Part shown: positions 1 through 64,000 of the stretch, piece by piece
Layout of the letters: every line of letters begins with the position of its first letter
Numbering within the stretch: the first letter of the stretch is position 1
NCBI GenBank assembly: GCA_041688015.1
Contig: JBDNIY010000003.1
Span: 31,545 to 95,544, forward strand
DNA length: 64,000 nt
Direction: 5' to 3'
Origin: Parvibaculaceae bacterium
Lineage (GTDB): Bacteria; Pseudomonadota; Alphaproteobacteria; Parvibaculales; Parvibaculaceae
Program-made: the position numbers and the translations under genes
Notes under the pieces: generated by a model
The model's input: only the letters and a program-made list of their open reading frames with translations
Database searches by the model: none
Told to the model about the DNA's origin: nothing

Positions 1-52
1 CATCGCCGGAGAGCAGGGCACCAGGGAAACTTTCGATCTGTTCGCTCTTCAT
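1..52 (-). CDS. 5' end of an unidentified gene running off the left edge (N-terminus MKSEQIESFPGALLSGD)
   Basis: ATG at 52-50 on the minus strand with GAGGA about 8 nt upstream. The frame is open to the window edge. Too short to name. Confidence 0.35.
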   Translation of the reverse strand, partial: MKSEQIESFPGALLSGD

Positions 53-452
53 CTTCAAGTCCTCGCTATAACCGCCAAAACGGCGGACGATGCTGGGAAC
101 GACTGCAACAGAGCGACAGGCAAAATCTCAAAACCGATTACCTTTGCCCCGCACCCAGTCAATCAAACGGGCTTCATCAACCAACGTCCGGGCGAGGCTG
201 CATCCTGAAGCTCGAACAAAAAAAGTCCATGTATCTCCATTTCGAAGTGACCGCAGCGCAGCATAGAAAAGCTGCGCCTTCGTCACTCCGATATGAACAA
301 TTAAAGAGGATTTAACGGCTCCAGCGCAGCTTCAAGCGCGCCATTTTCGGCCTCGCCCTAGCGATTCACCCGCAATTTGCCTAGCTTGAACAAGCGCCAA
401 TCGGGCATCAGATGATTGGACCGCTGCAAGCTTACTAGCAGACACAACCGGA

Positions 453-2111
453 GTGATTAGGCCTATGTCTTTCCTGAATATGCTGTCGTCGAATATGTCG
501 ATCTCGATCATCAATCGCTATGCGGCCTTCATCCTTTGTCTGATCCTGACTTGTATCGGGCTACTCACCGCACAAATATGGGGCTTTGGCCAGCCGCTCG
601 CGATCATCGCGGGGTTTTTCACCATTGTCGGCGTCATCGACCTGCTGCAATCCCAGCACGCGGTTTTGCGCAACTACCCCATCATCGGCCATATCCGCTA
701 TCTGATGGAAGGCATCCGGCCTGAAATTCGGCAATATCTTCTAGAGGCTGATAACGACGCCCTGCCTTTCTCGCGCAGCCAGCGCACGCTTATCTATTCG
801 CGCGCCAAGAACGAACAGGCCGACCAGCCTTTCGGTACACTGATGGATGTCTATAAGGACGGTTACGAATTCATCGGCCATTCCTCGCGCCCCATGCCCG
901 CAACCGATCCAACGCTTTACCGCGTCTCCATCGGCAATGACCAATGCGCCAAGCCCTATTCATGTTCTGTCTTTAACATCTCGGCCATGAGCTTCGGCTC
1001 GCTCAGCGCCAACGCCATTTCCGCGCTCAATCGCGGCGCACAGATAGGCAACTTTGCGCATGACACTGGCGAAGGCGGCATCAGCCCCTATCACCGCGCA
1101 CAGGGCGGCGATCTCATCTGGGAAATCGGCAGCGGCTATTTTGGCTGCCGCAATCATGACGGCAGTTTCAGCGCCGAACGCTTTGCCGCCAATGCCTTAT
1201 CCGATCAGGTCAAGATGATCGAGATCAAACTGAGCCAAGGCGCTAAGCCTGGCCATGGCGGCATTTTGCCGGGCGCAAAAGTAACACCGGAAATTGCCGC
1301 CACACGCGAAGTCGAAGAAGGCGTCGATTGCATTTCACCCTCGCGCCACAGCGCCTTTGCGACACCGCTTGAGATGATGGAATTCGTCGGCCAATTGCGC
1401 AGCCTTTCCGGCGGCAAGCCTGTCGGCTTCAAACTCTGCGTCGGTCACCCCTGGGAATTCATGGGCATCATCAAGGCCATCCTTGAAACCAATATCGTGC
1501 CCGACTTCATCGTCGTTGATGGCGGCGAAGGCGGCACAGGCGCGGCGCCTGTTGAGTTTTCCGACCATCTCGGGATGCCGCTACGCGAAGGGCTGTTGTT
1601 CGTTCACAATGCGCTGGTTGGCACAGGCCTACGCGACAAAATCAAGATCGGGGCAAGCGGTAAAATCGCCAGCGCCTTTGACATTGCGCGCGTCCTAGCG
1701 CTGGGGGCTGACTGGGGTAACTCGGCGCGCGGCTTCATGTTTGCCATTGGCTGCATCCAATCTCGCAGCTGCCACACCAACAAATGCCCTACGGGCGTGG
1801 CAACGCAAGACCATCTGCGCCAGCGCGCGTTGGTGGTGCCCGACAAGGCTGAACGGGTGGCAAATTTTCACCGCAATACATTAAAGGCGCTGGCACAAAT
1901 GCTGGCCGCCGCCGGTCTCGACAACCCCGACGAACTCGCGCCGCATCATGTCGTGCGGCGCATCAGCGAAACCGAAACGCGCCTCTTCTCCCAGCTCCAC
2001 TATTTCGTGAAGCCGGGAGATATTGTCAGAGAGGCAGGCGATCTCAGCGAGTTTTACAAAGCAAGCTGGGCCATGGCGCGCGCCGATACATTTGACGCGA
2101 TCCGGGGCTGA
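453..2111 (+). CDS. FMN-binding glutamate synthase family protein (GltB domain-2-like) with N-terminal membrane segment
   Basis: 552-aa ORF. Contains GEGGISPYH, IEIKLSQGAKPGHGGILPG, VVDGGEGGTGAAP and a CxxxxC-type cluster region typical of the family. The start is uncertain among several early Met codons. Confidence 0.85.
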   Translation: MIRPMSFLNMLSSNMSISIINRYAAFILCLILTCIGLLTAQIWGFGQPLAIIAGFFTIVGVIDLLQSQHAVLRNYPIIGHIRYLMEGIRPEIRQYLLEADNDALPFSRSQRTLIYSRAKNEQADQPFGTLMDVYKDGYEFIGHSSRPMPATDPTLYRVSIGNDQCAKPYSCSVFNISAMSFGSLSANAISALNRGAQIGNFAHDTGEGGISPYHRAQGGDLIWEIGSGYFGCRNHDGSFSAERFAANALSDQVKMIEIKLSQGAKPGHGGILPGAKVTPEIAATREVEEGVDCISPSRHSAFATPLEMMEFVGQLRSLSGGKPVGFKLCVGHPWEFMGIIKAILETNIVPDFIVVDGGEGGTGAAPVEFSDHLGMPLREGLLFVHNALVGTGLRDKIKIGASGKIASAFDIARVLALGADWGNSARGFMFAIGCIQSRSCHTNKCPTGVATQDHLRQRALVVPDKAERVANFHRNTLKALAQMLAAAGLDNPDELAPHHVVRRISETETRLFSQLHYFVKPGDIVREAGDLSEFYKASWAMARADTFDAIRG

Positions 2112-2148
2112 CGCGATCCGGGGCAAACGCGACCCGTGACTAGCCCGA

Positions 2149-3903
2149 TCAACCTTCGGCAAAGACCTTCTTGAGCTCGGTCTTGAGGATTTTGCCATTA
2201 GCGTTACGCGGCAAGGTTTCCTTCCAGAAGACAACCTTGACCGGCACCTTGAAGGCCGCAAGTTTAACCGCGACAAAGGCCTTCAATTCTTCTTCTGTCG
2301 CTGTCGAGCCAGGCGTCAGATAAACAACCGCACCGGCTTCTTCGCCCAACGTGCGATGAGGCACAGCGACGATTGCCGCATCCATTACGGCAGGATGCTC
2401 ATAGAGGACGTTTTCAACTTCGGCACAGTAGATATTCTCACCGCCACGAATGAGCATGTCCTTGGCACGGTCGAGGATGAAGCAGAAACCTTCTTCATCG
2501 ATCCGCGCAAGATCGCCCGTATGCACCCAGCCATCGACAAATGTTTCAGCAGTGGCTTCTGGCTTGTTCCAATATTCCTTCACGACATTGGGGCCACGCC
2601 CACACAACTCACCCACTTCATTGACCCCAAGCGTCTCGCCATCAGGGTCGATGACTTTCAAATCGCAAACGGGAATGGCCGGGCCGCAGCTCAACGGGCG
2701 ATGCTCATAATCCTCTCCTGCATGATTTGTGAAAGTCGCCGACGTTTCGGTCATGCCCCAGCCGTTGCCAGCCTGAGACTTGGGGAATGTTTCGAGGATC
2801 TTACGCACCAGTTCCGGCGCGGATGGCGCCCCGCCGTAGGAGACACCTTCGAGCGAGGAGAGATCATATTTGGCGCGATTGGGATGTTCGATCAACTGCC
2901 AAGCAATCGTCGGCACACCGCCCGCGCCGGTAATTTTTTCACGCTCAATAAGCTGCATCGCCTTTTCGGCGTCCCACTTGTGCATCATGACAATCTTGGC
3001 ACCAGCATAGAGCGACGGCGACATGATGGCGTGGCAGCCTGTGGCATGAAAGAACGGGACCGAAAGCAGTGTTGATTTCTGTGGATCCGCCGGATTGGGC
3101 TGAGGCGGCATCTCGCCACGCCGCAAGAAGGTGCGTGCGCCTGAAATGCCCGCCGCCATGATGTTCGACATCATGTTGCGATGAGTGCCGAGGGCGCCCT
3201 TGGGCTTGCCCGTCGTGCCAGAGGTATAAAAGATCGTCGCATCGTCGTCGGAGTCCAGCGACACATCCGGCAAAGGCTTGTCGGGAAGGGTGCCCCAATC
3301 ATTAACGGGACCGACAATGGTCTCCATGCCGATCACCTTGGCATCCGCGCTGGCGGCCCCTAAACGCGCCACATAGATGCGCTCCAAATCTTTGCAGTTG
3401 CCCAAATGATCTTTGACGCGTGCATAGAGTCCCGCATCGAGGATGGCGACCTTTGAGCCGGAATCTATCAACCCATATTCGAGTTCGTCGGCCGTCCACC
3501 ACGCATTGAGCGGCGTCACGATGGCACCGGTCAGCGAGGCCCCGTAAAAAGCCACCGGCCATTCGGGCAGGTTACGCATGATGATAGCCACCCGGTCGCC
3601 CTTCTTGACGCCCTTGGCGATCAGCTCATGGGCGAATGTGATGGCAGCGCGCGCAAAGCCCTCAAACGTGGCGCGATCATCATCCAGCACCAGAAACGTC
3701 CGCTCGCCGTGAGCGCGTCCCAGCAGAAAAGAATCGCGAATGGTCGGCGGCGCGTTCTTCCAAACGCGAATTTTCTGGCCGCGAATGACCTTTTCTTCCA
3801 TCTCGAAGGGAATGCCGGGGGCCGTCAAAAAAGCATGCGCCTCGGCAATGGTCATGGCCGGCCAGGCGACTTTGGCAGGATTGGATGTTTCAACGTCGGT
3901 CAT
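2149..3903 (-). CDS. AMP-dependent acyl-CoA synthetase/ligase (class I adenylate-forming enzyme)
   Basis: 584-aa ORF with the AMP-binding signature YTSGTTGKPKG, GWGMTE and TGDLARIDEEGF motifs. Confidence 0.9.
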   Translation of the reverse strand: MTDVETSNPAKVAWPAMTIAEAHAFLTAPGIPFEMEEKVIRGQKIRVWKNAPPTIRDSFLLGRAHGERTFLVLDDDRATFEGFARAAITFAHELIAKGVKKGDRVAIIMRNLPEWPVAFYGASLTGAIVTPLNAWWTADELEYGLIDSGSKVAILDAGLYARVKDHLGNCKDLERIYVARLGAASADAKVIGMETIVGPVNDWGTLPDKPLPDVSLDSDDDATIFYTSGTTGKPKGALGTHRNMMSNIMAAGISGARTFLRRGEMPPQPNPADPQKSTLLSVPFFHATGCHAIMSPSLYAGAKIVMMHKWDAEKAMQLIEREKITGAGGVPTIAWQLIEHPNRAKYDLSSLEGVSYGGAPSAPELVRKILETFPKSQAGNGWGMTETSATFTNHAGEDYEHRPLSCGPAIPVCDLKVIDPDGETLGVNEVGELCGRGPNVVKEYWNKPEATAETFVDGWVHTGDLARIDEEGFCFILDRAKDMLIRGGENIYCAEVENVLYEHPAVMDAAIVAVPHRTLGEEAGAVVYLTPGSTATEEELKAFVAVKLAAFKVPVKVVFWKETLPRNANGKILKTELKKVFAEG

Positions 3904-4218
3904 AGCTTTACGCGCGCTCCCTAGGGGTCATCATTTTGAGATTTTATTCTTGATTGGGCGGGAGAATGGGGGGGGAACGCAAGCTCACGCAAGAAAAAAC
4001 GTGCTCTCCGCAGCGTCAAATCATGGCTTTAGGGGTCGAATTTCATCTCGCAGTGTCCCGATGCCCGCCTGACGGCCTTTTCGGTGCAAAGCCGCCCCTG
4101 CGTAAAGAGATGCCAACTGGCATCGCGCGCGCAATCTACGCTATACCTTCGGCCAACCACGGCGCTGAAAACGCCCGACCAAAAGTACCCGACCGCAAAG
4201 TTGACGAGGACACGCGCC

Positions 4219-5439
4219 ATGAGCCAGGCTCCAGAAAGCATCAGCCCCGACAATCTTGAGGCCTTCCGCCGCGAAGTCACAGATTGGTTCAGCGCTAACA
4301 AGCCGACCGATCCAGGTTTCCTGTTGCCGCAATCCTTCATGGAAGTGGGCACCGACGACCAGTTCTATTTCCTGCGCGACTGGCAAAAGAAAGTCTATGA
4401 GGCGGGCTATCTGGGCATGGCATGGCCCAAGGAATATGGCGGCGGTGGACGCCCGCAGGCGCTACAAGACATCGTGACACGCGAAATGGTACGTCAAAAA
4501 ACGCCCTTTATGACCAATACCATCGGCCTCAACTGGGCGGGCCCGCTGATCCTCAACATGGGAACCGAGGAGCAAAAAAAGGCTTTCATTCCGGGTATTT
4601 TGAGCGCCGACGACATCTGGTGTCAGGGCTTTTCTGAGCCTGACCATGGCTCTGACCTTGGCAACGCGCAGCTGAAAGCCACACGCGAGGGCGACAAATT
4701 TGTCCTCAACGGCTCGAAAATTTGGACGAGCCTTGGCCGCCACGCCAAATATATGATCCTGCTGGCGCGCACCAACCCGAACACCAACAACAAATATGAG
4801 GGCCTGAGCTTCTTCCTCATTCCGATGGATGTGCCGGGCATCGAGGTCACGCCGATCAAGAAGCTGACCGGCGAGTTCGGCTTCAACCAAACCTTCTTTA
4901 CCGACGCACGCATTCCCGCCTCCTGCCTCATCGGCAAGGAAGACGGTGGCTGGGCGGTCGCTATGGCAACGCTCGCCTTTGAACGCGGCGCGGTGGGCGG
5001 GCAGGCCGGTGGCCACGCCATGAACAGCAAGCATGTGTCGGAAGTCGTGACGCTGGCCAAAACGGCCAAGCGCAATGGCAAGCCCGCCATCGAAGACCCG
5101 GTGATCCGCGACAAGCTGGTGCAATTCATCATGGAAGAACGCGCGCAGGCACTGAACGGCTCACGCGCCCGCATCAAGGCGTTGAACGCGGAACGCCCGC
5201 ATTCAATCGCCATGTCCGGCAAGCTCGTGGCCACCGAATATTCGCGCCGCATGAACCAGTTTGCGCTGTCACTACAGGGCGCCAACGCCGCCTATTATGT
5301 CGGCGACGCCCTCGCCTATGACGGCGGCCTCTGGCAGCGTTCCTATTTCAACGCTTTCTCGGGCACCATCGGCGGCGGCACCAGCGAAGTGCAACACAAC
5401 ATCATCGGCGAGCGCGTGCTCGGCCTGCCAAAGAGCTGA
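4219..5439 (+). CDS. acyl-CoA dehydrogenase family protein
   Basis: The ORF-track frame 4084-5439 is trimmed to Met46 (MSQAPES). ACAD-like motifs are present (CQGFSEPDHGSDL, GGTSEVQHNIIGERVLGLP). Confidence 0.88.
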   Translation: MSQAPESISPDNLEAFRREVTDWFSANKPTDPGFLLPQSFMEVGTDDQFYFLRDWQKKVYEAGYLGMAWPKEYGGGGRPQALQDIVTREMVRQKTPFMTNTIGLNWAGPLILNMGTEEQKKAFIPGILSADDIWCQGFSEPDHGSDLGNAQLKATREGDKFVLNGSKIWTSLGRHAKYMILLARTNPNTNNKYEGLSFFLIPMDVPGIEVTPIKKLTGEFGFNQTFFTDARIPASCLIGKEDGGWAVAMATLAFERGAVGGQAGGHAMNSKHVSEVVTLAKTAKRNGKPAIEDPVIRDKLVQFIMEERAQALNGSRARIKALNAERPHSIAMSGKLVATEYSRRMNQFALSLQGANAAYYVGDALAYDGGLWQRSYFNAFSGTIGGGTSEVQHNIIGERVLGLPKS

Positions 5440-5455
5440 GAGCGAGGACCCAACC

Positions 5456-6586
5456 ATGCTGGACACTAACAAAAAGCCGACCATCCTCTTCAGCGATGAG
5501 CAGGAACAACTGCTGGAAGTCGCATCGAATTTCTGCCGCAACAGATTTCCGATGAGCGCCACCCGCAAGCGCATCGAAGCGCCGGAAGATTTCGACAAGA
5601 CGCTCTGGGCCGAAATCGCCTCTCTAGGCTGGCTCGGCATTGCTGTGCCCGAAGAATTCGGCGGCAGCGGATTGACGCTCGCCGAAGTTGTCACCGTCGT
5701 CGAACCGATGGGACAATATCTGGCGGGCACACCGCTCGTCTCGACAACGCTGGTCGCTCAAGCGCTCATCGCCGCAGGCACTGAGGCCCAAAAGAACAAC
5801 TGGTTGCCAAAAATCTGCGAAGGCACCATCGGCGCGCTCGCGCTCACCGAGCCTAGCGGCGACTGGTCACTGACCGATCTTGAATGCAGCGCCACAAAAA
5901 ATGGCGATACGCTGATGTTCAAAGGCACCAAGACTTTTGTTACCGATGCCGCCTCCGCCGATCTTGTTATCGCATCGGTGATGCTCGACGGCGCGCCTGC
6001 GCTCGTCATCCTTGATCGCACTGCGCTCGACGCGGCCACCGTCTCGCGTGAAATCGTGATCGACGAAACACGCCGCTCTTATCGCCTGACGCTTGATGGC
6101 GTGAAAGTGCCTATGAGCGCCCTGCTTGATCCCGCCAAAACCAAAGCGGCACTCGGCCATCTCGACCAAGCAGCCTGCTTGCTCCTGTCTGCCGAAGCCT
6201 GTGGCGGCGCCATGGGCGTGATCGACGTCGTGGTCGATTATCTCAAAACGCGCAAGCAGTTCGAGCGTTATATCGGCTCTTACCAAGCGCTGAAGCACCC
6301 CACCGTCGATGCCCTGCTCGCCACCGAAGCGGCCCGCTCGCATCTTTATTATGCTGCCACCGTATTTGGTCAAGGCATCGAAGGCGAAGTCGCAGTGCGC
6401 ATGGCCAAGGCGCAATCGAGCGACGCCTTGGCGTTTGCATCCGACCGCGCCATCCAGTTCCACGGCGGATTCGGCTTCACCTATGACTGCGATGCGCAAC
6501 TCTATCGCCGTCGCGGAATTTGGTGCGAAACGCAACATGGTGACAGCGCCCATCACCGCACAAAACTGGCTGACATTCTTCTGTAG
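5456..6586 (+). CDS. acyl-CoA dehydrogenase family protein (second subunit/paralogue)
   Basis: The frame 5261-6586 is trimmed to Met66 (MLDTNKK), 17 nt after the upstream stop. ACAD C-terminal motifs are present (QFHGGFGFTYDCDAQLYRRR). Confidence 0.88.
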   Translation: MLDTNKKPTILFSDEQEQLLEVASNFCRNRFPMSATRKRIEAPEDFDKTLWAEIASLGWLGIAVPEEFGGSGLTLAEVVTVVEPMGQYLAGTPLVSTTLVAQALIAAGTEAQKNNWLPKICEGTIGALALTEPSGDWSLTDLECSATKNGDTLMFKGTKTFVTDAASADLVIASVMLDGAPALVILDRTALDAATVSREIVIDETRRSYRLTLDGVKVPMSALLDPAKTKAALGHLDQAACLLLSAEACGGAMGVIDVVVDYLKTRKQFERYIGSYQALKHPTVDALLATEAARSHLYYAATVFGQGIEGEVAVRMAKAQSSDALAFASDRAIQFHGGFGFTYDCDAQLYRRRGIWCETQHGDSAHHRTKLADILL

Positions 6587-6877
6587 GCAACCAACTTCTG
6601 TAGGCAACCAAGCCGCTCCAGTGAGTATGTGCGATGACGTCCAGATACCGGCCAGGCGGCTGTCCCTCACTAAGCGAGAGCGGTGGCCGAGAAAGACAAC
6701 CAGCACGGCAAGCTCCCGAACAACGTTAAGCGCCACAACCTGAAGGGCCTTTTTGGGCGTTGATACTCAAAATATAGGGCGCCATCACAAATGATGGGGC
6801 AGATGTCGAAATTCCCCAATCCCGACATGATTGTTCTTTATTCCTCGACACACCATATGAGGACAAAGGAGATCAAC

Positions 6878-7261
6878 ATGTTTGAACAACTAGTGGCACC
6901 TGAAAATGTCATCGCGATGCGCCTCAGCGGAACCCTGACCAGAGAGGATGTCCACACCTACAAGGCCATCATTGAAGACAAGATTGCCAGCCACAAACAC
7001 TTTGGCGTTTGTGTGGACATGTCCAAGCTACACGACCTGGGCGCTGACGCGCTGACCGATGACGCCATGGTCGAGTTTGAACTCCTTACCCATGTCTCAA
7101 AATTCCGCCGCTGCGCCCTTGTCTCAGACAAGTCTTGGCCCATCACAATGGCGGTCGCCATCGGCCACTTGATTCCACTCCTAGAAGTCAAATCCTTCGA
7201 GCCAGAGCAGGGCGATGCGGCCATTGTCTGGGCCTCTGAAGGCCCAGCGCAGCCGCATTAA
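6878..7261 (+). CDS. STAS/SpoIIAA-like (DUF3478-type) small protein
   Basis: ATG 6878 is preceded by AAAGGAG. The ~127-aa product has the layout of SpoIIAA-like STAS/SEC14-type proteins. The family call is from memory only. Confidence 0.55.
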   Translation: MFEQLVAPENVIAMRLSGTLTREDVHTYKAIIEDKIASHKHFGVCVDMSKLHDLGADALTDDAMVEFELLTHVSKFRRCALVSDKSWPITMAVAIGHLIPLLEVKSFEPEQGDAAIVWASEGPAQPH

Positions 7262-7611
7262 AAGCGCGCGCTCACGCAGCCGCTAACTGACATTTCTACC
7301 AAACGACAGAATGAGCGTTTTTTAAGCACCGCCTAGCGACAACCGCTCAAAGTCGGCTGCCATGCCAGCTGCTTGCCCGTTTGTACGCTAGGCGTGGGCC
7401 GGGGGTGCGGGAAGGTCACGCGCCGCACCGTCAGCCCGCCAACCGAAAGGCGGCCTGAAACAATATCTAGCCCACTGTGTCTATCCTGCCCCTGATTGTT
7501 CACATTTCGGTCGGGCCACGTAGGCCGGCCGAGTACGTAAGGATAATTGGGTGAGGGCGGAAATCACTGGAAAATATTTCTAAGGCCCTTGGAATTCAGA
7601 GAAACATACGC

Positions 7612-8108
7612 ATGAAACTACTTCATATTTTGGTGCCTGTATTGCTGGCATAGACCGCCGCTTTTGCAGCGGACACAGCCACCGTTAATTGGCCTAGATC
7701 TTATATCGGTGCCAACGTTGGCTATGTCTGGAGCGATGTCGATTACAGCTCCGTCGTCGGAAGCGGCGGCATGTCGCCTGACACCGTCATTGGGGGCCTC
7801 CAGGCCGGGTACAACTGGCAGTTCAGCAACAATATCGTGCTGGGCGCAGAAATCGGCGCTTCTCTTCTCGATGGCAATGACAGTAAGACGGATGCTCTTG
7901 GGATCGTGTCCACAAGACGCTGACCGGCTGGGTTGCTGGTACCGGCGCTGAAAAGATGGTGACGCGGAACGTCTCACTGCGCCTTGACTATTCTTACTAC
8001 GACTATGGCTCCGAAACGTTCCACTACAATTTTGGTTTGTTTACTGGCACCGCAGAGGTGGACACGAAGGCTGACGTCGTCACACTTGGCGTGAATTACA
8101 GATTCTAA
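7612..8108 (+). pseudogene. Omp25/Omp31-type outer-membrane beta-barrel porin, disrupted
   Basis: Signal peptide MKLLHILVPVLLA is followed by an in-frame TAG at 7651-7653. The beta-barrel motifs GLQAGYNWQF and VLGAEI follow. Frame 1 ends at TGA 7921, and the C-terminal part (GWVAGTGAEK...LDYSYYDYG...TLGVNYRF*) continues in another frame starting near 7920. The total length is shorter than typical family members. Confidence 0.75.
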
Positions 8109-8117
8109 CCGACAGCT

Positions 8118-8149
8118 AGATCAGGTCGGCCTTCGGGTTGACCTGATCT
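8118..8149 (+). terminator. perfect 10-bp stem hairpin downstream of the porin pseudogene
   Basis: AGATCAGGTC (8118-8127) pairs with GACCTGATCT (8140-8149) across a 12-nt loop, followed by TCTTTC. Confidence 0.5.
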
Positions 8150-8483
8150 TCTTTCAGCGAAGGCTGTTCCTCTGCAAACTTCAAAATCGCCAATTGGCAC
8201 CAACGTCCGTCGAAAACCAGCACCTTAAAGGGTGTTGTATTTGTTTTAAAAGGATGGAAAAGACGTTTTTCAAGGGCAATTGGCGGGCCACGACCGATGA
8301 AGATGATCACTACGAATACGCTGTAGCGCTATGACGGAACGTAGAAGCACTGCCTATCGTGGCGACGTCGGTGCACACTCACCCACCGTCATCGCTCGCC
8401 CAAACGCTGATTGACCTTGAGCAACCGTTCTCAATTGTTCACGCAGAACTTTAGATTTTATTCACATAACAACGGCTCTGTTT

Positions 8484-8498
8484 TTCACACTTTGTGAA
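8484..8498 (+). promoter_or_regulatory. 6-3-6 inverted repeat TTCACA-ctt-TGTGAA upstream of the cargo cassette (possible operator)
   Basis: Perfect palindrome 53 nt upstream of ATG 8551. Further TTCAC copies occur at 8438-8442 and 8461-8465. Confidence 0.3.
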
Positions 8499-8550
8499 CG
8501 ACGCCGGGGATTGGGACAGCTAAACCTCCATCATAACGAAGGAGGCAAGC

Positions 8551-8841
8551 ATGATCCCTTTAACCCAGCACGCATCACTCAGGTGCGCTCAGCGCGGCAT
8601 TCGGGCTGAGTTTCTTGACGACCTGATCCGGCTTTCGGACGTCGAAACGCCGATTGGATCAAACTGCCGACTATTCCGCGTGAGCCCTCGCGCCGGTCGC
8701 CAACACGCAGAGCGTGATCGGCTGTCGCGCTATGCCGTCATCTGGAGCGATGACAGCCAATCTGTGGTGACCGTTCTTCCGGTTCAACGTGGACGATCCG
8801 GGCGCCGCTATCGGCACAGTGTTCGCGGAGGTTCGCAATGA
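8551..8841 (+). CDS. small DUF4258-like protein (cassette gene A, 96 aa)
   Basis: AAGGAGG (8539-8545) lies 5 nt before the ATG. The N-terminal HASLRCAQRGI resembles the H-A..R...RGI signature I associate with DUF4258 toxin-like proteins. The tail is Arg-rich. The stop overlaps the next start (ATGA). Confidence 0.7.
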   Translation: MIPLTQHASLRCAQRGIRAEFLDDLIRLSDVETPIGSNCRLFRVSPRAGRQHAERDRLSRYAVIWSDDSQSVVTVLPVQRGRSGRRYRHSVRGGSQ

Positions 8842-10289
8842 CCGCGACCGTGCTGCCATTCGCGAGGCCCAGTGCCGAGGGCGCGCGTGAGAAAGCCAGC
8901 GAAGAGCGGACGGCCAGTGAGATCGATCGGCGCGCGTTCATAAGAGAAATTCGGGGGGTGCTGGACTCTCCCAAGGGCAAAGCAAAACTTCAGCGGAGGC
9001 TGCGCCGAGACGAAGATGCTGTCCTGTTGGCGAAGCGGCTCGGAGCCGATCTTGAAGTGCTGAAGAAGCGAGAACGCGGTGCTCTCTCCAAAACGCTGGC
9101 GCGTGCAGACATAAAGCCTACCGAACGCGCTCGATTTGCGATGTTTGCCGACGATACCGCTTCGGGAAAGCGGATTCGCGCGCTCCACCGTTATCGGAGG
9201 CTTTCGGATGCGATTGCCGAAGCCTTGGGGCAGGACGAGGACCTGTTCCTTTACGAGAAGCTGGACGGCATTAATCTTGTCGAGACGGAGGAAACTGGCA
9301 CCGACGAAGCAGCCAAGTTTGGCCTCCTTCTCAACCAGATGGCAAAGGCCGTGGCCGAGCGGACGGGGCTGAGCGATTTCTTCGATTTGGCCGCGAGAAC
9401 GCCTGGCATGATGGATGAGTGGGGACATTTTCAGCCCTCCACGATGACCGTGCTTCGCGACCGGGCGCATGAGGATGGGTTCGATCATTGGACCGAGCAA
9501 CAGCCGATACCATCGGTTCCGGTTTGCCGTATCCTGGAGCAGACAATTCATGGACGAGCTAGAGTTGCGCCGTGGGCGAAGTTGTCCCCCCGGAATCTTC
9601 CGAAGCTCGTGCAAGCGGTGGACGGACCAAGTTCCGTTGAGGCCGTGGATATCACTGTTGAGGTTTGGCGGGAGATCGGGCTGGCGATCGGGGAACGGTA
9701 TCAGCAGGGCGCGATTGGCCCGATGTTTTCGGGGCGGGCGCACATCAAGGTCATCATCGGCGGTGTTGTCGCAACGCCTTTTTACCCGTGGACGCTGGAG
9801 CACTTCTTTTCCGATCAGCCCGCACTTTTGGTCGATGGTGACCGCTGGACGGCTTGTAGGGCCGAGCTTGATCTGGATGACGCGTTTTCGGATGCCTGGG
9901 TAGAACCAAGCCCGCCTCCCGGAGAACCAAACTACTCTGTCGAGCACTATTACTTCAGCAAGCATCCGGTGAACGCTTGGACGCTCCGCCACTTGCTAGA
10001 TCGGTCCGAAGCCGAACTACCAAACGCCGAAAGCCTGCTGCCCGAAGTCGGGCCAGACGAGCGCCTCGATGCTTATCGGTTTCGTGGTGAAATCGGCCAG
10101 CGTTTTGAAACCGCTCTATTTTCTGGTGCCCTAGAGCGCGCGCTGAGCGCCGACATTGAGCGGCTAAAAGACGGGCTCAATCGATACTTGACCGAACGCC
10201 AGGGAAAATTCGCGGCCCAAGACGACGTGATGATGGCCCGCTGGAAAGACGCTGAGCGTGCGGATGCTGACGGACCGGAGGAAGATTGA
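8838..10289 (+). CDS. 483-aa protein of unknown function (cassette gene B)
   Basis: GCGGAGG lies 6 nt upstream of the start, which overlaps the stop of gene A as ATGA. Codon usage and composition look like coding sequence, whereas the antisense ORF is R/P/S/H-rich. No Walker A or other motif was recognised. Confidence 0.8.
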   Translation: MTATVLPFARPSAEGAREKASEERTASEIDRRAFIREIRGVLDSPKGKAKLQRRLRRDEDAVLLAKRLGADLEVLKKRERGALSKTLARADIKPTERARFAMFADDTASGKRIRALHRYRRLSDAIAEALGQDEDLFLYEKLDGINLVETEETGTDEAAKFGLLLNQMAKAVAERTGLSDFFDLAARTPGMMDEWGHFQPSTMTVLRDRAHEDGFDHWTEQQPIPSVPVCRILEQTIHGRARVAPWAKLSPRNLPKLVQAVDGPSSVEAVDITVEVWREIGLAIGERYQQGAIGPMFSGRAHIKVIIGGVVATPFYPWTLEHFFSDQPALLVDGDRWTACRAELDLDDAFSDAWVEPSPPPGEPNYSVEHYYFSKHPVNAWTLRHLLDRSEAELPNAESLLPEVGPDERLDAYRFRGEIGQRFETALFSGALERALSADIERLKDGLNRYLTERQGKFAAQDDVMMARWKDAERADADGPEED

Positions 10290-10291
10290 CC

Positions 10292-11296
10292 ATGAAACCT
10301 AATGTGACCGAAAGTTCTATCGATCGTGTTCTCGCGCGCCTGCTTACTTCCAGCACCTCCGTGGCCCAGGCGTTCCTTGAGGCCGCTGCACCCACAAAAG
10401 GAGACCTGACATTTGACCGCGTAACGGTCAGCGCCCAAGTGCCTCATCTCGGCACTCACGGCACCGCCGATTTGGCCCTGCGTCTCTGGTCTGAGAACCG
10501 ATTGCAGGCGCTGATCCTGATTGAAAACAAGATCGATGCCGGGTTCACGCCCGACCAACCGGCACGATATGCGCTCTGCCGAGACACGCATTTGACGAGT
10601 CAATCGGCGCTCGTCGTGGCGACGTTGCTGGTCTCGCCCTCGATATACATCGCAGGGTCACGGCTGAAAGATGCCTTCGACGGGACGCTGAGTTACGAGC
10701 GCCTCTTACCCTTCCTCGAAGGGCCAGATCGTGCTTCGATGGAATTAGCGATCGAGCGCGCAGCCAGCCCCTACGAACCCCTTCCTGTCGCAGCCGTCAT
10801 GGGCTTCTTCGACGGCTACGCTGCGATTGCCGCTGAGACGTTCTCAGACCTTAAAATCAAGACCAATCCCAACAGCGCGAACGCTCGACCCGAAGCGTCA
10901 CGAACCATCTATTTTGACGCACGCGCCAGCGGCTTTCGCCAGTACGTCTTTCTGAAAAAGGGGGATAAGCCCGCGAGCATACGGGTGTCACATCAATGCT
11001 GGGATTCGACCGCGCCTAGCGCCAGCGTCAAATTGATGCTCGACGGCTGGGCCGGCCACGTCGGCACGGCAAGTGGGTTTCTTCAGCCAGCACTGAAGCG
11101 CAGCGGACTATACCTGCGACCGGCAGGCCGCAGCTTGGCGTTGGTCGCTCACACGAAGCGGCTCGATAACATGCGTCCTGCCGACGAACAGCGCGCTGCG
11201 ATCGAGGAAGCGCTGCACCAGCTTCGCCATATCAGAGATGTTTGGAACGGCCTGGAAGGCTTGCTCGCGCAGACCGCCGCAGCCGTGAAATCATGA
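10292..11296 (+). CDS. PD-(D/E)XK nuclease-like protein with uncharacterised C-terminal domain (cassette gene C, 334 aa)
   Basis: ATG 10292 lies 2 nt after the stop of gene B, with GGAGGAAG upstream. The motif is ADL...LILIENKIDAGFTPDQPARY (D, then E-x-K, then Q..RY), as in PDDEXK_4-type nucleases. Confidence 0.8.
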   Translation: MKPNVTESSIDRVLARLLTSSTSVAQAFLEAAAPTKGDLTFDRVTVSAQVPHLGTHGTADLALRLWSENRLQALILIENKIDAGFTPDQPARYALCRDTHLTSQSALVVATLLVSPSIYIAGSRLKDAFDGTLSYERLLPFLEGPDRASMELAIERAASPYEPLPVAAVMGFFDGYAAIAAETFSDLKIKTNPNSANARPEASRTIYFDARASGFRQYVFLKKGDKPASIRVSHQCWDSTAPSASVKLMLDGWAGHVGTASGFLQPALKRSGLYLRPAGRSLALVAHTKRLDNMRPADEQRAAIEEALHQLRHIRDVWNGLEGLLAQTAAAVKS

Positions 11297-11976
11297 ACCC
11301 CGGGAAGGGTAACGCGCAGCTCGCGGGCTGCGCAGGCATGATCGTCATGGTTGTCGTCATCTACATCGGTGTCGAGGTTTCTGACAGCTTCTCGGGGTTC
11401 CTATGGACAATTGGCCTCGCAACGCTTGGCACGATGACGACGGGAATTTGGGTACTCACGAAACTGTCTGCAGGCGCGGAGGAACGGCGACAGACGGCCA
11501 TCAAGAAACTTACCGATGCGAGTATCTCGACAGCGAACGCGGTGACCTGCATCGATAGCGGAATCACGCTTGCCTGCGATCTCGTCGGCGGCCGTCTGGC
11601 GGTCGTTCAGTCCGGCACGTCTACCATGTTCATCTTGGCCGACGAAATCATCAAAATCACGATCAATGTGGATGGTCGAACGATCATTAAGATCGACAAT
11701 CTGAGCGCCGCCGCTGGTGGAATCATCGGCGGCGCGCTGGCTGGGAAAACGGGGCTATTGCTCGGCATACTGAGCGGGAAGAGGAAACGGTCTCAGAAGG
11801 CGTTTTCGGTCTCCTTGCAAATCATCACCAGGAACGACACCCATCCCATGATCGACGTCGTATTGCTCGAAGACCCTACGGGCGTTGATCCTTCGGATGC
11901 GACGTATCGGACTGCGATTGTCAGCGCGGAACGCTTTCGTGCCGACGCTGATCGCCTTCTTCGGTCGGCTCGATAA
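11293..11976 (+). CDS. membrane protein, two N-terminal TM helices plus glycine-zipper segment (cassette gene D, 227 aa)
   Basis: ATGA overlap with the stop of gene C and no SD of its own, which implies translational coupling. TM segments are LAGCAGMIVMVVVIYIGVEV and FLWTIGLATLGTMTTGIWVLT. The later segment AAAGGIIGGALAGKTGLLLGILSG is GxxxG-rich. Confidence 0.75.
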   Translation: MNPGKGNAQLAGCAGMIVMVVVIYIGVEVSDSFSGFLWTIGLATLGTMTTGIWVLTKLSAGAEERRQTAIKKLTDASISTANAVTCIDSGITLACDLVGGRLAVVQSGTSTMFILADEIIKITINVDGRTIIKIDNLSAAAGGIIGGALAGKTGLLLGILSGKRKRSQKAFSVSLQIITRNDTHPMIDVVLLEDPTGVDPSDATYRTAIVSAERFRADADRLLRSAR

Positions 11977-12125
11977 CTCGGCAATTGATGGCCCAGTCAG
12001 CCGCCTGTGGTCTTGAGGAAGGTGGAGGAAGATGACGGCAAGATAAAGCGAGATTCCTCGCTGCCGGAACTTCGTTCCTAAGTATCTGTCTGCACATTGT
12101 TTTTTGGAGCCCCGTCAGCCCGATT

Positions 12126-12190
12126 GCAAGGTGCGCCGGTGGCACCCTTGCCATTTCATCCAGTGTTTTCAATGGCGAACTGGGTGCCAC
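12126..12190 (+). promoter_or_regulatory. candidate oriT / relaxase-upstream inverted repeats
   Basis: GCAAGGTGC (12126-12134) pairs with GCACCCTTGC (12142-12151) with one bulge. GTGGCACCC (12139-12147) pairs with GGGTGCCAC (12182-12190), a perfect 9 bp. Both lie 120-185 nt upstream of the relaxase ATG. Confidence 0.3.
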
Positions 12191-12310
12191 TCGCGAGGTG
12201 CAGTGATTGTCATTCCGCCGTTCGCCGCCGGCTGCAAGTATTTACGCGCCACGCCACCACACTACGTTTTGCTCGCTTGCATTGCCGATACCGACGCTCA
12301 TCGTCGGGTA

Positions 12311-14413
12311 ATGTCGAACGACGAAGACAGCTTCCGCATTCGCCCCGGCAAGGTCCGCGACCGTGGCGCAGGCGCTGCCCGGACGGCGCGCCCGCGCCCC
12401 GTGCGAGCGCGGCCAAAGACCTTCATCGGCGAGGTGCATCAGGCTATCCGCCGAGCTGGCGGCAACCCCAATCGTCCGGCCGGGACCGGGAAGGGAAGCG
12501 GGCGATGCAATGCGCGGGGCCGGGGCGCTCAGACCGCGGCCGAGTTGAAGGGCCGGAACGGGTGGAGCCGTGAGGCGGGCGGGGTCCGCACCCGGTCGCG
12601 GCGGGTGGCGGTGAAGGCCCGCATCGTGAAGCTCAATCCGCAGCGTGGGGCGGCGCGCGGGCGGCAGTTCGTCAGCGCCAAGGCCGTGGACGCGCATCTT
12701 CGCTATCTGGAGCGCGATGGCGTGACCCGCGACGGCGAGAAGGGCCAAGTCTATTCCGCTGGCCAGGACATCGCTGATGGTCCGGCCTTCCTCGACCTGT
12801 GCCGCGAGGATCGGCATCAGTTCCGTTTCATCGTGTCGGCAGAGGAAGGCGTCGAGCTGTCCGACCTGCGGCAGACGACCCGCGACCTGATGGCGCAGAT
12901 GGAATCCGACCTGGGAACAAAGCTCGACTGGATCGCGGTCGATCACCATAACACCGGCCACCCGCACACCCACATCCTCCTTCGTGGCGTCACCGATGAC
13001 GGCAAGCGTCTCGACATTGCGGGCGACTATATCGCCCACGGCATCCGCGAGCGGGCGAGCGAGATTGTTACGCTGGAGCTGGGCCGCCAGACCGAGCAGG
13101 AAGTCAGCCGCCAGCTTGAGCGCGAGGTGGACGCCGAGCGCTTCACCCGGCTCGACCGGATGCTGATCGCCGAGCAGCAGGCCAGCAACGAGTTCGCCGA
13201 CCTTCGCCCCGACAAGGACATGGCCGAGACCATGCGGCAGAACCGGGCGCTGCTGATTAACCGTGCCCGCAAGCTGGAGCGCATGGGGCTGGCCACCGAG
13301 CGCACGCCGGGCATCTGGACGATATCGGCCCGGGCCGAACCAATGCTCCGCGAGCTGGGCACACGCGGCGGCGACATCAAGACCATGCATCAGGCGCTGG
13401 AGCGCGAAGGCATCGCGGAGCAGCGGGGATATGCGGGCTATACGGTGCATCGTGCCACCCCGACCGAACGCATCGTCGGCCGCGTCGTCGCCAAGGGGCT
13501 GGGCAGCGACGAGTTGGGCCAGCAGATCGGCCTGACCATCGACGGCGTGGAGGGGCGCGTCCACCACCTGGAGGTTCCGGCAAGCAAGGCGGAAGACATC
13601 CGGCGCGGCAGCATCATCGCGGTGGAGCCGCCGCCGAGCGTCCCACGCGCCGCCGATCGCAATATTCTCGCAGCCACCGATGCAGGCGGCGTCTACAGCC
13701 CGGCCGCACACCGCGAGCAGGCGCTGGCACGGCTCGGGGCCGATGACGCCGACGCCTATGTCCGCAGCCATGTGCGCCGCCTGGAGGCGCTGCGCCGTGC
13801 CGGAATCGTCGAGCGCGTCCATGCCGAGCACTGGACCATTCCCGCCGACCTGTCCGAGCGCGGCCTCGCCTATGACCGCCGGCGGTTCGGGAACGGCCCG
13901 CGAATCGAGGAGTTGTCGCACCTGCCGCTCGACCGGCAGGTGCGCCACGAGGGCGCGACATGGCTCGACCGCACCATGCTGGAAGGCGGGCGTGATTCGA
14001 TGCCGCACACCGGGTTCGGCGGCGACGTCCGCGCCACCTGGGAGAGGCGCAAGCAGGCGCTCGCCGACATGGGCTATGTCCGTGACCTTGGCGGCGGCAG
14101 GTTCAGGGCGCCTTCCGACCTGATCGCGCAACTGGAGAGCGCCGAAATCAATCGGGTCGGCAAGGCGTTTGCCGCAGAGCGCGGCCTCGACTGGCAACCG
14201 ACCGGGGCCAATGACCGTGTATCGGGCAGGCTTGTCGGCCAGGCCCAGCTCAGCAGCGGACGGTTCGCCATGATCGACAATGGCCTGGGGTTCCAACTCG
14301 TGCCGTGGAACGACAGCTTGAGCAAACGCCTCGGCCAGCAAGTTGACGGAATCCCCATGCCTGGTGGCGGCATCGACTGGACGTTCGGACGGCAGCGGGG
14401 ACTTGGGCTGTAA
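12311..14413 (+). CDS. relaxase/mobilisation nuclease (VirD2/MobA-like, DUF3363-type)
   Basis: The frame 12104-14413 is trimmed to MSNDEDSFRIRPGK. The histidine triad is VDHHNTGHPHTHILLRGV and the candidate catalytic Tyr context is AHLRYLERDGV. This architecture is common on alphaproteobacterial ICE/IMEs. Confidence 0.85.
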   Translation: MSNDEDSFRIRPGKVRDRGAGAARTARPRPVRARPKTFIGEVHQAIRRAGGNPNRPAGTGKGSGRCNARGRGAQTAAELKGRNGWSREAGGVRTRSRRVAVKARIVKLNPQRGAARGRQFVSAKAVDAHLRYLERDGVTRDGEKGQVYSAGQDIADGPAFLDLCREDRHQFRFIVSAEEGVELSDLRQTTRDLMAQMESDLGTKLDWIAVDHHNTGHPHTHILLRGVTDDGKRLDIAGDYIAHGIRERASEIVTLELGRQTEQEVSRQLEREVDAERFTRLDRMLIAEQQASNEFADLRPDKDMAETMRQNRALLINRARKLERMGLATERTPGIWTISARAEPMLRELGTRGGDIKTMHQALEREGIAEQRGYAGYTVHRATPTERIVGRVVAKGLGSDELGQQIGLTIDGVEGRVHHLEVPASKAEDIRRGSIIAVEPPPSVPRAADRNILAATDAGGVYSPAAHREQALARLGADDADAYVRSHVRRLEALRRAGIVERVHAEHWTIPADLSERGLAYDRRRFGNGPRIEELSHLPLDRQVRHEGATWLDRTMLEGGRDSMPHTGFGGDVRATWERRKQALADMGYVRDLGGGRFRAPSDLIAQLESAEINRVGKAFAAERGLDWQPTGANDRVSGRLVGQAQLSSGRFAMIDNGLGFQLVPWNDSLSKRLGQQVDGIPMPGGGIDWTFGRQRGLGL

Positions 14414-14535
14414 GCGCTCGGATAGTGGGTCGGCACTCGGCAGTCGGTCGATGGATTGGGCGCGCCGCTACGAAGTCAACGGGGCTTGCCTGGTGACCCA
14501 TTGAGTGGTACATATACATTTCTTGGAGCCGGGCA

Positions 14536-14832
14536 ATGATCGTGAGCTTTCGGGATGGCTGGTTGCGGGACTTCTTCGTCGAGGATGTCCGGTCCCGCAA
14601 AATCCCGCCCGACCTTGAAAGCCGCGTCTTTGGCAAGCTCCAGATGATCGACGATGCGACGACGGATCAGGACTTGCGCATCCCCCCGAGCAACCATTTC
14701 GAGAAGCTGCGGGGCCAGCTTGAGGCGTTCCATTCGATCCGCGTCAACAAACAATGGCGGCTGATCTTTCGATGGAACGGCGGCAAGGGCGAGGCGAGCG
14801 ACGTGTATCTGGACGACCACAGCTATGATTGA
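14536..14832 (+). CDS. higB: type II toxin HigB (RelE/ParE superfamily, 'plasmid maintenance system killer')
   Basis: 98 aa, with FEKLRGQLEAFHSIRVNKQWRLIFRW typical of HigB-like toxins. It lies directly upstream of a HigA-type antitoxin. Confidence 0.85.
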   Translation: MIVSFRDGWLRDFFVEDVRSRKIPPDLESRVFGKLQMIDDATTDQDLRIPPSNHFEKLRGQLEAFHSIRVNKQWRLIFRWNGGKGEASDVYLDDHSYD

Positions 14833-14841
14833 GGTGACGCC

Positions 14842-15150
14842 ATGTTGATGACCAAGCGCAAGCCGGTGAGCGTCGGCGAGATTCTCACCAAGGAGTTCAT
14901 GGAGCCGATGGGGCTGACCCAGGCGGCACTGGCCGAGGCGATGGGCGTGCAGCGCAAGCACGTCAACGAACTGTGCAACGACCGCCGCAACATCACCGCC
15001 GCGACCGCGCTGATCCTGTCGCGCGTGTTCGGCAACAGCCCAGACTTCTGGCTGAACGTGCAGCGGCGCAATGACCTTTGGGAAGCGATGCACAGCCCGA
15101 AGGAGCGGGAGCGAATCGACCGCGCAAAACCGCTCAGGAAAGCGGCATGA
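14842..15150 (+). CDS. higA: type II antitoxin HigA (XRE-family HTH)
   Basis: 102 aa, with GEILTKEFMEPMGLTQAALAEAMGVQRKHVNELCNDRRNITAATALILSRVFGNSPDFWLNVQ, the canonical HigA pattern. Confidence 0.85.
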   Translation: MLMTKRKPVSVGEILTKEFMEPMGLTQAALAEAMGVQRKHVNELCNDRRNITAATALILSRVFGNSPDFWLNVQRRNDLWEAMHSPKERERIDRAKPLRKAA

Positions 15151-15280
15151 CGGCGCGGCAACCTTTGCCAGCCCTGCCGTCCGCTGCCGCGCGCCAGTAT
15201 CTGCGCGCCACAGTGCGATGCGTAGGACAGAGTAGAGAAATGCTATTCTTTCAACGCCCTGGTTCGGCGACTCTGGCGCA

Positions 15281-15505
15281 ATGGCCCGAGTCTTCCGCCC
15301 TTGTCCGCCCACGGCATCCGAGCAGCTTCACGCGCTGCTTGGCGAGCCGTGGCCGTTTCCGGGCCGACCGCCCAAACACGATCTTTCGACCTGGACCGTC
15401 ACCGACGACTGGCCCGAGCGGGTGCCTGTCACGCAGGCCGAGGTGGACCTGTTCGAGGCATGGTTCGGCGACCTTTTCGAAGAGATGTTCGGGCCGTGCC
15501 AATGA
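15281..15505 (+). CDS. 74-aa acidic hypothetical protein immediately upstream of the recombinase (possible directionality factor)
   Basis: The ORF ends 18 nt before the recombinase start on the same strand. No motif was recognised and its coding status is unverified. Confidence 0.45.
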   Translation: MARVFRPCPPTASEQLHALLGEPWPFPGRPPKHDLSTWTVTDDWPERVPVTQAEVDLFEAWFGDLFEEMFGPCQ

Positions 15506-15523
15506 TGTGAGGAGCTTGGCCAA

Positions 15524-17266
<1,743 letters not shown>

Positions 17267-17393
17267 ACCGGGGGCTTGGGCGCGCACAAGGCTTCAATCG
17301 CCCCGATTTCCGCCTTTTGCGCCTCGTTGCCCTTTTATTTGGCCAAGCCCGCCCCACAACCCTGCTACAGTAGCGCGAATGAGGAAACGCTAG

Positions 17394-18158
17394 ATGAGCA
17401 AGGCAGAGCAGGACACCACGTCGCCCCCCGTCTTTACCCGGCTCAAGGGCCGTGTTTTGGCGGCTTGGGCAGTTCATGCCTTTACGGCCTCAGGCGTCGT
17501 CACCGGCTTGCTGGCGATCTCGGCGCTCATCGCAGGCGATTTTCGCCTCGCCCTGCTCTGGCTCGGGGCCGCCCTGCTCATTGACGGTTTCGACGGGCCA
17601 ATGGCGCGCAAGGTCCGCGTCACCGAATATGCCCCCAATATGGACGGGGCAATCCTAGATCTGGTGATCGACTACCTCAATTATGCGGTCATTCCGGCGC
17701 TGCTGGTCTATCGCTTTGGCCTAGTGCCCACGGGCTTTGCCATTCCGGCGGCGGCTTGGATCATGATGACCTCGCTCTATTGCTTCGGAAATCGCGATAT
17801 GAAGACCGAAGACAATTATTTTCAGGGCTTTCCCGCCATCTGGAACCTCGTTGTCCTCTATTTCTACGTCACCGCTAGCCCACCTTGGGCGAACCTTCTG
17901 GTCATCATCGCCTTGGGCATCCTGACCTTCGTGCCGCTCAAATTCGTCCACCCCTTCCGGGTCGTGCGCCTGCGCGCGCTGACCATCGCCATGACCGGGG
18001 CCTGGGGCGCGCTGACCTTTGTGCTGGTGATCGGCAGCAAAGCTGGTGAAGCGCCTGTGGACTCCATGACCACCGCATATTGGGCCTTTTTGGTGGTTTC
18101 TCTCTACTTCTTGGGACTTTGTCTCTGGCGCTCTTACAAGGGACCAAAAACAACCTGA
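17394..18158 (+). CDS. pcs: phosphatidylcholine synthase (CDP-alcohol phosphatidyltransferase family)
   Basis: 254-aa polytopic membrane protein with DGFDGPMARK...DGAILDLVIDYLNY, the Pcs variant of the CDP-alcohol motif. Confidence 0.8.
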   Translation: MSKAEQDTTSPPVFTRLKGRVLAAWAVHAFTASGVVTGLLAISALIAGDFRLALLWLGAALLIDGFDGPMARKVRVTEYAPNMDGAILDLVIDYLNYAVIPALLVYRFGLVPTGFAIPAAAWIMMTSLYCFGNRDMKTEDNYFQGFPAIWNLVVLYFYVTASPPWANLLVIIALGILTFVPLKFVHPFRVVRLRALTIAMTGAWGALTFVLVIGSKAGEAPVDSMTTAYWAFLVVSLYFLGLCLWRSYKGPKTT

Positions 18159-18218
18159 GCCGCGTCAAAAAGCGGGGGGTTTAACGGCGACAAGGCAAGG
18201 GTTTTACCCCGCCGCGCC

Positions 18219-18246
18219 TTGACAGGCCAACCTCCCCCTGTATATT
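18219..18246 (+). promoter_or_regulatory. sigma70-type promoter of rplU-rpmA
   Basis: TTGACA (18219-18224), a 16-nt spacer, then TATATT (18241-18246), about 70 nt upstream of the rplU ATG. Confidence 0.55.
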
Positions 18247-18317
18247 GCGCGCCAATCCGGCCCGTGCTGCGGTTTCGCTGCGCGCAGGGCTTTTATCGTT
18301 ACATGGTGGTATCTCAA

Positions 18318-18629
18318 ATGTTCGCAGTCATCCGGACAGGCGGCAAGCAATACAAAGTCGTGCAAGACGACGTTCTCGAAGTGGAACGCGTTGAAGCGAA
18401 CGCTGGCGACAAAATCCAGCTCGACGTGCTCATGCTTGGCAATGGCGCAGACGTAACAGTCGGCGCGCCCCTCGTTTCCGGCGCCAGCGTCACCGCTGAA
18501 GTTGTCGAAATGACGCGTGGACCCAAAATCATAATCTTCAAAAAGAAGCGTCGTCAGAATTATCGCCGCAAAAATGGTCATCGCCAGGATTTGATGCTGG
18601 TGAAGATTATCAACATCGCCGCCGCTTGA
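18318..18629 (+). CDS. rplU: 50S ribosomal protein L21
   Basis: [15 protein letters not shown]-terminus. The frame 18219-18629 is trimmed to Met34. Confidence 0.93.
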
Positions 18630-18652
18630 TCGGTACTGAGGAGTAGAGACCT

Positions 18653-18931
18653 ATGGCACATAAAAAAGCAGGCGGTTCATCCCGTAACGGTCGCGACAGC
18701 GCAGGCCGTCGCCTTGGCGTGAAGAAGTTCGGTGGTCAGGCTGTGATCGTCGGCAATATCATCATCCGTCAGCGCGGCACCAAAGTGCATCCCGGCGACA
18801 ATGTCGGCATGGGCACAGACCATACAATTTTTGCAAAAGCCGAGGGCGTTGTTACCTTCCGCGCCAAAGCCAATGGCCGCACCTACGTATCCGTGACCCC
18901 GGCAGCGATGCCGGCTGTGGCGGCGGATTAA
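18653..18931 (+). CDS. rpmA: 50S ribosomal protein L27
   Basis: [29 protein letters not shown], the canonical L27 N-terminus. Confidence 0.95.
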
Positions 18932-18982
18932 GACACGCGAGGCACCGCCACCTCGCAAGGTGGCAGCCATCCAGTTACGAGA

Positions 18983-19011
18983 GGGAGATGGGTCGCCATC
19001 TCCCTTTTTTC
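18983..19011 (+). terminator. rho-independent terminator after rpmA
   Basis: GGGAGATGG (18983-18991), loop GTCG, CCATCTCCC (18996-19004), then TTTTTT. Confidence 0.8.
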
Positions 19012-19037
19012 GTACCTTCTCGGGGTAGGAGCCCCCG

Positions 19038-19589
19038 ATGGACCAGAGCCTGAAAGACGAAAATCTCAAGACCGACAGACTAGTCTTGAGAGCTTTCACC
19101 CTCGACGATGCGCCGCGCGTGCGCGCGCTTGTCGGCAATTGGAAAGTGGCCAGCATGTTGGCGCGCGTTGCCTATCCCTACGGTCAGGAGCTTGCGGAAC
19201 AATGGATCGCAAGCCACCCGCAAGGGCGCGCCAGTGGTCGCCACATGCCTTTTGCGATCGAAAAAGACGGCGAACTGGTTGGTTGTGTCGGCATGGACAA
19301 GGCCGATGAGGGTGCCGCCTATGAGATCGGCTATTGGGTCGGTGAGCCCTATTGGAATCAGGGCATCGCGACAGAAGCCACCCGCGCCATTGTCGGCCAT
19401 GCTTTCACGCAGCGACCCGTCACCCACTTGACGGCGGGCCATCTGGCTGAAAATCATGCTTCCGGCAGCGTGCTAACCAAACTTGGCTTTCGCTATACAA
19501 GTGAGACTGACCTTTGGGTTGAGGCCCGACACCGCAAGGTCCATGCGTTGCGCATGGTCCTGAAGCGGCGCAATGGACAAGACAAATGA
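19038..19589 (+). CDS. GNAT family N-acetyltransferase (RimJ/RimL-like)
   Basis: 183 aa with a GNAT core ([16 protein letters not shown]). It sits in the rpmA-obg position typical of alphaproteobacteria, and its stop overlaps the obg ATG. Confidence 0.8.
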
Positions 19590-20635
19590 AGTTTCTCGAC
19601 CAGGCAAAAATCTTTATTCGATCCGGCGACGGTGGCGCCGGATCGATCAGCTTTTTGCGCGAGAAATTCCGCGAGTTCGGCGGCCCTGACGGCGGTGACG
19701 GCGGCAAGGGCGGCGATGTCATCATCGAATGCGTCGATGGCCTCAACACCCTCATCGATTACCGCTACCAGCAGCACTACAAGGGCAAGACCGGCATGCA
19801 TGGCATGGGCCGCAACCGCCACGGCTTCAACGGCGACGACGCCCTGCTGAAAGTCCCCGTCGGCACACAGGTAATCGACGAAGACGAAGAAATGCTGATC
19901 GCCGACATGACCCGCGTCGGCCAGCGCATCGTCCTCATCAAGGGTGGCAATGGCGGCTTCGGCAATGCCCATTTCAAAACCGCCACCAATCGCGCGCCGC
20001 GCAACGCCAATCCCGGCCTTGAAGGCACTGAACGCTGGATTTGGCTGCGCCTCAAACTCATTGCCGACGCTGGTCTCATTGGCCTACCCAATGCGGGCAA
20101 ATCAACCTTCCTTGCCGCCACGTCCGCAGCCAAGCCCAAGATTGCCGACTACCCCTTTACCACGCTCACGCCCGGCCTCGGCGTCGTGGCCGTGGGCGCA
20201 CGCAGCTTTGTGCTGGCCGACATTCCCGGCCTCATCGAAGGGGCCAGCGAAGGCTTGGGGCTCGGTGATCGCTTTCTTGGCCATGTGGAGCGCTGCCGCA
20301 CGCTGATCCACCTCGTTGACGGCACGCAAGATGACGTCGCCGACGCCTATCAGGTGGTGCGTGGCGAACTGGTCGCCTATGGCGGAGAACTTGAAGACAA
20401 GCCCGAAATTATTTGCCTCAATAAATGCGATGCACTGGACGATGACGAGCGCGCCGAAAAAGTCAAAGCCCTCAAAAAAGCTGCCGGACGCGGCAAGAAG
20501 GTTCATCTCATCTCCGGCGTCACTGGCGAAGGTATGACGGCCCTCCTGCATCTGATCGCCGATGCCATCGCGACGGCCAACGCCGCAGAAAAGGCCGCCA
20601 CTGCACCCCCCGAAGAAGAAGGCTGGCGGCCATGA
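19586..20635 (+). CDS. obg: GTPase Obg/CgtA
   Basis: [19 protein letters not shown], a glycine-rich Obg fold, then the G-domain motifs GLPNAGKST and DIPGLIEGA. Confidence 0.95.
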
Positions 20636-21780
20636 GCAGCGCATCTGAAGGCGCGTCCCTTTCCAGCCTCGCGCGGCTCAGCAAGGCCGAACGCGTGGTC
20701 GTCAAGATCGGCTCAGCTCTTCTCACCGATACGGAGACCGGCAAGCTCAACCGCCCTTGGCTGCAAGCCTTTGTCCAAGACATCGCCACCATGCGCGCGC
20801 GTGGTCAGGAAATGCTGATCGTCTCATCAGGGGCCATCGCGCTGGGCCGTCGCGCGCTGAAACTCGCGCCGGGCAAATTGAAACTCGAAGAGAGCCAAGC
20901 CGCCGCCGCCATCGGTCAGATCAGCCTTGCCCATGCCTTTCAGGAAATCCTCACCGCCCATGGCCGCAACTGTGCGCAGATCCTGCTGACGCTGGACGAC
21001 ACTGAAGAGCGCCGCCGCTACCTCAACGCGCGCTCTACCTTGACCACCTTGCTAAAATTCGGCGCAGTCCCCGTCATCAACGAAAACGACACCGTGGCGA
21101 CCAGCGAAATCCGCTACGGCGATAATGATCGCCTCGCGGCCCGCGTTGCCTCCATGATTTCTGCCGACTGTCTCGTTCTCTTGTCAGACGTTGACGGGCT
21201 TTACACCGCGCCGCCCTCAACACCGGGTGCCATCCATCTGCCCGAAGTCACCGAAATCACTACTGAGATCGAAGACATGGCGGGGGACGCCGCCAGCGAA
21301 ATGAGCCGGGGCGGCATGAAAACCAAAATCGCAGCCGCCAAGATCGCGGTCGAAAGCGGCTGCGACATGGCGATTGCCAATGGCCGCACGCTGCATCCGC
21401 TCCGCGCGCTCGAAGACGGCGCACGCTGCACATGGTTCACCGCCAACCACACGCCGGTCGCAGCCCGCAAGCGCTGGATTTCAGGCGGCCTGAAAACCCT
21501 CGGTATCCTGACGATTGACGATGGCGCAGTGCGCGCGTTGCATCACGGCCGCAGCCTGCTGCCTGCCGGCATCACCGCCATCGAAGGCCAGTTTGAGCGC
21601 GGCGACGCGGTTAGCGTGCACGATCTTCAGGGCCACGAAATCGCGCGTGGCCTCAGCGCCTATTCCAGCGTCGATGCTGACCTGATCAAAGGCCATAATT
21701 CGAGCGAAATCGAAGCATTACTGGGCTTTTCAGGCCGCGACGAGATGATCCATCGCGGCGATCTTGTCGTCAAAGCATGA
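20632..21780 (+). CDS. proB: glutamate 5-kinase
   Basis: [10 protein letters not shown], the amino-acid kinase fold and a C-terminal PUA domain. ATGA overlap with obg. Confidence 0.93.
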
Positions 21781-21895
21781 CCGCCTCCATCTGATGAGGC
21801 AGGCTCGCAGTTGGAACACTGGGATCTATTGCGGTAAGTTGTTCCCGGAGCGTTCAAACCTTCTGAAAGCCGCCCGAAAAACGAAAGAGATAAAA

Positions 21896-23191
21896 GTGAC
21901 TGTCGTCGATATCACCGCGGATAAGAAAACCACCGACATCGGTGTCACCATGGCCATTATGGGCGCGCACGCACGCGCCGCCTCTGCCGTTCTTGCCCGC
22001 ACGCCGACGAAACAAAAAGATGCAGGCCTACTTTGCGCCGCCATGGTCATTCGCGCCAATATCGATGACATTCTTGCGGCCAACGCCAAGGATATGAGCT
22101 CAGCGCGCGAAAAAGGTCTGTCCAACGCCCTGCTCGACCGGTTGGAGCTTGATGACGCCCGCATCGAAGCCATGGCCAAAGGTCTTGAAGACATCGCCGC
22201 CCTCGCCGATCCCGTCGGCGCGAAACTCGCTGAATGGGACCGGCCCAATGGTTTGCATATCGAGCGCGTCCGCACGCCGCTTGGCACTATCGGCATCATC
22301 TATGAAAGCCGCCCCAATGTGACGGCAGATGCTGCAGCGCTCTGCCTCAAAGCAGGCAATGCCGCCATCCTGCGCGGCGGCACCGAAGCCACCCACTCTA
22401 ACCACGCCATCCATGAAGCACTGGTCGAAGGCTTCATCGCCGCCAGCCTGCCCGAACACGCAATCCAATTGGTCGAGACCACCGACCGCGCCGCCGTTGG
22501 CGAAATGCTAACGGGCCTCAATGGGGCCATCGACGTCATCGTGCCGCGTGGTGGCAAGTCCCTTGTTGCCCGTGTGCAGGCCGATGCCCGCGTGCCTGTC
22601 TTTGCCCATCTTGAAGGCGTCTGTCACGTCTATGTCGATGGCGCTGCCAATCTCGATATGGCCAAAGACATCGCCCTCAACGCCAAAATGCGCCGCACCG
22701 GCGTCTGCGGTGCCGCTGAAACCCTGCTGGTCGATAAAGCCTGTGCGGCAACACACCTTGGCCCTCTCGTCAAAGCCTTGGCTGACGCGGGCTGCCAAGT
22801 GCGCGGCGACGCCGCCACGCAAGACGCAGACCCCCGCGTCGTCGCGGCCAGCGACAGCGATTGGGCGACCGAATATCTCGACGCGATCATTGCCGTGCGT
22901 GTGGTTGATGGCGTCAACGGTGCCATCAAACACATCAACAGCTATGGTTCGCATCACACCGAAGCCATCGTCACCGATGATCAAAAAGCCGCCGACACCT
23001 TCCTCACTGGCCTCGACAGCGCCATCCTGCTGCACAATGCCTCCACCCAATTTGCCGATGGCGGCGAGTTCGGCATGGGTGCTGAAATCGGTATTGCCAC
23101 GGGCAAGTTTCATGCGCGCGGCCCTGTCGGTGTCGAGCAATTGACGAGTTTCAAATATGTCGTGCGCGGCAGCGGCCAGATCAGGCCATAA
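21896..23191 (+). CDS. proA: glutamate-5-semialdehyde dehydrogenase
   Basis: ProA motifs are present ([34 protein letters not shown]). I chose GTG 21896 as the start because the ORF-track start at 21764 overlaps proB. The start remains uncertain. Confidence 0.88.
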
Positions 23192-23806
23192 TTGATGCGG
23201 GCAACACGCGGCGAGCTTCTCGCCCCCGGCATGACCGTGGGCCTCATGGGTGGCTCGTTCAATCCCGCTCACAACGGCCATCTGCATGTCGCGCGCATGT
23301 GCCTAAAGGCGCTTGGTCTTGACCGCATCTGGTGGCTGGTCTCGCCACAAAATCCGCTGAAAGGCACGAATGGCATGGCACCTCTTGCCACCCGCTTAGC
23401 CAGCGCCCATACCCTTGCCACCGCCTCTGGCGATCCGCGCATCATCGCCACCGACATCGAAGCACGCCTCAACACGCGTTATACCGCCGACACGATCAAA
23501 GCCTTGCAGCGCGCCCATCCCGACGTATATTTCGTCTGGCTGATGGGAGCCGATAATATGTTGCAGTTTCCCCGCTGGGCGAAATGGCGCGCCATCGCAG
23601 ATAGTGTGCCGATTGCGATCTATCCCCGACCGGGCTTCACGCTCAAAGCGCGCCTGTCGCCCGCCGCCACGATCCTGAAGCCCGTCACGCTGGACACCAG
23701 CGACAGCCACTTTCTGGCACATCTAACCGCCCCCGCCTTGGTCTTTCTGCAAGGCCGCGAACACCCCGCTTCTGCCACCGCCATCAGGGCAGGAAGCCTG
23801 CCCTAA
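23192..23806 (+). CDS. nadD: nicotinate-nucleotide adenylyltransferase
   Basis: GLMGGSFNPAHNGH nucleotidyltransferase motif and SATAIR near the C-terminus. The start is uncertain among the early Met codons. Confidence 0.9.
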   Translation: MMRATRGELLAPGMTVGLMGGSFNPAHNGHLHVARMCLKALGLDRIWWLVSPQNPLKGTNGMAPLATRLASAHTLATASGDPRIIATDIEARLNTRYTADTIKALQRAHPDVYFVWLMGADNMLQFPRWAKWRAIADSVPIAIYPRPGFTLKARLSPAATILKPVTLDTSDSHFLAHLTAPALVFLQGREHPASATAIRAGSLP

Positions 23807-24062
23807 AACCATGCACCAGCCTGCGCATTGATGTTAAAGGCTGTGCCCTCTATTCTCGCCAAAAGACGATACGGCCCGGCACGAAAATGCCAGACCGGTT
23901 TCGCATATCCTTTGAAGGAGCATTTTCCTGACCACCGCACCCAAGGCCCGCAAAGCCGCGCCCAAAGCGACAGCCACAAAGCCCGCCAAAGCCACAAAAC
24001 CAGCCGCTGTTAAAAAACCGACAGCCACGAAGAGGCCAGCTGCTGCGAAGAAACCAGTCGCC

Positions 24063-24695
24063 GTGAAGCCAGCCGTCGCGAAAAAAGTCGTGAGCAAAAA
24101 ACCAAGCCCGGTTGCAAAGAAACCCGCTGCCGCCAAAGCCGCGCCTAAGGCAAAGACCGCAGCCCCCAAGGCAAAGCCCACCAAAAAAGTGGTGCCTAAA
24201 ACGGCTGCAAAGGTCAAGGCACCCGTAAAGACCAAAACGCCTGTCAAAACCAAAACATCCGCCACGGCAAAGCCCGCGACAAAAGCCAAAGCCGCTGCCG
24301 TCGCCGCGCGCCAAAAGGCCATCGCCGCCCAGCAGGCCGCCGACCGCACGCATGTTGCGGCGATGCTGAAACTCGTTACAACGAGCCTCGAAGACGACAA
24401 GGCCGAAAACATCATCGCCATTGATCTCAATGGCAAAACGCCGATGGCCGACTATATGGTCGTCGCCTCAGGCCGCTCAGGCCGCCATGTCGCCGCCGTC
24501 GCCGACCATCTGATGCGCCGCCTCAAAAGCGAAGGTTTCGGGTTGGCCCGCGTCGAAGGCATGACGCAAGGCGACTGGGTGCTGATCGATGCCGGCGACA
24601 TCGTCATCCATGTTTTCCGGCCCGAGGTGCGCGAGTTCTACCGTCTCGAAAAAATGTGGGCCGCCGATATTCCCGACGACCAGCCCACCGCCTGA
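24063..24695 (+). CDS. rsfS: ribosome silencing factor RsfS with Lys/Ala/Pro-rich N-terminal extension
   Basis: The C-terminal ~110 aa ([29 protein letters not shown]...[14 protein letters not shown]) is a canonical RsfS. The AKP-rich frame stays open upstream to 23916, so the true start may be near 23928 (see findings). Confidence 0.85.
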
Positions 24696-24700
24696 TTGCC

Positions 24701-25189
24701 ATGCCCATGCGCATCGAAATCTGCGCTGTCGGGCGATTGCGCGCTGGTCCCGAAAAGACACTGATCGACGCCTACATGGCACGTGCCCAAGTTGCCGGGC
24801 GCGGTCTCGGCATCACCGGCTTCTCGCTCACCGAAGTTGAAGAAAAACGCCGTCTTGAAGGCCCCGGCCTCAAGACGGCGGAAGCGACCCTCCTCAAAGG
24901 GGCGGTCCCGCGTGGCGCACGCGTTATTGCGCTGGATGAGCGTGGCCGCATGGAAGGCAGTGAGGCTTTTGCCGCGCGCCTTGGCCAATGGCGCGACAAC
25001 GGCGTCTCCGATCTCGCCTTCGTTATCGGCGGAGCTGACGGTCTCGATCCTGAATTTCGCGCTTCCGCCGATCATCTGCTCGCCTTTGGCCCCATGACAT
25101 GGCCGCATATGCTAGTGCGCGTGCTGCTCAGCGAACAAATTTATCGCGCTGTCAGCATCCTTGCGGGCCACCCCTATCACCGCGTCTAG
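24701..25189 (+). CDS. rlmH: 23S rRNA (pseudouridine1915-N3)-methyltransferase RlmH
   Basis: The frame 24656-25189 is trimmed to [18 protein letters not shown] motifs are FVIGGADGL and GPMTWPH. Confidence 0.9.
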
Positions 25190-25383
25190 CGCAAGTGCGC
25201 GGTAACATTGCACAGCATCAATGGTCTGATCATCACTTTGAACTCATTTATGCAACAAACCAGCATGATCGGCGGCGAAGAACTCTTCCATCCATGGACA
25301 CGATTCACACCTTCGACTAATTTCAAAGAACTGCACGCCTGAAGTGTCAGCAAGCGCGCCAAGGTTGGATTGTCTTAAAAAAA

Positions 25384-26982
25384 ATGAACGGAATGATCGG
25401 CATTCGCCCCCTTGTCCTTGTTCTTCTGGACGGATGGGGCATTTGCGCGGAGCGGGAGGCAAATGCACTCGCCCAAGCGCGCACGCCTGTCTATGACCGG
25501 CTCGCGGGCAGCTATCCCCACACCGTTCTGACGGCGGCCGGTCCTGACGTCGGCGTCGCGCCCGGCAAGCCCGGCAATGTGCAGGCAGGCTATATGGCAT
25601 TGGGCGCAGGCCGCCCTATCGAACAAGACATCGCGCGCGTCAACCGCGCCATTCAAGACGACGGCCCGCATGGCCTTGGCGCAAATCCTATCTTGCAAAA
25701 ACTCATCCAGCGCGTCCGGCCGTTGGGTGGCGCTGTCCATCTGATCGGCACGGTGTCGCCGGGCGGCGTGGCAGGCCATCAGCACCACCTCGCCGTGCTG
25801 GCTGCCATGCTGAGCCATGAAGGCCTCAAGGTGTTTGTCCACGGCATTATGGACGGCATCGACGTGACCCCGCAAAGTGGCATCACTTGCGTCACGGAAT
25901 TGCTCGACGACATTGCCGGTGCCGAACACGCCCAGCTTGCCAGCTTGACCGGGCGCAGCCTCGCACTCGACGAAACCGCTGATGCCGCCAGCATCTTGGC
26001 CACATGGAAAGCCATCGCCGACGCTGATGCACCGCGTACAGATTATCTTACCACCCATCTCGACCAGTGCTATGGCAAAGGTCTGAACGACGACCGCATC
26101 CCATCCGCCATCGCGCAAAGCTATCGCGGCATCCGGCGCGACGATGCGGTCTTCTTCGTCAACCTGCGCCCCGACCTTGGCACATCCTTGATGCAGGCTC
26201 TGAACGACAACGGCATTGGCAGCCTTCTGTCTGCCGCCAATTCACTAATGGCGCTCGACGGTGAAGGCCTCGACTGGGTTGAACCGCTGTTTGCCCCGCT
26301 CAAGCAGCCCATCACCTTGGGTGAAACGCTCTCGCAAGCCGGGCTCACCCAGCTTCTGCTCACCGAAACAATCGCAGAACGAAACTTCTCGCTCTTCTGG
26401 CGCGCAGGCACGAACCGTCTATTTGATGGCGAAACTCTTGCGCTAGCCGAAACGCCACCCTTGGCGAAAATGGAAAAGCGGCCCGAGCTTGCCGCCACCG
26501 ATCTCACCATCGAAGCCATAAACGCCATCAAGGCGGGCGAGCGCGATCTCATTGTCGTTAATTTCACCAATGTGGCACTGCTGGGGCGCACCGGTAATAT
26601 GCGCGCCACCATTGAGGCGGCGGAAAGCATCGACAAATATCTCGGCAAGATCGCCGCCCAGGTCGAAAAACGCGGCCTCACCATGATCGTTACCAGCGCC
26701 TTTGGCCGTGCCGAGAAAATGGCCGATCTCGACACCGGCAAGGACTGGCGTGGGCCCACCGCCTCCAATGTGCCCTTCACCCTTGTCGCACCGAATCTTG
26801 GCCACGCGCCGCGCAATGCCTTACGCTTTGGCACATTGGCCGACGTGGCCCCAACCGTACTCGCCCTGCTCGGCGTCGCAAAGCCCACCAGCATGACCGG
26901 CACCTCGCTGTTGGTCGGCCTCAGCACCGATCTTGATGACGCAACCGACAGTCTCCAGCGGCCCAACAGTGTTCCAGCCTAA
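25384..26982 (+). CDS. gpmI: 2,3-bisphosphoglycerate-independent phosphoglycerate mutase
   Basis: 532 aa with LVLLDGWGI near the N-terminus. It has the iPGM layout and precedes envC-ctpA as in other alphaproteobacteria. Confidence 0.85.
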   Translation: MNGMIGIRPLVLVLLDGWGICAEREANALAQARTPVYDRLAGSYPHTVLTAAGPDVGVAPGKPGNVQAGYMALGAGRPIEQDIARVNRAIQDDGPHGLGANPILQKLIQRVRPLGGAVHLIGTVSPGGVAGHQHHLAVLAAMLSHEGLKVFVHGIMDGIDVTPQSGITCVTELLDDIAGAEHAQLASLTGRSLALDETADAASILATWKAIADADAPRTDYLTTHLDQCYGKGLNDDRIPSAIAQSYRGIRRDDAVFFVNLRPDLGTSLMQALNDNGIGSLLSAANSLMALDGEGLDWVEPLFAPLKQPITLGETLSQAGLTQLLLTETIAERNFSLFWRAGTNRLFDGETLALAETPPLAKMEKRPELAATDLTIEAINAIKAGERDLIVVNFTNVALLGRTGNMRATIEAAESIDKYLGKIAAQVEKRGLTMIVTSAFGRAEKMADLDTGKDWRGPTASNVPFTLVAPNLGHAPRNALRFGTLADVAPTVLALLGVAKPTSMTGTSLLVGLSTDLDDATDSLQRPNSVPA

Positions 26983-28336
26983 TCGTCACCGGCTTGCCCT
27001 GACGCTGGCGTGTGCGCTTGTCGCCACCCTTGTCTCCCCGACGACCCAGGCCGAAGTCACCGATCCGTCCAAGCTCGAAACCTTAAAGCAGCAATTTGAC
27101 ACCAGCGTCGAACGCAAGAAGGCGCTGGACGCCCAAAGCCAAGCCGTCGCGCAGGATGTTGCCGCCACGCGCGCCAAACTCATCGCCACTGCCGCCAAGG
27201 TGCAAGCGCGCGAGGCCGAAGTCTCAGCCTCGGAGCGTCGCCTCGCCGACCTCAATGCGGCCGAAACGGCGCTGCTGGCCAAGCTCAAAGAGCGCCGCAG
27301 GCGCATGGCGACCTTGCTTGGGGCACTCGCCCGCCTTGACCGCAATCCGCCGCCAGCGCTGGCCGTCAAACCAGACGATGCACTGGGCGCCATTCGTGGC
27401 GCGATCCTGCTGGGTGAAGCCGTGCCCGAATTGAAGGCGCAGGCTGAGGAACTGAAAACCAAGCTGCAACAACTGATGAGCCTGCGCGATAGCATATTGG
27501 CAGAGCGCGAAACATTGGCTCAAGCCACCGCCTCGCTCGAGCGTGATCGCGCTGCACTAGAAAAATTGCTCGCCAACAAGATCGCCCGCCAGCAAAAACT
27601 GGCCGACGCCGCCACCAGCGAGGAAACCCGCGCCAATCGCCTATCGCGCGAGGCCACCGATTTGACGGATTTGATCGACCGGCTGGAAAACCAGGCGCAA
27701 TCTCGCCTGCCTCAAAGCAGACCCGAACCCAAGCCTGTAGCCCCACGCCCGGTTCGCGCCCCACAAGATCATGCCACCGACATGGCCAATACGGCCAAGC
27801 CGGGTGGGGCAGAGCTTACCATGCTGACGCCACCCTCCTCGCCTGCGGCTCTGCCTTCTTCGCGCCGTTTTTCTGAAGCAAAAGGATTGCTCCGCCTGCC
27901 CGCCACCGGCCTACTGGTCTCAGGCTTCGGCGCGTCCAATGGCGCTGGCGGCCATACGGAAGGCATGACTATCGCGACCCGCCCCAATGCACAGGTTGTG
28001 GCTCCCTTTGACGGCAAAATCGTTTTTGCAGGCCCGTTTCGCCGTTATGGACAACTTTTAATCTTGTCCGTGGGCGAAGGATACCATGTGCTTCTAGCCG
28101 GAATGGCTGAGATTGATGGCACAGTTGGCCAATCTGTGCTGGCTGGAGAGCCCGTTGGGCGCATGGACAGCAAAAATATGGGGTATGATCAACCATCTTC
28201 TGATGAAAATGCCAAATCCACGCGGAAATCCGCGACAGATGGAAAGCCCTCCCTTTATATTGAGTTTCGTAAAGACAGCGACCCGATCGACCCTCGACCG
28301 TGGCTAATGATGAGTGACAAAAAGGCGCGTGGATAA
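26933..28336 (+). CDS. EnvC-like murein hydrolase activator / M23 (LytM) family protein with coiled-coil N-terminal half
   Basis: Signal peptide LALTLACALVATLVSPTTQA, a long Q/A/E/L-rich coiled coil, and a C-terminal LytM domain (VVAPFDGKIVFAGPFRRYGQLLIL). The start is uncertain; GTG 26969 is an alternative. Confidence 0.8.
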   Translation: MMTQPTVSSGPTVFQPNRHRLALTLACALVATLVSPTTQAEVTDPSKLETLKQQFDTSVERKKALDAQSQAVAQDVAATRAKLIATAAKVQAREAEVSASERRLADLNAAETALLAKLKERRRRMATLLGALARLDRNPPPALAVKPDDALGAIRGAILLGEAVPELKAQAEELKTKLQQLMSLRDSILAERETLAQATASLERDRAALEKLLANKIARQQKLADAATSEETRANRLSREATDLTDLIDRLENQAQSRLPQSRPEPKPVAPRPVRAPQDHATDMANTAKPGGAELTMLTPPSSPAALPSSRRFSEAKGLLRLPATGLLVSGFGASNGAGGHTEGMTIATRPNAQVVAPFDGKIVFAGPFRRYGQLLILSVGEGYHVLLAGMAEIDGTVGQSVLAGEPVGRMDSKNMGYDQPSSDENAKSTRKSATDGKPSLYIEFRKDSDPIDPRPWLMMSDKKARG

Positions 28337-29665
28337 ATGAAAAAGTCAGTGCTAACCGGTTTCGCCGTTGGAACCCTGGTTTCGGCCCTTACCATATTTG
28401 CCCTCCAGACAGGCGGCTATGATAGCGCGGCCCACGCGTCCAATAGTGATACCTATCGCCAACTCAACCTGTTTGGCGATGTGTTTGAGCGGGTCCGCGC
28501 CGACTATGTCGAACCGACCGACGACGCCAAGCTCATCGAAAGCGCCATCAACGGCATGCTGACCTCGCTTGATCCTCACTCAAGCTACATGAACCCCAAG
28601 AGCTTCCGCGACATGCAAGTGCAGACGCGGGGCGAATTCGGTGGCCTTGGCATTGAAGTTACGATGGAGAATGGCGTCATCAAGGTCGTCACCCCCATCG
28701 ACGACACGCCTGCCAACCGCGCCGGCCTCCGCCCTGGCGATTACATCACCCATATCGACGGCAAGCCGATCCTCGGCCTTACCCTGTCAGATGCGGTCGA
28801 CAAGATGCGTGGACCGGTCAATACGTCCATCACGCTGTCTATCGTGCGCAAGGGCATGGACGAACCCTTCGACGTCAAGCTGACGCGCGATGTCATCACC
28901 ATCAAGTCGGTCAAATATCATCGTGAAGGCAATATTGCCTATATCCGCATCACCTCGTTCAACGAACAAACGGGCGACCTGCTGGACGAAGCCATGCACA
29001 AGCTGCAAAAACAGATCGGCGCGGCCAAGGTCAAAGGCTACATTCTTGATCTGCGCAACAATCCCGGCGGTCTTCTCGATCAGGCCATTGCTGTCAGCGG
29101 TGACTTCATCGAGGAAGGCGAAATCGTCTCGACACGTGGACGCCATGCCGAAGACACACAGCGCTACAACGCGCGTGGCGGCGATCTCACCAATGGGCGC
29201 CCCATCATCGTGCTCATCAATGGCGGCTCGGCCTCTGCCTCCGAGATTGTCGCAGGGGCGCTTCAGGACCACCGCCGTGCCACCATCTTGGGCACGCGCT
29301 CATTCGGCAAAGGTTCGGTCCAGACCATCATCCCGCTCGGGGCCGACGGCGCGCTTCGCCTGACCACCGCGCGTTACTACACGCCCTCAGGCCATTCCAT
29401 TCAGGCCAAAGGCATCGACCCCGATATTCAGGTCGAACAAGCCGAAGACCCCAAGCTCAAGAAGCGCATGTTGATCACCGGCGAAGCGGAGCTACCGGGT
29501 CATCTTGCCGTCGAAGACGGCTCCAAGGAAATCGCAGGCTCTGACAGCTATGTGCCCGCCGACCGAAAAGACGACAAACAGCTTCTCTACGCTGTCGACC
29601 TTCTCAACGGCGTGCGCAAGGATGCAGCCTTCAAAACCACCCCGGCCACCACAGCCGCCAACTGA
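28337..29665 (+). CDS. ctpA: carboxy-terminal processing peptidase (S41 family)
   Basis: PDZ domain plus S41 core (LDLRNNPGGLL, GGSASASEIVAGALQD, GTRSFGKGSVQ). Confidence 0.93.
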   Translation: MKKSVLTGFAVGTLVSALTIFALQTGGYDSAAHASNSDTYRQLNLFGDVFERVRADYVEPTDDAKLIESAINGMLTSLDPHSSYMNPKSFRDMQVQTRGEFGGLGIEVTMENGVIKVVTPIDDTPANRAGLRPGDYITHIDGKPILGLTLSDAVDKMRGPVNTSITLSIVRKGMDEPFDVKLTRDVITIKSVKYHREGNIAYIRITSFNEQTGDLLDEAMHKLQKQIGAAKVKGYILDLRNNPGGLLDQAIAVSGDFIEEGEIVSTRGRHAEDTQRYNARGGDLTNGRPIIVLINGGSASASEIVAGALQDHRRATILGTRSFGKGSVQTIIPLGADGALRLTTARYYTPSGHSIQAKGIDPDIQVEQAEDPKLKKRMLITGEAELPGHLAVEDGSKEIAGSDSYVPADRKDDKQLLYAVDLLNGVRKDAAFKTTPATTAAN

Positions 29666-29748
29666 TCGGGTTTGGCGCCAACTGATCGGATATGGCGAAT
29701 GGCCGGGCGTGACACTTGTAGTCTGGGTACATTTGCCGAAAGAGGATC

Positions 29749-31005
29749 ATGCCGAATAAAAAGCTGATCGAAAAAACCAGCAAACGACGCGGGCCCAGCA
29801 TTCTCTTGCTGACGGCGGTGGTCATCGCTTGCCTTTATGGCGGCATCGTCGGCTGGCTCGCCTTGGTCGATGGTACCAACGCCGGTAAGCCAGTGGTGGC
29901 ACTGTCGCTGCCGCCAGAGGCAGCGCCGCCACCTGTCGACCGGCGTACTGACACGACCGGCCCCGATGCCACAAACACCGCGTCGGGCGCAGAGAGCGCC
30001 ACACCCGGCGCGACGCCCCTGTCAGGCGATGCCGCCGACATTGGTCATCTGAGCCCCGCCGAACAATCGCTGCTGGATGCCGCCCGCAATCTGCACGCAG
30101 ACAGCGACAACGGCACCGGCACCGGCGAAGTCAAAATCATTGGCGCCGAAGCCGTGTCAGACGCAGACGGCAACGTCAACAGCACAGACCTCAAGCCCGT
30201 GCCCCCTTTAAAGCCCGTGCCCGATCCCGCCCTTGTCGCCAACAGCCCACAAGGACCGCTTCCCATCGTCGCAAAGGATGGCCGCAAGGCTTGGCAAGTC
30301 TATGCCCGCCCCTTGCCCAGCGGCTTGGCCGAGGGGCCACGTGTCGCTATCGTCGTGTCGGGTCTAGGCATTTCAGAAAGCGCCACCGCCTACGCCATCA
30401 AAACCCTGCCGCCTGAAGTCACGCTCTCGTTTGCCCCCTATGGCGCAAACCTGCAAAGCTGGATTTCTCAGGCGCGCGCGGCAGGCCACGAGGTCTTGCT
30501 TGAACTGCCGATGGAGCCGTTTGGCTACCCGCAAAACGATCCCGGTCCCTACACGTTGCTAACATCGATCAAACCAACTGAAAATATTACGCGTCTCAAT
30601 TGGCTGCTCAGCCGCTTCACTGGCTATGTCGGTGTCATGAACTATCAAGGCGCGCGCTTCACCAGCGAACAAGCCGCCTTGTCGCCGGTGCTCTCGGCGC
30701 TGAAATCGCGCGGCCTGATGTTTGTCGATAACGGCACGTCGAACCGCAGCGCCATCCCCAAAATAAGTGCCGACATCGGCCTGCCCGTCAGCGTCGGCAC
30801 ACGCAGCATCGACCCAGCGCGCACATCGACCATTCTCAATCAATCATTTGCCGCGCTTGAGGCAACCGCAAATGATGCAAGCCCCGCCATCGGTATCGCT
30901 TCAGGTTTCCCGGTCACGGTGGACGCCATTGCTGATTGGGCCAAGACGCTTGCCGCCAAAGGCATCACTCTGGTTCCGGTCAGCGCCACAGCCAAAACCG
31001 AGTAG
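29749..31005 (+). CDS. divergent polysaccharide deacetylase family protein (YibQ-like)
   Basis: N-terminal TM helix, a low-complexity linker, then the YibQ-type domain (VAIVVSGLGIS...LSFAPYG...LLELPMEP). Confidence 0.8.
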   Translation: MPNKKLIEKTSKRRGPSILLLTAVVIACLYGGIVGWLALVDGTNAGKPVVALSLPPEAAPPPVDRRTDTTGPDATNTASGAESATPGATPLSGDAADIGHLSPAEQSLLDAARNLHADSDNGTGTGEVKIIGAEAVSDADGNVNSTDLKPVPPLKPVPDPALVANSPQGPLPIVAKDGRKAWQVYARPLPSGLAEGPRVAIVVSGLGISESATAYAIKTLPPEVTLSFAPYGANLQSWISQARAAGHEVLLELPMEPFGYPQNDPGPYTLLTSIKPTENITRLNWLLSRFTGYVGVMNYQGARFTSEQAALSPVLSALKSRGLMFVDNGTSNRSAIPKISADIGLPVSVGTRSIDPARTSTILNQSFAALEATANDASPAIGIASGFPVTVDAIADWAKTLAAKGITLVPVSATAKTE

Positions 31006-31009
31006 GCCC

Positions 31010-31552
31010 ATGCCGAAGAAAATCCAAAACCCACCCCCTGCCAATGGCTTGGTCGATCCCGAAACGCTGCCCTATCGCCCCTGTGTTGGCATCGCCTTGA
31101 TCAACGCTCACGGACGGGTCTTTGTCGGCAATCGTATTCAGAGCGTCGACATCGAGCCACTCACCTGGCAATTGCCGCAAGGCGGCATCGACAACGGCGA
31201 AGACGCCCGCACAGCCGCCTTGCGTGAGCTTCACGAAGAAACGGGCGTGGTCGACGCAAAGGTCGAGATCATCGGCACGATTGACGATTGGCTGACCTAT
31301 GACCTGCCCCCCGATCTGGTCGGCCGTGCCCTCAAGGGCAAATATCGCGGCCAGAAGCAACGCTGGTTTGCCATGCGGTTTTTGGGCGAGGATACCGACA
31401 TCGACCTTGCCGCCGATGCGCATCAGGAATTCAGCGAATGGGATTGGGTGCCGATCCGGCGGATCGTCGATCTCGTCGTCCCCTTCAAGCGGCGCATCTA
31501 CGAACGGATCGTTGATGCCTTTGAACCACTCACGTTGGCGACAAAAAAATAA
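31010..31552 (+). CDS. rppH: RNA pyrophosphohydrolase (NUDIX)
   Basis: The frame is trimmed to MPKKIQNPP. The Nudix box is GGIDNGEDARTAALRELHEETGV. Confidence 0.88.
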   Translation: MPKKIQNPPPANGLVDPETLPYRPCVGIALINAHGRVFVGNRIQSVDIEPLTWQLPQGGIDNGEDARTAALRELHEETGVVDAKVEIIGTIDDWLTYDLPPDLVGRALKGKYRGQKQRWFAMRFLGEDTDIDLAADAHQEFSEWDWVPIRRIVDLVVPFKRRIYERIVDAFEPLTLATKK

Positions 31553-31775
31553 CCATCCTTGGACTGACAAATAGTCGACCCCTTCGAGATTCTGGTAACA
31601 AATAGATTTGAGCCAGGTCCGACGCCATCATTCAGGTCTTGTTCATTATCCTTATGAGAAAAGGCGATGAACAACCGATGCATATTCTTCTGCGCGACCG
31701 AACCTCCCATTTGGTCATAGGATGCCCATCCGCACAGGCGTATGCTCTTTTTATAGGTATTAGTGTGATAATGAC

Positions 31776-32444
31776 ATGATCATCCTGCTAGCCGATGACC
31801 ATCCAATCTTTACAGATGCGCTCGAACGTCAATTATTGGCGGCTTACCCTGACGTCATTATTCATTAGGCAGAAGATCTGTTGGCTGCCAAAGATGTCAT
31901 GTCACGCGTCAAGGATCTATCCCTGGCGGTCCTCGATTGGGATATGCCGGGCATGCAAGGCCCAATCAGTATCTAGGCGCTACGCGACGCCCACCCCGAT
32001 CTCAAGATTGTCATCCTGTCAGGCCGCATCGACGATGCGACGGTGCATGAAGTGCTGAGCCTCGACGTCAAGGGCTTCATCCCCAAGTCGTCCCCCGGCA
32101 ATGCCATCGTCTTCGCGCTCTCCCTCATCCTTAATGGCGGCACCTATATCCCGGTCGAAACCGCACTCTCGCAAGGGCGCGCCGTTGAGACGCCGACACA
32201 AAACAAAACCAACGCGGTAGATCGCCCGGCCAAGGCGCTGACGGCACGTGAGGTTGAAATTTTAAAGCTGCTGGCCAGCGGCGATTCCAACAAGGAAATT
32301 GCGCGCCATCTCGGTGTTCAAGAAATCACCATCAAGATGCACGCAAGCCGCATCTTCTCAAAACTTCAGGTCCGCAATCGAGTCCAGGCCGTTTCACACG
32401 CCTTGAAGACGGGCTTGTTGGGCAAAGAGCATCTTGTTCCCTAA
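31776..32444 (+). pseudogene. NarL/FixJ-type response regulator interrupted by two in-frame TAG codons
   Basis: The single frame reads MIILLADDHP...IIH*AEDL...LAVLDWDMPGMQGPISI*ALRDAHPDLKIVILSG...KGFIPK...LTAREVEILKLLASGDSNKEIA (LuxR HTH). The TAG codons are at 31866-31868 and 31974-31976. Confidence 0.8.
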
Positions 32445-32465
32445 CCTGCCGAAGCCATCAGCGGC

Positions 32466-33661
32466 TCAAATATTTGGGATAAGATAGTTGACGATATCGG
32501 CAGGCGTCGTATAGCCCGTCAGCGCCAACATCGCCAGTTCTGACAATATATTCGCCGCCGCCTCATCGACCGCCATCGAGCGGAGCGGCCCCACCATCAT
32601 CACCAGATCGACATGAGCCCGGCGCGCGATCACGGCCTGCAATCTGGCAGCCGCCTCGGCCTCCAGCGATTTGAGCGGCACACGGATGACAACAATACGA
32701 TGCCCGCGTCCGGCCTCCGTTAATAGCGCGGCAGCCTCTGCCACCGAGCCTACCTGCTTCACCGGCCAATCCAGCAAGCTCAGCAACGACGCCGTCACCG
32801 CCCCCCATTGGGCAGCGGGATCAACGACAATAACCTGCGAGGCATTTTCATCACGCGCGCCCGCTTCTGCCGTACCGCCTAAATCTACATGCATCGGCAG
32901 GTAAGCGATCATGCAAGTGTCGACGTCGCATCCGATGGCCATCGCGCCGCCGCGCCACTCGACAATGGCACTGGCAAAGGCAAGCCCCAAGTCCAAGGCA
33001 GATGTGCGGCGCGACTGCGACACAAATGGCTGGAAGACCAACGCCGCGCTCTGGCGCAAAGTATCAGAAAAGCCATGCCCATTGTCACGCACACGCAGCG
33101 CCAGCGTATGCTCCTTGGCAGCGCGCCGCGGACAAAATTCTGCCGCCCCGCATCGGCAGCAATCTCATCGCCAGGCAAAACATCAATCGAAACGCGAATA
33201 GCAGGCCGCGCGCCATTGGCCATATCTGCTGCGTCCACCGCATTGCGCAGCAGGATAAAAATCAACGTCGCGAATTCGCTTTTTGTCATCGCAATGGGCG
33301 TCATCACGATTGGCATCTTTGCCAACGATGGTAACAACTGAAATTCAATCCGCTGCCCAATCAGATAACGGCTCAACGCCTGCAGCCGTGCCATCGCATC
33401 GTCTACATGCAGCATTGGCACATCGAAGCGTTCCAGCAACGGCAAGAGCGCTTGATTGACAACGATCTGCAACAGTTGCCCCGCCGCCGCGATCCGCGTC
33501 GCAATGCGGCCGACCTGTTCAGGGTCATCTGCAACCGTGGGCAACACTTCCGACAGGCCGAGAATGGCACCGATATAATTATTGGCATCATGTGCAAGAC
33601 GTTTGGCATAGGCGACAACGCCGTCAAAGTCTCGGTCTTACTGCGCATCTTCAGCAGTCAT
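32466..33661 (-). pseudogene. histidine kinase with C-terminal receiver-like domain, disrupted (TAA plus frameshift)
   Basis: The minus-strand frame reads MTAEDAQ, then TAA (33640-33638), then DRDFDGVVAYAKRLAHDANNYIGAILG (H-box). The frame is lost near 33115-33135, and the HATPase G-box region (LALRVRDNGHGF) continues in the frame of ORF 32466-33092. Confidence 0.7.
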
Positions 33662-33910
33662 GTCAGTTTCATCCGTATCAAGATGGGCTGATTTTCCAGT
33701 CAGTATTCCTGCCGATTGATCGCTTGCCTAGTTTCAGCCAACGGCTCTCCATCCTGCGATGGGAACCAATATTTTGTGAGATAATGGTATGACCTTCTGC
33801 TTGAAGGCAAAATCAGCATAGGCCCTGCCCACGCGACAGAAAATAGACATCGAGGCTGGGGCTCATGGCACGAAGGCCAAAGCTCAGAGCGCGTATTTCG
33901 AAATTGGCAG

Positions 33911-34744
33911 CTAAATAGAAACGGCCGACAGGCGCCACACCCTGAACCGCCAAAAAGCCCAGACGCCCGACGACATCACACGCAACAAAAATCCATGCGG
34001 TTTCAAACCGATCACCTTACCGACCATTGCCACAAGACGATCTGTATGCTGACGGCGGTAGAGCGACAGGGCGCGCTTTTCATAGGCCTTGGCAAACAAC
34101 GCCCGATCATAACGCACCGTGTCATCGCTCGGTGTATTGGCCGCGTAATAGGCATAGGACAATTCATCATCGTCAGCTTCCGACACACGCCCGATGGCAA
34201 TGCGCGCCCGCTCCAACCGGCCCGGCAAGATTTCCTGCAAGGCTTTGAATTGCTCGTAGAAAAGTTTGTAATGGCGGAATTCGTCTGCCGCGATATTGGC
34301 CGCAATCTGTTTCAGCACCGGCTCGCTTGAAGCGTCTTTGATCGCCGCATAATAAGACGACGTGCCGCTTTCCACCACGCAACGTGCGACCAACTCGCCC
34401 GCGCGACTGCCGCGTACCGATTGCAGCTCATCAAGCGGGATCGAGTAGCCAGCGCGAAAACGCTGAAACGCCTCGTCAAAATTAAACGTCGGATCAGCCA
34501 GTTCTGCCCAGCGCGCCAGCGCGCGGCCATGCTGAGATTCTTCCTCGCCCCACTGATGCAAAAGCGCTTTCACATCAGGCCGGTCAGAAAACACATTACA
34601 CAGATAAGTCACATAATCGGGCGCGTTGAACTCGACCATCGCCGCCGCTTTCACCGCACATAAAATGTCGGCATCGACTTTCGTGGCGTCAAAATCATCC
34701 CAGTGAATATCGTCAAGCGTCCAATGTGGCTTCATGGTTTCCAT
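33911..34744 (-). CDS. ferritin-like di-iron carboxylate protein
   Basis: 277 aa with two E-x-x-H motifs (EEESQHG and ADEFRHY) spaced as in ferritin-like/desaturase-type di-iron proteins. Confidence 0.65.
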   Translation of the reverse strand: METMKPHWTLDDIHWDDFDATKVDADILCAVKAAAMVEFNAPDYVTYLCNVFSDRPDVKALLHQWGEEESQHGRALARWAELADPTFNFDEAFQRFRAGYSIPLDELQSVRGSRAGELVARCVVESGTSSYYAAIKDASSEPVLKQIAANIAADEFRHYKLFYEQFKALQEILPGRLERARIAIGRVSEADDDELSYAYYAANTPSDDTVRYDRALFAKAYEKRALSLYRRQHTDRLVAMVGKVIGLKPHGFLLRVMSSGVWAFWRFRVWRLSAVSI

Positions 34745-34887
34745 CTCGCCCGGTCCCGATGGGCATGGCCTTCGTTTTGTATGTCACAAACCTTAACTCA
34801 ATATAGGCATCGCCGAACCGCGCCATATAGGCACAATGCATTAAATATGTGCAACTCTGGCAATACTCCCGCTTTGTTAGCCAATAA

Positions 34888-34918
34888 AAGAGGCGGCACC
34901 TTGACGGTACCACCTCTT
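34888..34918 (-). terminator. candidate terminator downstream of atpC
   Basis: On the minus strand, AAGAGGTGG pairs with CCGCCTCTT (one G-U pair), followed by TTATTGG. Weak T-tract. Confidence 0.4.
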
Positions 34919-34959
34919 ATAGTCCGTCAACGCTTGCCCCCATCAAGGGGCCGCATGCC

Positions 34960-35358
34960 TCAAAGAACTTGGCGCAACTGCTTTAGATGATCGAGCGTCT
35001 CCTGCGCAATCCGGCGACTTTCGTCAGATTTAGCGTCGTTCACATCTTCCTGCGCATTGGAAATTTCCTGATCGAGCTTGGCATCATCTAATTCCGCCAG
35101 CGGAACCGCATTCTCGGCGAGGATCGTCAGCCCCTTAGGCGTCACTTCGGCAAAACCGCCGCGCACAAAAATCCGCACCTGCGGCTTGCCCGCATCGTCA
35201 ACATTGATCACGCCGGGGCGCAACGTTGTCATCACAGGCGCATGGCCTGCCAACACGCCAAAGTCGCCTTCCTTGCCGGGCACCGTCACCATATCGACAG
35301 CTTCCGACAGAAGCAGGCGCTCCGGTGAGACGAGTTCAAATTGCAGCTTGTCAGCCAT
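34960..35358 (-). CDS. atpC: F0F1 ATP synthase subunit epsilon
   Basis: 132 aa starting MADKLQFELVSPERLL, last gene of the atp cluster. Confidence 0.93.
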   Translation of the reverse strand: MADKLQFELVSPERLLLSEAVDMVTVPGKEGDFGVLAGHAPVMTTLRPGVINVDDAGKPQVRIFVRGGFAEVTPKGLTILAENAVPLAELDDAKLDQEISNAQEDVNDAKSDESRRIAQETLDHLKQLRQVL

Positions 35359-35378
35359 AAAACCTTACCCGAGTTTCT

Positions 35379-36839
<1,461 letters not shown>

Positions 36840-36869
36840 TCAGGGGCCCCATCAAGGGCAATAGTAGTT

Positions 36870-37757
36870 TTACAGGGCTTCAGCGCCCGAAATAATTTCG
36901 ATCAATTCCTTAGTGATCATCGCCTGCCGCGAACGGTTATAGGTGATGTTCAGCTTCTTGATCATGTCGCCCGCATTGCGCGTAGCGTTATCCATCGCCG
37001 ACATTTTGGCACCGAACTCACCGGCGACATTTTCCAACAGCGCCTTGAAGATCTGCACCGACAGATTGCGCGGCAGCAGGTCTTTCAGGATTTCTTCTTC
37101 GTCGGGCTCATAGTCGTAAACGGCCCCGTTAAGATCGACAGCCGCTTCTTGATCGGCGGTCGGCACAGGGGCCGGGATCAATTGCTGCGCTGTCGGGATC
37201 TGCGTCACGACATTGACGAACTTTGAGAAAAAGATCGTCGCCACATCAAATTCGCCCGCCTCGAAAGCCGACAGCACATAGCTCGAAATATCTTCAGCCT
37301 GTGCAAAACCAACCTGTCGGATGGCGGTGAATTCATAAGACTTAACAAATTTTTCACCAAACAAACGCTTCAGCGCATCGCGCCCTTTGCGCCCGACAGT
37401 GACGATCTTCACCGTCTTGCCTTCGCGGATGAGCTTGTAGATATGCTCACGCGCCAAACGCGAAATCGACGAGTTGAAACCGCCGCAAAGCCCACGATCC
37501 GCCGTCGCCACAATCACCAGATGCGTCTGGTCATTGCCGGTCCCCGCCAACAGTTCAGGCGCGCCCGCACGCCCCGCCATGCCGCTGGCAAGATTGGCCA
37601 TCACGCTGTCCATGCGCGTTGCATAGGGCCGCGCCGCTTCAGCCGCTTCTTGCGCACGACGCAGTTTTGCCGCCGCCACCATCTGCATGGCTTTGGTGAT
37701 TTTCTGCGTCGACTTTACGCTTGTGATGCGGTTTCTAAGGTCTTTTAGGCTCGCCAT
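36870..37757 (-). CDS. atpG: F0F1 ATP synthase subunit gamma
   Basis: [36 protein letters not shown], the canonical gamma N-terminus. Confidence 0.96.
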
Positions 37758-37799
37758 TCGCTGCTACCTGATCTCGTTTGTTTCAGCTTACGGTGATAT

Positions 37800-39329
37800 T
37801 CAAGCAAACGCTTTGGTGAAGCTCTCGGCAGCCGCCTTGAGCTTGGCTTCCGTCGTTTCCGACAAAGCCTTCTCGGTACGGATTGCATCGAGAATGTCAC
37901 CATGATTGGAACGCACCGACCGCAGGAACTCGTTCTCATAGCGCCCGACATCAGAGACAGGCAGCTTGTCGAGATAGCCGTTCACACCGGCATAAATCAC
38001 AACGACCTGCTCTTCGATCTTGAGCGGCGAAAACTGCGCCTGCTTGAGAAGTTCCGTCAGACGCGCACCACGATTGAGCAAACGCTGAGTGGCCGCATCA
38101 AGGTCAGAACCAAACTGCGCAAAGGCCGCCATTTCGCGGTACTGCGCCAGCTCACCCTTAATCTTACCGGCAACCTGCTTCATCGCCTTGATCTGAGCAG
38201 ACGAACCCACGCGGCTCACCGACAGACCGACGTTCACAGCCGGGCGGATGCCCTGATAGAACAGGTCCGTTTCCAAGAAGATCTGACCGTCTGTGATCGA
38301 AATCACGTTGGTCGGAATATAAGCCGATACGTCGTTGGCTTGCGTTTCAATAATCGGCAACGCGGTCAACGACCCCTTGCCGTTATCATCGTTCAGCTTG
38401 GCAGCGCGTTCGAGCAAACGAGAATGGAGATAGAATACGTCACCGGGATAGGCTTCGCGTCCCGGCGGACGACGCAGCAGCAGCGACATCTGGCGGTAGG
38501 CCACCGCCTGCTTGGACAAATCGTCATAAACGACGAGGCCATGCATACCGTTGTCGCGGAAATATTCGCCCATCGTGCAACCGGCAAAGGGAGCCAAGAA
38601 CTGCAACGGTGCAGGCTCAGACGCCGTCGCGGCGACAATGATCGTGTACTGAAGAGCACCGTTTTCTTCCAGCGTCTTGGCAATCTGAGCAACCGTGGAA
38701 CGCTTCTGGCCAATGGCGACATAGATGCAATAAAGCTTGGCACCTTCATCTGTGCCCGCGTTCAGCGACTTCTGGTTCAAGATCGCGTCGATGGCGATGG
38801 CGGTCTTGCCGGTTTGGCGGTCACCAATGATCAGCTCGCGCTGGCCACGTCCAATCGGGATCAACGCGTCGATGGCTTTCAGGCCTGTCTGCATCGGCTC
38901 ATGCACCGATTTACGCGGAATGATGCCCGGCGCTTTGACGTCCACGCGGCGGCGTTCGGCCGCTTCGATCGGGCCTTTGCCGTCGATCGGGTTACCCAGC
39001 GGATCGACAACGCGGCCGAGAAGACCTTTGCCGACCGGCACGTCCACGATGGACCCCGTGCGCTTGACGGTGTCGCCTTCTTTAATGTCACGGTCGTTAC
39101 CGAAAATAACGATACCGACGTTATCGCGTTCAAGGTTCAGCGCCATGCCGCGCACGCCACCGGGAAACTCGACCATTTCGCCCGCTTGGACGTTGTCGAG
39201 CCCGTAAACGCGGGCAATACCGTCACCGACGGAGAGCACTTGGCCGATCTCGGATACCTGCGCCTCAGCGCCGAAACCCTGGATCTGCTGCTTGAGGATT
39301 GCAGAAATTTCTGCAGCCTGAATGTCCAT
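37800..39329 (-). CDS. atpA: F0F1 ATP synthase subunit alpha
   Basis: Walker A GDRQTGKT and 509 aa length. The start overlaps the atpH stop. Confidence 0.97.
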
Positions 39330-39886
39330 CAGGAGGCCTCTTTCATTGCGAGCTTGAGAGAAGTGAGTTTTGTCTTGAGAGACGAATCGATCATCCGGCT
39401 CCCGACCTTGACGACCAACCCACCAAGGAGCGAGGCGTCAACATTAGCATTAATCTGTACATCGCGGCCCGTCGCCGTCTTGAGAGACGCTTTGAGGCTT
39501 TGAAGCTGCGCATCCGACAGCCGATGAGCCGAAGTCACATCAGCCGACATTTCGCCGCGCTTGACGGCCAGCAGGCCGTTAAAGCCCGTGATCATGTCGG
39601 GCAGAGCAAACAAACGCCGGTTCTGGATCACCAGACCGACGAAATTAGCGGTCAGCCCTTTAATGCCCGCGCGTTCAAGCACAGCCGCAAAAGCGCGCGC
39701 TTGTTCGTCAGCACCAAAAACGGGACTGAGGACGAGGCGACGCAGGTCGTCGCTCTCATTAAGGAGGGCGCTAAGGGTGGCCAAGTCGCCTGCCGTAGCG
39801 TCAAGGCTGTTCGCACCCTCGGCCAGCTCAAAGAGCGCCGTAGCGTAACGACCAGCCATACCTGAAACGTGATGTTCGGATGCCAA
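39329..39886 (-). CDS. atpH: F0F1 ATP synthase subunit delta (OSCP)
   Basis: [15 protein letters not shown] motif. I chose the TTG at 39886 as the start on length grounds; ATG 39859 is the alternative. The ORF-track start at 40030 is unlikely. Confidence 0.85.
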
Positions 39887-40168
39887 ATTGAGGCTCGCTT
39901 GAGTTGCCGTGAATATCGCCGCCCCGGTCAAAAACCGGATAAGATAACCATTTGAAATCGTTATCCTATTTTGGCCCCGAAAAGGGTGCAAAACCCAGCA
40001 CCCCCCGAAGCCGCGCGTTAGGTAACACATGGGCTAGGGCAGCGCAACAAGGACGCCTCCAAATCCGCCAAGGTGCGGCATTTTATGGCGGGGGAGTGGA
40101 GGAGCAAAAGCGAAGGGCGCCCCCGACGGGACGCCCCCTTTAGCCTTCATCGGTGAGGGCAATATTGC

Positions 40169-41485
40169 TCAGGCGGCCTCGGCCACGAAATTGGCCGCAT
40201 AGACATTATGGAAGGTCGTGACGATGCGGTACTTATTGTCCACACACCATTGCTCAAACTCTGGAATACGCGTCCGCACCACTTCGATCATGAGAATCGG
40301 CCTGTTCTTGCGGATTGTCTGGCGCGCGCCCTCCAAAACCTCAAATTCCATGCCTTCGACATCGATCTTCATGAAGTCATAGGTCTCGTCAGCAAGCTTT
40401 TCATCCAGCGTGAAAACCTCCAACTCTCCCAACCCCTCCTTCAGACGCGCCGCACCAAGGTTATTATCGCCGGGCAGTTCAATGGCGAATTTGCCATAGG
40501 CCGCCCCCGCCCCAATCCCGATGCCGCGATTATCAATAATGCCATTGAGGCTGTTCGCCTCGATATTCTTGGTCAACAGTTCAATGGCGTCAGGATTCGG
40601 CTCAAAGGGATAGATCTTCCGCGCACCCATATGCTGGGCGTAATAAACGAGGTGATTGCCGATGTTGGCTCCCACCTCGACAATCGACTTGCCCGAACCA
40701 ACAATATTTTTAAGAAACTCAAGCTCCTTGATCTCGAAAAATATGCCGTGGCAATGATGCCGCTGGATGATGTCGAAGGGATTGTTGATCTCGAACTGGG
40801 CGGTCTTTTCGTTAAAGGGAACGTCCGACGAGAAATGATGCGACTTCAGTTTTTCAAGCACGAAGGGTTGGATTATCTTTTCCCACTCTGCGCTGCCCAC
40901 TTGGCCCGGATGCGGCTTTGCAAGGCGGCGCTCAATCGCAAAAATACTTGCGACCTTGGCGCAGGAAAACCGATCCCACATATCAAGCATATATTTGTAT
41001 TCGACGCCCGCGCCGACCGTCGTATCAAAGCCGACCTCAAGCGCACATTGCGTGCGCACGAAATGCGGAAAGCTGATGCCCATTGTCGGCATGCAGCGCA
41101 GCACATCTTCGATCCGATTCATATTCATCGGCTGATGCTGCACCAACGCGACATTCTCCGTGCCGATCTTGTTGAGGCAAATATTGCCCCAAACTGCATC
41201 GAGCGAACCGCGAAAATTTTCAAGATGCTGAAACGCGGAAACATTCATCAGGTCCCCGACACACATCATAAAAAGCCAGTCGCAGTCGCGCTCAGCGGCA
41301 AGTTGGATACCGAGATTATAGCGCTCAGCCACACTCATCGCATCGGTCGTATCCCAAATCGGAATAATTTCGAAAGCATCAAACACACCTTGCCCAAGCG
41401 CCCATGCCGCCTCAATCGCCTGACAGCAGGGATCGAAGTCGCCCGCTTGGCCCGCCCCGATAGGAATGATGACTGCGCATTTCAT
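40169..41485 (-). CDS. fusion protein: N-terminal GT-A/GT2-like glycosyltransferase domain + C-terminal FkbM-family methyltransferase
   Basis: Trimmed to MKCAVIIPIG, a GT2-like beginning. The C-terminal VEVGANIGNH...FMKIDVEGMEFEVLEGA matches the FkbM methyltransferase pattern. GC is low (23/60 at 40681-40740). Confidence 0.75.
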   Translation of the reverse strand: MKCAVIIPIGAGQAGDFDPCCQAIEAAWALGQGVFDAFEIIPIWDTTDAMSVAERYNLGIQLAAERDCDWLFMMCVGDLMNVSAFQHLENFRGSLDAVWGNICLNKIGTENVALVQHQPMNMNRIEDVLRCMPTMGISFPHFVRTQCALEVGFDTTVGAGVEYKYMLDMWDRFSCAKVASIFAIERRLAKPHPGQVGSAEWEKIIQPFVLEKLKSHHFSSDVPFNEKTAQFEINNPFDIIQRHHCHGIFFEIKELEFLKNIVGSGKSIVEVGANIGNHLVYYAQHMGARKIYPFEPNPDAIELLTKNIEANSLNGIIDNRGIGIGAGAAYGKFAIELPGDNNLGAARLKEGLGELEVFTLDEKLADETYDFMKIDVEGMEFEVLEGARQTIRKNRPILMIEVVRTRIPEFEQWCVDNKYRIVTTFHNVYAANFVAEAA

Positions 41486-41520
41486 TTCATGCTCTCCGGC
41501 TGATACTTCTAGTTCGAGAC

Positions 41521-42201
41521 TCAACGCCAATGCTGCTGCACCCAAGGTACTTGGGGCAGCTCATGCGGCTTGGGCCGACCGTGAAAATTGACGACGCGCA
41601 CAGATGACGCCAGCGTCGAGGGCACATTCAACGCCTCAACGCCTGCATCACAGATCTCGAAGCGAAACGACTTCACGGCTGCAGGCACGCCTTCATCAAC
41701 GAAATAAACATCTTTCATCTGTTGCCAAATATAGAGCTGATCGCCGCCCTCCAGATTGAACACATCGGGAATGTCGCGGCAGAACGCGTCATAGATAAAG
41801 CTGAGGTCAGGCGTGCGAAAATAGAGCCATGACGAATTCATCTGCGAGCCCATCCAGCGCAGCGGATCGCGATAGGCGCAAAGCCGCGCCCGCGATTTGC
41901 GGCAGGCCGTCAGTAAGGGGCCAATATCGCCGACCAGAATTTGGTCGATGTCGAGATAAAGCGTTTCGCCCTTAGGCATGATCGGCGAAAACAGAAAAAT
42001 CTTGTTCCACCAGCCCGGCACATCCATCGGCGGTGCCAGCACCGTGATCTCAGGATCGAGCCCCGCGCCGTCTTCGGTGATGCAATAAAGATCAAACGGC
42101 TCGGCCAAATGCCGCTTCAACATCGAATGCATCCGGTTCACATAGTCGGCCGAATAGGCTGTCCCATATTTGACAGTCGCTACATTCAATCTGGATGTCA
42201 T
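41521..42201 (-). CDS. hypothetical protein, possible glycosyltransferase (DxD-like LDID)
   Basis: 226 aa. The N-terminal VATVKYGTAYSADYVNRM and YLDIDQILV resemble small GT-A-type enzymes. Same strand as, and adjacent to, the GT/FkbM gene. The functional call is weak. Confidence 0.5.
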   Translation of the reverse strand: MTSRLNVATVKYGTAYSADYVNRMHSMLKRHLAEPFDLYCITEDGAGLDPEITVLAPPMDVPGWWNKIFLFSPIMPKGETLYLDIDQILVGDIGPLLTACRKSRARLCAYRDPLRWMGSQMNSSWLYFRTPDLSFIYDAFCRDIPDVFNLEGGDQLYIWQQMKDVYFVDEGVPAAVKSFRFEICDAGVEALNVPSTLASSVRVVNFHGRPKPHELPQVPWVQQHWR

Positions 42202-42308
42202 TGTGCCCTCATCGCCTCAAATACCTGCCACCGCAAGATCAGCGATTAATGACTCATAAAGGTTAATCCGGCCTTAAATGACGAGCATTAGGCGGTCAGG
42301 AGCAGGCC

Positions 42309-44495
42309 TCACAGAAAGCTGTAAGGGTCAATATCCACCGACACGCGCACCCGGCCGGGCACTTTCAGTTCGCCCAGCCACGCTTGCATATAGGCCTGAA
42401 TATTGACGTTGCGCCCCGTCTTGACGAGAAAGCGCAGCCGTGTCCGCCCGCGCAGCAAGGCCATTGGCGCAGGCGCTGGCCCCAGCACGGCCACATCGTC
42501 GGCGCGCGGTGCCGCGCGTGCCAGCTCGCGCGCCCAATGCTGGGCAAGGTTGGCGTCTTCCGACGACACCACCACGCCTGCGAGCCGTCCATAGGGCGGC
42601 AGCTTCACGCGCTCGCGCGCTTCGGCCTCGCGCTGCAAAAACGCATCCCGGTCGCCCGCGATCAGCGCCCGCATAACACTATGGTCCGGCATATAGGTTT
42701 GCAGATAAACCCGCCCCGGCCGTTCAGCGCGGCCCGCGCGACCCGCCACTTGCTGCAACAGTTGAAACGTCCGCTCAGCTGCCCGCAGGTCGCCATTTTC
42801 AAGGCCGAGATCAGCGTCCACCACGCCCACCACCGTCAGCCAGGGAAAATGATGCCCCTTGGCGACAATCTGTGTGCCGATGATAATATCAACCTCGCGC
42901 GCGCCCACCGCCCGAAAGGCCTCCTCATGGCTTTGCGGCCCGCGTAGATTGTCGCTCGAAAGCACCGCAACGCGGGCCTCAGGAAACCGCGCCGTCACCT
43001 CCTCGGCAATCCGCTCAACGCCCGGCCCACAGGCAATCAGCGAGTCTTCAGCCTGGCATGACGGACAGACCTTGGGCACGCCCGATGTATGCCCACAATG
43101 ATGGCAGACCAATTCGCGCCTAAACCGATGCTCCACCATCCAGGCTGAACATTGCGGGCATTCGATGCGATGACCGCAGGTCCGGCACAGCGTTAGTGGC
43201 GCATAGCCGCGTCGATTGAGAAACAACATCGACTGTTCGCCCGCCGCAAAGGCGGTCGCAATCTCAGCGACGAGTTTTGGTGCCAGCCACATACCGCGCT
43301 CAGGTTGATCGTCGCGCATATCAATCGCAATGATCTGCGGCAGCTCTGCCACGCCATGGCGCTCCGTCAGGACCACGCGCTCATAGCGACCTTGCTCGAC
43401 ATTGACCACGGTTTCCAATGACGGTGTCGCTGAACTCAAGATAATCGGAAAACCGCCCAGCGAGGCACGCACCACCGCCATATCGCGCGCATGATAATTG
43501 ACGCCTTCGTCCTGCTTGAACGCGGCTTCATGTTCTTCATCAACAACGATCAAACCCAATTCGCCAAATGGCAAAAAAAGCGCTGAGCGCGCACCAACCA
43601 CCACCCGCGCGCGGCCCTCTGACACCCCGCGCCAAACGCGCGCGCGTTCCCGCGTCGAAAGTTCCGAATGCCATTCGGCAGGCCGCACGCCAAACCGCGC
43701 TTCAAAGCGCTCCAAAAATTGCGACGTCAGCGCGATTTCCGGCAACAAGATCAGCGCCTGTTTACCCGCGCGCAGCGTCTCCGCCACGGCCTCGAAATAG
43801 ACTTCCGTCTTGCCCGATCCCGTCACGCCGTCGAGCAGCACCGCGCCATAGGCATCAGCTTTGACGCGTGCACATAAAATATCTGCCGCCTGTCTTTGCT
43901 CATCCGATAAAGGCTTGCCATGCGTCTCAAATTCAATGTCGGGAAAATCAGCATCGGCTGGCATCTCAAAGGCGCGCAACGTGCCCGCCTCCGCCAGCCC
44001 ACGCACCACACCATCCGACACGCCTGCCTCATTGGCGATTTCACGGGTGGTGCGCGCAAACTGATCGGCCATGGCTTCAACCACGCGTGTCCGCGCCGGT
44101 GTCATGCGCGCGGGCCGCTTGTCGCTCAGCCGATAGGCCACCCGCATCCGGGCGGGCTCCAGCGCGCCGGGCGCACGCATAGCGAGTCTCAGCACCGACC
44201 CACGCGCATTAAATGTATAACCCGCCATCCAGTCGATGAAATCGCGTAGGCCCTTGGGCATGGGTGCCACGTCCAGCACCTCGGCAATCGACTTGATGCG
44301 CTTGTTTTCAAGCTCGCTCATCCCCTCGCCCCACACGACGCCCACCAGCCTTTGCGCTCCCAGCGGCACAATCACGTAATCGCCGGGAGCCACCTTCATG
44401 CCGTCAGGCACCGCATAGTCATAGGGGTCCGGCAGCGCCAGAGGCACCAGCACTGAGACGCGCTGCGAGGAAGGGTTAACGGGCATAGGGTCCAA
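42309..44495 (-). CDS. priA: primosomal protein N' (replication restart helicase PriA)
   Basis: 728 aa with Walker A GVTGSGKT, DEEH box VVDEEHE, and zinc-binding cysteine clusters (CRTCGHRIECPQCS, CHHCGH, CPSC). Confidence 0.95.
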   Translation of the reverse strand: MDPMPVNPSSQRVSVLVPLALPDPYDYAVPDGMKVAPGDYVIVPLGAQRLVGVVWGEGMSELENKRIKSIAEVLDVAPMPKGLRDFIDWMAGYTFNARGSVLRLAMRAPGALEPARMRVAYRLSDKRPARMTPARTRVVEAMADQFARTTREIANEAGVSDGVVRGLAEAGTLRAFEMPADADFPDIEFETHGKPLSDEQRQAADILCARVKADAYGAVLLDGVTGSGKTEVYFEAVAETLRAGKQALILLPEIALTSQFLERFEARFGVRPAEWHSELSTRERARVWRGVSEGRARVVVGARSALFLPFGELGLIVVDEEHEAAFKQDEGVNYHARDMAVVRASLGGFPIILSSATPSLETVVNVEQGRYERVVLTERHGVAELPQIIAIDMRDDQPERGMWLAPKLVAEIATAFAAGEQSMLFLNRRGYAPLTLCRTCGHRIECPQCSAWMVEHRFRRELVCHHCGHTSGVPKVCPSCQAEDSLIACGPGVERIAEEVTARFPEARVAVLSSDNLRGPQSHEEAFRAVGAREVDIIIGTQIVAKGHHFPWLTVVGVVDADLGLENGDLRAAERTFQLLQQVAGRAGRAERPGRVYLQTYMPDHSVMRALIAGDRDAFLQREAEARERVKLPPYGRLAGVVVSSEDANLAQHWARELARAAPRADDVAVLGPAPAPMALLRGRTRLRFLVKTGRNVNIQAYMQAWLGELKVPGRVRVSVDIDPYSFL

Positions 44496-44736
44496 ATAGC
44501 TGAGGCGACAGGGCGAGGGATGGCGTCATGTAGAAAAACGGAAGCAATAGCCTAACCTCGCATAAAGCATGTTTGTCATCATAGCTTGTCTTGCGGCGCG
44601 CGCAGCGCAACAAGAGGGGCTGCGCACCTTCTCCCCAACAAAAGCGCCGCGTTAACGAAAGAAAGATTGCACTCGCAGCACAAAGCGATTGTCATAGCGC
44701 CTCTTCTCGCCACGCTCAGCAGAGACATAAATCCCC

Positions 44737-45390
44737 ATGAAATTCTTCGTCGATACGGCTGACATTGCCGACATCAAAGACCTTGCCACAACCGGCCTCG
44801 TTGATGGCGTCACCACCAACCCCTCACTGATTGCAAAATCCGGCCGCGATTTCATCGAAGTTGTTTCCGAAATCTGCGCCATCGTCGACGGACCCGTCAG
44901 CGCCGAAGTAACCGCGCTTGATGCACCGACCATGCTCAAAGAAGGCCGCAAACTCGCCAAACTCGCCACCAACATCGCCGTCAAAGTGCCGCTCACATGG
45001 GACGGCCTCAAGGCCTGCAAGGCGCTCACTGGCGAAGGCATCATGGTGAACGTCACCTTATGTTTTTCGGCCAACCAAGCGCTGCTCGCCGCCAAGGCCG
45101 GGGCCACCTTCATTTCACCCTTCATTGGCCGCCTCGATGATATCAATCTCGACGGCCTTGAGTTGATTGAGGAAATTCGCACCATTTACGATAATTACGG
45201 CTTTGAAACCGAAATTCTCGCCGCCTCCATCCGCACCGCAAACCACGTTAAGGAAGTGGCGCTCATCGGGGCAGATGTGGCCACCGTGCCGCCGTCTGTG
45301 TTGCGTGGTCTGGCCAAGCATCCGTTAACCGATGCGGGCTTGGAACAATTTCTGGCCGATTGGAAAAAGACCGGCCAAAAAATTCTGTGA
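44737..45390 (+). CDS. tal: 217-aa transaldolase / fructose-6-phosphate aldolase (subfamily 3B)
   Basis: [14 protein letters not shown]...GVTTNPSL and the catalytic-Lys context NIAVKVP. Confidence 0.92.
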
Positions 45391-45541
45391 ATTTTGTAAA
45401 GTATAACTGCCAAAAAGCGCGCGCCTTTAACATCTGGAAAGTGGTTTGCTGAGATGATGCAGATCGAAGCAGAAACGGGATCTCTCGACACCACCCCATG
45501 CCCACCTAATGGCGTGTCGAGCCGGACCAGGAGAATTGTAA

Positions 45542-46279
45542 ATGATTGAGTCCAACGACCGCGCCGACATTGCACAGATCGACCGTTCAGTCCCGAGCCT
45601 TGATGGGGCTGACGTGCGCGCCTTCCTCGTCTCCCATCCCGAATTCATCATCAATGACGCCGAACTCCTCGGCCATATCATGCCCGCGCGTGACGAAGGC
45701 GAGAACGTCGTCGATCTGCAGTCCTTCGTCATCTCCAAGCTGCAACGCCAAGTCCACACCCTGCGCGACATCCAGTCTGACCTCATCGAAGCTTCATCGC
45801 TGAATTCACTGGCACGCGAACAGGTCCATGCCGCAGCCCTTGCCATGCTCGATGCGCCGAGCTTTGACGCGCTGATCGAATTTATCACGCTGCCCGATGG
45901 CCTGGCCCAAACGCTTGGCCTGACCTCCGCGGCCATCTGCATCGAAACCACCGGCGTCATCAATCGCGCCGATACCATCGGCATGCGCTTGCTTGAGCGC
46001 GGCGGCGTTGACCGCATGATGGGCATGGCTGAGCCCTTTTGCCTCGTCGCCAATGTACATGGCTCTGAAGGCCTTTATGGCGAGCGCGCTGAGCATGTGC
46101 GCTCCGAAGCGCTGGTGCGTTTGAATTTCAGCCGCGTCACCCCGCCCGGCCTTCTCGCGCTGGGTGGCGGCCACGTCGAACAGTTCCACCCCGAACAGGC
46201 CGCCGACCTTCTGGAATTCCTTGCCCGGATTGTCGAGCGTTGCGTGCGCTTGTGGCTCGAACTGCCCCCGCAAGCGTAA
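45542..46279 (+). CDS. DUF484 family protein
   Basis: [20 protein letters not shown]-terminal pattern. It sits directly upstream of xerC, as is usual for DUF484. Confidence 0.75.
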
Positions 46280-47247
46280 ACACGGGCGCCCGCGCCCCAA
46301 GCCCCGACGAGGCTGCGGCCTCGATCGTGGCCGCGCCCGATCTGCGCGCCGAAATTCGCAATTGGTACAGTCATCTCATGGGCGAAAAGCGCCTCGCCCC
46401 ACTGAGCCTCATTGCCTACACCCGTGATGTCGCGAGCTTCTTTGATTTTCTCTGCGACCATCATGGGCAACCCGCCGACCTTGCTACCATCCGCAATCTG
46501 CACCTACGCGATTTCCGGTCCTTCCTTGCCAAGCGCCGCAACGACGGCATGACCAGCCGCAGCCTTGCCCGCGTGCTCTCCAGCCTGCGCTCCTTCTTTC
46601 GTTTTCTTGATTCAGGTGGCATCGCGTCGAGCGCCGCGCTCAAAGCATTGCGCACCCCAAAGGTGCCCCACGGCATTCCCAAACCCGTCAGCGCGCCCGA
46701 TGCCTTCGCCCTCATCGCCGAAACCAACGAACTCGATCACGTGCCATGGATCGCCGCGCGCGACGCCGCCATCCTCACGCTGCTCTATGGCTGTGGGCTT
46801 CGCATCGCTGAATGTCTGGGCCTCAATCGCGGCATGGCCCCATTGCCCGCCACCATGCGCATCACCGGCAAAGGCAACAAAGAGCGTCTTGTCCCCGTCA
46901 TCTCGGCGGCTCGCAACGCGGTCGATGAATATCTCGCGCTCGTCCCCTTCGGCCTCGGCCCTGATGATCCGTTGTTTGTTGGCCTGCGCGGCGCGCGCCT
47001 CAACCCGCGTCAAGTCTCCGGCCTCGTCGCCCATCTGCGCCGCCGCTTGGCTTTGCCTGACAGCGTCACGCCCCACGCGCTGCGCCACAGCTTTGCCACG
47101 CATCTGCTGGCCGCTGGTGGCGACCTGCGCGTCATCCAGGAACTACTCGGCCACGCCAGTCTTTCCACGACGCAAATTTATACGGAAGTAAACAGCCAGC
47201 ACCTGCTGGACGTTTACGACAAGGCGCATCCGCGTTCGGGGAAATAG
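46240..47247 (+). CDS. xerC: site-specific tyrosine recombinase XerC
   Basis: R...HxxR...Y catalytic pattern ([23 protein letters not shown]). The start is uncertain; GTG 46327 is an alternative. Confidence 0.88.
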
Positions 47248-47261
47248 CGCCATGCTCACCA

Positions 47262-47366
47262 CATCGTCATGCGCGGGCTCGACCCGCGTATCCACGTCTT
47301 TCCCAACGCATGCAGCAAAGATGGATCGCCCGCCTCCTTTAATGAAAGGTGGGTCGGGCGATGACG
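47262..47366. repeat. REP/RIME-like intergenic palindromic elements between convergent xerC and lpdA
   Basis: CGTCATGCGCGGGCTCGACCCGCG hairpin, plus ATCGCCCGCCTCC...GGTGGGTCGGGCGATGACG hairpin. They are related to the elements at 58040-58120 and 60515-60620. Confidence 0.6.
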
Positions 47367-47397
47367 TCTAATTATATGGGAGAAAGAGGGTCTTGCC

Positions 47398-48807
47398 TCA
47401 CATATGGATCGGCAACCCCGTCACCGCCAGCGCCGCTTCCTTCACCGCTTCCGACATGGTCGGATGGGCAAAACACATGCGCGCGATGTCTTCAGACGAG
47501 CCAGCAAATTCCATCGCCACGACCCCTTCATGGATCATCTCGCCCGCATTGACGCCGATGATATGCACGCCGAGAATCCGGTCGCTTGTCTTATCAGCGA
47601 TGATCTTCACAAAACCATCCGTCGTCTTGTTCGCCTTGGCGCGCCCATTAGCGGTGAAGGGAAACTTGCCGACGTTATAGTCAACGCCTTCGGCTTTAAG
47701 TTGCTCTTCGGTCTTGCCGACCGACGCCACTTCCGGGCTGGTATAAACAACCGCCGGAATCAAATCATAATTGACCGCTCCATAATGGCCCGCCAAGCGT
47801 TCAGCCAAAGCCACGCCTTCTTCCATCGCTTTATGTGCCAGCATCGGCCCGGCGATCACGTCGCCAATGGCATAAATGCCATCAACATTTGTCTTGAATG
47901 AACCATCAACCTCGACACGCCCGCGCTTGTCGATTTTGACGCCCGCGGCCTCTAGCCCAAGCCCTTGCGTATAAGCCACGCGCCCAACCGCGACGAGCAC
48001 CACATCGGCCTCGATCACTTTGGCCGCGCCACCCGCGGCAGGCTCAACCGAAACTTTTAAGCCCGCCCCGTCCTTCCCGACCTTGGTGGCCTTCTCGACC
48101 TTGGTCACCTTCGAGCCGAGCGTGAACTCAAAGCCCTGCTTTTTCAAAATACGCGTGAAGGTTTTCACCACTTCACCGTCCATGCCGGGCAGGATCGCGT
48201 CGAGGAACTCAACAACCTGCACCTTCGCGCCAAGCCGACCCCACACTGAGCCCAGCTCCAGCCCAATCACGCCACCACCAATGACGAGCAAACGCTCGGG
48301 CACTTTGGCCAGCGCCAGCGCACCAGTTGATGAGATAATTGTTTTTTCGTCGATCTCAATGCCGGGCAGCCGCGCGACGTCTGACCCCGTCGCAATGACG
48401 ATGTTCTTGGCGTTCAGCACGCGCGCGCCAACCTTCACCTTGCCCGTGCCGACAACTTCGCCCAAGCCCTTCACCCATTCGATCTTGTTCTTTTTAAAAA
48501 GAAACTCGATGCCCTTGGTGTTGCCATCGACCGCTTCATCCTTGAAGGCGATGAGCTGCTGGACGTTGATCTTGGGCGTCCCAACCTCGATCCCCATGCC
48601 GGGAAAAGCATGTTTTGCGTCGGCAAAAAGTTCAGACGCATGCAGCATCGCTTTGGAGGGGATACAGCCGATATTGAGACAAGTGCCGCCCAGCGTCTCG
48701 TTCTTTTCCACGCACGCCACGTTCAGGCCCAGTTGCGCGGCCTTGATCGCGCATTCATAGCCACCGGGGCCCGCACCAATCACGACGAGATCGAAAGTGT
48801 CAGCCAT
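47398..48807 (-). CDS. lpdA: dihydrolipoyl dehydrogenase (E3)
   Basis: GAGPGGY FAD motif and redox-active [13 protein letters not shown]. It lies downstream of sucAB. Confidence 0.95.
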
Positions 48808-48844
48808 GAGATCGGCCTTTCAAATTAAGGTTCAAAACCTTCAA

Positions 48845-48927
48845 CGTCATTGCGAGGAGGCCTCTTGGCCGACGCGGCAATCCATCTTTACGGCAGATTG
48901 GATTGCCGCGTTTCACGCGCAATGACG
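48845..48927. repeat. nested-palindrome intergenic element between sucB and lpdA
   Basis: The outer inverted repeat is CGTCATTGCG (48845-48854) with CGCAATGACG (48918-48927). The inner perfect 11-bp inverted repeat is GCGGCAATCCA (48874-48884) with TGGATTGCCGC (48899-48909). Confidence 0.8.
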
Positions 48928-48946
48928 GGGAGTATGAGCGATGGCG

Positions 48947-50221
48947 TCACAAATCGAGCAACAGACGCTGCGGATCTTCAAGCGATTCCTTGACGCGCAC
49001 CAAGAACGTCACCGCGTCCTTGCCATCGACAATCCGGTGATCATAGCTCAGCGCCAGATACATCATCGGCCGCACCACCACCTGACCGCCAACAACCACC
49101 GGGCGCTCTTGGATTTTATGCATCCCCAACACACCAGACTGCGGCGCATTGAGAATGGGCGTGGACATCAGCGAGCCATAGACCCCACCATTGGAAATGG
49201 TGAAGGTGCCGCCCTGCAATTCCTCAAGCTTGAGCTGGCCGTCGCGCGCGCGCTTACCAAAGCCATTGATCTCTTTTTCAATGCCCGCCAGTGACAGGTC
49301 TTGCGCTTCTTTCAGCACAGGCACGACAAGGCCTTTTTCGGTGCCGACCGCCACGCCGATATTGTAATAGTTTTTGTAAACAATATCGTCGCCATCGATG
49401 ACGCCGTTGACCGCGGGAATTTCACGCAGCGCCTGAATGCAGGCCTTAATGAAAAAACCCATGAAGCCGACGCGCACGCCATGCTTCTTTTCAAACAGCG
49501 CCTTATATTCGTTGCGCAGCGCCATGATCGCGCTCATGTCCACTTCGTTGAACGTGGTGAGCATGGCGGCTGTGTTTTGCGCTTCCTTCAACCGCGTCGC
49601 AATCGTCTTGCGCAACCGCGACATCTTCACGCGTTCTTCGCGCGCGCCCTGCTCAAGCGGTGCACGAACCGCCATCGGGGCGGCAGGCGCTTCGGCCGGT
49701 GCAGACACTGGTGCCGGTGCTGACGCAGCAGCTTGCGCATCGCCCTTGGTCACGCGGCCATCGCGGCCCGTGCCGTCAACCTTCGACACGTCAAGATTGT
49801 TTTCTTCCACAATCCGCCGCACCGCTGGCGCTTGCCCGTCTGCCGCCTTGGCGGGCGCAGGCGCGGCCTTAGCAGGTGCAGGTGCAGGTGCAGGTGCAGG
49901 GGTCGGCGCGGCTTCTGCCTTTTTGGGTTCTTCTTTTTTAGGCTCGTCTTTCTTAGCTGCGGGCTTTGCCGCTGCCTTGCCCGAGCCTTCGCCGATGGAG
50001 GCCAGCACTGTGCCGATTTCCACCGTCGCACCGCTTTCGATCAACACTTCGCTCAGTACACCAGAGGCTGGTGCGGGCACTTCCACCGTCACCTTGTCGG
50101 TTTCCAGTTCCACCAGCGGCTCATCCACCGTCACTGTGTCGCCAACCTTTTTAAACCATTGCGCGACAGTGGCTTCCGTCACTGATTCGCCCAATGCGGG
50201 CACTTTGACTTCCGTGGCCAT
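48947..50221 (-). CDS. sucB: dihydrolipoyllysine-residue succinyltransferase (E2 of 2-oxoglutarate dehydrogenase)
   Basis: Lipoyl domain ([14 protein letters not shown]), a Pro/Ala-rich linker, and the catalytic DHRIVDG motif. Confidence 0.95.
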
Positions 50222-50248
50222 GCTCGTCTTTCGCCTTTCAGAAAAAAA

Positions 50249-53200
50249 TCAATCGACCTTCAGCGCTTCCGCCAGAAGCTGGTTAAGTTGCTGCAAGTGC
50301 TTGCTCATCAATCCAACGGCCGTTGCCGCCGAGGAGGGGCGTCCGGTATAGCGCGCGCGTTGGAAGCGTGCGCCCACCTGTTCCAGCACCCATTCAATAT
50401 TGGGTTCCATAAATTGCCAGGCCCCCATGTTCTTGGGTTCTTCCTGACACCAAACGATCTCAGCTTGCGTGAAGCGCGCCAGTTCCGCCATCAGCGAGCG
50501 CGCCGGGAAGGGATAAAGCTGCTCCACACGCATCAGATAAACGTCGTTGATCTCGCGCTTTTCACGTTCTTCATAGAGATCGTAATAGACCTTGCCCGAG
50601 CACATAACGACGCGTTTGATTTTGTCGTCGCTGACGAGCTTGATCTTTTCGCCCTCCAGCATCTGGGCATCGTCCCACAGCACGCGGTGGAAGGTCGAGG
50701 TCGGCCCGAATTCTTCGATTTTGGAATGCACGCGCTTGTGTCGCAGCAGCGACTTTGGTGTCATGATGACCAGCGGCTTGCGGAACTTGCGATGCATCTG
50801 ACGGCGCAACACATGAAAATAATTCATCGGCGTCGTGCAGTTCACAACCTGCATATTGTCTTCCGCGCACATCTGCAGATAGCGCTCAAGGCGAGCGGAC
50901 GAATGTTCCGGCCCCGCGCCTTCATAGCCATGCGGCAACAGCATCACCAATCCGCACATCCGCAGCCATTTGCGTTCACCGCATGAGATGAACTGGTCCA
51001 CCACCACCTGTGCGCCATTGGCAAAGTCGCCATATTGCGCTTCCCAAAGCGTCAGCGCATTGGGCTCAGCCAGTGAGTAGCCATACTCAAAGCCGAGCAC
51101 CGCATTTTCTGACAGCATCGAATTGATGACTTCGCAGGGCGCTTGATTATCGGCGATATGATTGAGCGGAATATAGCGCTCTTCCGTCTCTTGGTCGTTC
51201 AGCACCGAATGACGCTGTGCAAATGTGCCGCGCTCACTATCCTGCCCCGACAAGCGCACCTTGAAACCTTCGTTCATCAGCGTGCCAAAGGCCAGCGCCT
51301 CCGCCATGCCCCAATCGATGCCTTCGCCCGTCTCAATCATCTTGGCACGCAGGTCCATGAACCGATGGATCGTCTTGTGGATGTTGAAGCCTTCCGGCAC
51401 GGCTGCGATTTTCGCGCCGATTTCCCTCAGTATCTTGAGGTCAACGCCCGTCTCACCGCGATGCGCCTCGCCTTCCGAGCGCCCAAGGCCAGCCCAGCGC
51501 CCGTCCAACCAATCCGCCTTATTGGGACGGTAGGTGTTGGAGGCTTCATATTCGGTCTCTAGTTCCTGGCGGAACGCACCGACACGTTCTTTCACTTGCT
51601 CTTCGCTCAGCAAACCGATCTCGACAATCCGCTTGGTATAAATTTCCAGCGTCGTCGGATGCGAGCGGATTTTCTTATACATCAGCGGCTGCGTGAAGCT
51701 CGGCTCGTCGGCTTCTTGATGACCAAAGCGGCGATAGCAGAACATATCCACCACAACCGGCTTGTTAAAGCGCTGGCGAAATTCAGTGGCGATCTTTGTC
51801 GCATGCACCACCGCTTCAGGGTCGTCACCGTTCACATGGAAGATGGGCGCCTGCACCATCTTGGCAACATCTGATGGATAGGGCGAAGAGCGCGAGAAAA
51901 TCGGGCTCGTCGTAAAGCCGATCTGGTTGTTGATGATAAAATGCAAAGAGCCGCCCGTGCGGTGGCCCTTGAGACCCGACAGGCCCAGACATTCCGCGAC
52001 GACGCCTTGGCCCGCAAAGGCCGCATCGCCATGGATCAACAGCGGAATAACCGAGCCGCGGTCGCTGTCATGCAACTGGTCTTGCTTGGCGCGCGCCTTG
52101 CCCAGCACAACCGGATCAACGATTTCCAAATGCGAAGGGTTGGCGGTGAGCGACAGATGCACCTTATTGCCGTCAAACTCACGGTCTGACGAAGCACCAA
52201 GATGATATTTAACGTCGCCCGATCCATCGACTTCTTCAGGGTTGGCCGAGCCACCCTTGAACTCATTAAAGATCGCGCGATAGGGCTTGGACATCACGTT
52301 GACGAGCACGTTCAAGCGCCCGCGATGTGCCATGCCGAGCACAATCTCTTTCACGCCCAGATTGCCGCCACGCTTGATGATCTGTTCAAGCGCCGGGATC
52401 ATCGCTTCTGCACCATCAAGACCGAACCGCTTAGTGCCGATATATTTGATCCCGGAAAAACGCTCAAAGCCTTCCGCTGCAATCAGCTTGTCGAGAATGG
52501 CAAGCTGGCCCATTTCAGTGAATGTGACTTCCTTGTCTGGCCCTTCGATGCGTTCCTGAATCCAGGCTTTTTCTTCCGGGTCGCCGATATGCATGAATTC
52601 GACGCCGATCGTGCCGCAATAGGTCCGGCGCAAGATTTCGAGCATCTGGCGAACGCTCGCCGTCTCCAGCCCCAGCACATGATCAATGAAGATCGGGCGG
52701 TCAAGATCGTCTGGCCCGAAACCATAGGATTCGGGCTGCAACTCGGGATGTTGCGATTTTGGCCGCATCTGTAGCGGATCAATATCGGCGTCCAGATGGC
52801 CGCGAATGCGATAAGCACGGATCATCATCAGGGCACGCACGGAATCAAGCGTGGCCGAACGAATTTCGGCTTCCGTCGCACCACTTGTGCGCTCGGCAAT
52901 TTTCTGTTTGATCGGGGCTTCAACCGTTGCCCAATTGCCATCGAGCGCGCTGACCAGTTCGCCATTGGCGATCACCGGCCAATCAGCACGCTCCCAAGAC
53001 GGCCCCTTGGCGTCGTTCAAAACCTCGTCGCGCTTGTCGCCGAGACTGGCAAAAAACGTCTGCCATTCCGCGCCGACAGAGCGGGGGTCTTGGACATAAC
53101 GGGCATACAGATCTTCGACAAATGCCGCGTTGGTGCCATTGAGAAAGGAGGTCTGCTCGGCGCGTTGGCGAGGGCTTTCCTCGCCGGAGGTCTTGCTCAT
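50249..53200 (-). CDS. sucA: 2-oxoglutarate dehydrogenase E1 component
   Basis: The frame 50249-53227 is trimmed to MSKTSGEES. The N-terminus has FLNGTNAAFVEDLYARY and the length is ~983 aa. Confidence 0.95.
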   Translation of the reverse strand: MSKTSGEESPRQRAEQTSFLNGTNAAFVEDLYARYVQDPRSVGAEWQTFFASLGDKRDEVLNDAKGPSWERADWPVIANGELVSALDGNWATVEAPIKQKIAERTSGATEAEIRSATLDSVRALMMIRAYRIRGHLDADIDPLQMRPKSQHPELQPESYGFGPDDLDRPIFIDHVLGLETASVRQMLEILRRTYCGTIGVEFMHIGDPEEKAWIQERIEGPDKEVTFTEMGQLAILDKLIAAEGFERFSGIKYIGTKRFGLDGAEAMIPALEQIIKRGGNLGVKEIVLGMAHRGRLNVLVNVMSKPYRAIFNEFKGGSANPEEVDGSGDVKYHLGASSDREFDGNKVHLSLTANPSHLEIVDPVVLGKARAKQDQLHDSDRGSVIPLLIHGDAAFAGQGVVAECLGLSGLKGHRTGGSLHFIINNQIGFTTSPIFSRSSPYPSDVAKMVQAPIFHVNGDDPEAVVHATKIATEFRQRFNKPVVVDMFCYRRFGHQEADEPSFTQPLMYKKIRSHPTTLEIYTKRIVEIGLLSEEQVKERVGAFRQELETEYEASNTYRPNKADWLDGRWAGLGRSEGEAHRGETGVDLKILREIGAKIAAVPEGFNIHKTIHRFMDLRAKMIETGEGIDWGMAEALAFGTLMNEGFKVRLSGQDSERGTFAQRHSVLNDQETEERYIPLNHIADNQAPCEVINSMLSENAVLGFEYGYSLAEPNALTLWEAQYGDFANGAQVVVDQFISCGERKWLRMCGLVMLLPHGYEGAGPEHSSARLERYLQMCAEDNMQVVNCTTPMNYFHVLRRQMHRKFRKPLVIMTPKSLLRHKRVHSKIEEFGPTSTFHRVLWDDAQMLEGEKIKLVSDDKIKRVVMCSGKVYYDLYEEREKREINDVYLMRVEQLYPFPARSLMAELARFTQAEIVWCQEEPKNMGAWQFMEPNIEWVLEQVGARFQRARYTGRPSSAATAVGLMSKHLQQLNQLLAEALKVD

Positions 53201-53405
53201 GTCAATCCAGCCTATCAACGGGGCCATGTGGCAGTCAGCCCATGTCTCCCTTGTGAGTCAGGCACAAATCCCGATGCCAATCTTGAAACCTAAGCCCTCA
53301 AGATCAACAAACTCTTCACTTCACCCTATTGTTCCCCCGCCCCACCGGGCGAGGGCACAATCAATAGAGCCCGACGTTAACACTTTTGCATCAAACGTCT
53401 TTTTT

Positions 53406-54284
53406 TTAGCAGCCCGCCAGCAATTCAACCAGCGTTGTGCCAAGCGCTGCAGGCGAGGAGGCAACCCGAATGCCCGCCGACTTCATCGCTTCCATTTTGT
53501 CTCCCGCGCCGCCTTTGCCGCCCGAGATGATGGCCCCCGCGTGGCCCATGCGGCGGCCAGGAGGGGCCGTCACGCCCGCGATGAAGCCCACGATCGGCTT
53601 CTTCACTTTGGAGGCTTTAAGGAATTCAGCAGCATCTTCTTCCGCCGAGCCACCGATTTCGCCGATCATAATGATCGACTTGGTTTCGTCGTCGCCGAGG
53701 AACAATTCAAGGCAATCAATAAAATTGGTGCCGTTGACGGGGTCGCCGCCAATGCCGATGCAGGTGGTCTGACCAAGGCCCGTCATTGTTGTCTGGGCAA
53801 CGGCCTCATAGGTAAGCGTGCCTGAGCGCGAAACAATACCCACCGAGCCGCGTTTGTGAATATGGCCGGGCATAATACCGATCTTGCATTCGCCCGGCGT
53901 GATGACGCCAGGGCAGTTCGGGCCGACGAGCCGTGTCTTGGAACCGGACAGCGCGCGCTTCACTTTCACCATGTCAAGCACCGGAATGCCCTCGGTGATG
54001 CAAACGACAAGCTCGATGCCCGCGTCAATCGCTTCGAGGATCGCGTCAGCGGCAAACGGCGGCGGCACATAGATCGCCGAGGCCGTGGCGCCTGTGCGCT
54101 CAACCGCTTCGCCCACCGTGTTGAAGACGGGCAAATCAAGATGCGTCGTGCCGCCTTTACCCGGCGAGGTGCCGCCGACCATTTTGGTGCCATAGGCAAT
54201 CGCCTGTTCCGAATGGAACGTGCCCTGCTTGCCCGTGAAACCCTGACAGATAACTTTGGTGTTCTTGCCAACCAGAACCGACAT
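53406..54284 (-). CDS. sucD: succinate--CoA ligase subunit alpha
   Basis: SRSGTLTYE and [12 protein letters not shown] motifs. Confidence 0.96.
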
Positions 54285-55453
54285 TATGCGGCCTCCTTCA
54301 CGGCTTTGACGATTTTCTCAGCCGCGTCGGCGAGGTTGTCAGCGGAAATGATCGGCAGCCCGCTGTCTGCCATGATTTTTTTGCCCAGATCGACATTCGT
54401 GCCTTCCAACCGCACAACCAGCGGCACGGCAAGTTTGACCTCTTTGGCCGCGGCCACCACGCCCTCTGCGATAATATCGCAGCGCATGATACCGCCGAAG
54501 ATATTGACCAAAATGCCTTCGACATTCTTGTCCGACAGGATGATCTTGAAGGCTTCCGTCACCTTCTCCTTCGTCGCGCCGCCGCCCACATCAAGAAAGT
54601 TGGCTGGTGCCGAGCCATAGAGCTTGATGATGTCCATCGTCGCCATGGCCAAGCCTGCGCCGTTGACCATGCAGCCGATCTGGCCGTCGAGCTTGATGTA
54701 ATTGAGATCATATTCCGACGCCTTCACTTCGGCGGGGTCTTCTTCGCTCAGATCGCGCAGCGCCACGATGTCCTTGTGGCGGTAGAGCGCATTGCTATCA
54801 AAGCCGACCTTAGCATCAAGGCAGATCAAATCGCCTGCGCCGGTCACCACCAGCGGATTGATTTCCAGCATCGCCATGTCTTCGGTGGTGAAGGCCTTAT
54901 AGAGCTTGGCAACCAGCGCCACGCCCTGTTTCACCTGATCGCCTTCAAGCCCCAGCGCATAAGCAATCTTGCGACCATGAAAAGCCTGAATGCCCGCTGC
55001 GGGGTCAACCGAGAGCGAAATGATTTTTTCCGGCGTCTTATGCGCCACTTCTTCGATGTCCATGCCGCCTTCGGTGGAAGCAATGAAGGAAACGCGCGAG
55101 GTTTCGCGGTCCACCACGATGGAGAGGTAAAGCTCGCGCTTAATGTCGGAGCCCTCTTCCACATAAACGCGCTGCACCAGCTTGCCCGCAGGCCCCGTCT
55201 GATGTGTCACCAGCGTCATGCCGAGCATCCGGGTGGCTTCTGCCTTCACATCGTCCAATGACTTCACGACCTTGACGCCGCCGCCCTTACCACGCCCACC
55301 GGCATGGATCTGCGCTTTAACGACATAGACCGGCCCGCCGAGCTTCTTGGCTTCGGCCACCGCTTCATCGGCACTAAAGGCGGGCCCACCCTTGGGAACG
55401 GGCACGCCATATTTGGCAAGCACTGCTTTGGCTTGGTATTCGTGGATATTCAT
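54284..55453 (-). CDS. sucC: ADP-forming succinate--CoA ligase subunit beta
   Basis: [10 protein letters not shown]-terminus with an ATP-grasp layout. Its stop shares 1 nt with the sucD start. Confidence 0.96.
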
Positions 55454-55921
55454 TCGCTATGTCCGGGCTGAAAGGGACGGAGCAAAACCGCGCTGCCCCC
55501 ATTTAAAATATCGACTCTGGGAAATATCGACTGTGGAACTTCGGTTAATGCGAGTTATAGCACCCAAGTCCGCTGGTGCAATCGCCAAATGCTGAATCTC
55601 GGTTCATCGCATTGACCGGCTTCAAATAGCGCCATTTGCTTACAAAACTCTAAATAAGTTAGCGGCAGCGAGCGCCATAAGCTCACCCTGCGTCCGATAG
55701 GCGGCGACCCCAGAGGTCACCAAGCCAGCCTCTGCCTACATCACATTATTTCCCGTAAAATAATTGTCCTTGCCCAAAACCCATTTCTTAAATTCCCGCC
55801 AATTGCCCCGCCCCGTGGCAATGATGATACAGTCGCCAAAACATGGCGCAACCGCCTCTGAGCGGTCAAGTCGTTGTATTGATCCGAGGCATGGGGAGAG
55901 CCGCACAGCGGCCAATTTCAG

Positions 55922-57955
55922 ATGAATCAACTCAAAAACCTCTGGGCGCGTTGTGCGCCCGGCATGAGTGCACGTTTCCGTCTTGCGCTCTATATGGCCG
56001 CTGGCGCCATGGCGACCTTCACGCTGCTGCGCCTCTTTTTGCTCACCGTGCTGGCCTCACCGCCGGCTGATCGCCCGCTGGGCGACATTATCCAAGCGCT
56101 CGCCCAAGGGGCCCTCCACGATCTCGGCGTCGCCTTGATCTTCGGCACGGTCTATCTCGTTTTGTTCAATATCCGCGGGCGCGCTTGGCCGAAAAAATGG
56201 GGCCGCGGCACGCTGCGTACCATCTTGACGCTCGGCATTTTCCTGCTGCTGTTCAGCGCCATTGCCGAAATCCTGTTTTGGGACGAGTTCGACAGCCGCC
56301 TCAACGGCATCGCGCTCTATTATCTGATCTTCCCGCGCGAGGTGATCGGCAATCTACAAGAATCCTTCAATGCCGGCCTCTATACGCCGATGGTTGCGGC
56401 CCTCGCGCTGGTGCTTTCTTGGTTGATCCGCCGCCCCACCGCCGCCGCCCTCAACACGGACCAGCCCAAAGGCCAGCGCTTGCGTGAATTCGGCGCGGCC
56501 GCGCTCGCCCTCATCATCGTCCTGCCGTTGGCGCGCGCCCTGCCGCTCGACATCAGTGACAACCGCGAAGTCAGCCAGCTTTCCTATAATGGCTGGAACA
56601 CCTTTATCAGCGCGGCGTTCACCAACGATCAGGACTATGACGGCGTCTATCCCGGCATGGACGAACAAGAAGCCATCAAGGTGTTGCGCAAGCTCGTCGC
56701 CCAGCCCAACACGACCTTCATTGACCCCGACAATGTGCGCTCCATCCTGCGCTATGTGGACAATGGCAACACACCACGCAAACTCAACATCGTCATCGTG
56801 ACGAACGAGAGCTTTGGCTCCAAGTTTGTTGATGTGCTGGACAATCCCTCAGGGATCATTCTCACCCCCGCCCTTGACAAGCTCTCAAAAGAGAGCCTCT
56901 TCTTTACCAATATCTATCCCTCAGGCGACCGCACCGTGCGCGGTCTTGAAGCCACCGAAACGGGCTTTGCACCCATCCCCGGCATCTCGACCACACGCCG
57001 GAGCGAATCCCTCGACATGTATTCACTGCCCTATCTCCTCAAGAGCTTTGGCTACAACACCACCGTGCTCTATGGCGGTCGTGCTGTGTTCGACAATATG
57101 GGCACCTTCTGGAAGGGCATCGGCTTTGATCCCGTCTGGGATGAAGCCGACATTCGCCACGACAGTTTCACCACCGCTTGGGGTGTCTCAGACGAAGACC
57201 TCTACACCGAAGCCCTGCGACGCATGGATGAATTGTCGGCGGAGAAAAAACCGTTCCTGCTCACCATGATGACGGTGTCAAACCACCGCCCTTATGAATT
57301 CCCGCAAGATCACGTCAAATATGATCCCGAGCTGTATAACCGCTACAACTCGGCGCGCTATGCCGACTGGGCCTATGGCGACTTTATCGAACGCGCCAAA
57401 GCGCATGGTTGGTTTAACAACACCGTCTTCGTTTTCGTGGCTGACCATAGCGAAAAGGTCAACGGCTCGGCGCAGGTGCCGTTGCAAAACATGCGCATCC
57501 CGATCCTGATCTACAGCCCCAAAAACATCGCCCCACAAACCGTGCCGACGCTCGGCGCCCAGCTTGATTTGATCCCGACACTGATGGGTCAATTGGGCTT
57601 TTCCTATGTCAGCCCCTTCTTCGGCAAAGACATCATGAAACTGCCCGCCGATGGCGGCTGGACCTCAACGGCGTTCAATTTCTCAATCGCCTATAGCCGC
57701 CCCGGTCATGCCGTTGTGCTTCGCCCGCAGCAAAAAACTTTGGGCTATGCCTTCACACCTGGCCTGATACCACTCAAGCTAGAAACGCCTGACCCCGAAA
57801 CCGTGAAGGAAGCCATAGCCCTGACCCAGACCGCGCATCACATGTTCTATCACCACCAGTATCATATGCCGGCTGACCACAAATGGCCGCAGTATGATCC
57901 AGCGACAAAGAAGCTCGTCGAGGCGAAACCCGTCGCGCCAACCACCACGCCTTAA
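55922..57955 (+). CDS. LTA synthase / phosphoglycerol-transferase-like sulfatase-family membrane protein
   Basis: About 5 N-terminal TM helices followed by an alkaline-phosphatase-superfamily domain (NIVIVTNESFG, DRTVRGLEA, WGVSDEDLY, TVSNHRPYEFP, FVFVADH). Confidence 0.8.
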   Translation: MNQLKNLWARCAPGMSARFRLALYMAAGAMATFTLLRLFLLTVLASPPADRPLGDIIQALAQGALHDLGVALIFGTVYLVLFNIRGRAWPKKWGRGTLRTILTLGIFLLLFSAIAEILFWDEFDSRLNGIALYYLIFPREVIGNLQESFNAGLYTPMVAALALVLSWLIRRPTAAALNTDQPKGQRLREFGAAALALIIVLPLARALPLDISDNREVSQLSYNGWNTFISAAFTNDQDYDGVYPGMDEQEAIKVLRKLVAQPNTTFIDPDNVRSILRYVDNGNTPRKLNIVIVTNESFGSKFVDVLDNPSGIILTPALDKLSKESLFFTNIYPSGDRTVRGLEATETGFAPIPGISTTRRSESLDMYSLPYLLKSFGYNTTVLYGGRAVFDNMGTFWKGIGFDPVWDEADIRHDSFTTAWGVSDEDLYTEALRRMDELSAEKKPFLLTMMTVSNHRPYEFPQDHVKYDPELYNRYNSARYADWAYGDFIERAKAHGWFNNTVFVFVADHSEKVNGSAQVPLQNMRIPILIYSPKNIAPQTVPTLGAQLDLIPTLMGQLGFSYVSPFFGKDIMKLPADGGWTSTAFNFSIAYSRPGHAVVLRPQQKTLGYAFTPGLIPLKLETPDPETVKEAIALTQTAHHMFYHHQYHMPADHKWPQYDPATKKLVEAKPVAPTTTP

Positions 57956-57973
57956 GCGCATCCCCTTACAACG

Positions 57974-58006
57974 AAAGCCCCGTAGATAAACTGCGGGGCT
58001 TTTTTG
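57974..58006 (+). terminator. rho-independent terminator
   Basis: AGCCCCG (57976-57982), an 11-nt loop, CGGGGCT (57994-58000), then TTTTT. Confidence 0.8.
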
Positions 58007-58039
58007 TCGGCGCGCCTTAAGTACGATCCCAAACCTAAA

Positions 58040-58120
58040 CCGTCATGCCCCTGCCCCGACTTGATCGGGGCATCAATCTCACCACATCCAATGACGCAAA
58101 AGAGGGATCACCCGATCAAG
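58040..58120. repeat. REP/RIME-like palindromic elements
   Basis: CCGTCATGCCCCTGCCCCGACTTGATCGGGGCATC (stem CCCCGA/TCGGGG) and GGATCACCCGATCAAGTCGGGTGATGACG (8-bp stem TCACCCGA/TCGGGTGA). Near-identical copies occur at 60515-60620. Confidence 0.7.
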
Positions 58121-58160
58121 TCGGGTGATGACGACAACGTGTAAAGACACAAAAAAAGAC

Positions 58161-58345
58161 CCTCATCCTGAGGAGGCGCTCTTGCGCCGTCTCGAAGCCT
58201 CATCCTGAGGAGGCGCTCTTGCGCCGTCTCGAAGCCTCATCCTGAGGAGGTGCTCTTGCGCCGTCTCGAAGCCTCATCCTGAGGAGGTGCTCTTGCGCCG
58301 TCTCGAAGCCTCATCCTGAGGAGGCGCTCTTGCGCCGTCTCGAAG
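58161..58345. repeat. tandem array, 5 x 37 bp (CCTCATCCTGAGGAGGYGCTCTTGCGCCGTCTCGAAG)
   Basis: Five head-to-tail units begin at 58161, 58198, 58235, 58272 and 58309. Units 3 and 4 carry GGTGCT where the others have GGCGCT. The same unit occurs at 60417-60490 as one diverged and one intact copy. Confidence 0.95.
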
Positions 58346-58380
58346 GACGAGGCCACTCACGCCCCCAAGCCGTCATGCCC

Positions 58381-58434
58381 CAAACTCAAACTCAAACCCA
58401 AACCCAAACCCAAACCCAAACCCAAACCCAAACA
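58381..58434. repeat. hexanucleotide microsatellite (CAAACT)2(CAAACC)6(CAAACA)
   Basis: Nine consecutive hexamers, ending 4 nt before the stop codon of the minus-strand monooxygenase gene. Confidence 0.95.
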
Positions 58435-58438
58435 ATGC

Positions 58439-59641
58439 CTAGGCACTGTCCATTACCTTGGAAATATCCTTGATGAGCCGCCTCAACGTATAAAACCGCA
58501 TCATCTGATCGCGCGCCCATGCGACGCGCGGCGATGAAACAAACATGAGCCGTGCCAGATTGCGCGAATTCTGTTGCGCCAGCTCCACGCGATGCCGCTG
58601 GCGCTTTTCATAAAGCTCAAGCGCATGGCCCATATGAGGCGCGTCGGCACGCGAAAGTTCATCGGCAAGCGCGGCGGCTGAATCCATCGCCACCGACGCG
58701 CCGACCCCTGCCGTTGGCAAAAACGCCGCCGCCGCATCACCTAGCAACACCACACGTCCACGCGACCAGACGCGCGCCCGACAATCTGCCATCGGCCAAT
58801 AGAAGCTCGGCGCATCACGGTCGCGCATTTTCAACACATCAAGAAAAGGCCCCTTCGGCAACCGTGCTTCAATGGCGACGGCATAGCTTTCCGCGTCTGT
58901 CTCTTGCAACACGGCGTCTGGCCCGGCCAAAAAAATACCCACCCGCCCCGGCACTGGATAGAGCCCCATCCCCCAGCCCGCCGCCCATAATTCGCGGTAG
59001 GTGTCGGGATGTTCAACGTGCCCCTTGCTCCAGATCACCCAGCCGCCCCAGCCCGTCTCAAACGGCTCAACTTCTTTGGGCTTGAGCACCAGCGCGCGCG
59101 TCTGCGAATGCATACCGTCTGCCGCCACCACCAGATCGACACGTGTGCGCGAGCCATCATGGAACGTCACGTCCGCGCCATCGTCCTCTTGCGCAATCGT
59201 ACTGACGCTGGCGTCATAGATGATCGACCCGCAGGCCCCGCGCAATAGCGCAAGCAAATCACCACGCTCAATGCCGTCAAGCGAGCCAAACCGATCCACC
59301 AGTGGGGCCATCGGATAGCGCCGGATCAGCCGCCCGCGCCGATTGTGCATGGCGTAATAATTCATCGCTAGGCTTTTTGCGCGTAACGGCGCGGCCAAGT
59401 TGAGCCCGTTCAACACGCGCCCCCCCAGCGGCATCAGGCCAAGCATGTAGCCATTATCTAAGGCATCTTTGTTGCGCTCAATCACAGCCACACGTTCGCC
59501 ACGTTGGCTGAGCAGCGCCGCCAGCGTCGCCCCCGCAATGCCCGCCCCGACAATCAAAATGCGCAGCCGTGCACCGTCCAACTGGCGCGCCACTTGATCG
59601 CCAACCGACGGTGTGGGCATCTTTGCATCGCTCATGGTCAA
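58439..59641 (-). CDS. FAD-dependent monooxygenase (UbiH/salicylate-hydroxylase-like)
   Basis: ILIVGAGIAGATLAALL dinucleotide-binding motif and GDAAAAFLPTAGVGASVAMDSAAALADEL. Confidence 0.85.
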   Translation of the reverse strand: MTMSDAKMPTPSVGDQVARQLDGARLRILIVGAGIAGATLAALLSQRGERVAVIERNKDALDNGYMLGLMPLGGRVLNGLNLAAPLRAKSLAMNYYAMHNRRGRLIRRYPMAPLVDRFGSLDGIERGDLLALLRGACGSIIYDASVSTIAQEDDGADVTFHDGSRTRVDLVVAADGMHSQTRALVLKPKEVEPFETGWGGWVIWSKGHVEHPDTYRELWAAGWGMGLYPVPGRVGIFLAGPDAVLQETDAESYAVAIEARLPKGPFLDVLKMRDRDAPSFYWPMADCRARVWSRGRVVLLGDAAAAFLPTAGVGASVAMDSAAALADELSRADAPHMGHALELYEKRQRHRVELAQQNSRNLARLMFVSSPRVAWARDQMMRFYTLRRLIKDISKVMDSA

Positions 59642-59677
59642 TCCCTTTTCTCAGCACATCTATCATCTGTTATCAGA

Positions 59678-60337
59678 TTATTTTTTGGCTGGGCGCTTCA
59701 CCATCGCTTTGAACATGCCCAGCACTTCGGCGTTAAGGCGCAAGGCTTCATCAGGCGTGAGCGCTGTCCAATGTGTTGCAAACCAACGGTCGGCCTCGCG
59801 TGCCGCGCCAAAGATCATCTCGACCAACAGCGTTTGCGGCAGATCATCGCGCACCGCGCCCACCGCTTGGCCCGCGACAATCCATTGGTCAAGGCTGGCA
59901 CGAAACCGCGAGACGAGATCGCCGACCGCCTCAAGACTGCCTGCACTGTCATAAATCCCGCGCGCCAGTGTCGCGAGTGGCGCGTCGGCAACCAGCACCA
60001 TGGTAAGCCGCGAAAACACACCTTCAACCTGCGCCCAGAAGGCGCGCGACGATGTCGGTGCCACAAAATGAAAATCCATCTGGGCGGTCAACCGCTCAAA
60101 GCCGCGCTCGATCACCGCGCGATATAGGTCGGCCTTGCCGGTGACATAATAGTAGGCCTGCCCCTTGCTCATACCCGCATCCGCCAAAATGCGATTGAGC
60201 GAAGCCGCCTCAAATCCATGCGCTAAAAATTCACGCGCCGCCGGATCAAGCAATTCAGCGCGGCGTTCTGCACTTAAGCCCAGCAGGCGATCTCGCGGCG
60301 CTTCTTTTTTAGGGGGTGCAGGCTTAGCGCGCGTCAT
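59678..60337 (-). CDS. TetR/AcrR family transcriptional regulator
   Basis: N-terminal HTH AAREFLAHGFEAASLNRILADAGMSKGQAYYYV. It lies upstream of, and on the same strand as, the monooxygenase. Confidence 0.88.
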   Translation of the reverse strand: MTRAKPAPPKKEAPRDRLLGLSAERRAELLDPAAREFLAHGFEAASLNRILADAGMSKGQAYYYVTGKADLYRAVIERGFERLTAQMDFHFVAPTSSRAFWAQVEGVFSRLTMVLVADAPLATLARGIYDSAGSLEAVGDLVSRFRASLDQWIVAGQAVGAVRDDLPQTLLVEMIFGAAREADRWFATHWTALTPDEALRLNAEVLGMFKAMVKRPAKK

Positions 60338-60358
60338 GACAAATGTCCTTCGCCGCTG

Positions 60359-60387
60359 AATTTAGACCGATGGTCTAAATTTGTCAA
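60359..60387 (-). promoter_or_regulatory. candidate tetR promoter with overlapping 10-3-10 perfect palindromic operator
   Basis: AATTTAGACC-gat-GGTCTAAATT spans 60359-60381. On the minus strand, TTGACA (60387-60382) is followed by a 17-nt spacer and TAAATT (60364-60359), 22 nt upstream of the tetR ATG. Confidence 0.6.
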
Positions 60388-60412
60388 AACCAACCCAAAG
60401 CCATGACACAAA

Positions 60413-60625
60413 AAACCCTCATCCTGAAGAGGCGCCCTCGCGCCGTCTCGAAGCCTCATCCTGAGGAGGCGCTCTTGCGCCGTCTCGAAGGACGAGGCCC
60501 CTCACGCCACCAAGCCGTCATGCCCCTACCCCGACTTGATCGGGGTATCAACCGGGGCATCCAGCTCTCTCCGCATGGTGAGCCCAAGATGGATCACCCG
60601 ATCAAGTCGAGTGATGACGAATATG
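60413..60625. repeat. composite REP/RIME-like block (two 37-bp-type units plus two hairpin elements)
   Basis: CCCTCATCCTGAAGAGGCGCCCTCGCGCCGTCTCGAAG, then CCTCATCCTGAGGAGGCGCTCTTGCGCCGTCTCGAAGGACGAGG, then CCGTCATGCCCCTACCCCGACTTGATCGGGG, then GGATCACCCGATCAAGTCGAGTGATGACG. Confidence 0.75.
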
Positions 60626-60660
60626 AAGCTACGCTTTCACGTCCACCATCAACCAAACCC

Positions 60661-61818
60661 TCAAAACAAACTGCTCACCGACACCGCCGTGGAATTTCCC
60701 GGCAGCGTAATCAACATGCCGTCTTGGCCGACTTTCGTCTCGCCATCGCCACGCGCCGCCGCCACGCCGCGCATGAACATATGCTTGGCCAAAGCGTTAG
60801 GCAGCGGCGGCACAAGATGCGATAGGACCAGCAGCTTCACATGCGCGGCCTTGGCAATCTCGGCGGCCTCGACGGGCGAGGTGTGATAATTGATCGTGTC
60901 GTTCAGCATCTTGGCCAAACGCGGGCTGCCTGCGTCCCTGACCGGGTCTTCCAGCAGTTTGACCATGTCGTGGTTCAGCGCCTCATGCACCAACAGATCA
61001 GCATTTTGTGAAAACCGCTCAACGCTTTCGGTCTTCTTGGTGTCGCCACTAAAAACCGCGACGCGGCCTGCATATTCGACCCGGTAGCCATAGGCGGGTT
61101 TGACCGGTCCATGATCAACAAGAAACGCGGAAATCTTCAACCCGTCGCGATCATAGACGGGCACCAGCTCATCCATCGCCGGAGTGGGAATCTCATGCCC
61201 CACCATATCTGCGCCATTGGGATTGAGATAATCAGCCCCGTGATGAAGGATGCGGTAGGCCGCATCATCGTCATAGGCCAAGGTGAACCCATGCACCACA
61301 TCAAGCACGCTCTTGGTACCAAAATGATGACCCTTGTCGTCAGCATCAGCGGTCGGCTCAGGCAAAGCGCCTGGCCCCCAGACGTCGAGCGGCTTGATGC
61401 GCCCATTGATCCAGCTTTGCACGCCGAACTCGCCCAGATCACCAATATGATCCGAGTGCAGATGAGTGAGCAACACCGTATCGATCTTGCCGCCGGGCAA
61501 ACGCATTTGAGAAAACTTCGCCCAGGAGCCGGGGCCGGTGTCGATGATAACGATATGCCCGCCCGCAATCACCGCCGAGCAGGCATTGGCCCGCGTCGGA
61601 TCGGGCATCGGCGAGCCTGTGCCACACAGCGCCACATGCAGCGCACCGTCGGTGAGCAAGTTGGCCGTGGCATTGCCCGCAAGCCGCGCTTTGATGGTCC
61701 GCACCATCGCCGCGTCCTGAACGCTCGGCACGGTCCAGATGACCGCAAAGCCAGCTACCAGCACGACGCCCACTGCGACAACAATCCCCGCCACTATCTT
61801 TGTGATTTTTCTGCTCAT
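60661..61818 (-). CDS. MBL-fold metallo-hydrolase with N-terminal membrane anchor
   Basis: Trimmed to MSRKITKIVAGIVVAVGVVLVAGFAVIW. The metallo-beta-lactamase motif is THLHSDHIGD. Confidence 0.82.
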   Translation of the reverse strand: MSRKITKIVAGIVVAVGVVLVAGFAVIWTVPSVQDAAMVRTIKARLAGNATANLLTDGALHVALCGTGSPMPDPTRANACSAVIAGGHIVIIDTGPGSWAKFSQMRLPGGKIDTVLLTHLHSDHIGDLGEFGVQSWINGRIKPLDVWGPGALPEPTADADDKGHHFGTKSVLDVVHGFTLAYDDDAAYRILHHGADYLNPNGADMVGHEIPTPAMDELVPVYDRDGLKISAFLVDHGPVKPAYGYRVEYAGRVAVFSGDTKKTESVERFSQNADLLVHEALNHDMVKLLEDPVRDAGSPRLAKMLNDTINYHTSPVEAAEIAKAAHVKLLVLSHLVPPLPNALAKHMFMRGVAAARGDGETKVGQDGMLITLPGNSTAVSVSSLF

Positions 61819-61954
61819 GTCGCGCTCCCCATTGTCCCCGGTCTTTCGGGATCCAAATCCCTGACCTAAAATATCCCCAACGGGGAACATCATCTCTCCC
61901 CATGATTAATGGACAACATTAATTAGATTGTCCTCGTTTGGCAAGCGGGGATAA

Positions 61955-62008
61955 ACGCCAAAAACAAAACGTCAAAAACAAACGGACGGCGCTTGCGCAC
62001 CGTCCGTT
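61955..62008 (-). terminator. rho-independent terminator of mdh
   Basis: Perfect 9-bp stem AACGGACGG (61981-61989) with CCGTCCGTT (62000-62008). On the minus strand it is followed by TTGTTTTTGACGTTTTGTTTTTGG. Confidence 0.75.
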
Positions 62009-62088
62009 CTGATATCGTTTCAAGTCTCGACCTACCTCGACATGAATAGGCTCGAAACAGCTCGAATTTGTGCAGGAAAGGCTCGGAA

Positions 62089-63159
<1,071 letters not shown>

Positions 63160-63346
63160 TCATAGCGCGAATCCGCGAAAACCGCAATAAACAGCGCATC
63201 ACGGTTAACTAACAATTGCACTCTTTGTTGACGAAGAACCCCGCTGGGCGCACCCTCCCGTTTTGATACAGGCAAGATGCGGGCATTTTCCGCACCAATG
63301 CCCGCCGCGGGGGCGGCGCTCAGTCGAGTGCGTAGGGGCGGTAAGT

Positions 63347-63790
63347 ATGACAGAGCATTTTAGCATGAGTTTGGCACGACGCTTGGGCCTCGCGGCCATG
63401 ATAGTCAGCTTGGCTGGCTGCACGGTCCCTGCTGTTGTCAGCCTCACACAGGCAAAAATCCTCTCGCTTGCGGGCCTCAGCGCCAACATCATGTCAGGCC
63501 ATGATTTTTCAAAACAAAGCGGTTCCGCCGCCGCCGAACTTGACCCTGAATTGCTAGGCTTTGCGCCGATTGATCGCCGTGCCGCGGAAGACTTCTCGCT
63601 TGAAATCGCCCGCAAACAGAACGCGGGCCTTGAGGCCCCAATGCTCTCCTTTGGCATGTTGTCAGCCACCTTCGGCTCGTCTTACACTTACGAATTGAGT
63701 GTGAAACCCGGTCCAGACGGGGCGCGCCTTGCGGCAGCAACGCCTGAACGTGCCGGCCGCATCCTGCTCACGCCCGGCCATGGCGGCTGA
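63347..63790 (+). CDS. hypothetical lipoprotein
   Basis: Signal peptide with lipobox (LGLAAMIVSLAGC). The start is uncertain between 63347 and 63365. Confidence 0.55.
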   Translation: MTEHFSMSLARRLGLAAMIVSLAGCTVPAVVSLTQAKILSLAGLSANIMSGHDFSKQSGSAAAELDPELLGFAPIDRRAAEDFSLEIARKQNAGLEAPMLSFGMLSATFGSSYTYELSVKPGPDGARLAAATPERAGRILLTPGHGG

Positions 63791-64000
63791 CCGAGACGTC
63801 TGATTTCTCTATCAAAGTTCAAAATTTTGTAGGCTAGGCAAGCGTTTAGCCATACTTTCGCACGCCTCCCACCGATCCAGACATAAAAAATAACCCGCAA
63901 AGGGCTTGGCGCCGACTAACTTCGATATATCTTAGTTATTCGGAGAAATATATGTTCAACCATCACCACGACCGGCACCGCAAAAGTTGGGGCCGGGGCC

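Follow-up and report, generated by a model that had tools for sequence, protein, structure and literature searches.

The stretch of Parvibaculaceae DNA analyzed here (64,000 nt in full, hereafter the window) carries a cassette of four tightly coupled genes, A to D, on one strand. Open reading frame calling placed all four where a preliminary description of this DNA had reported them: gene A at 8551–8841 (+; 96 aa), gene B at 8838–10289 (+; 483 aa), gene C at 10292–11296 (+; 334 aa), and gene D at 11293–11976 (+; 227 aa), forming an operon of 3.5 kb. The junctions also agreed with that description. The stop codon of A (8839–8841) and the start of B (8838) overlap as ATGA, C and D share a further ATGA (11293–11296), and 2 nt separate the stop codon of B (10287–10289) from the ATG of C (10292). 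Shine–Dalgarno sites were read in the sequence before A (AGGAGG, 8540–8545, +; kept in the upstream-region alignment), before B (GGAGG), and before C (GGAGGA), and the sequence upstream of D has none, as had been noted. The surroundings of the cassette yielded neither a promoter nor a terminator consensus. Because homologues at 31 distinct loci keep the order and the overlaps, A to D are regarded as genes rather than chance open reading frames.

Gene A encodes a small protein that resembles DUF4258 at the level of its family and would accordingly have a BECR/RelE fold. H7, R11, G16, G36, and R86 were invariant in the alignment of the A family, and PF14076 (DUF4258) was matched by 4 of 17 members, with a best E value of 1.2e-4. 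The A protein of the window had no Pfam match at E ≤ 1, so the DUF4258-type likeness noted earlier applies at the level of the family. No PDB relative of A was detected by profile search. DUF4258 is a toxin family of the RelE/ParE superfamily that is still uncharacterized (PMC11980606). From the distant family resemblance, we infer that A could have RNase activity.

Gene B encodes an orphan protein. Its N-terminus is charged and helical, its middle part is beta-rich, and its C-terminus is a long helix. Charged residues make up 40% of residues 1–130 compared with 28% of the remainder. A word-based search recovered 22 homologues and an exhaustive profile search 129 cluster representatives; none of 65 family members matched Pfam (0/65), and B had no relative in PADLOC, NCBIfam, or the PDB. 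The earlier portrayal of B as a protein with a charged N-terminus and no recognizable domain was thus borne out. The AF2 model (pLDDT 60.6) gave no fold match, and no conserved catalytic residues were recognized in the family comparison. A helix-turn-helix (HTH) motif in the N-terminus of B was tested for and gained no support; the PDB profile search returned helical-repeat noise, and hhalign against the HigA protein of the window gave a probability of 0.6%. With its 483 aa, no Pfam domain in the 65 members, and no HTH, B does not have the properties of a small DNA-binding type II antitoxin. Since a domain, a fold, and conserved catalytic residues could not be recognized, a role of B as a sensor or an antitoxin is conjecture.

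The isoelectric points of the first two products, 11.35 for the basic A and 5.30 for the acidic B, show a contrast typical of toxin–antitoxin pairs. Repeat detection revealed operator-like repeats upstream of A (8437–8502, +), with half-sites GTTCAC (8437–8442), TTCACA (8461–8466), and TTCACA (8484–8489) spaced approximately 23 nt apart. The half-site at 8484 completes the palindrome TTCACA-N3-TGTGAA (8484–8498). The motif TTCNCNNTTTGNGAANGAC occurred once in the window, where 0.03 occurrences were expected, and was present once per locus, approximately 50 nt upstream of A, in 11/11 fetched loci of the clade of the window. A different repeat and palindrome occupied the corresponding position upstream of A in the Rhodobacterales clade. 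The palindrome, which is conserved inside the clade and clade-specific, is probably the operator of the cassette. At the sequence level, a palindrome with conserved half-sites, which may serve as an autoregulatory operator of the type II toxin–antitoxin kind, is present and varies by clade.

Gene C encodes an N-terminal PD-(D/E)XK nuclease domain and a conserved C-terminal domain without assigned function. Homologues of C begin with MKP, which places the start codon at ATG 10292; the TTG at 10286 was rejected, and the residues formerly numbered D62, E80, and K82 become D60, E78, and K80. Nine residues (E7, D11, D60, E78, N79, K80, Q89, R92, and Y93) were invariant in 43 sequences, and the AF2 model had a pLDDT of 92.5. 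Both observations support the PD-(D/E)XK signature proposed for C. In the PDB, the fold matches were to restriction endonucleases and were headed by R2 RLE, BstEII, PaqCI, and SgrAI, all weak (best E value, 8e-3); in BFVD, two matches reached E ≤ 1.5e-5 (best E value, 7.6e-6). On its intact catalytic motif and the restriction-endonuclease-like fold of its model, C is assigned to the PD-(D/E)XK superfamily. Among 50 distant full-length relatives of C, 30 matched PDDEXK_4 and 34 matched the PADLOC model PDC-S26 (best E value, 5.7e-9). The C protein of the window matched PDC-S26 over residues 15–94 only (E value, 0.0022; 15.5 bits), short of a full-length match, and PDDEXK_4 at an E value of 0.053, under the gathering score. 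No evidence of experimental validation of PDC-S26 was found.

Hydropathy analysis of D demonstrated a strong hydrophobic segment at approximately residues 9–30 and a weaker second one at approximately residues 36–56. Its middle is PH-like, five GxxxG motifs (residues 142–162) lie in a glycine zipper (residues 138–162), and a C-terminal domain is also present. D and its homologues are labelled PF27000 (PH_gly_zipper) in precomputed database annotation. These findings uphold the description of D as a membrane protein containing a glycine zipper. Its homologues formed only 7 clusters in 5.8 billion proteins and were limited to a small subclade; elsewhere, an unrelated soluble protein or no gene was found in its place. 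D is an optional accessory gene of the subclade of the window.

Comparison of loci revealed A immediately before B, and a nuclease gene after B, in 31/31 distinct loci, down to approximately 20% identity in B. The co-occurrence expected outside the source genome was thus found for A, B, and a nuclease. A and B usually overlap or are separated by a gap of up to approximately 15 nt, and B often overlaps the nuclease gene by 4 nt, also where the nuclease is an alternative one. Three families without relation to one another occupied the slot after A-B: that of C; another PD-(D/E)XK-like family, which carries an aDIV...IEaKk motif; and a GIY-YIG nuclease whose profile matches PDB 9u75_A (CMoRE) with an E value of 3.5e-8. 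An A-B pair lacking the nuclease was not observed at any of the 31 distinct loci. The fourth gene, after the nuclease, was variable or missing. The four genes had initially been taken for one self-contained unit; the conserved unit is instead A-B with a nuclease from one of three families, and D varies.

It could be assumed that two separate units travel together, with A-B as a toxin–antitoxin module for addiction or stress and C, with or without D, as an autonomous restriction-like nuclease, for example a modification-dependent, type IV-like enzyme. C-family proteins are widespread across phyla, many fetched loci have C without an A-B partner, and in Azospirillum, C is paired with wholly different genes. 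Since C often occurs without A-B and most of its distant relatives examined (34/50) resemble the single-gene PDC-S26 candidates, C may act autonomously. CMoRE (PDB 9u75; PMC12923530), which the GIY-YIG alternative resembles, is a type IV restriction enzyme made of a single protein, and a basic A, an acidic B, and a putative upstream operator correspond to classic toxin–antitoxin behavior. However, a nuclease directly follows A-B at all 31 distinct loci, often with the 4-nt overlap and in all three families, and A-B was never seen free of a nuclease. B is also approximately five times the size of a typical antitoxin and has no detectable DNA-binding domain. We therefore consider a chance association of two such units unlikely.

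The combination of a constant A-B pair with varied DNA nucleases would also be in line with a module docking to restriction-type enzymes, and PrrC-EcoprrI is a precedent for such a guard pair. A-B would then monitor the restriction nuclease, and when a phage anti-restriction function disabled that nuclease, the RelE-fold A would be freed and the infection aborted. The third-gene nucleases indeed look like stand-alone restriction or defense nucleases, and A falls within an RNase toxin superfamily. Nevertheless, a single B family would have to recognize three structurally unrelated nucleases, and no anticodon-nuclease-like features are present. Guarding of this kind seems improbable, and it would refine the modular operon proposed below rather than form a separate class of explanation.

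The cassette ends 128 nt upstream of an open reading frame for a MobA/VirD2-type relaxase with DUF3363 (12104–14413, +; Pfam DUF3363, E value, 1e-112; Relaxase, E value, 2.7e-6), the true start codon of which is probably downstream of 12104. HigB (14536–14832, +; Pfam HigB-like_toxin, E value, 2.4e-30) and HigA (14842–15150, +; HTH_3, E value, 1.8e-11) had been described as sitting beside the cassette; this module (14536–15150) lies 2.5 kb away, on the far side of the relaxase gene. A large serine recombinase gene follows (15524–17266, +; Pfam Resolvase, Recombinase, and Zn_ribbon_recom), and its 3′ end overlaps tRNA-Ser(cga) on the minus strand (17126–17215). No att repeats bounding the presumed integrative and mobilizable element (IME) of approximately 9 kb were found in the window. 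The G + C content of the cassette was 0.58–0.61, compared with 0.65–0.71 in the relaxase/recombinase part, and the corresponding GC3 values were 0.64–0.68 and 0.80–0.82. The GC3 contrast suggests a foreign origin of the cassette.

The proximity of the relaxase brings up the possibility that the cassette serves the mobile element, through stabilization, entry exclusion, or the processing or partition of a DUF3363-relaxase element, and not immunity. Mobile elements are commonly stabilized by toxin–antitoxin-like modules, and at another locus (L110), the element carrying the cassette again has a DUF3363 relaxase. However, a DUF3363 relaxase was near the cassette in only 2 of the 31 loci, the window and L110, and the arrangement differs in each; at L110, the relaxase is 7 kb from the cassette and on the opposite strand. 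The cassette is therefore cargo and not transfer backbone, as originally proposed. In addition, B was absent from a collection of 72,556 plasmids, other loci are chromosomal defense islands or a prophage-like contig without transfer genes, and the cassette and the relaxase/recombinase part are unlike in base composition. A service to the element is thus very unlikely.

The neighborhoods of the cassette point to immunity. A Mza system (MzaB/C/E; E values to 1e-131) directly precedes the cassette, with Mza matches at 2 of 19 loci scanned; judging by gene sizes and Pfam labels, the adjoining loci are likely L001 and L029. Among 143 neighbors, Druantia-like (DruE), Mokosh-like (MkoA/C), and methyltransferase matches were found, as raw counts. 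The cassette is flanked by AbiEii and a NACHT protein at L110, has REase-ARP, HNH, and a giant helicase nearby at L004 and L098, and lies between terminase-like genes and a ParB-methylase on one prophage-like contig. The presence of Mza, Druantia-like, Mokosh-like, AbiE, and NACHT neighbors is in keeping with the proposed status of mobile-element and defense-island cargo. For comparison with named systems, PADLOC-DB v2.0.0 (5,027 models) was used. A, B, and D had no match at E ≤ 1 and C only the weak match to PDC-S26, and no match of A to D was found in NCBIfam. PADLOC, Pfam, and NCBIfam hence assign the cassette to no named system (Shedu, Kiwa, Gabija, Septu, Lamassu, and others), as the preliminary description had stated. 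Since the cassette moves among mobile elements and anti-phage islands, the most likely reading is an undescribed immunity system, and the context and architecture of the cassette suggest a function in defense or abortive infection.

Overall, the somewhat favored explanation, to which we give slightly better than an even chance, is that the cassette is a modular, probably autoregulated defense-type operon composed of a toxin–antitoxin-like A-B pair, a swappable nuclease, and an optional membrane effector D. The A-B core would be produced in fixed proportion via coupled translation. A and B would form a toxin–antitoxin-like complex in which B restrains A, and the complex, most likely via B, would bind the palindromic operator upstream of A and repress the operon. 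Upon sensing phage or other invading DNA, the A-B module would license the nuclease, which would then cut the DNA of the invader (or of the cell), and freed A may shut down translation. D could be a membrane anchor or a second, membrane-depolarizing effector. More tentatively, and at somewhat less than an even chance, A-B may be a sensor/regulator pair not recognized before, by which DNA nucleases of unrelated structure are licensed or guarded, and the pair would then define a new multi-gene immunity family.

If validated, the cassette would add a family of unusual make-up to the bacterial immune repertoire: a RelE-fold family, the function of which has not been described, is tied to a large orphan partner, and at least three different nucleases can be joined to this pair. 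It would give a first functional context to an uncharacterized DUF4258 branch of RelE-fold toxins and to the B family of approximately 500 aa without known fold. Two questions become testable, namely the function of DUF4258 proteins and the way in which a single module can control effectors that are unrelated. With its clade-specific operator and its length of only 3.5 kb, the operon lends itself readily to cloning and dissection. It is uncommon, with most occurrences so far in Alphaproteobacteria, and its general importance is therefore probably modest.

Compared with known systems, A shares with DUF4258 (PF14076) the signature H-A..R..QRG-I ... VVTV, a small size, and a very basic character, but the A protein of the window falls below every Pfam threshold. 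DUF4258 modules are listed antitoxin first (PMC11980606), whereas A-B is toxin first. Like RelE/ParE type II toxin–antitoxin systems, A is closely coupled to the gene of an acidic partner, is preceded by a putative palindromic operator, and is carried with B by mobile elements; unlike them, it is paired with an orphan of approximately 500 aa in place of an antitoxin of approximately 100 aa with a DNA-binding fold, and A-B always has an attached nuclease gene. The likeness to CMoRE lies in the GIY-YIG domain of the nuclease that replaces C in other lineages (E value, 3.5e-8), but the match spans only the nuclease domain (residues 23–99), the GIY-YIG protein is absent from the window, and CMoRE works alone. 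C has the PD-(D/E)XK core in common with PDC-S26 and PDDEXK_4, but here it is encoded third in an operon and does not stand alone. Lamassu, CBASS, Septu, PARIS, and Gabija are multi-gene systems in which a constant sensor module is combined with swappable effectors. The cassette differs from them in carrying no ATPase, SMC, cyclase, TOPRIM, or other hallmark domain. In architecture, the cassette is similar to these systems and to PrrC-EcoprrI in joining an A-B core to alternative nucleases, in its optional transmembrane effector D, and in its residence in defense islands and mobile elements.

All four same-strand ORFs of the cassette (A to D) proposed in the preliminary description, together with their junctions, were present in the window. 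Gene A (8551–8841) overlaps gene B (8838–10289) as ATGA, the ATG of gene C (10292) lies 2 bases past the TGA stop of B, and the ATG of gene D (11293) overlaps the stop codon of C as ATGA. AGGAGG-type Shine-Dalgarno sites were read from the sequence before A (8540–8545), B, and C, and none before D. Gene C had earlier been numbered from TTG 10286; the real start is ATG 10292, since all C homologues in the alignment start with MKP. Homologues kept the same order and overlaps in 31 distinct loci of other organisms, which bears out co-occurrence beyond the genome of the window and indicates that A to D are genes and not chance ORFs.

All fetched loci were searched with profiles of the four proteins. 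Gene A was found immediately 5′ of B at every one of 31 distinct loci, and this adjacency was kept even where B was only ~20–25% identical to that of the window. A nuclease gene followed B in all 31 as well (two loci were cut by contig ends, and locus L102 was checked by hand). This third gene belonged to the C family in 23 loci, to a second nuclease family with the motif aDIV...IEaKk in three, and to a GIY-YIG family, the profile of which matches the CMoRE restriction enzyme (E value, 3.5e-8), in five. The second family appears PD-(D/E)XK-like by its motif, from which its kinship with C is solely drawn (hhalign probability against C, 4%). Several loci of each nuclease kind showed a 4-nt overlap at the B-to-nuclease junction. 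C-family proteins also occurred without A–B, in sphingomonad loci and on an Azospirillum replicon, and a search of these C-only loci for remnants of A, B, or D found none. Because the nuclease and the fourth gene vary and C also occurs without A–B, the system is modular: the A–B pair is constant, the nuclease can be exchanged, and the accessory gene is optional. The unit A–B–C–D as previously proposed was thus replaced by A–B plus a nuclease of one of three families, D being confined to a subclade. The C-only loci would also suit a plain toxin–antitoxin pair merely co-travelling with an autonomous restriction-like nuclease; given the nuclease gene behind B at every distinct locus, we regard this explanation as unlikely, and prefer the reading in which the A–B pair controls the nuclease.

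On the Azospirillum replicon (A. ramasamyi NZ_CP029830, 5168–10987), the C homologue (41% identity) ends a different operon, which also encodes a WYL regulator and a 309-aa protein. Two further proteins of this operon (515 and 339 aa) carry long glycine-zipper-like membrane segments, echoing the pairing of nuclease and glycine zipper in the window.

The PD-(D/E)XK signature noted for C (334 aa) was substantiated, and C is a PD-(D/E)XK nuclease. Residues E7, D11, D60, E78, N79, K80, Q89, R92, and Y93 were invariant among 43 sequences, leaving the active site intact, and the AF2 model was confident (pLDDT 92.5), with restriction-endonuclease-like folds as its closest matches. Among 50 distant full-length relatives from many phyla, 30 matched PDDEXK_4 and 34 matched the PADLOC candidate PDC-S26. 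The C-terminal ~180 residues are also conserved. We consider a PrrC-like guard of the nuclease improbable, more so than simple co-travelling.

Gene A encodes a basic protein of 96 aa (pI 11.35). Its proposed likeness to DUF4258 held in part: the A of the window alone had no Pfam match, but 4 of 17 members of the A family matched DUF4258 (best E value, 1.2e-4). H7, R11, G16, G36, and R86 were invariant across the 17-member alignment. DUF4258 is one of 13 toxin families in the RelE/ParE superfamily (BECR fold) and was undescribed in the literature according to a 2025 survey (PMC11980606).

Gene B (483 aa, pI 5.30) had been described as lacking a recognizable motif, in agreement with its zero matches in Pfam, PADLOC, and NCBIfam. 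None of 65 diverse B-family members had a meaningful Pfam match, no PDB relative was found, and B is on these searches a true orphan. An AF2 model built with 22 homologues was poor (pLDDT 60.6), with helices at the N-terminus, mostly beta structure in the middle, and one long helix at the C-terminus; Foldseek found no fold match in PDB (best E value, 0.17). The family is small, comprising 22 clusters in a word search and 129 representatives when 1.84 billion proteins were searched exhaustively with a profile. B relatives were absent from the genome-collection scan, from a collection of 72,556 plasmids, and from the viral scan, which used the close-clade alignment. Few residues are conserved across the wider family, which counts against B being an enzyme. 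The stretch LRDRxHE..DHW is invariant in the close clade, and it is probably not a catalytic motif, since this conservation is lost in the wider family. A helix-turn-helix in the N-terminus, suggested by a weak Foldseek match (probability 0.63) to 2ef8_A, a controller protein, gained no support from a PDB profile search or from hhalign against HigA of the window. The protein P0223 (1739 aa) gave seven separate alignments with the middle region of B; P0223 is a surface repeat protein of the Big_2 type, and the relationship was judged spurious.

Gene D (227 aa) has a strong hydrophobic segment at approximately residues 9–30 and a weaker one at approximately 36–56. Its glycine zipper, noted in the preliminary description, was found to contain five GxxxG motifs, and the precomputed annotation is PF27000 PH_gly_zipper. 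D is restricted to a small subclade (7 clusters in the entire database). The fourth gene in Rhodobacterales encodes a soluble ~130-aa protein unrelated to D, a Bradyrhizobium locus has a different protein again, and several loci have no fourth gene. The soluble family (D2; ~130–140 aa), seen in L028 (10957–11376), L009 (9204–9584 and 1263–1739), L026, L027, L040, and L095, follows C in many Rhodobacterales loci, some without A–B. A D2-related copy was also observed inside an adjoining helicase–Metallophos–SMC gene set.

Upstream of A, the region 8437–8502 contains three (G)TTCAC(A) half-sites with ~23-nt spacing (8437–8442, 8461–8466, and 8484–8489), the last of which forms the palindrome TTCACA-N3-TGTGAA. 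The 19-nt pattern TTCNCNNTTTGNGAANGAC has a single copy in the window (64 kb; 0.03 expected). All 11 loci fetched from the clade of the window have it exactly once, ~50 nt 5′ of A, despite their unrelated flanks. The Rhodobacterales clade has repeated CTGAAAA and the palindrome TCAGAWTCTGA at the same position. The putative operator varies with the cassette clade and not with the host, which suggests that a protein of the cassette regulates its own operon, as happens in toxin–antitoxin operons.

Based on these features, a model in which an autoregulated A–B pair controls the nuclease, with D optional, is favored by a modest margin over even chances. The order of the genes, the exchange of nucleases, the intact active site, the operator-like motif, and the genomic context are shown directly; we infer complex formation, a trigger, targets, and protection as follows. 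Basic, RelE-fold A and acidic B, translationally coupled, would constitute a toxin–antitoxin-like pair controlling a DNA nuclease effector; infection or entry of foreign DNA would unleash the nuclease, and possibly also A as an RNase. D, an optional component, could act as a membrane anchor or as a second effector.

The mobile element around the cassette was also analyzed. A DUF3363 relaxase lies near the cassette only in the window (12104–14413) and in locus L110, where it is encoded on the opposite strand, at a distance of 7 kb and amid ICE-type genes. Since the relaxase is rarely near and B is absent from plasmids, the cassette is cargo and not transfer backbone, as had been proposed. That the cassette serves to maintain or transfer the element, as the neighboring relaxase might suggest, is accordingly very improbable, the least likely of the alternatives. 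The cassette (8300–12000; G + C, 0.58–0.61; GC3, 0.64–0.68) and the relaxase and recombinase part (12200–17000; G + C, 0.65–0.71; GC3, about 0.80–0.82) may have different origins. HigBA (14536–15150), previously placed beside the cassette, sits past the relaxase. The serine recombinase ORF (15524–17266) spans tRNA-Ser(cga) (17126–17215) on the opposite strand, so its frame may continue across the attachment site and into the DNA of the host. On the left, short ORFs at 7771–7923 and 7956–8108 resemble pieces of a disrupted porin-type gene for an outer-membrane beta-barrel, the latter matching OMP_b-brl (E value, 3.4e-4), and are followed by a terminator-like hairpin (8218–8237); the insertion may have its left edge here. 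The left border was not fixed because a search for att direct repeats as element borders found none, and the earlier view of the cassette as the only cargo of a ~9-kb IME is therefore tentative. Promoter and terminator scans gave nothing useful, and the fold of the D–relaxase intergenic region was unremarkable.

Genomic neighborhoods were characterized by Pfam labels and one PADLOC scan of 143 neighboring proteins from 19 loci. The MzaB, MzaC, and MzaE models each matched two neighboring proteins (E values up to 1e-131), which the scan did not name. Mza has been called a validated system (PMC9523054). In locus L001, the cassette lies directly 3′ of Dcm–Vsr–HATPase–Z1–DUF4420–AIPR genes by Pfam labels (339–9518), and the upstream proteins of L029 (Rhodovulum; 617–7878) are similar in size; these two loci probably gave the Mza matches, L029 being the second. 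The C proteins of the two cassettes are only ~38% identical, and a functional link between Mza and the cassette is possible. Further PADLOC matches included DruE-like helicases, MkoA/MkoC-like proteins, and type II methyltransferases, and other neighbors included REase-ARP, HNH, a giant DEAD/YjiV helicase, and Metallophos and SMC pairs. In L110 (10612–11755 and 16771–20684), the neighbors flanking the four-gene cassette are an AbiEii/DUF6088 pair and a NACHT-domain protein of 2066 aa. A prophage-like IMG/VR UViG contig (L108) carries A–B–GIY-YIG (5129–7997), with terminase-like genes on one side and a ParB-domain methyltransferase on the other. Pairs of Metallophos and SMC-like ATPase genes were also seen beside C-family genes in L095 (4373–9452) and L009 (1736–8966), in differing arrangements.

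No PADLOC v2 model fitted A, B, or D in resources up to 2023, and C matched PDC-S26 weakly; no model in these resources assigns the cassette to a named system. Relatives of A, B, and C were called "hypothetical protein" wherever the source gave a name, and one D homologue was labeled "general stress protein CsbA." As a candidate for a defence system not yet described, the cassette is real and well supported, albeit rarer and organized differently than first proposed, and was judged worth an experiment. Its nearest counterparts are DUF4258-type toxin–antitoxin modules, PDDEXK_4/PDC-S26 nucleases, and multi-gene defence systems with swappable effectors. On the tested features it is a member of none of these, and it is rated as belonging among defence or abortive-infection operons with toxin–antitoxin-like control.
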